Below are positions 1 to 64,000 of a stretch of DNA of 64,000 nt, in pieces. Every line of letters starts with the position of its first letter. Position 1 is the first letter of the stretch. The notes beneath the pieces were generated by a model. That model saw only the letters and a program-made list of their open reading frames with translations, was not told the origin of the DNA and ran no database searches. Source of the stretch: Lama guanicoe (Eukaryota); the NCBI GenBank assembly GCA_013239625.1, contig MU056134.1, positions 4,914,714 to 4,978,713 on the forward strand, read 5' to 3'. The position numbers and the translations under genes are program-made.

Positions 1-294
1 GGAGAGGGGTCCTGGCCCTCAGCCACAGGTCTGGCCAGCCACCCAAAGAGGAGGGGAACACTTCTTGTGGGCACAGAGCAGCTCTGTGCACCCCCACAGG
101 CTGGGCATTGTGCCTGCCCTCCAGGGCAAACACGGGCCTCATTTGCAAACTGTACTGGTGGGAGGGAACAGGCCACCTTTGTGGGGGCACACTATTCCAC
201 AGCACTGGGTTGACACTGGCCCTGAGCCCAGTGACTGCCAGCAGCTGCAGCCTCCACCAAGGGCGAGAGCCTGTACCTGGCACTGTGGACTCAC

Positions 295-3200
295 CTTGGC
301 ATAGTCCAGAGGAAGTTGGTCCTCAGGGCACTTGAAGACTCCTTCACTGCAGGGGGTTGGGGGGGAGAGACAGGGTCAAGGCTCCACACCATGGGAAGGG
401 AGAGCCCCAGGCCTGACTCTCTCAACCAGGGCAGCCTCCTTCCCTCACCAGACCAGTTCCCAGACAGCCCCACCTGAGAGGGTAAGCAGAGGCCTGAGGG
501 TACCCACTTCTCCAGGACCCTAGAAGATCCCAGGTCTTATCCTGGGGAGGGGTGGTTCTGGAGGCCAAGGCAGCTGCCTTAGACAGCATTTGGCCAACAG
601 GTGGCAGCTGGCACCCCTCCTCCCAGGGTGGCAGCTGGACTAGGAAAGGAACAGGCTGCCCAGCCAACCCCTCCCCCGGGTTAGTTTTCATTGGTCAGGC
701 TGAAAGTTGATTTGGGGGGGGTGATCAGGGATGAACTGAGATTAAGTGCCAGGGCTGCCCAGCCCCATGCGGGTGCCCAGCAAAGAACCCAGGGCAAAGG
801 TCAGCTTGGAGCCACCCTATCCAATCCCTTCCCTCTTCCTATGAGGGTGTGTCTCCTAAAGCAAAGAGGAGGAAAGGTACTGTTTATGTTCCCACCCAGT
901 TCTCATCACCTGCCTCTGAAAAGGGGCTCAATGTCCCTATTTTGCAGATCAAAGAACTGAGGCTCACGGATGAAGCAGCACCTATATATATCTGATTCCA
1001 CAGCTCAGATCAGTTCTACTACCCTGCATACAGAAGAAATGCTAGTGCAAGAAAAACTGTCCAGACAAGCATACCAAGGCTCTGGTCACTGCACGGCAGG
1101 CATGTGAAGCCTGCTGACCCTGTCCACTGCCCTTCCTCTCCTCCACCAATCCCTCACCAGGTTGTTAGCACTCAAGGAACCTCTGGGACGCCTCCTTCCG
1201 CCAACATGGCCTTGCTGACCTTAGCCAGGACCAGTCACACATGCCTGGCACAGCCCAGGCAGGGCAAGGGCTCACCCAGCAGGATTGAAGGCCCTCAGGC
1301 AGGGCATTTCTGGCAAGTCTGAGTCAGGTAGGTAGGAAGCAGGCAAGCATCAAGGCGGAAGCAAAGGCTCCCTGGGAGCCCTGTCCACCACGGCACTTTG
1401 GAGGACCTGGGCAGTCCATGGCTCAGGTGCTCAAAGAATTTCTAGCATCCACCTCCTCCCGACCTCATGACTACTACTGGCCATGCTGCCATTGCCAAGA
1501 AAAATACGTGCCCAGGCAGTGAGGAGGTGTGCCCGTGCCCACAAGGCAACCAGCCTTTCTGAACAGACTTGAGTAATGGCCCAGGCAGGAGTGGGGAAAG
1601 AGGGTGGGCCATGAGGGAGGGGGTCTGCTTTGCGGCCTCAGGAATGTGCTGACTTAGTGGTTCTGGAGTCAGGGAAGGGACTGAGGCAAGTCCCCAGGCT
1701 TCAGGCAGATTAGCCTGGGCAGTTTGGGGCCCAGCCAGGACAAAGGTTCCCCCAGAGCTATGGGCACCCTAGGTGGAAGAGTGGGAGGGGCAGTGAGGAA
1801 CAGAGCCTGTCCCACTACTTCCCTCCTCCCGGCCTCAGCAACAGAGCTCTCCGGTGCTAGGCGGAGGGGGAAAGGCAGGGGCCTGAGACTGCTCCAGGCG
1901 GTGCAGTGGAGGCCCAGGCCCAGGGGAGAAGACAGGATGGGGGGAGGGGGCTGTGGGAGAGGAAGAGGGGATTTCCGGGAGGGGGAGGGGCAGAAGCAGC
2001 AGAGAGGGGCAGAGGGAGAGGGAAACGGGGCTGACAGCCCCCTCCCCCCGCTCCTTCCCCGAGGCAGTCAGAGTGGGTCAGCTGAGGAGGGGGGCAGGCT
2101 CAGCTGGCTTCATCTGGAAACCAGAGGGCCGGGGAAGGGCACGGGAGAAGACAATGGGACTGTGTGTCGGTAGGGGAGTCTGTGTACACAGAAGGGAGGA
2201 GGGAGGAGGGAGGAGGGTGAGGGAAAAGGAGGAGGGGGCAGCACAGCAGCTTGTGCGGGAGCATATGTGAGAGTAGGACCGGCCCAGGCTGCGGGGAACA
2301 GAAAACAAAGGACCTGCTGAGATTTCCGCCAGGCTCGGGGCTGCGGGTGACGGCGGGAGGGAGCACTAAAGGCAGAAGCCCCAAAAGTGCTCTCCCTGCC
2401 TGCGCCCCGCGAACCCTCACAAACGGCCTCCTGACACATGGCAGTGGCTGACCCAGCCTTCCCGGTGCTCTTGGAGCACGACCTCCCCAGGAGCCGGGGC
2501 TCCCTCTTCCTGCCTCCCCACACCCGGGACTGAGCAGGTCCCAGCGTGGGCAGGAGATTCAAGACACCGCAAGGCGCCCAGAACTCAACCTCTGCCCAAG
2601 AACCAAGGGGTGACCTGGGTCGGGAGAGGGCAGGGGGCGTTCAGTCGCACGCAGGGTGCGATCCCCTAACGATTTCTAGACCGCTCGCTCAAGACCTCCA
2701 GGGGCAGGGAAGGACACCCAAAGGGTTCCTACTGCAGGGGAGAGCTGTAGACTCGCAATCCTCCCTCTACCCTGCGACCACGAGCAGCCTGGGCTTAAAC
2801 ACCAGTTAAGCCTTTAGGTAATCGTGTGACCCCACGCCAGTCGCAGGCTTTTTTGAATTTGAATCTCGTTTTCTCATCTGTGAAATGGGAGAACAATAGC
2901 TGCGGTTCTCGTAACTTCCGAATAATCAGAAGAGCTTAGGTAGCTGAAAATTCCGGAGGCTTAAGGTGCTGCGCGAAACAGGATTTTGTCCTCTTCCCAT
3001 AAGAATTCAAAGTTCAAGGCTGAGGCCGCTCTGGCTCTCAGGTGAGGGGGAAGGGCCGGCCACGGGTCAGGAAGACCCGTGCTTTCCCACCTCGATCCCG
3101 CGGGAAGGCAGGGAATTGTTCCCACCTGGGGCGGACGCCGATAGCACGCGGGACCCTACTGATTAGAGCGTGGGGTCCTCCCTCAGGGGGCCTGACGTCA

Positions 3201-3489
3201 CCGCCGCCTCGTGACGTCACGCTGGGCGCCCCTGAGATCACCGGGCTGCAGCGCAGACAAAGAGCCGTGGTGCCTCTGGCCTCGACCCTCCCGCGGCGGC
3301 GTGCCCTATCCCCCACCCGCCGTCCCACGCTCCCCCCGGGCCGCACCTGAGGAACTCTTGCAGGCAGGTGTCGCAGAAGCGGTGGCCGCAGGTAGAAACC
3401 TGCACGGGCTCGCGCATGGGCTTCCCGCACAGCGGGCACAGCAGCCGCCGCTTGGGCTTCTCCAGGAACTTGTAGTCGAAGCCGGGCAT
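295..3489 (-). CDS. TRAF4: TNF receptor-associated factor 4, 5' part (coding exon 1 3489-3347, exon 2 346-295; continues beyond window start)
   Basis: Spliced translation MPGFDYKFLEKPKRRLLCPLCGKPMREPVQVSTCGHRFCDTCLQEFLS|EGVFKCPEDQLPLDYAK (C3HC3D RING). GT/AG sites; 143+52 nt = 65 codons. Confidence 0.97.
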
Positions 3490-4150
3490 GGCGGGCGGGC
3501 ACGGGCGAGCGGGGCCGGGCGCGCAGCGGCCCCACAGCCCGCGCCTCGCTCGGGCCGCGATCCCGGGTCCGGGCGGCGCCGACTGGCGGCCGCGGCCTGC
3601 GCCCAGTTCTTGAGTCCGCCCGCCGGAAGAGGGGGCGGGGCTGCGCTCGCGCGGTCCTAGTGCCCGCCGCGCCCGGCTCCCCACCCGCCCCAGGAGCCGG
3701 AGGCTTTGGGGTCCGCGCTCCGCCAGGCTCGGCTCCCCCTCGAAGCAGGGGCTCCTCTTTCCCCTCGGGAAGAAAAATCGAGGCTTTGCTTCTCCCCAGA
3801 GCTCGGGCTGAGGCTCTGACCCTGGCTGAGGCGGAGAGCCTCGGAGGACATGACGGGACCGGCCGGGCCGAGCTACAAAGATTCTTTTCTCCGGAGTCAA
3901 TAGCTCAGTCTCAGGGGCCACGTGTCGCCCAGGGGCCCGGGGCTCCAGCTTCCAGGTGCTAGGCAGCCGAAGCCTGGCAACCGGATCCGGGGAGCCCAGC
4001 TGGGCGGGGAGGCCGAGCTGGGCCCTGGGCCAGGGGAACCTGGGCTCCAGCCTAAGGCTGCGCCCACATTCCTCCCTCGACCGCGGCCCTGCAGCCCAGA
4101 TCGAGCCCAACCCAGCCCTGGGGTGGCCACCACCCCCACCCCTGAAGAGA
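3020..4150 (-). promoter_or_regulatory. TRAF4 CpG-island promoter
   Basis: Dense CpG; GC box ggggcgggg at about 3632; spans exon 1. Confidence 0.8.
3193..3219. promoter_or_regulatory. Pair of palindromic CRE sites in TRAF4 intron 1
   Basis: TGACGTCA at 3193-3200 and 3212-3219. Confidence 0.7.
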
Positions 4151-4176
4151 CCCACACTCTAGGCAGGCAGCTGATT

Positions 4177-4182
4177 TTTATT
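4177..4182 (-). terminator. NEK8 poly(A) signal
   Basis: AATAAA on the minus strand about 720 nt after the stop, with GT-rich sequence downstream. Confidence 0.7.
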
Positions 4183-4461
4183 GGCGCTACTTTCCAGTCA
4201 TCTGGGAAGCTGGTCTGGTCCAGCCAGCTAACCTTTCTCCCAACCTGCTTTGGGGGAATGGCGTGGGGTGAGGGGCAACCTTACGGCAGGAATCCCCTCT
4301 GCAGTCCACTGCAACCCATGCACTCCCGCAAGGGAAGGGAGGCACTCAGAAATTGCGCAAATCCCTGCCTCAGGATGTAAGAGTGGGGGCGGGTGGCAGC
4401 ACTCCTGAGACCTCCTTGCCTCAGGCCAATGCAGGGGCTAGGCCACCGGAATGGCCAGTCC

Positions 4462-4481
4462 AGGCAGGCCCCGGCTTGCCC
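4462..4481 (-). promoter_or_regulatory. p53-family response element about 1 kb upstream of TRAF4, inside the NEK8 3' UTR
   Basis: GGGCAAGCCG GGGCCTGCCT: two RRRCWWGYYY-like half-sites with no spacer, at the distance recalled for the human TRAF4 p53 site. Confidence 0.7.
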
Positions 4482-4898
4482 TGCTCCAAAGCACTGAGCT
4501 GCTCTCCCAGTAGACAGCAGGGACTTATTTTCTGATTGGACTAGGGGAAGGGGCAGGGTCTGGGTAGAGTCACAGCTACCGCCAGCCTTTCTCTGCAGAG
4601 GCTCTGGAGACCACCCTGCTTCCAAAGGTTAACATCTGGCTTCCAACTCTAGCCAGGCTGAACCCTGAGGACGCTGACTAAAAAGAAAGGGTGGGAAGGG
4701 AAAAGAGGGATGCTAAGGGAATAGGGTGGGTTGAGTTTTACACATCCAGGGCAAAATGTGGAGCAGAGGCTTTACTGGTTCTTATACTCCACTGATGATA
4801 CAATCCAGGGGGATGGTCATGCCTGAGGCACCTGCACTTTTCAAGAACAAGCAGAGGAGAAGCAATATCAGGGTAGTCCAGAGGTGTATCCAGGTGCC

Positions 4899-7800
4899 TT
4901 AGGGTGGGACTGGCTCATCTGTGATGGCTGGAGAATACAAATAAGAAATCCCTGCAGCTTCCCAGAGGGCAGTGCCCCCAGCAAGACTCAACTACCTCAG
5001 TTCCCACACGGGGCCCTAGACTCTGGATCCTGCCAGGCCAGAAACAGAGGTTCACACTAAACTGAACTTGAGAGTTGGAGAAGAAAGAATGCATTTGGGC
5101 CCTGGTGAGCAGTGGAGGCAGCCCTTCAATGAGGCTCAAGAAGCACCCACCCTTGTCCACCCCAGGGGCTCACTTTTGCCCCACAGTTTTTGCTTTCTGG
5201 GGGCTGAAGATGGTTTTAGTAATTTGGGCTGTGACCACTGAAGATGGGAGTGCAGACAGAGGCCAGCTGGATTAACCCTTGTGTGGGTGAGGGTGAAGTT
5301 ATAACTCACGGCGAACAGCTAGGAGTGTGTTTCCATGGCAACAGGACACAGAAGTCACTGTGTAGGGGTGTGTCTCATCCAGCTGCACTAGCCTCGGGAG
5401 TCCAGCATCCTCATCCCTCCTTCCCAGTCGACCTCGGGCCCCTTTGCCCCAAGAGTACACTTCACTTTCTGCCAAAGAGAATCCCAAGGAGGGAAATGGG
5501 AGAAGGACATAGGTTAGTAAGTAGCTATCCTCCTAGACTGCCATACTAGCCCCAACATGAGGTTGCTGAGTACAGCAGCCCTGAGCATCACCCACCATTG
5601 CCCATGGGCCTGCGCACACTCCTATCTGCCCCCATAGTGCCCACTAATCACCTGCCCCAATGGCTACAGTGAAGGCATCCCCACAGGCCACCATCGCTAT
5701 CTTGATGCCCTGGAGGCCTTGGACTTGACAAGGGGCCCGGCTGACCCGGCGAGCGTTGGTACCCAACTGCCCATGCTGATTGCTGCCGAAAGTGTAGCAG
5801 TCACCAGAGGCTATAGGGGAAGAGGAAAAGAAGAAAAGGGTGCCTCAACTGAGGACCCAAGGAAGCCAGGAAAGTCCACCTCTGACCTCCTGTGCCACGT
5901 CCTGCTCACCAGTTATAGCAGCTGAATGAGCAGTGCCCAGGTCCATGCTCAGCAGGGGCTCCTGGTCCAGGGGTGCAGAACCTAGTGGTGTGAAGCTTAG
6001 GGCCTCCTCCACTTGCTGGTGGGGAGCAGGTTCCTCCCCCAGGGAGAGGTGGTCCAAACCCAGCTTATTGAACCTGAGGACAGAGCCAGAAGCCAAGTCC
6101 AGTTTATACAGACTGTCCTCGCCCCTACTTATCTGAGCAGGAGCTTGTGCACCAGGGGACAAATCCCACCTTGGGTTGAACCCAGCACCCTCAACCCCAC
6201 CTCAGTTCTTATCCCTGATGGGAGATAGGCAATGACTGAGCACTGGCAGCTGGGGAGGGCGGGGGGCAGGCTGCTCATCAACATGCATCTACTTACCTGT
6301 TGCTCCCACAGGCCAGGGCTCGGCCAGGCACAGTGAGGATCATGGAGGAGTCAATACCACATACAACCCGCTGTGCTTCCTGTCCTGGGGGCATGGGTAC
6401 CTGCTGGGGACAGCTGTGGGACTCCCTGGTGCCCAGTCCCAGCCGGCCTACAAGGAGAAACCAGGATGGGACTAGACTGAGCTTTAGGGTTGGTGATGCC
6501 AGGATAAGAAGGACCCATGGAGAGGAAGTAACAGCATGAGTGAAGGCTATTCCTCAGACTGAAATGCCCATCCTTGGCCCCTCCGTGAGTCAAAATCCTA
6601 CTCCTCCTTTAAGGCCCTGTTTAGATGCCACATCTGTCTCCTCCAGGTGGAGCTCCTTGCCATTCCTTGGGTTCCCACACCTCTGGACCTTGTGGGGAGG
6701 CCTGCTGCTGTCTGTCCTCTATCATGATGGGGAAGTGTCATCCCTCCTCCATCTAGAAACAGTCCTCTAGGAGGAGAGGAACCCCATCTAAGTCATCTCT
6801 AGTTTCAATGCCCAGCCTGATTCCTGACCCAGAGAGGTCCACAACAGATACTGCTGGACGAGTCAAATCCCTCTCATTACATCATGAGCACCTGAAGGAA
6901 AAGACATCTTGTTTATCTTGTCTCAGCACCCAGCACAAAGTGGGCACATAATGGGTGTGCAATAAAGATTTCTTGAGTTAATAAATGAATGGAATTACAG
7001 TGAAAAGAGGGAAGAGAGAATGGGCCATGGGGTAGAAGATGGCTGTGAAGAACAAATTGTGGCTGAGGGGTACTGTGAGACGGAGCCAGAGGCTGAAACA
7101 GAGTGAAAGCTTACCACCATCTCCGCGGCCCCAGGCAAACAGTTCTCTCTCAGTGGACAGGGCCAGCACGTGAGAGGCCCCACAGGCCACCTGCACCATC
7201 TCATAGCCCAGCAGGGCCTCCACAATGGTGGGCTAGAAAGAGAGGAAGCAAGGGTAGACTGTGGGCAAGGGGCCTGGAGTAGCCACCTGGCCTCAACATC
7301 CCCTGTAGGGATGAAGTTGAAGACTGCAGTCTCAGGAAGGTGGCTGTCTCTTTAAATCCCCCCTACCCGCCACTGCAACCAGTGAGGAAGCCTGGTCTTT
7401 CTGTACTTCCCCCGATGCTGCCCAGAACAGGTGCAGCCTGGGAGCTAGAGGGACCTGTGGCTGCTGGGTATTCCCCTGACCTCAGTGTCAGCTCTCAGAT
7501 TTGGGCTCCTTGCCATCTCCCCACTTCCTCCTCCCCAAAGTACACGCAGCACCCACCTGACTGATGTCATTGAGGCTGCCATGGCCTAGGCACCCATTGC
7601 TGCCACTGCCAAAGGTCATGATGATGCCTCGGTCTAGAGATGGGGACAGTGAGGAAAGGAAAAGAAGAGAGGAAGAAGAGAGGTTAGATTGTTTCCAGAC
7701 AGACCAGTGCAACCTTGGGCTGGAGGAACAAGAAAATTTAATTGCACGCAAGGGCTGGAAGAATGGGAACGGGGAGAAAGGGACAGGGGTCTTTCTTCCC

Positions 7801-10800
7801 AAGTGACAGCCTCTGAGCTTTAGTTTCCGGATCTGTCAAATGGGGATAATGTAACTGCTTTGCCAGGCCTGCTGTGAAGCTAAAGAAGAATGTGTAAGTA
7901 GAGCACCCCTGGTGGACAGACGCATTATTAAGTGAGTAGTTTGCAAACGACGGGCAACGAGGAAAGTTGCTCTGGAAGGCCTTCTTATAGCGGGGTCTCC
8001 ACAGGGTAGTCCCGTGACTGGCTCACCAGTTAGGCAGGCTGTGAAGAGGTCCCCACAGGCCACATGCTTGATGGTCACACCTGACTGGCCCTCCAGGAAA
8101 CGGGAGACGAACTGGGGCTGCTGCTGCTCCACTGCTCCTGGAAGGAGGGAGCCCCCTGCGGCGCCTAGGGGCGGGGCCTGCGAGGGGAGACGAGAGGGCG
8201 GGGCCGGCGCCTGAGCGCCCGGCTCCTGACACGCCGCCCCCAGCCCCCTGCCCCAGACCCGCGTCCCCTTCCCTCCAGGCACACTCCAACCGGCTCACCT
8301 CCCACAGGATGAGACGCCCAGAGCGCGTGACGCCGGCCTTCTGCGTGCGCCCGGCTGCCACCTGGACCACCTCTGTGTTGAGCATTGGCAGCCGCAGCGG
8401 AGCGCTGAGCCCACCGCCCCACGCGTACACCGACGACAGCGGCGGCGGAATGGCAGGCCGTGTGGGTCCCCGAGGGACGCCTGCAGGGACAGCTCATCAG
8501 GCCTTTTAAACTGATGGGAATGCCATAGCGTCCTTGGGAACCCGGGCGGTCGTCCCGACTTACCCCTGCAACGGGCGCTGGTGGTCCTGTTCCCTGTGCT
8601 GCCAGGGGCCATCGGTGGCCCGGTGGCGAGGGACTTTTCTGCCCTGCGGGACAGATGGGGACCTCAGGACAAGGACCCTCCTTGGCATTCCCACACGCAG
8701 CAATGGAGGGCTTGCCATGCGCGCCCCTCTGCCCCAGGCCTACTATGCTCCCCACCCTGCTGCTGCCCAGGGCCCCCTTCCCCGCTCCCTGCACCGGCCT
8801 CCGCATGCGGACGCTGCCCAGGTCGGTGTGGAGGTTGAGGAGCGCACGGATGCAGAGGGGCTGTGCCATGATGTGGCTGAGCGGTGGCCGCTGTGCGGGC
8901 TCCAGGCTGAGCAGACTCAGAACCAGCTGGCGAAGCTCAGGGCTGTACCGGTCAGAGATGGGCGCAAAGGTGCCACTCATGATCTTCAGCACCAGTGCTG
9001 GCAGGTTCTGTGAAGGCACCAATGTGGGACTGGCCAGAACCTCAGGCCAGGCTCTTAAACAGTAGCACCCCCCAGCTCCAGCCCCAGCCCCAGCCCCTAG
9101 CCTTGGGTGGTCATAGCCCTGCAGTCAGAAGCCTTTTCTAGTGAGGGGATTCCCAGAAGGACAGGGAAGCCAAATCCTGCTTTTAAGAACCTGATAGGGT
9201 AGCTGCAGCTATGTCCTCAGAAATCCCAGGTTGTTGGGAGAACTCAAGTCTTGCCCTTTGGAGGTCCCTAATCTGATGGGAGGGCCCTGCCCTCGGGAGC
9301 CCTCAGTTTAATGGGGGGACCCAAGGCCCACCATCAGGAACCCATAGTCTGAGGGAAGCCACAGACCCAGAGTGGGGTAACCCACTAATCTGATAAGAGA
9401 GAGATAACTCAGCCACAGAAGAAACACAGAAGTGTTTGGTGCCAAGCACTTCAGGGGGGAGGAGGTAGAGGTAGAGATTTCCCAGTTGTCTCCTTGGTGA
9501 AGCTTACTCACCGCAGCCTCAAAGGCCCTCTTAAGGCTGGCGAGCTCATAGAGGACACAGCCCAGGGCCCAGATGTCACTCTTCTGGTTGTAGGGCTTGC
9601 CCTCACACAGTTCAGGGGAGATGTAGCATGGAGTACCCACCACCTGCAGGAGGGAAGCTAGTATTTCAGCCTGGAGGTGGGAGGACCAAGGCTCTGCCCA
9701 CAACCCTACTTAGAGATAGATTCTCCCTAAAGCAGACAAAAGTGCTTCCTTCTGCAGCCAGGAGCTAAGGGGCCAAGGTCCTGGGTGTGGGAATGAGGTG
9801 GGGATAGGGATGTAGAGTTGGCCTCAGCCCTCAAAACCTCCAGCACCGTTACGGTCCCCTCCATGCCCAGGCACCGTATAGGCCTTGCTCTTGCTGCTAA
9901 GGATCTTGGAGATGCCGAAGTCACCGATCTTGACGACCATGCGGTGTTTATCTAGAAGGATGTTTTGGGTCTTGAGGTCCCGGTGCAGGATAAGATGGGT
10001 GTGTACATGATGCAGCGCCAGCAGAATCTGCACAAAGAAGTGCAGGATGGTCTCCTCCTCCAAAAGGGAATTACAACGCTTCTGGATGAACTCAGCCAGG
10101 GTGCCGCCTGCAGTCACAAGAGACTAGTTAAGATCGAGGTTTTCCATGCCTAAGACTCTCCTTTATATGAAATCAAAGGCCCAGACAGGGCAAGGCCCTA
10201 CTAGTGACACACAACTGGGGTCGGAACTCTATACCTCTGACCCTCAGCCAAGCCCATTCCAAGCTGATCAGTGCCTGCCTGTCCCAGAGGTGCAGCTAGG
10301 CCAGTGCAAGGAGGCTGGCCTACCTGGTGCATATTCCATGGCGATCATGAGGGCCTTGTCCTCCAGGAAGTTCTCGTAGTACTCAATGACATTGGGGTGG
10401 TTGAGCAGCTTGAGGACCTGGCACTCGTTCTGGGCTGCCTGCCGCTCTTCTTTGGTCATTTGCTCCACTGGGATCTGCTTGATGATTACCAGCTTCTGGT
10501 CAGCCTTGCGCAGGCATAGGTGCACGATCCTGAGGACAGAGAATATAGGAGTGGGTACCAGCTGAGCCTCCAACCACCTATCAGGCAGGGCAGACCTGGT
10601 GACTGGGTTTTCCTTAGGAGAGGGCAATGAGCACCTAAACTAAGAGGTCATCTAAGTAAGTGCACAGAACGCTGAGTTTAGGAATGAGGAGAACTGACCA
10701 CAAATTGTGTGACACTTTGGGCAAGTCATTGAACTCATCTGGGACTCAGTTTCACCCCAGGCACAATGAGGTAAAGTTGTTTTGGGCTCTGTAAGTCCCC

Positions 10801-12588
10801 ACAGACTCTGGAGTTAACTGCCTGGGTTCAAATCCTGACTCCTCCTGTTACTAGTTATCTGGTCTTAAATTATGTAGCCTCAGGATCTGGAAAATAGGAT
10901 CAATCTCACAAGGTTGTTGAGAAGATAGAACGAGAAAATGCACGGACTGCACTTAGCACAGTGCCCAGCACATCAAAAATACTCAGTGAGTGGAAGCCAT
11001 TTATATTATTATTTCCTTCCAACTCTGTAGTCAGTGTCTATTAAGAAGACTTTTGTTCTTTCTCGTTCACCACTATAGCCCCACTGCATAGCCTAGTGCA
11101 TACCCCAGCACGTAGTAGGAGCTCAAGAAATATCTGCTGAATGATGGACTATAAGATGATCATCTAAGTATTAAATGTATATCTCTAGCTCAGACCTCTC
11201 CTCTGAGCCTCAGACTTACATATCCAACTACCTGCATTGCGTCTCTACCTGAATGGCTCGCAAGCATCCTAAATTTTAACAAGTTCAAAATAAAAACTCC
11301 TGATTCCTGCCTTCAAAACCTTTCCTTCCTCAGTTTCTTCCGTATCAGTAAATGATACCACCGTCCCCCAGTTATTAAAGTCAGACATCTGGAAATTATG
11401 CCAGAATCTTTCCTCTATCTGACACTAACACATTAATAAATCCTGTTTCTACCTCCAAGATACTGTGAACCTACCCATTTCTCTCTGTATCTTGTACTAT
11501 AACCCTTGCCCAAATCATTTCTTGCCTAGAATACTGCACTGGCCTCTGAATGGTCGCTTTCACTCTTGTCACCCTCAAATCTAAATTCCGCACAGCAGCC
11601 AGAGTGACATTTTAAAAATGCAAATCAGGGGGAGGGTATAGCTCAAAGTGATACAGCACATGCTTAGCATGCATGAGGTCCTGGGTTGAATCCCTAGTAC
11701 CTCCCCTAAAAAGTAAATAAACAAATAAATAAACCTAATTACCTCCCCCCTCAAAAAAAAAAACCTAAAAAAATACAAATCATATCAAGATCATGCCTTT
11801 GCTTAAACCTGTTTCCTTTACACTGCAAATAAATCCAACTCCTTTACTCCAGCTTGCAAGGCCATAATCTGGTTCCCACCCTCTGTGACAATCACATTCT
11901 ATTCCATTCTTTACGTTGCTTGCTACTTTCCAACTACATTGGACTTTTTCTCAATTCTTGAATATTCTGAATTCTTTCCCATGTGAGGACTTTGGCATAA
12001 GCTATTTCCTCCGCCTGAAAAGCTCTGCCTTCTTCAGAATTCTGGTCCTCATTCCTCAAGTCTTGGCGTTAAACTTCACCTCTCAGAGAAATTTTCCCTG
12101 ACCACCACAAACAAATGCTCCCTGGTGTCGTACTCTATTCTCAAAGTTTCTTAATCACTTCTTTAACAATGTTCTGTTTCTTGTATAACTTTCCTATAGT
12201 CTGTAAGTTCTGAGAGGGAAAGGACCAAGCCTATTTTGGTCTTAGCTATATACCCAGCACCGAGAGCCAGACACATATAGTTGCCGCTCAGTATTTGTTG
12301 AATGAAGAAGTCAGGATCAAAGAACAGAACTCTGCCGTGGGCGCAAAAGGCTGGCCGGGGGCGTGACCTCTTTGGAGGCGGAGTTTCCCAACCTCGACCA
12401 GGACCGGAAGCCTGGGCGGGGCTTCCCACCGTGGGCGCTCACGCCTCAGGGCGGGGCTAAGCGGGCAGTGATTTCGCGGTCGGAGTTGGGGCTTATATTC
12501 TCTCTCCCCGAGCAATTTCCTCCCCCAGAGCCCTGGCTCACCCGAAGGCACCTCTCCCCACCACTCGGATCCGCTCGTACTTCTCCAT
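4899..12588 (-). CDS. NEK8: NIMA-related kinase 8 (NPHP9), 698 aa; N-terminal kinase plus RCC1 repeats
   Basis: Exons: 12588-12542, 10529-10324, 10107-9875, 9643-9512, 9007-8799 (GC donor), 8643-8564, 8480-8299, 8177-8027, 7633-7557, 7232-7115, 6447-6297, 6073-5910, 5810-5652, 5468-5310, 4927-4899; total 2097 nt. Starts [16 protein letters not shown]; contains [20 protein letters not shown] and RCC1 motifs (VACG, WGRG); ends ITDEPVPP*. Confidence 0.97.
10676..11010 (+). mobile_element. MIR fragments
   Basis: tgtgtgacactttgggcaagtcattgaac, ctgggttcaaatcctgactc, gcacttagcacagtgcccagcaca. Boundaries approximate. Confidence 0.6.
11050..12305 (+). mobile_element. L2 LINE fragments (NEK8 intron 1)
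   Basis: L2 3' signatures (cccagcacgtagtaggagctcaagaaatatctgctgaatga; tcagtatttgttgaatgaa) and body ctcagacctctcctctgagc. Boundaries approximate. Confidence 0.6.
11628..11768 (+). mobile_element. tRNA-Ala-derived SINE, camelid Vic-1-like, inserted in an L2
   Basis: GGGGGAGGGTATAGCTCAAAGTG...GCTTAGCATGCATGAGGTCCTGGGTTGAATCCC (A/B boxes) with A-rich tail; 14-bp TSD aaaaatgcaaatca (11614-11627) / aaaaatacaaatca (11769-11782). Confidence 0.8.
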
Positions 12589-15200
12589 CTCATTTCTCAG
12601 AGTCACATTTCCGGAACCCCGACAAGCCTAGACGCGGCGCGTGCGCGGACCCTCCCTCCCTGGAGCCACGCCCCCTGTACTGTAAAATAATTGCGGGGTG
12701 GAGCAAGTGGAGCTAGGTGTTGATTCCACCTCTCATCTGTCTTGGCTGATTTGCACTGTTCTTGCAGCCCGAATCTGCAGTCAGTCTAACAGGGTTCAAG
12801 AAATGGGCGATATGCCATTTCTTGGCGCGCTCTGTAAAGGCCAACACAGTACCAGCCACTTAAATGTGGCCGCATCCGGCCCTCGCAAATCTCCTTTAGA
12901 CCAGAAGGGTTCTCCGCGCAGGCCGAGTAAGGTTGGGAAAAGAGGATCGACTTCTCTCTTTCCCCTTCTTTGCCCACTAGTGACGCCGTTTCCGAAGGAG
13001 AGGGCAGATTCTCATTGGCACGCAAACGATAAACACTACTAAAACAACCGAGAGCGTCGGCGCTCTCGGTCTGTGGGGGCAGGGTGCAGGATTAGTTTCG
13101 TGTTTGCCTAGGGAGGGACCGGGGAAACCCTGAGCTGTGCAAGTTGATTCACCTAGGGAGAACGTAACACGATCTCCAGGCTGTCCCGACTAGCGAGCAC
13201 CGCGCTCTTCAACACCCATAATTCCCCCGATGCACACATACAACGCTGCCTCCTACAGCACTCAACTAGGGAGGACCTCCTTGGGGGACAATGGGAGGGA
13301 AGTGGACCACTACCTGAAAGCGTCGGGGAGAGGAGGAAAGACAGTCATTTGGGTTATAGAGGTTCAAGGCTTCTGCCCAGAGGTAGGGGGCTGGTTAGTA
13401 CCAATGTCTAAGATCTTGACCGGAAGTAAGTTTAATTCCAGGTGTCTCCCGGCGCCTCCTGATCTTCACAAGCTCCATAAAAGCTTAGTTAAGGAAGCAG
13501 GAAGGATGGTGATTAGCGTCCCTATTTCTGAGTGGGTGAGGAATATGAGGAAAGGGCTGTTTATCTTCTGCTCCCACCCTGTCCCTTGAAAGGGTGCCTA
13601 TACTATCCGCGTGGAATGACTGCTGGAAGGGCCCTGTGAGGGCCCCTCGGTCGCTGGCTCAGGCTGGTGTGGCTGGCGGACAAAGCTACCCTGTGAGCAA
13701 AGGGGAGCCTAGAGGGAGAAAGCTGCTCAGCCGGGACACTCCGTGCTCTCACCTAGAAACCTTAGTTGACCCAGGAGCCCCACAGGGGTTAATGTGTAAC
13801 CTTGGAGCCTTCGGGGAGGCAGAGCAAACACCCAAACTGCTTGGCGCCTCAGGCTTCTGGCTTTTCCTCCCTTTTGTAGAACCTCCTCACCCCTCTGCCT
13901 CAACTACCCCCATCTCCTTTACCCCTGCCCTCGGTTCTTCACCGCCCTTCCGTTCGCGGAATCTGGCTAACTCTCCGCAACCAACCACCTTGTTTTTTCG
14001 GCGGCGGGAGGGATTTGGCGCCACAGTGAGGACAGGCTGACACCTAGTGGCTGCGATCTGCAACTGCTCCAGGCCGCCGGCCTGCAGAGTGAGGGTCACC
14101 CCAGTAGCCTGGGCCTGCCCCAGCCTCCAGGGAGCAGGGAGAATAGACCTTGGGACTGTCTGAGGGAGGACTGTGACTGCCGCTCGGCCCCAGGAGCATA
14201 AGAGTTTGGGAGAAGGGGCGGTGATGGGTTAGTCGACAGTTTCTAGGCACTGACTCGGTGCGGAACGCGGTAGAGGCAGGTAAACATACTCGTCTCTCGC
14301 CTGAAGAAACTAGTGATCCAGTGCAAGAACAGGGTCCAAATGGAGATCACTGTCAGAAGCTGGGCACCGGCCCGTCCCCAGCACCAGGGATTAAAAGACG
14401 TGGGTGTGTGACGGGTCACGCCCAGCTCTGCCCAGAAGGGAGTTGAGGGCGGAGAGAAAGCTCTCTCAGTACCTGCCCAGGCAGGGGAGTCTGGACCCCC
14501 AGAAAAAGTTAGGGTGCGGGTTAACGAGACGAAGTGAGCGAGCAGGACTCCGTCGGCAGTCGGGAGGCGCCAGCGAGGGATGGCTCGGTGGCGGCGCCCC
14601 TAGGACAGCCGCCTTACCCTGAAGTCCGCGAGAGCCCGGCAGGGCCCAGGGGCCCCCGGGAAACGCCGCTTGCGCCCTCTGAGCTACAGAGGCGCTGGAG
14701 GGGCGGGGACAGGGGGAGGCGGGGCGGGGGCGCGGAGGAGGGGACGGGAGGGGAGAAGGGGCCTACAGGGCTCCGCGGAAACCGTGTGTGAGGCTGGCGG
14801 CCGGCGGGAGAGGCGTCTGGGGTGAACTGGCCCGAGAGGGAGCCCCGTTCCCGAACAGCCCGCGGAGGCCGCCTAGAGGGCGGACAGGTAGAAGGCAGGG
14901 AGGGCCAGCATGCCCCCAATGCCGCTCCCCGTCCTGCTGCTGCTCCTGGGCGCCACGCTGACCTTCCGGGCGCTCCGACACACGCTCTGTCGCCTGCCTC
15001 TGCCTGCACACGTGCGCACCGACGCCCTGCGCACCTGGCGCTGGCACAACCTGCTCGTCTCCTTCACTCATTCCATTGTGTCAGGGATCTGGGCACTGCT
15101 GTGGTGAGTGAAGGACTGGGGGAGTGAAGGCTAGGGGATCCCGCATTACTTGCCGCATCACTCACCAGCGGGCTGAGGCCCAGGCAGTCTCACCTGATTC
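12330..15200. promoter_or_regulatory. Divergent NEK8/TLCD1 promoter region with two CpG-rich blocks
   Basis: Start codons 12588(-) and 14910(+) head-to-head; GC boxes; E2F-like TTGGCGCGC at about 12822; ETS-like TTCCGG at about 12609. Confidence 0.65.
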
Positions 15201-16469
15201 CCAGTTTAGAATGCTGTCCAACCAGGAACTGCAGCAGCCCCAGGGGAGGGGGGAGGTGTCTCACCTAGGAAATGGGAGACACCTGGGTTTAAGCCGCTCT
15301 CCTCCGAGCTCCGCAGTCAGCCAATAGCGTCAGCCCAGTCTCCCCGGGGACTAGCAAGGGTAATGGGGGAAGTTGTGCGTCCTTGGGGATACCGAGATGA
15401 TGAGCGCCTACCTTCTTCCCTCCCAGTATATGGCAGACCCCTGAGATGCTGGTGGAAATTGAGACAGCATGGTCGCTTTCTGGCTATCTGCTCGTTTGCT
15501 TCTCCACAGGTGGGTCTTGCCCAGGAAACATTAAATAGGTGGGGGGACAGGGATAAGTTTGTTCAGTCCCCTTAATACCTCTTCCCCCACCCCTCCCCTA
15601 GGGTATTTCATCCACGACACCGTGGATATCTTGATTAGCCATCAGGCACGAGCTTCTTGGGAATACCTTGTCCACCATGTCATGGTAAGTGAGAAGCAGA
15701 GGATATTGTATAGGCTTAGTGCTAGCAACCTAGTCTCAGCCCTGTCTTTTTGAACCTGGGAGGTATAGGCCATCTTTCAACGCCACTCCAATGACGCCCT
15801 ACATCTTCTCATACTAGAATGCCTTAGGTTGACGGTCTGTGCCCTTGATTCACTATTTGAGGCCAGCAATCAAGGCCTCACCTTAGACTGGAAACTCCAC
15901 CCAGACCAAGAACCTCTGGGCAGGGATCAAAATGGTGTTGAATCCACTGTAAACTCTTCCCAGAAGAAAGCAAATAGGGGAGCACTTCCTAGCCCTTAAA
16001 CCGGTAGCCTTGATATTCTCCCCAACTTTCCAGTTGAAGTCTTGGCATGTGAATTCCCTAACACGTTCTCTCCCTTGCATTGTAGGCCATGGGTGCCTTC
16101 TTTTCAGGCATCTTTTGGAAAAGATTTGTTGGTGGGGGCGTCCTAACACTGCTGGTGGAGGTCAGCAACATCTTCCTCACTATACGAATGATGATGAAGA
16201 TCAACAATGCCCAGGATCTCCTCCTCTATCGGGTGAACAAATATGTCAACTTGGTCATGTACTTTCTCTTCCGCCTGGCCCCTCAGGCCTACCTTACCCA
16301 TTACTTCCTGGGTTATGCTGGCCAGAGGACCCTGGGAACCTTTCTGCTGAGCATCTTGCTCTTGCTGGATGTCATGATCCTCATCTACTTTTCCCGCCTT
16401 CTCCGCTCTGACTTTTGCCCTAACCGTGTTCCCAGCCAGCAACACAAAGACAAGTTCTTGACTGAATGA
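14910..16469 (+). CDS. TLCD1: TLC domain-containing protein 1 (calfacilitin), 247 aa membrane protein
   Basis: Exons 14910-15103, 15427-15509, 15602-15684, 16086-16469 (744 nt, all GT-AG). Motifs WRWHNLLVSFTHS, GYFIHD, YLVHH, EVSNIFL; ends KDKFLTE*. Confidence 0.96.
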
Positions 16470-17056
16470 AAAGCAGAGCTGGGAACTTGTGGCAAGGACA
16501 GCAAACACAGCCAATAACAGCCCCACACATAAATGAAGACTTAGCCCCTTGCCGGAGGCATCCTCTGGGGCCAGCCTCTTCACCCGCTATTGCAAACCCT
16601 AATGAAAGCACTCCTCTGAAGTTCTTGTTCTTTCTTGGACAAGGGGTGAAGGAAGCAGACAGACTGGTTGGGCATGGTAGATGGGTGTTGGGAAAGGTGC
16701 ACCCAACCCACACTGCCCTGAAATGGATGCTAATGAAGACTGCGGATCTCTTCCAGGGATAAAGGTGTTCTTGTAAAGCTTCTTGTTTTCTTTTTTACCT
16801 CTATGACGGAGACAGTTGTCCTAGGACAACTAATCCTAATGTGGGTCATAAGTATCTCTGCTATAAATTCGGTGAGGTGATAGGGCTGAATGTTACAACA
16901 CAATAAGCAAACCAAGTATCTTGCCCAAGCCCTGTTATTTACTTAGGTGTGTATATATCACAGTATGGCCTCCCCCAGACCAACCAGAAATCAACATAAA
17001 GACAAGAAGCATATAGTAAAAATTTTTCTATTTAGAATTAGCCAGCTGGACTGAGT

Positions 17057-20043
<2,987 letters not shown>

Positions 20044-20049
<6 letters not shown>

Positions 20050-20270
20050 CTTCGTGAAAAGGGTTTCGGAGGTCTGTTCCCGCAAGCTTATAGAGCCAAG
20101 TCTCACCGAAAACTCGCGACGCTTTTTATTTAAAGCTGATTGGATAACCTGCAGCCGCAGCGCCCGCCGGGAATGGTAGTTAGATTTAGTTTCCTCGCGA
20201 GAGAGCCTAAACTAGCACCACCCCTCGGCTTGTCAGACGCTAAAGCTTCACGGGTGTTGTAGTTTTTTTG
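20044..20270 (-). promoter_or_regulatory. RPL23A TOP promoter
   Basis: 5'TOP CCCTTTTC at about 20063-20056; TATAAG about 25-30 nt upstream (20087-20092); YY1-like AAGATGGCG over the ATG; CCAAT at about 20140; two ZNF143-type ACTACnnnnCCC motifs (about 20170-20181 and 20253-20264); CTCGCGAG 20194-20201. Confidence 0.75.
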
Positions 20271-21880
20271 CGACACGTGTTTATTTGCTGCGGCGGGTGG
20301 ATGAAGTAGTCCGCTACTGCGCGGATCTGATCCTGAGTGTTTCGCATCTTGAGCAACTTTAGGGAAGGGGATTACAGTTCAAAGAGACAGTAACACTGCA
20401 AACTGGAATTAATATACTGTAGTTAGATTGGCTCAGGTAGAGTAAAGCAAAATTCTAGAACGGTAGAGCAGAATTTGTGCAGTCCAACTCCCTCAGACAA
20501 CATCTGTGGAAACTGAGGTCGAATGAGGGGACGGCTTATTAATAACACAGTGATTCCGTGGAAGAAAAAAGTCAGGCGGAGGAGAGGTGCTAAGTGTCAG
20601 AGAAGGTGGATGGTGGTCACATCTGTCCCTCTTACCAGTGGCAGATTTCATGCGTTTTCCCTATTTCATGTGATTTCTCTTGAAGAGATTCAACAGATAT
20701 TCCAAACACCTAGGGCACAGATTTCTCCAGGATTCGCTCTTCTTGTGAATACTTTCATTCACAGTCCCCTCCCTTTAAGTAGTCTTCCCTGCCTTGCTCC
20801 AGGCAACTTTACATCCTCAAATTCAGTCCCTGACACAGAGCAAAGTTTAGTAAATCTCAGGTTTGCTTCTCTGTGCTTTCCCCACACCCACACCGCCTTT
20901 CTGCCCTCTCCCTCCCCTTTGGAATCAGAGTTTCCCTTTGAAGATGAGATTTGTTATGTGCTATCCCCTCTTCTATCTTGCAGACTGCGAAAAGGAAAAG
21001 TTGTCCTTGAGGGGAGGGAGATTTCCAATGGGGACAGAGCGAAGAATGCCCACACTGGTGGGGCGTCCCCATGTACCAGAGCAGTGAACTCTTCGAAGGG
21101 CGGAATTCTCGGTTCCCCTAGCCCTCTTTTATCCTCCATTGAGGGAGGCAGCTTGGTTTTTGGCCCTCCAACAATTCAATCTACAGGGCAGCCTAGGAGG
21201 AAAAGGCACTAGGCTTCGGACATCTCTCTCCTTGGTGGGCACTTCGTTCCGACCCTAGCACTCCCTCTAAGCTCTCTCCCACCACCCCCCAGGGTAAAAG
21301 GGCGAGCGGGGGCAGACCCTATGAGTCACGTCCTGGCCCTAGAGTTGAGGGAAGCGCCGCCTCTCCTAGAGCCCCTTCTCTCCCTCTTTCCCCTCCCGCT
21401 GGTTCCTGGCACAGCTAGATGCTGCGCAACAGCCACCGATTCCCCATCACCAATTCGTCTGGGTAAGGGTCCCCATGGACGCGCCGCTCGGCACCGGCGG
21501 TGCAGAGGAGAGCGACCTGGGGGATGGATCCCCATCTTGGCAGGTTCCAGCCTGGGTGGGGGCGATCCTGGTCCCCTGTGAGGCGTCTGGCGGGGGAGCC
21601 TGAGCTGGGGCAGCGCCGGAGGGAGGAGAGGAGGGGGAGGCCAGGGCTGGCTGCGAGGCAGGGAGCTGCTGGGAGAGGGGCGGGGGGCGGCCCTTCTCCA
21701 GGAATTTCCGGGGATCAAGTTACAGCACTCGCCGAGGGAGAGCCGAGTGGGACGCGAGGCCCTGCAGTGGACTGGGTCCCTCGCCCCCTCCTCCAGCAGT
21801 CCACCGGCCTTGCTGCGCGGTCCCTGCCCACACTGACCCCGAGTGGCGGGGCCGCGCCGCGCCCCCCGGACCTCTCTGTT

Positions 21881-22237
21881 ATGGTGGGGTCGCCTCAACC
21901 CCGAGTTGTCGTCGGGTCTCCACGGCCTCGCGTTATTGTAGGAACTATCCGGCCCCGAGTTATTGTAGGGTCTTCGAGGACCCGGGTGCCTCCAGACGGG
22001 ACTCCCCGCCCGCATTTGGCGGCCGAGGGGTCTCCCCGACCCCGAGTCGTCTTCGGGACGCCCCGGGCCCGAGTGATTGTGGGTTCACCCCGGCCCCAGG
22101 TGACTGTCTCATCCCCGTGGCCTGCGGTGGTCGTAGCATCCCCGAGGCCACGGGCTCCCGTAGGTTCTCCGTGGCCCCGAGTTATAGTCGGGACCCCTCG
22201 GTCGCGGGTGATTGTCGGGTCTCCGCGGGCCCGGATC
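21881..22237 (+). repeat. Degenerate ~27-bp coding tandem repeat, 13 units, encoding the NARR repeats
   Basis: Recurring cgagttattgtaggg / cgagtgattgtggg / cgagttatagtcggg units; 11 units of 9 codons and 2 of 10. Confidence 0.85.
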
Positions 22238-23509
22238 GCTGGGGCGGATCAGGCCTCAGCGCCTTCTCAGGGCTCCCCGCAAGGCCGCAGGCAAGATGAA
22301 CATTCTGGCGCCGGTGCGGAGGGACCGCGTCCTGGCGGAGCTGCCGCAGGTAGGTTGGCGCCAGGGCCACGTCGGGCTTCTGGCTGCGGTGGGTGTGGGC
22401 GGGAAGAAGGAGGCACCAGACGGGTTAGAAGCTTGGGCCCAGCCCTGCCGCCCAGCTAGGCTTGCTGCTTCTGGGTGGTCCCCTCCCCACCCCAGCCCCG
22501 GGCTGCTGGGCATCTGGACTAGGGCCAGGAATGGGTGAGTCCCATTCTCTTCCATCCCTTTCAGTGCCTGAGGAAGGAGGCCGCTTTGCACGTGCACAAA
22601 GACTTCCACCCCCGCGTCACCTGCGCCTGCCAGGAGCACCGGACAGGCACCGTGGGGTGAGTTAGAGACACCCGGAATAAAGAAAGGAAGTCCCAGAAAA
22701 GCTGTAGTCAAAGCAAGGGTACAGAGCCAACAACTTGGGGCTCCATTTCAGCCTCTACCAGCTATGTGGTTATTTCCCCTTTTCATGCCCCTGTGTTCTT
22801 CCCTTTCTTCCAGCAAGGTTGTGGAGAGTGCTCTGAGATGGGGTGGGGTAGAAAGGTGGCAGTTTAATTTCTGACACTGAGAAGATGTCCAACACGAGGG
22901 TGTGGTCACCAACTCAGCTTCCCACACACCATCTATCTGGACTCCAGGGCAAGTGGTATTGCCTAGAGGGTTGAGTCCCATTGTAGGTGGAAAAAAACAA
23001 AGTAGTAGTTATAAAAGTTGGCCACAATTAACTGAGCACTTACTGTGTCCCAAGCTGTATGTTGGGTACTGTTATTGTCCTTTATTAAATGGAAAACATC
23101 TTCACTTTTAAGATGTATCTGATTTCAGAGTTGTTAAAATTGTGTGTGTGGGGGGCTATATCTCAGAATATAGGACATTTATCTCATTTTAACCTTTGCA
23201 ACAACCCAGTAAAATATATGTTAAATCCCCAGTTAACAAATGTTGTAACTGAGGCTCAGAGAGATTAAGAAATGTGTCCTAAGTCACACAGCTAGTAAGT
23301 GTGAGAGCTGGAATTCAAATTCACTTCTCTCTGATACTGAAGCACAAAACACTCCTCTCCAGCACATCTGTCCAGGCCTGGTGTCTATGGTAACCTCAGC
23401 CTGGGTGCACCTAACTTTGTGGACCTACTATATAGGGAGCATTGGGACTCCTCTGGGTGAAACAGCTAGTGCTCACTCTTACTGCTCACTCTTGTGTCAG
23501 CAGATTTAA
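21881..23509 (+). CDS. NARR: NARR (nine amino-acid residue repeats), alternative-frame protein overlapping RAB34, 188/189 aa
   Basis: ATG 21881 (gttATGg); exons 21881-22349, 22565-22656, 23501/23504-23509. Thirteen ~9-aa repeats of type IVGSPRPRV, then ...GRRQDEHSG...VPEEGGRFARAQRLPPPRHLRLPGAPDRHRG(Q)I*, matching human NARR as recalled. Confidence 0.88.
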
Positions 23510-24966
23510 GATCTCCAAGGTCATTGTGGTGGGGGACCTGTCAGTGGGGAAGACTTGTCTCATAAATAGGTAAGAGGTTCCTGGAATGGAGCTGGATTGG
23601 GGTGGGCAGGGTGGGGCCAGGCCTAGCCAGGTAGGCTGGGCTAGGGCCAAGAGCATCTGGTGCCCTCTCAGGTTCTGCAAAGACACTTTTGATAAGAACT
23701 ACAAAGCCACCATTGGAGTGGACTTTGAGATGGAACGATTTGAGGTTTTGGGCGTCCCCTTCAGTCTGCAGCTGTGAGTTCTTCCTCTGCCCCTTCCCGC
23801 CATTCCTTCCCCCAGCACCTATATTCCACCTCAGCCATCACCACCCCCCTGCCCCATATAAACCTGTGTTTCCCCCTTCCTTCCTTCCAGCTGGGATACC
23901 GCGGGACAGGAGAGGTTCAAATGCATTGCGTCGACTTACTACCGAGGAGCTCAAGGTATGGGTCTGGGTGAAATGGGCTGGTTGGGTGCACCTGGTCTCT
24001 CATCTAGGGCTGGGGGAGGATTGTGGAAATGATCCAGTAGTGTTTTCCCCAACAACCTGGGGTTGTTTCTGCCACTCTTCCAGCCATCATCATTGTCTTC
24101 AACCTGAATGATGTGGCCTCCCTAGAACATACCAAGTACGTGGGGATGCTGAGCTATAATGGGGACTCTGGGGAGGAGAGGGTTCAGAAAAGAGGAGGGT
24201 TGGGGGCATGGTAGTGAACAAGAATGCATCCATGACCAAAGAGCACTGGGTAATCGGGCATACGAGTATCAGCAGGAGAGCCTGGCCATCTCCCTCATCC
24301 CTCACTGTCTGTGGCCCACCTGTGGCAGGCAGTGGTTAGCTGATGCTCTCAAGGAGAATGACCCTTCCAGTGTGCTTCTCTTCCTCGTGGGTTCCAAGAA
24401 GGATCTGAGTGTGAGTGTGCCAGTGGGGGGACTTCCCGCCTTGGTGAGGGGAACCCCACCCTCAGCACCTGACTCTGACTTTCCTTCAGACTCCTGCTCA
24501 GTATGTGCTGATGGAGAAAGACGCACTCAAGGTAGCCCAAGAGATGAAGGCCGAGTACTGGGCAGTCTCATCTCTCACTGGTGAGTCAGAGGCCTCCGAC
24601 CTTCTGTGGCATTCCTGCCTATGTTGCCTCTCACTCCTACACCTCCAACTGTGCCCATTGATCCCAGGCCTGGAACTGCCCTGAGCACCTATCTGCTCCC
24701 TGTGTCAGGTGAAAATGTCCGGGAATTCTTCTTCCGTGTGGCAGCACTAACCTTTGAGGCCAATGTCCTGGCTGAGCTGGAGAAATCGGGGTGCCGCCGC
24801 ATTGGGGATGTTGTCCGTGAGTGCCTGCCTGGATGAGGGTGGCAGAGAGCACAAGGACCCTCCAATCCCTGCTTCACATATTTCCCACTCTTCTTCAGGC
24901 ATCAACAGTGATGACAGCAACCTCTACCTAACTGCCAGCAAGAAGAAGCCCACATGCTGCCCATGA
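22296..24966 (+). CDS. RAB34: Ras-related protein Rab-34, 259 aa (260 aa with the proximal NAGNAG acceptor)
   Basis: Exons 22296-22349, 22565-22656, 23504(or 23501)-23569, 23672-23773, 23891-23955, 24084-24135, 24329-24410, 24490-24580, 24709-24816, 24899-24966; total 780 nt. Motifs GDLSVGKT, WDTAGQE, SKKD and C-terminal CCP. Confidence 0.97.
23020..23345 (-). mobile_element. MIR (RAB34 intron 2)
   Basis: actgaggctcagagagattaagaaatgtgtcctaagtcacacagctagtaagt. Boundaries approximate. Confidence 0.6.
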
Positions 24967-25298
24967 AGGGTGAGAGGACTGTCCAGAGACTGCCCAGCCT
25001 TGGGGCATTGTGTCCTCTTGACTCCCCCAGAGCTCAACCCCTGAACATTTGCACTGACTGTTTTTCCAGACCAAAGAGCTGCCCCTTGGTGGCAGTATCC
25101 CCAGAGGGGTAGCTGGGACCATGCTAGTCACTTTTACTGCCCCCAGGCACTGTGCCAAAGACTGGATGCCCCCCTCCTCCAGGGGCTCTCCAGGGTGCCT
25201 AGTGTTGGGGAGGTGGGCTCTACTTCTCTTGCTCAGTCTGCTGGGCCCTTTGAGTATGAGGATGCTTAATGGTCCCAGCTTTACACTGTGCCTTATGC

Positions 25299-25304
25299 AT
25301 TAAA
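25299..25304 (+). terminator. RAB34 poly(A) signal
   Basis: ATTAAA about 330 nt after the stop. Confidence 0.65.
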
Positions 25305-25751
25305 ATCTCTGTTATTAGCAGGTTGAGGGCTGGAGTCCTTTATCGGGGGTGAGGGATGTGGAATGGGCACAGCTGTATGGCAGTCTTGGGACTGGAGTCT
25401 TCTGCTGCAATTCTGGCCATTCCTGGCTGCTGCGCAGGCCTCAGGCAGGCTGGGAACTCAGGGATAACGTTTGAGGGGATGCTATGGACCCTCACTGGGT
25501 GCATCTGAATGATCTTTGAGATCTTAGCCCTTTCCTTTGGACCCTTCCCCCCCTCCCCAGGTGGGTCTCCCTACTTGGTACTTATAACCAAATTTCCACC
25601 ACTAGATAATATTTTTTCTTTTTTCACCTCTTGCCTTCCCTTTAAAAAATACTTCTGTGAGGGGAACAGAGTGAGAAGTGATTGAATTTTCAGTGCTTTT
25701 TGGGGTTCACCAGATGGTAGGGGCAGGGCTCTTACTCAGAAGATGTGCTGA

Positions 25752-25856
25752 TACATCTAACTATATTAGTGATAAAACATGAAATCATAAGTAGTTTCTG
25801 TTTGTATTTTAAAACAAATAAGAAATGACATTTTTTGTCTCAAAAAAAAAAAAAAA
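25752..25856 (+). mobile_element. Short 5'-truncated retroposed fragment with poly(A) tail and TSD
   Basis: Identical 12-bp TSD aagatgtgctga (25740-25751 and 25855-25866), A15 tail, AATAAG about 20 nt before the tail. Confidence 0.7.
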
Positions 25857-26849
25857 GATGTGCTGAGTCAGGAGGACCTGCATTTGAATCCTTGCTGTCC
25901 ATCCTGGAACATTCAGGCATATTACTCACCCTCTGTGCTTCAGTTTCCTCATCTGTAAAATGAGGCTAATACTGATGAGGTTTCTTGGGTGAAATAAGAT
26001 AAAGCACTAACATATACATAGGAAGATCTCAAAAGCCTTAACTATTATAACAATTTGGGGGAAGAGTGACCAAGAACCTGCCTCATTGTTGACATCTGAC
26101 CCAGAGCCAGAGTTTGGCTGAAAGTATCTCAGACATCTGGGCCAACATTGGAGGGACACATGTGGTGGGTGTCATCCGGGAGCCATGGAGGATCAAGATG
26201 AGAACAGAGATCCTGGTTCTCAGTTGGCAAGTGTTCTGTCCATTGGTTCCACTCTTACCTGCTACTCTGTCCTGGAAGGGCTTGCTTTTCTGCACACTCC
26301 CCCTTCTTCTGGCTTCCCCTCTCCTGCTGTTCCTAGAGCTCTCAAAAGCTACAGTGGGTAAGAGGGTCTGAATGTTAGTCCTATCCACTCAGGCTGTTGG
26401 GTCTAGAGGAAGGTGAAAGCTGGGATCACGCAGAGCAGCAGCAGGAGAGGCCCTTGATGACTCTGGAGAGCACAAAGTTTAAACACCATTCTTTTCCCTC
26501 CGAGAGTGTGTGGTGTGAGGGAAGTGTATAGTAGGTTACTATGCATGTAGCTGGCCCTGCTCCCAGCATTGGGCAAGCCAATGGAGATAAAACGACATGA
26601 GGTTGTATGATCGAAATAAAGTACTAACTAATAAAGTACATAGAAAAAGCTCGAAAACCTGAACTATTATAATAACTTTTGGGGGAAGATTGACCAAGAC
26701 TCTTTGTTTCTTTGTTGACATCTTTATTGGGCAGTATTGTCTCTGGGACAGGGGGCTAGGAGAGCAATCTAAGAGGGGGCACTGGGAGTAGGCGCCACAG
26801 AGAGGCTGGGAGCCCATATAACGTCCTTATCCGATGGGCTCCAGTGGAG

Positions 26850-28030
26850 GGGCCTGCAGGCGGAGAGAAAGAGAGCGAGCCTGGCCTCCCGCCTGGGCAG
26901 GAGGGACATTGGAAGAACTGGGATGGCGGGTTGGAGTTTGTAGGCCGTTGCTTCCCAGGCGGGCGGGCATGGGACAGAGTGTAGATTGGGGGCGGGGCTA
27001 AGGGTAGTGGCTGGGTTCCGAAGGATTGGGAGGGGCCAGGAGCAGCCCGAAGTGTGAGGTTGAGAGAATGCCTGGGGCGGGGCTAAGAACGGGGTTAGGG
27101 GCGGGGCTAGGGCCTAAGGGTAGGTGTAAGCTGGGAGCAGATCTGGAAAGGAACCAGGGATGGAGTGAGGGCTGGGCCTGAGCGGCCGAGCTAAAGTTTA
27201 GGCCTGAGATAAAGGGGAGGCGCCAAGGTTAAAGTAGGACAAAGAGGGAGGGGCCCGGAAGGAGCTGGGAGGCCCCGGATGAAGAGCGCGGTAGAAGTTC
27301 TGACCTGGGCTAAAACAACGCAGCCTAGAGCAGGGGGAGGGGAGGGACTGGGCAAGCATGAGGCGGAGCTAAGGGCTAAACTGGGGCGAAGCTGAGATTG
27401 GGGTTTATGGTGGACTCCATCAAGCTGAGGTTCAGGGTTGGACTTCTGCGAGGAAGAGTCTTGTAGAGACGAAGAACTGGGCTGAGAGCGATGTGGGTCA
27501 GGACGACACTGAGGATTGAAAGGTGGACCAAGGAAAAGGCTGAGGACAATGCCAGCTCGTGGGACGAGAGCGGCACCGGTAAGGAGGGGGCGTGGTACGG
27601 GGGCTGGCTTGAGGACACAAGGAGGGTGTGGAACCCGAGAGCTCGAAGAAGGAGGCGGGGCCAAGGGCTGACAGGGGCGGAGTTAGGATCTGGGGGCGGG
27701 CTCACGTCGAGCCGTGGACCAATGATTGAGGACTAGGGTCCTGAAGACCTGGAGAACCGCCTGCGGGTTCCGCTGGGGTTGTCCGGTGGACCCTGGTTGT
27801 AAGGCTGAAAGGCATCTCTGTGCCACAACCAGGAGCCTGAGCCGCTGCCCAAGACGTGCGGGCCTAGGCTGGAGCCCATGGTCCGGTGATTAAGTCACCT
27901 AGGCTGGAGCGGGCGGTTCCATTGACTTTGAGGGCAGGAAGTAGCCTGGAGTTTCCATACGTGACATCACAATCGCCTCCAGATGTGGGCGGGGCCAGGG
28001 CGGAATTTCCAAGGAGATCGGAGCTGCACT
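26850..28030 (+). promoter_or_regulatory. PROCA1 CpG-rich promoter
   Basis: Three GGGGCGGGGCTA GC boxes (about 26989, 27074, 27099); CCAAT and CRE-like motifs just inside intron 1. Confidence 0.6.
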
Positions 28031-31000
28031 GCCTTGCTCCCTACTCTTTCCTCCCCTTTCTAAGTTACTCCCTTCCTTTGTCCCTTCCTCCCTCCCTTCC
28101 TCCCCTATTCAGCTGCTGGGGTGCCCAACCTGGAACCCCACCCCCTGTGCCGCAAGGGCAGGGGGAGCTCCTCAGCCCTGAAGACTGGAAGGATTCCTTA
28201 CAAATGAGCATCACCTGTGAGTTTTGAATTAGGTCCCTGTGCCCCGATTAATGCCCTATTGAGAAAGAGACCACAAGCCTCCTTCTTCCTTTTAAGCTAT
28301 CACTCTTATTCATAATAAAGTTCCCCCTAGTGTCCAACTTCAATCACTTCTGCTGCAGGAGCTCTAGACTGCTGCTTCAGTTAGAGCTCTCCTGTCGTGA
28401 AACTAGGGCAGATTGCCTCCCTCAGATCTGAGAGTTACTAAATCTCTCCCCTTGGCAAAGTTATGATTGTCAAAGATTCTTGGGGGTGTAGGGGGGAAGT
28501 TAGTCAGTGGACCCTGCTTATTAGCGTCTTCCATGATGACTCTGCAGAGAGCAAGCAGAGTTTGAATCCTGACCCTGGATCATGCTGCTCTGGCCTGACC
28601 TTAGGGTCCAGGCTGGATAAGAGAGGCTGTGGAGTAAGGACTGAGTAAAGCCAGAGGGTGATGAATTGGCTATGTTAGAGTTGAAAAGCAGGTGTAGTGG
28701 GAAGTAATAGTTGGCAGGACAGGTTTTGGATAGGAACTGCAAGTAGACAGGGCTGAAACAGCACAGCTATGGAGCCAAGAAAACTGAATTTGAATCCTAC
28801 CGCCATCTATTAGCTTGTGTCCTTGGAGAAGTTACTTATCCTGAGTCTCTGTGTCCCCATTCACAGGATGGGCTGGGTTGATGATTTAGAATCAAAGGCA
28901 TATTTAAAAAACCCAGCACAGTGCCTGACTTTGGGAAGATGCTCATCCAGGGTCAATTTTCTTTTCCTAGAGAAGTCCCCAGGTTTGAACCCTCCAATGC
29001 CAGGGTTTATTTGTGGCTCCAATACAGACTTTATTCTATTCTATTCTACTCATGTATTCATTCAATCAACCAACATTTATTGAGCATTTTCCATGTCTCA
29101 GGATCTGCAGACACAGAGACAGATGAAATATAAGCCTTGTTCTCAAGCTGCTATAAACGCATGAAGTACCATGGTGCAGTGTAAAGGGGCAAAAGATGTG
29201 TGACCAATTCTATTTGGATAGCATTGTTCTTTCCAAGATGATCAGGTGTTCCTGGGGAGTGGGAGACAGAAGAGAAGGAATGGAAGGATGAGAGGAGGGA
29301 TGGGTGGGAGGAACTTATAATTGAGGAAGGAACCAGGGTCCGGGTCCTGGGGGCCAATTATGTCATGATAAGGAGTTTACACTTTGTCCTGAAGGCAGTG
29401 GAATGCTATTAAAGAGGTGGACCAGTTGGGATTCTAGAAAACTCAGTTTGGTGTATTGTGAGGACTGGATGTGCCTAGTGAGACAGAAGTCAGGGAGGCC
29501 AGGCAGGAGGCCATGCCAGTTGTCTCCGTCAGAGATAATGAAGGAAAGTCCTAACCAAGACAGAGGCAGATGTGGAGGCAGGTAGGCATGGCAAGACTTG
29601 GTCATCAAGTTGGTGAGAAGTGAGGGAAAGGATGATCCCTAGATTTCTAGCTGAGGTGTCTGTTACTCTCTGAAAATGGAAGACACAAGAGGAGGTGGTT
29701 CATGGAAGATAGGGAGAAGATGGTGGGTTAGTGTGGGACATGCTGGTCTGATGTTTTTGGAATGTCCAAGAGGACACTGGCTTCATCCTCAGGAAAGCAG
29801 TCTGGATTGGAGACCCACCTTTGTGTCATTTTATTAGTGGATGTTGAAACCATGGAAGTGGATAACATTACCCAAGGTAAGCCTGTAGAGACTTTGGAGA
29901 ATGAAGCCAAAGACAGAACCCTGGTAATCACCAATTTAAAGGGTACAACAGAGGAAGAGGGGAGAGCAGAGGAGTCAAGAAAGAACTAAAGAGCTAATCA
30001 GAGAAGGAAGAGAGAGATGAGAGATCTGTCACGGGAGCCAAAGAAACAGTTTGCAGAAGAAAGAGATTGGTCAGCAGGGTCAAGTGAGATGAGACAAAAA
30101 GAAGGCCACTGGGTTTGGCTGTTAGCTCACTGGTGGCCTTTGCCTGGGCTATTCTGATACAGGGTCTAGGTGTCATGCTGTAGGTGGCTGGAATAGGAAA
30201 GAGAGGTAGAAACTCTGAACTCACTGAAAGTAGGGACTGGGTCTCCTTCATTGGTGCCTAGTGAAGCTATCCAATCTGTCTGTTAAATGAGTGAGTGAGT
30301 AAATTTGGACTGAAAAGGAAGAGGGTGGGATATGAAGTGGCAGAGGGAGAAACAGAGTTCATAGAGTGTTTTGTTTAAAGATGTTAATAGCCTGTAGGAA
30401 AACAAAAACCCAAAAACATTAAAGAGGGGAAGGTGAGAATTCTTTCTGGGACCTAGAGTTCAGGTACTTGGGCAGAAGGAAGGACATTTCCCCAGGCTCG
30501 AGGAGAGTTGATGAGGGTGGAAGCAGCCACAGATAATGCTAGTGAAATGATGTGCTGAGAGGAACAGCAGCAGGGTAGGAGTTTCCAGGGAAGTGCTTGG
30601 AGTTTCATTCATTCATTCCATTAATTTTGAATACTTACTGTACTGTGGAAAACAGAAGGAGCTGACCAGAGACCTGTAGGAGGCCTAGCTGAAATCCTCA
30701 AGCAGTCAGCTACCTTCCTTAAGCAGGCCTCAGCTCCAATACCCGAAAGGATGAGGCTAATTGTAGGAAAAGAAGTAAAGTGGCAGATTCTACAGTGTAG
30801 TTCTGATGGAGCTGCTGTCCTGTTAGTAGTTTTGTTTGGGGACACTCTCTGACCAGGCTCCACACACCCTGGGACAATTCCTGGGACTGTCCCTGCTTGC
30901 CTAGACCCTGGCTAACGCCTATTCATTACTCTACGCCGAGTCAGTTCCTATTACGCTTCTTCCAAGAAATCTTTCCTGACCACCCCCATCCCCCATCTCA

Positions 31001-34000
31001 TCCTTGTTCCCTCCTCCCATAGCCCATCCCACCATTCCCTCCCTGTCTGTGTCTACTTCACACTACTGTCACCCACTGTTGCACATACCTCTTCTGGGTC
31101 CCACTCCTCATCCCCTCCCCCAGTGAGGACTGTTGTGTTCTTTTCATCTCTGCATCTCCTGAGGCCTGACACCTAGAGCTTCTCAGGCTGAATGAATGGC
31201 ATGGGGAGGGGGCTGCTGCTGCTACCACTCTGTGCTCTCTCAGATATAAACAGGTTACCCAGCTGGGAGAGAGGACATCTGTTGGCTGGTGTGGCTTCGA
31301 GCACTGATACATCTACCTTCTCCTCTGAAGGTGGGTCCAGGGGGTCTCTGGCCCCAGAGGCCCCCCCACTCCTCATCTGGGACAGAGGGAAGTGTTTGGT
31401 CCTGAAGGGATTACCCAGCCGCTCCACCCACACCCCTTCTCACACCAGAGAGCAGCCCTTCCTGGAGGCCACAATCACTCCTTTCCTTTGTATGGCAGTT
31501 TATGGTACACAAATATCTTTGACATAGGTGAACTGAGCCCTCCCAACAACCCTGCAAAATAGATATTACCACCATCCCTATTTTGTGAATAAGGAAATGA
31601 AGGCTCAGAGAAGTCATGTAACTTGCCCTAGGTTACCCAGATTGACTTGAAATCAGGCCTGTCTGACTACAAGTTCAGGGCACTTGCCACTCTGCTGCCC
31701 TTTGCCCCAGTTCAGCAGTGCTGAAGAAACCCAAAGTGGTGGTAGTGGTGTTCCAAGGTCCTGCCTCACATACAGGACTCCTTCTGCCTCTTACTTCCCT
31801 GGGATGGAGAAAGGGAGGAAAGGGGGAGGGTCAAGGGTGTAGGGGGAACCCAGACCCTTCACAGCTGGGCAGGGAGAAGGGAAGGGAGGAGGAAGAATGT
31901 GGGGAAGGCTCAGAGCTGTCTCATCTCTCAAGTACTTTAAGGCCACCTGGACTAACACCACCCCGCCCCACCACCAGCACCACCAGCGTGAGTTAACTCC
32001 TGGTGCCCAGTATGAGGTCTTGCCCCAGTTTCACCCCTTGTAGAGGCTGGATAAATGCACAATCCCCCTGGCCTGTTTGGAGGGAGTCAGTCAGCCATAG
32101 TACCTCAAGCCAGGCTGCCCTGGAACCCATGAGTGCCCTTCCTCCTCAGGCACTGGGTGGGGCCAGAGTCAGGGGAACCTGCAGGATGGTGCCTTGTTCT
32201 CTCTGCCTTGATGACACTTTGGGCACAAGGAGTCACTTCATGGGCTTTTAGATGGTGGTCCGAGGGGAGAGCCATTGGTACATTGAAGCTATAGGCAAGA
32301 TCAGAGGTGAGATAATGGGGGTGGAGGCTGGGAAATGCCAGTATGTGTCCAGGGCTTGAATTCAACTGAGCAGAGGTAGGAAACTTTCTCCAGGCTTTCC
32401 CCTAATCCTAAACCCTCTCCCCAGCAGCTTCTCCCCTGTGCCCTGGGAAAGGGGACACAGTATCTGTGCTACCTACAAGGGGTGGGCTGTTCAAGTCTGT
32501 GGCTCTAGGAACTAGGGAGAATGGATGGGGAACGGAAACTTGATGAGTAAAGAGTAGGGAAAGAATCAAGAGGGAGCCTAGGAAAGGGGAAAGAAGTGAG
32601 AGAAAGGTGTCAGAAGGAGAAGAGGCTTGGAGAAGAGAGAAGGAGGGAAAGGGGAAGGAAGAGTCAGGAGGAGAAGCCAAGGAGCATGACGTGCTCCCCT
32701 CCAGACTTGAGCTGGCAGGCTGCAGCAGACCTGGGGGCTGGAGTGGCTCCAGAGGCTGTGAGGGGTCAGATACAGGCCTCCCGGGCCTATGCAGGACAGG
32801 CATAGGAGATGAGGATGCTGCTGCTTCTGCTGGCTTTAATCACTGGGGACTCTGAAGTGGCGCTCCCCTCTGCCATAGCAAGAGAGCTGTCCCCTACCCA
32901 GGCACTCTGTGCCATGGGGTAGGTGACAACTCTGAACAGCTGGGTGAGGGGCTGGCGGGAGTCCGTGGAGGGCCCCGGGAAGGTAGACTCCCACAGAAGG
33001 CAGGGGAGAGCAAGAGGAAGGTGTCCCAGGGCAGCAAGGGGGACTTGGTGAGGACCTTGGTGAGTCTGAGGAGGGGCAGGCAGATTAACGCAGTGGACTG
33101 GGGAGAGGGGAGTCCTGAGAGGGACTGACTACTGGGCTAAGTTACTACTACTCAGCAGTAGAAACAGGTGTCGGGGAGGGCAGAGGTGATAGCAGGTGAA
33201 CTAGTGAAGCCTTTAGATTGAGCCGTGGGAAGACCCAGGTGTGTTGCTGCTACTGCCTGGGTATGACCCAGACTCCTACCTGCTCAGGTGAATTCAAGGA
33301 CACTGACAGGTGCTGCTGGAAACATAAAAAGTGCACCGGGCACATCATCCATCCCTTCACCTCTGACTATGGCCACTACAACCTGCACCTGCACTCTGTC
33401 AGCCACTGCGACTGTGATTCTAGGTAAGGGCCTACTCCTTGGGAAACCTACAGCCTAGGAGACTCCTGGGCAGAGCCAGGGGCAAATTTTCACTGTGGTT
33501 CCCCACTCTGGCTGACCTGGCACTGCAGCCCAGCCCCAGCTTTATAAACGTGTCTTTGCTACAAGAGCCATGGGGAGGTCTTTTGGCAGTCTGGGATGAG
33601 CCCTGTGGAAGCCCGTTGTCCCTCAGGCTTCTTGCTCTGGGCCCCTGGGGAGTCATGGAGGCACAGGAACCAGGCTGAGTCCCCTGTGTGGCAGGCTGAA
33701 GGACTGCTCAGAGAAGATAAATAGCAGCTCCCAAGATGTGGGCCCAACCTGCTCCCGAGATGTGGGCTCAGCCTGTTTCAACACCATCCAGTCCCCTTGC
33801 TTTGAGCTCATCCCAGAGGAAGAGTGTGTGGAGCAGTTCTGTTATGGCTGGTGAGTGTCGGCAGGCTGACGGTGGCACTATGGGGCACTCGCCCCCCCCA
33901 CTCTGTCAACCATCTTTCCCTGTCCTCCTCCCTCCCAGGTGCAAAAGCTACAGGCCTATCTCCGTGGCAGTGATCCACCATCCCATCCACCATGAGTGTG

Positions 34001-34602
34001 GGGCAGATGACCTCAATGAAGAAGAGGAAGAGGAGGAGGAGGAGGAAGAAAGCAAGCCTCCCATCCCGACCCAAGTGGGGCCCACCACCACACTCACCGA
34101 CACAGGCATGGGCATGGTCACTGGCACCCTTGACTCAGCAGCTCCCATCACCATCTGGCGTTCTGAAAGCCCCACAGGGAAGTCCCAGGGCAACAAGGTG
34201 ATCAAGAAGGTAAAGAAGAAAAAAGAAAAAGAGAAAGACAAGGAGGAGGAGATGGACGAAAAGGCAAAGCTGAAGAAAAAAGTCAAGAAGAGCAAGTTGA
34301 CTAAGAAGAAAAGCCCGGTTAAATCAGAATCACCTCCAGACTTGATCCGATCGTTAAGCCCAAGAGAGCTGGCCAGGATGTCAGAGTCCAGCCCAGACAG
34401 CCGGCCAGACCTGGAAAGTGAGGACAGTTACAATGATCCTGGCCGGGAGGAACCCTCCAGCGAGGATATTGTAGAGCCTTCATCGCCCAGGAAGAGAGAG
34501 AAGAACAGTAACAAGGCCAAGAAGCCCGGGATGAAGACCTCACCGGCCAAGAAGGTCAACAAGAGGAAATCTCCCCCAGCATCAAACCCCAATCTCAGTT
34601 GA
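27491..34602 (+). CDS. PROCA1: Protein interacting with cyclin A1, 376 aa; group III PLA2-like Cys-rich domain plus Glu/Lys/Ser-rich tail
   Basis: Exons 27491-27578, 31244-31330, 33288-33423, 33695-33850, 33939-34602; total 1131 nt, GT-AG. MWVRTTLRIERWTKEK...DINRLPSWERGHLLAGVASS...DRCCWKHKKC...SHCDCD...KRKSPPASNPNLS*. Confidence 0.93.
29050..30200 (-). mobile_element. L2 LINE fragment (PROCA1 intron 1)
   Basis: cattcaatcaaccaacatttattgagc start and purine-rich L2 body. Boundaries approximate. Confidence 0.55.
31520..31690 (-). mobile_element. MIR
   Basis: catccctattttgtgaataaggaaatgaaggctcagagaagtcatgtaacttgccctagg. Confidence 0.6.
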
Positions 34603-34624
34603 GGCCAGGGCGACCAGGGTGAAG

Positions 34625-34630
34625 AATAAA
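34625..34630 (+). terminator. PROCA1 poly(A) signal (a second AATAAA lies at 34941-34946)
   Basis: AATAAA 22 nt after the stop codon. Confidence 0.7.
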
Positions 34631-35619
34631 TGCAATCAAGCCTATAGCTGACCCCCTGCTTCTCTCTCCCTCCAACCTGGCTCCTTCTGGCGGGGGGGAG
34701 GGCTCTGGGCAGAGCTGGAACTAAGGGGCTAAGGGGCTACTGGGGTTTCTGGAGGGCAATCCATCTCAGAAGGTAGGTGGGAAGACATGGGAGGGGCACA
34801 GCCTGTTTCTTTGTAACATCCTAGGCCCAGGGCAGAAGAAGAGCGCATCTGGGTGAGGTGGGAAGGAAGCTTCCTGTCAACTGGGAGATGAGTCTGAAAT
34901 CCAGTTGGGAACAGGCAGTTCTGTCTGCAGTAATACCCCTAATAAATTGAAACTTTTAACCCAGTTTGTGCCACTGTGGCCTGGCATTTCCCTGGGGAAG
35001 GTGCTGGTGGCATCAAAGGGTATATGATCTTCCCAGCTGGTGTGGCCCTGCTTCTGCTAGACCCTTCTAGACCTTTTGTACTGAAGGGAACAGAACTGAG
35101 TTCCTGGCAGAAGGCCAGCCCCTTCCCCCAACACTTGCCAACAAACAGCCAGAGAGATCTTGAATGAAGAACAGCAAGGTGGAGAACTCACCAAGTTCGG
35201 GCAGCAGAGGCCTTTTCTGACTTCTCTGATGAGCCCCAGAGGAAACGGAGGGGGAACCCTTACTTTCCTAGCACTGATAGGCAAAGTTGTCAGAGGAAGC
35301 CCTTGTGAAGAAACACAGTGAGATCAGGAGACCAGAACAGAAGAGGCAGTGGGGCTGGCAGAAGGGACAAGTGCCAGGGGACCGGCCTTCCCTGCAACAT
35401 TCCAGCGTCCTCTGCCAAGGCTGTGTGTGTGGCCCATCCTGGGGCAGACTCACGTAGAGGTACTGTCAGAGGCTAAAGCCCAGCCAGCACAAAGGAGAGA
35501 GGTGCACGGGCTCAGGTGGAGAAACGCAGATTGACTTGTGGCCTTTCTTCCACGTGCCAGAGAAGATGAGCAGACACAGTGGATGGGGTGGCTGTGTGTG
35601 TCTGTTATTATAAACAGCA

Positions 35620-35835
35620 GGTCCCAAGCACTGGGCTTACCACTTCACACACTTCTATCTTAGTCCTCACAGCAGCCCTGCTGAGGTAGGTATCACCATC
35701 TCCGTTTTACAGATGAGAAAGCTTGGCTTAGAAACAACAGGAGTTTGCTCAAGGTCACAGGGCTGGGAAGTGGAGCAGGGATGTGACCTCAGGCAGTCTG
35801 ATGCAGAAGCCACCTGATCCTCTATAAGTCATTGC
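35620..35835 (-). mobile_element. MIR between the PROCA1 and SUPT6H 3' ends
   Basis: catctccgttttacagatgagaaagc...tttgctcaaggtcacagggctgggaagtgg. Confidence 0.6.
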
Positions 35836-35954
35836 CTCTGATGTCCTGCAAGAGGGAGTCAAGGGAGCCCTCAGAACTCCAAACACTGCTTTGAAAGCTA
35901 CCCTTTAAGAGCTGGAGAGAGAGAGGCTTTGCGAAATGCTCTGTAGAAACACTG

Positions 35955-35960
35955 TTTATT
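35955..35960 (-). terminator. SUPT6H poly(A) signal
   Basis: AATAAA on the minus strand about 590 nt after the stop. Confidence 0.75.
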
Positions 35961-36546
35961 CAAATGACAGGCAGGAAGCGGTGGCAGCAGGGGGTGAGGG
36001 CAGCCAGGTGGGGGCTGGGCAGGTTAGCACTGCTCCCATGTCCCCTGCCATCCTCCTTTGACAGCCACCCAAGCTGTTGGCATCAGGGTCAAAAATACTT
36101 TCCCTCTTCTCCCTCCTGTCCCAAACTGAATAAATAGCATCCCTCTCCCCACAAGAGCCGGGGGAGACTCGTGTGCTGAGCTTGGTGCCCCATCATAGCC
36201 CAGAGTCAGGTGAGGGCAGAAGCTCAAATGGCTTGTAGGGAGTAGAATACGAAACTGTTCCACTCTCATTCTCATCTTCCTCTTCTTCCTCCCTGCCACA
36301 CTCCCCTCCCAGCCTGGTCCCAGGACAGGTGGTCGGTGAGGGCCTGAAGTAGGAGTATTGTCGCCTAGCGTACAATGAGCTCAAGTTTGCAAGGCCATCC
36401 AGCCTGTCACCCATCCAGGCTGACCACCAAAGAGAACGTCAATTCACGCCACTTTATGGACAGAAAAGGAGGGGCAGGGAGTGAGGCAATGGGCAGCCAG
36501 GCCTTTCCCAGCCTCAGAGGTAACCAGAGTCCTAGGAGCAGGCCCC

Positions 36547-57980
<21,434 letters not shown>

Positions 57981-59265
57981 TCACCGTTTGCCTGAAGACT
58001 AGAGAAGGAAGGGAGATGGGGATAAAAAATGAGACAGAGTTCCCTTAAACATTTCCACAAACAGCCTTCAGCTATGTGCCACTGCTCTGCCCAACCATTT
58101 CCATCTGGGAGGAGAGAGTAAGACTCAGATGGCTCCATCTCTTCTATTATCCATACTTCCCACGGTTGCCCTTTCAGGTATACCTTTAAAAAAGCAATTA
58201 TACTGGACTGCTCTGTATGTACTATCTTGTTTGCCCAAAGAGTTTTACCTCATGTTCCACTTGGGGGCAGAAATGGGTAGATGAAGAAAGAAATTAGGCA
58301 ACAAAGGTAAATGCAAAGACTGCTGGGCTTAAGAGTAGAGATCAAATACTGGTCCCACCATCTACTATAAACCCTAGGAAATTATTTAATGTGCCTGAAC
58401 ATCAGTTTCTTCACCTGGAAAATGGCAACAGCACTTGCAAGATAGTTGAGAATATTACATAACATAGAGAAAGGAAACTATTTACTATTTCAATAAATGT
58501 TAACTGAGTTTGAATTTGAATCCTGGGCCTAAATTTCCTTAGCATTCTGTAACTTTGTACCAACCAATCCTAACTTTGTCTTCTACTTCCCTGCTGTCAG
58601 ATGCACCCAAAGCCTGGACATGGCAGGGGAGAACCACAGAACCATAATATGGAGTTTCCTGGGCTTTAAAACACAACACACATTACACGAATCATAACAT
58701 CAAGATTCTGTTCTGGAATCCTGAAGCTGGCTGCTGATAAACTCAGCACCACTCCTTATCCTGTCCTGAATTATCATGCTATTCTTTTCAAAGTGTATGA
58801 ATGCCTACCCAGTACAAGCACTTGCTAGGAGCTGGGGATCTGAAGAGAAACAGGATGGTTTGTTTTCAAGGAGCTGACTTCTAGTAGAGGGCCAAATAAG
58901 GACCATGAAGTAATTTTATGTATTACGACATATATGTAGAGCAGACACAGGAAGATAACTGGAAAACAAACCCACAAAACCCAACCAAAACTAATACAGG
59001 CATTTCCTGGGTATTTTAAACAAATAGAAAAATGTGCCCTGAGGAATAGTATTTATTGCACATCAAGTTCGAGACATTTAACAAATATCTTATTAATCCC
59101 TACATTGTCCTATGAGTTACAGCACACTCCTCTCTACTCAGCAAAGGAGGAAATAGACTCAGAGATGAAGTCACTTGCTCAATGCGACACAACTCTTTTA
59201 ACTGCAAGAGCTGAAATCTGAGTTAAGGCTTGTCTGACTCCAAAATCACAACTGTTTCTATCATA

Positions 59266-60138
59266 CAGTAGTTCTCAGAGTGTGGTCCAGGGATCAACCC
59301 CCACCTTTCTCTCATGAATATACAGTGGAGTTTTCCAGAGGTCGTAAGACATTATCACAACAAACTGAAAGTAGAGGATATGAGAATCTAGCAGTACTCT
59401 GTTAAAGCAGACATTAAAATAGATTTGCAAAAAAAAGAAAAGAAAAAGAAAAACAATGCCATTCTTTTCATTTTATTTTTTGTTTTGAAGCTTACAGTTG
59501 TTTTTTAATAAAATGTGTTATTTATTTTAAAATGTAGCAGGCTGATTATTTTTTTTCTCAGCTTTATTGAGATACACAGTTGACCCTTGAACAATATGGG
59601 TTTAAACTGTGAGGATCTTTTTCTCAGTAAATATAGTACCTGTATTTTCATTTTACAGATCTTTAAATTAAATGTGGGTAATTTGTGTTCAATTAGAGAT
59701 CACAATATTTGAAATCAAAGAACTAGGGTTTAAGTCTTAATTCTATCCAAACTGTTTTAGCTTCCTGCTGTTAGATGAGTCACTTATTAATTCCTTTGTT
59801 TTTGAGGCAGAGATAGCAGTATGCAGACTGTGGGAGGAGCAGGGAGTCAGCACCCTAACCCTTGTGTTGTTCAAGGGCCATCTGTAATTGATGCATAACA
59901 CTGTGTAAGGTTAAGGTGTATAATGTGTTGATTTGATATACCTGTATGTTGCAAACAGGCTTATTATTATGTTAAAATGAAGTAATATCTATTAGTTTTA
60001 ATTTCTAATCTGGTAAACATCTATATATATATCATAAATATCAATAGATATAACTCACGTGAACAAAATGTCTCTGAAATTTTAAATTATCTTTAAAGCA
60101 TTAAGGGGTGCTCGGATCAAAAAGTTTAAGAGCCTCTA
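59266..60138. mobile_element. hAT-Charlie-type element interrupted by a short L1 3' fragment and the Tigger2 element
   Basis: Termini cagtagttctcagagtgtggtcc / aaagtttaagagcctcta; internal gtacagtggagttttccagagg-like segment; L1 fragment bounded by caggctgattatt / caggcttattatt. Confidence 0.6.
59577..59884 (+). mobile_element. Tigger2-type non-autonomous DNA transposon
   Basis: TIRs cagttgacccttgaacaa ... ttgttcaagggccatctg followed by TA. Confidence 0.75.
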
Positions 60139-60158
60139 CACTGTATCTTTCTATAGGT

Positions 60159-60248
60159 CCCACAGGATGGTGACATAGGAGGCCTTGGGTTAGATGAATG
60201 TCCCCCACAGGATGGTGACATAGGAGGCCTTGGGTTAGATGAATGTCC
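60159..60248. repeat. Perfect 45-bp tandem duplication
   Basis: cccacaggatggtgacataggaggccttgggttagatgaatgtcc x2 (60159-60203, 60204-60248). Confidence 0.95.
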
Positions 60249-62499
60249 CCTTTCCCCCCAAGATCTATACCCTTAAGGTCATTTAACTTAAGTACAGCCA
60301 AAAATGAATATGTAAAACTTGTCAATTAAATGTGGTGCTCTGATTTTAATACCACTCCCCCTCAGCCCTGAACAGAGCCATTAAAAATAGATTTGGGTAC
60401 AGCAGCCCCCACACATAGCTTGCTTTAATTTGGCTATCAGACCCACAGACTCAGTTTTATAAGGCCTCAACATCTTCACACTAAATGCCAGCTCCTGCAG
60501 ACCAGATGTCCTATAGCTTACCAGCAGAGAAAAACAGCCTACCTGATGAAAATAACAGCTTTCTTCTGTTTGGGGAGTGGCTGGTGCTCTGTGCTGCATG
60601 CAGCTTTCCTCCCATTCTCTAGATCAGCAATAAAGTACATGATGTGCTACAGCTGGGGAATGCCTCCAATCTAGCCCACTGGCAAGAGTTCCAGTTAAAA
60701 GAGGCTGTGCCAGAAGCAATCCTGACTTGCTGCAACTTATGGGAGCAAGATGTACAGAGGGTAATGCAGCAGCACTGCAGGCTGAGGTTGGCAAGCAGCA
60801 ACTATTTCAGAACAAAAACACTACTTATTAGTATATGGTTGTTATTAATATTTGACATCTGAGATAAGTCTGATGTCTTTTGGGTTTTGTATTTAGTACT
60901 TATGCTCTTGAATTTTCCCCATATTCAGACTGTAAGTTACATTTGCTACTGAAATAGGTCTAGAAAGGGAATGGGGTGCTGAAAGGAGGTTTCTCCAGGC
61001 AGAAGCACAGCTGCAGTACAAGATGTGGCTCAAAGGGAGAGGCTGGCGGTTACCATGACATTCTTGGGAAGAGGAATGGTGCTGGGATCAGATTGCCACA
61101 GGGGAGGCCCTCCGCAGTCCCTCCCTTTGAACAAGATGATGTAGGAGGCAATTAAAAGGAGACCAGAGCAAAAAAGAGATGTCTGTTAATTCCCTCCACT
61201 GGCAGCTTTAATTAACATTTACTTTTTTTTTTTTTAAGGGTCAAGCTCTGTGCTAGGACTTGGATATATGAAAATGAGTAAAACATGCTTTTGACCCTGG
61301 TGTACACAATTCACTTCAAAAAACTTGTAAATAAAGTTATGACAAAGCATAAATGTTTTATGGTAGTTATATACAGGACTATGAAAGCAATATGAAAGAG
61401 GGAGGTCAGAGAATGCCTCAGAAGAGGTGATGCCTGAGTTGAGAGGAGTTAAGAAGACAGACTGGAAAAAAGCAACACGAGCAAAGGCTTAGGTCTGAAA
61501 GGGCCTAGTACTCTGGAAAATAGCCCCAGAAGTCTGGTGAGGAGTGTAAACTACAAGACATTCTGCATTTTATGAGGGCCTAAGCCTATTTCAAAGGTGT
61601 TCACTAGTGACTACCCAATTTAGAATCCAAAAATCTAAGAGTTTGAACTCTTTGGTGTGAAAAATCCTAATCACATCAAGTCAAGATGTCAGAAGACAGC
61701 AAATGTTAATTCTACCTATAATCATTTTAATATGCTCACCATATTTATAAGAAATAACAGTCTTACAATCTTTTCAGTATCAGGGTATAAAAAACACTAT
61801 TGTTAATAATGGCTAATGTAATAACTAATTTAAAATTGTTAGTTATCCCTTTTCTTTCCATGTTTCCTTTGGGGACAAGGAAAGGGCAAAAGAGGAAGAG
61901 AAACAACTGAAATAAGTAACCAGATTCAGAATCCCTGCAACACACAGAGGGAGTAACAGTTACTGAGCTTTATGTAACACAATGGGGAGCATATTAGTTC
62001 CTTCTCTACAGAGGGCCAGATCTGCTGTTAAAGTACAAAAGCAAATGGAAAATACGTACATGAATGGGAGTGGCCTAATTTGGCTCAGGAGTCTTAGTTT
62101 GGTAACCCTCGATCTAGAAGTACAGAAAGTCTTTAAAGATTGATGGCAAAGGTACCATGGGAGCTTGTAATAGAAGACTCTAACCCAATTTTGAGGAAGT
62201 GACTTCAGGACCTTAAAAGTGAGGAGGAATTAACTAAGTGAAGAAGATGGCTTCTTTGGAGGTGGTTGGAGGAGTGATGTTGTTGGAGGCAAGTGCTCCC
62301 AGCACAAGGCCCAGGATATGTTGTGGCAGGAACCATGAGGGCCAGTTTGGGAAGAGGGAGAAGGGTTCATAATGAGTTGGAGGTGAGGTCACAAGGATCT
62401 TGATAGGATAACTTAAGGATTTTTGATTTTATCTGAAAGGTGCTGAGAAGCCCCTACAGGGTTTTATACCAAGAACTGACTCAGCAATTTACTTTCTGA

Positions 62500-64000
62500 T
62501 TCTATAAATACTTACTTAATGAGTGCTTACTACATGCCAGGCATGTACAAGACAAAATCCCTGCCCCTAGCATACCTGTTTTCTAGGGCAGGAGACAAAC
62601 CACAAACAGATAAAGCTTGCTGTAAGTGCTAGGAAGGAAATAATCATCCTCACCTCTGAGAGGGTTAGTTCAGACTGAGATGTCAAGAATGGGTAGGATG
62701 TGGTACGCAGAACCAGGGGAAGAGGTTCCCGGCAGAAAAGGTGGGCAAGAACTTGGCATATGGTAGGCAATGTCCTAAGGCTAGTGTGACCAGAGAATGG
62801 TGAAGGAAGCAGGATGTGAAAGGGAGGAGGGGTCTGCTCAAGCAGGTCTGTGAAGGTCATGGAAAGCCACTGGAGAGTTTTAAGCAGGGAAATGACATGT
62901 TCTGACCTGACCTGATCCTCCTATGTGGAAAATGGACTGGGAGAAATTCTGGGTGGAAGCAGGGAAAACTGAGAACACTATTTCAGTAGCTCTGGAAAAA
63001 GAGACGGTGGCTTGCAACAGGGTGGTAGCAGCAGAGATGGAGAACAGAAGAAAAATTTGAAATATATCTTGGAAGTAGAAGTGACAGGACTAACTAAAAG
63101 ACTTGGGGAGGTGAATAGTAAGGAAGAATCCAATATGATTCTCAGAGGTCTGGCTTTGGTAACCATGTGGATGAGAGTATCACTTAGTAAGGCAGAGAAG
63201 ATCGGGTTTGGAATGATAGGGAACCTAAAATGTTATGCCAGGTTTGGGATGTCTAAGAGACAACCAAATGGACCTATTAAGCAGGCATTTTGTATGAGTC
63301 TTAAACACAGAAGAAAGAAGGCTGGGCTAGAGAGTTTAACTTGGGAGTTGCCAGCTTTCAGATGCTGATTAAAGCCACAGGACTGGATCACCTAAAGGAA
63401 GCACACAGAAAACCTAGGATTAAACTCTGAAGGAAATTCAACATTTAGGCACTAGGTAGAGAGTAAAAGTAGCTAGCAAAGGAGACTGAGAAGGAGCAGC
63501 CATAAAAATGGAGAAAATCCAGGAGTGAAGTGTCAATGAAGCTAACAGAAGAGAGAACTTAAAGAGAGGAATAAACTGTGCTGAGTATTCCACACTGAGA
63601 AAGATGAGAACAAAGTATCCACAGGATTTGACAAAATAGAAGTCACTGGTGACCTTGACAAAAGCAGTATCAATGGAGTGGTCAGAAGAGAAGCCAGACT
63701 GGTGTAGGCTGAAGAACGAAAAAAAAAAAAACTGAGAAAGTTGACACAGTTGGAAATCTGGCTATGAAAGGAAATTTTAAGAAGTAGAATGCTAGCTAGA
63801 TAGGGATGAGAGGAATGCCAGAACATAATCTGTATGTTGATGGGAACAGATTTTTATGGAGAGGTAGATTTGGTGATTGATTTTATTGGAGAATAGTGGA
63901 AATGAAGAATCAAAGTATTATACTGCAGCATAATCTGACTGTGGTGCCTTAAGAACAGAGAAGCAGGAGCAAATTTATTTGCTTCCAAAGACCATATGTT
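62500..64000 (-). mobile_element. L2 LINE fragments (SUPT6H intron 1)
   Basis: atgagtgcttactacatgccaggc, ggaaagccactggagagttttaagcaggg, gtcactggtgaccttgacaa. Boundaries approximate. Confidence 0.55.

What the first reader, a model, noticed from the sequence alone, without database searches (positions are those of the whole stretch)
21881..23509. Dual-coding locus: conserved NARR repeat protein overlapping RAB34
Seen: an intact ORF with 13 repeats, 11 carrying S/T-P and mostly followed by R-x-R (CDK/MAPK-like sites). It shares RAB34 exons 1-3 in another frame, its ATG is in strong context, no ATG occurs in the 415 nt before the RAB34 ATG, and its stop lies in exon 3 of 10. Known: human NARR is a nucleolar, mitotically phosphorylated protein of 198 aa (recalled), so this copy has one repeat fewer. 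Inference: the ATG-free stretch suits leaky scanning on a bicistronic mRNA, which could also protect it from NMD. Not new in principle, but often unannotated and the most unusual coding structure here.
Basis: partly seen in the sequence, partly recalled or inferred. Interest (0 to 1): 0.7.

Follow-up and report, generated by a model that had tools for sequence, protein, structure and literature searches.

The report
Known NARR gene overlapping RAB34
This is a placental mammal's intact, ordinary copy of NARR, an already described repeat protein written in a second reading frame over the start of the RAB34 gene, and both proteins are likely read from one shared message.

Summary
Confirmed and already known. 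ATG 21881 opens a 188-aa frame over RAB34 exons 1-3, ending at TAA 23507-23509; RAB34 (259 aa, 10 exons) starts 415 nt later in another frame. It is the orthologue of human NARR (PMC3167632; GENCODE ENST00000636154) and as long as mouse NARR. It holds 12 nine-residue repeats plus a half unit, the usual mammalian count; human, chimp and gorilla gained one. Selection on this frame is clear: no frameshift in 3,297 aligned codons against 3.5-4.6 per 100 in the flanks; repeats differ mainly at third codon positions (p 9e-5). Leaky scanning on a shared mRNA stays slightly ahead (0.5 against 0.4). No RNA reads could be laid, so expression in this species is untested. The scan's earlier notes held nothing on NARR. 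One loose lead: a rat gene model fuses NARR repeats in frame to the RAB34 GTPase.

The parts
21881..22349 (+). Exon 1 coding part: NARR codons 1-156; its last 54 nt are also RAB34 codons 1-18
   Evidence: donor CAG|GTAGGT
21881..21883 (+). NARR start codon, context GTT-ATG-G
   Evidence: Met1 in 44 of 44 equal-length cores, which were picked out by their MV start
21899..22228 (+). 12 nine-residue repeats (two carry one extra residue), consensus P-R-V-I-V-G-S/T-P-R
   Evidence: TRF sees only a 27-nt period over 21899-21975
22296..22298 (+). RAB34 start codon, context AAG-ATG-A, 415 nt after the NARR ATG
22565..22656 (+). Exon 2, coding in both frames
   Evidence: NARR frame 228/240 identical in 8 distinct relatives' sequences
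23501..23503 (+). Tandem NAG acceptor; its use would add one residue to each protein (NARR 189, RAB34 260)
   Evidence: the human 198-aa record has the extra Gln
23504..23569 (+). Exon 3; NARR stop TAA at 23507-23509, 60 nt before the next junction
23672..24966 (+). RAB34 exons 4-10 (23672-23773, 23891-23955, 24084-24135, 24329-24410, 24490-24580, 24709-24816, 24899-24966), stop TGA ending 24966
21321..21462 (+). Predicted upstream exon (5' end unknown) with ATGs at 21321 and 21419 and donor TGG|GTAAGG after 21462
   Evidence: gene models of chimp, orangutan, Weddell seal and Peromyscus leave the matching exon at this point
22271..22271 (+). Predicted acceptor inside the NARR frame; joined to the 21462 donor it gives RAB34 in frame from ATG 21419 and drops the NARR ATG
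   Evidence: computed; this join was not seen in any fetched record
22126..22126 (+). Weak possible donor GCG|GTGGTC after NARR codon 82; joined to exon 2 it would give a 323-aa NARR-RAB34 fusion
   Evidence: rat model A0A0G2K738 has this join and length
21700..22400 (.). CpG island (GC 0.68-0.72, CpG observed/expected 0.74-1.0 in 200-nt windows starting 21700-22200)
25299..25304 (+). ATTAAA, likely poly(A) signal

Best explanation
The stretch is an intact, single-copy orthologue of NARR, a 188-aa basic repeat protein kept under selection in a frame that overlaps RAB34 exons 1-3, and it is likely translated from the first AUG of an mRNA that also carries RAB34, which ribosomes would reach by leaky scanning. 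Shown here: the frame, the overlap, the repeats, selection on the frame, orthology (about 0.97). Shown in human only (PMC3167632): protein, nucleolar location at rDNA, mitotic phosphorylation of the repeats. Inferred: because the NARR stop lies downstream of the RAB34 start, re-initiation cannot make RAB34, so on this mRNA the NARR AUG acts as an overlapping upstream frame that lowers RAB34 output and exposes the message to NMD unless leaking ribosomes clear the downstream junctions. Inferred for the protein: a disordered chain (net charge +21, no Lys) whose 12 Arg-flanked V/I-rich units bind nucleic acid or acidic nucleolar partners by many weak contacts, loosened when a proline-directed kinase phosphorylates the S/T-P sites in mitosis.
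For: Geometry. One match in the genome by DNA and by protein. 31 of 4,000 and 20 of 7,993 scored candidates are hits, mostly 83-92% identical; mouse A0A140LIX7 is 188 aa. 0 frameshifts in 3,297 aligned codons of the NARR-only part (24 relatives) against 53 in 1,511 upstream and 50 in 1,088 in intron 1; identity 86% against 66-69%: (23 and 10 distinct sites). Repeat-to-repeat identity by codon position 0.64, 0.72, 0.38, p 9e-5. Exon 2 in the NARR frame 30/30 in Peromyscus against 46/77 for the same shifted frame past the stop, p 7e-6. Shared mRNA: the 2011 paper found the same first exon and no data for two mRNAs; GENCODE lists it as cotranscribed with RAB34; unnamed records P0025 and P0040 run from upstream of the NARR Met through spliced exons 1-2-3. 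Disorder: AlphaFold2 mean pLDDT 40, pTM 0.10, which fits but does not prove it.
Against: No reads of this species were laid, so neither transcript nor translation is shown here. The same GENCODE row says 'transcribed from an alternative TSS'. The NARR start has -3 G and +4 G, which should limit leakage. The ATG-free stretch is expected by chance, and 10 of 53 cores (the 6 named ones all carnivorans) have Met74 between the two starts. The exon-1 overlap (289/342, 84.5%) is no better kept than the shifted-frame control (1,359/1,614, 84.2%), and the monkey comparison for exon 2 was not significant (29/30 against 45/55, p 0.09); splicing signals could also hold exon 2 fixed. 2 of the 26 relatives aligned (P0031, P0032; left out of the totals) have two frameshifts each in the NARR-only part. 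Hits were found with the NARR frame, which favours intact copies, and shifts on this genome's own branch are counted many times. No site fits S/T-P-x-K/R.
Confidence: 0.5

Rival explanations
1. Same real NARR gene, but the two proteins come mainly from different transcripts: long first exons make NARR, while RAB34 comes from starts downstream of 21881 or from the upstream exon spliced to 22271. Promoter and splice choice, not leaky scanning, sets the ratio.
For: Donor after 21462 and acceptor at 22271 join in frame with RAB34 and drop the NARR ATG. Gene models of four species leave the matching upstream exon at that donor. GENCODE comment 'alternative TSS'. Good NARR start context; Met74 tolerated in carnivorans; the region is a CpG island, where dispersed starts are common (general knowledge).
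Against: None of the fetched models joins that donor to the 22271 acceptor; the search with the upstream exon gave 4 hits of 97 candidates, all unspliced read-through. GENCODE marks the pair as cotranscribed. The 2011 paper had no data for two mRNAs.
Confidence: 0.4
2. The frame is kept only as a regulatory upstream ORF that dampens RAB34; the peptide does not matter.
For: No function is established for NARR; two relatives appear frameshifted; no fold.
Against: Residue-level constraint: many V/I, G and R columns are invariant in 44 of 44 cores; third-position bias among repeats; 6 of 9 length variants are whole or near-whole repeat units; stable protein seen by MS, antibody and imaging in human cells, and by antibody in five mouse tissues.
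Confidence: 0.07
3. Chance open frame in a GC-rich CpG island, conserved for promoter reasons.
For: GC 0.69; stop-free by chance in 5% of shuffles; the third frame is also open for 231 codons.
Against: The flanking island DNA takes frameshifts freely while this frame does not; the codon-position signal is frame-specific (191 synonymous to 72 non-synonymous single differences against 46:179 and 33:204 in the shifted frames); published protein evidence.
Confidence: 0.02

Closest known systems
Human NARR (PMC3167632; ENST00000636154, NM_001256281 as listed in the supplement of PMC6886504)
   Same: Start upstream of RAB34, overlap with exons 1-3 of 10 in another frame, three coding exons, nine-residue repeats, no Lys, pI about 12; 116 of 138 residues identical in the NARR-only part (P0080).
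   Different: 12 repeats against 13; 188 aa (189 with the upstream NAG) against 198; Val-Val where higher primates have Asp-Asp at 9-10; Gln73 where most relatives have Arg; the exon-2-skipped form stops at 176 aa here.
Mouse NARR, UniRef A0A140LIX7 (named RAB34)
   Same: 188 aa, same register and end; 86% identical over the 156 aa of exon 1.
   Different: Scattered substitutions only.
Other 5' UTR coding frames with confirmed proteins (MIEF1 and MKKS loci, PMC6886504 section 7); p16/ARF as an overlapping-frame pair (named in PMC3167632)
   Same: A second protein coded ahead of, or across, a known CDS on the same strand.
   Different: NARR is a long repeat protein and overlaps its neighbour by 152 nt across two introns; no sequence relation was tested or is claimed.

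Membership tests
NARR | Start codon upstream of the RAB34 start, different frame, overlap with RAB34 exons 1-3 of 10 | tested here: met
NARR | 12 (non-human) or 13 nine-residue repeats, consensus PRVIVG(S/T)PR | tested here: met
   12 full units; definition from PMC3167632
NARR | Basic, Pro/Arg-rich, Lys-free, predicted unstructured | tested here: met
   Pro 17.6%, Arg 16.0%, no Lys, pI 12.0; pLDDT 40
NARR | Orthology: high identity, single copy, same neighbourhood | tested here: met
   SNORD42 and snoZ17 pairs upstream on the other strand fit the RPL23A neighbour (recalled)
NARR | Family profile match | tested here: inconclusive
   All 51 hits carry precomputed PF27509.1, name not shown; the local Pfam copy gave 0 families for 4 of 4 proteins, mouse NARR included
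NARR | Repeat sites match the CDK1 consensus (paper's wording) | tested here: inconclusive
   Minimal S/T-P met at 12 sites; S/T-P-x-K/R at 0 of 12; S/T-P-x-x-R at 9 of 12
NARR | Transcribed and translated in this species | not tested
   No reads were laid; run shares alone are a hint
NARR | Nucleolar location at rDNA, mitotic phosphorylation | not testable with these tools
   Shown for human in PMC3167632
Leaky-scanning bicistronic mRNA | Both proteins made from one molecule, weak first AUG, no AUG between | tested here: inconclusive
   No AUG between but expected by chance and not kept in carnivorans; first AUG has -3 G and +4 G

The most novel reading that the evidence does not exclude
The locus is a three-way switch: besides NARR and RAB34, a donor inside the repeats (after codon 82) splices to exon 2 and makes a 323-aa chimera in which about eight phosphorylatable nucleolar repeats replace the 18 N-terminal residues of RAB34, the region reported as needed for ciliogenesis, giving a cell-cycle-gated, relocated Rab GTPase. 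The only support is one rat gene model (A0A0G2K738) and the same in-frame GT in this window; 23 in-frame GTs in the stretch would all give such fusions, so the join may be a modelling artefact.
Probability: 0.07. Interest if true: 0.6.

Novelty: already known. Interest (0 to 1): 0.2.

Why it matters
As a discovery it matters little: NARR was described in 2011 and is annotated in human and mouse. It is still a clean natural case of dual coding in a mammal, and a practical caution: knock-downs or 5' edits of RAB34, a ciliogenesis and ciliopathy gene (review PMC12089063, passages), can also hit NARR, and databases file NARR under the name RAB34, which has led at least one paper to call NARR a small GTPase (PMC11092395, passages). 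How the two starts are shared, left open in 2011, seems still open in the papers I could search.

Tried and rejected
The run search listed 14 RNA or presumed-RNA runs of 24 holding 0.30-0.39 of 426 sampled words; an mRNA without the NARR part would give about 0.22-0.24 and one with it 0.31-0.38, but retained introns can give as much, so this is not counted as evidence. ESM Atlas: window protein not held; mouse NARR gave one bacterial cluster at 0.77, no lead. Profile search of 1.84 billion proteins: 29 hits, 6 at E <= 1e-30, all NARR; of the 22 weak hits not already known I read 11, all unrelated tandem or low-complexity repeats; no marsupial, monotreme or non-mammal NARR among named hits, which does not prove absence. 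AlphaFold2 gave no usable model, so no fold search was run. A bacterial promoter scan was irrelevant and empty. Longer NARR-RAB34 fusion models in bat, Old World monkeys, human and tamarin depend on retained or extended introns or a modelled frame change and were set aside as annotation noise. dN/dS across species could not be computed: no relatives' DNA was on hand. Paper searches with no hit: RAB34 + ribosome profiling + alternative open reading frame, RAB34 + leaky scanning, a recalled RefSeq id, a recalled UniProt id. Three RAB34 papers were not held. Earlier scan findings: none by sequence; eight unrelated phage overlaps by words.

Full report
Observation. Splicing the window at GT-AG sites gives a 188-aa frame from ATG 21881 through exons 21881-22349, 22565-22656 and 23504-23509, ending at TAA 60 nt before the exon 3 donor; RAB34 starts at 22296, 415 nt later and one base out of frame, and runs 259 aa over 10 exons. 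The two frames share 152 nt. The protein has 17.6% Pro, 16.0% Arg, no Lys, pI 12.0, net charge +21. In register there are 12 nine-residue units (residues 7-116) and an N-terminal half unit; 12 S/T-P sites, of which 6 are S/T-P-R-x-R, 9 S/T-P-x-x-R, none S/T-P-x-K/R or P-x-S/T-P. The locus is single-copy in the genome by DNA and protein search. The organism is a placental mammal; best named hits at 90-92% are donkey, peccary, bats, musk deer and seal.

What is known. PMC3167632 (read: abstract, methods, results, discussion, parts 1-4 of 5; its three supplementary figures could not be read, and they hold the EST and gene maps) reports human NARR by mass spectrometry: 198 aa, 13 repeats against 12 in other mammals, overlap with the first 3 of 10 RAB34 exons, nucleolar, at rDNA clusters, six repeat sites phosphorylated in nocodazole-arrested cells, mode of expression left open. 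PMC6886504 (read: section 7, passages, and rows of supplementary files 4 and 7; files 1 and 8 were not searched) lists it as ENST00000636154 and NM_001256281, three coding exons, conserved in mammals, 'contranscribed with RAB34' and 'transcribed from an alternative TSS'. PMC11092395, PMC8969249 and PMC12089063 were seen as passages only; the other papers only as search listings.

Orthology and repeat number. Searches with the 156 aa of exon 1 gave 31 hits of 4,000 candidates and 20 of 7,993 longer ones, all with precomputed PF27509.1. Mouse A0A140LIX7 is 188 aa. Of 53 distinct cores from 82 records, the window's own included, 44 have this length; three have +9 residues, two +18 (elephants), one -8, three lose 1-3 residues. 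Human, chimp and gorilla have the extra unit; orangutan and gibbon do not. A tandem NAG acceptor at 23501/23504 adds one residue, which the human record has: 198 = 188 + 9 + 1. So this copy is the common form. A profile search of 1.84 billion representatives found 6 strong hits, all NARR, and weak hits of which the 11 I read were unrelated repeats; named true hits are all placentals.

Selection on the frame. I aligned 26 relatives that run into flanking sequence to the window with a frameshift-aware script. In 24 of them the NARR-only part shows 0 frameshifts in 3,297 codons and 85.9% identity; upstream DNA 53 in 1,511 (66.5%), intron 1 50 in 1,088 (68.9%); these fall at about 23 and 10 distinct sites. 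The other two (P0031, P0032, unnamed) have two shifts each inside NARR and were left out of the totals. The hits were found with this frame, so intact copies are favoured. Independent of relatives, the 12 repeats in the window are 0.64, 0.72 and 0.38 identical at codon positions 1, 2 and 3 (permutation p 9e-5), with 191 synonymous to 72 non-synonymous single differences against 46:179 and 33:204 in the shifted frames; the register was set on the protein and pairs are not independent. For the dual-coded part I used the same shifted frame past the NARR stop as control: exon 2 is 228/240 identical in 8 distinct sequences, the control 1,359/1,614 in 19 records, the exon-1 overlap 289/342, no better than control. 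Matched pairs: Peromyscus 30/30 against 46/77 (p 7e-6), monkeys 29/30 against 45/55 (p 0.09). Splicing signals in exon 2 could contribute.

How the two proteins are made. On an mRNA holding 21881 the NARR AUG comes first and its stop lies beyond the RAB34 AUG, so re-initiation cannot yield RAB34; leaky scanning would be needed (established scanning rules; inference). For this: same first exon and 'cotranscribed' in the two papers, and unnamed records P0025 and P0040 that run from upstream of the NARR Met through spliced exons 1-3. Against: the start has -3 G and +4 G; given the protein only three codon pairs could form an out-of-frame ATG, P(0) 0.28-0.49; 10 of 53 cores have Met74. A second route is in the sequence: a donor after 21462 joined to an acceptor at 22271 drops the NARR ATG and gives RAB34 in frame from ATG 21419. 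Models in chimp, orangutan, seal and Peromyscus leave the matching exon at that donor, though to other acceptors. I put leaky scanning on a shared mRNA at 0.5 and mainly separate transcripts at 0.4; both may operate. With seven junctions downstream, the NARR stop meets the usual NMD rule (general knowledge); escape is untested. No reads were laid, so nothing here shows expression in this species.

What the protein likely does. AlphaFold2 with 16 sequences gave pLDDT 40 and pTM 0.10. Invariant V/I, Gly and Arg columns, the charge, and the human data on rDNA location, mitotic dispersal and repeat phosphorylation fit a disordered multivalent binder of nucleic acid or acidic nucleolar partners that is released by proline-directed phosphorylation. 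This is inference; no binding was tested.

Verdict. Already known; interest 0.2. New here are details: the arithmetic of the human length, the ape-specific and elephant repeat gains, the weakness of the ATG-free argument, the NARR-skipping splice route, two apparently broken copies, and a rat model (A0A0G2K738) that joins NARR 1-82 to RAB34 exon 2, which the window's GT after 22126 would reproduce at 323 aa. That chimera is the boldest open reading (0.07). That the mode of translation is not in print rests on the searches only.

Noticed in passing
window 22126 and 22565: In-frame GT after NARR codon 82 would join to exon 2 to give a 323-aa NARR-RAB34 fusion, the join and length of rat model A0A0G2K738; a stronger-looking in-frame donor CAG|GTGACT lies at 22099.
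   Followed up: partly
window 23563-23565: The exon-2-skipped NARR form, 241 aa in many mammals' annotations, meets a TAA here and ends at 176 aa, which suggests that its long tail is not under selection.
   Followed up: yes
proteins P0031, P0032, P0048 (unnamed records): NARR-like sequences with two frameshifts each in the repeats (P0048 is a near-copy of P0032); lineage loss or sequencing error, species unknown.
   Followed up: partly
window 21604-22299: The third frame is open for 231 codons without an ATG, and its TGA overlaps the RAB34 ATG.
   Followed up: no
window 21467-21880: The NARR frame is open for 138 codons upstream of the ATG, with CTG or GTG in good context at 21605, 21647 and 21767; relatives are frameshifted there, so an extension is unlikely to be conserved.
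   Followed up: partly
window 22097-22099 (NARR residue 73): By hand arithmetic this matches human Arg82, where the supplement of PMC6886504 lists missense variant rs11545700 with a sitting-height association; the residue is Gln here and varies among mammals (Arg 30, Gly 9, Gln 4, Pro 1 of 44).
   Followed up: no
window 17187-19564 (minus strand): Two SNORD42 and two snoZ17 snoRNAs, in what is likely the head-to-head neighbour RPL23A (recalled).
   Followed up: no
window 11632-11705 (+) and 54416-54498 (-): Two weak tRNA matches near the Rfam threshold, possibly tRNA-derived repeats.
   Followed up: no
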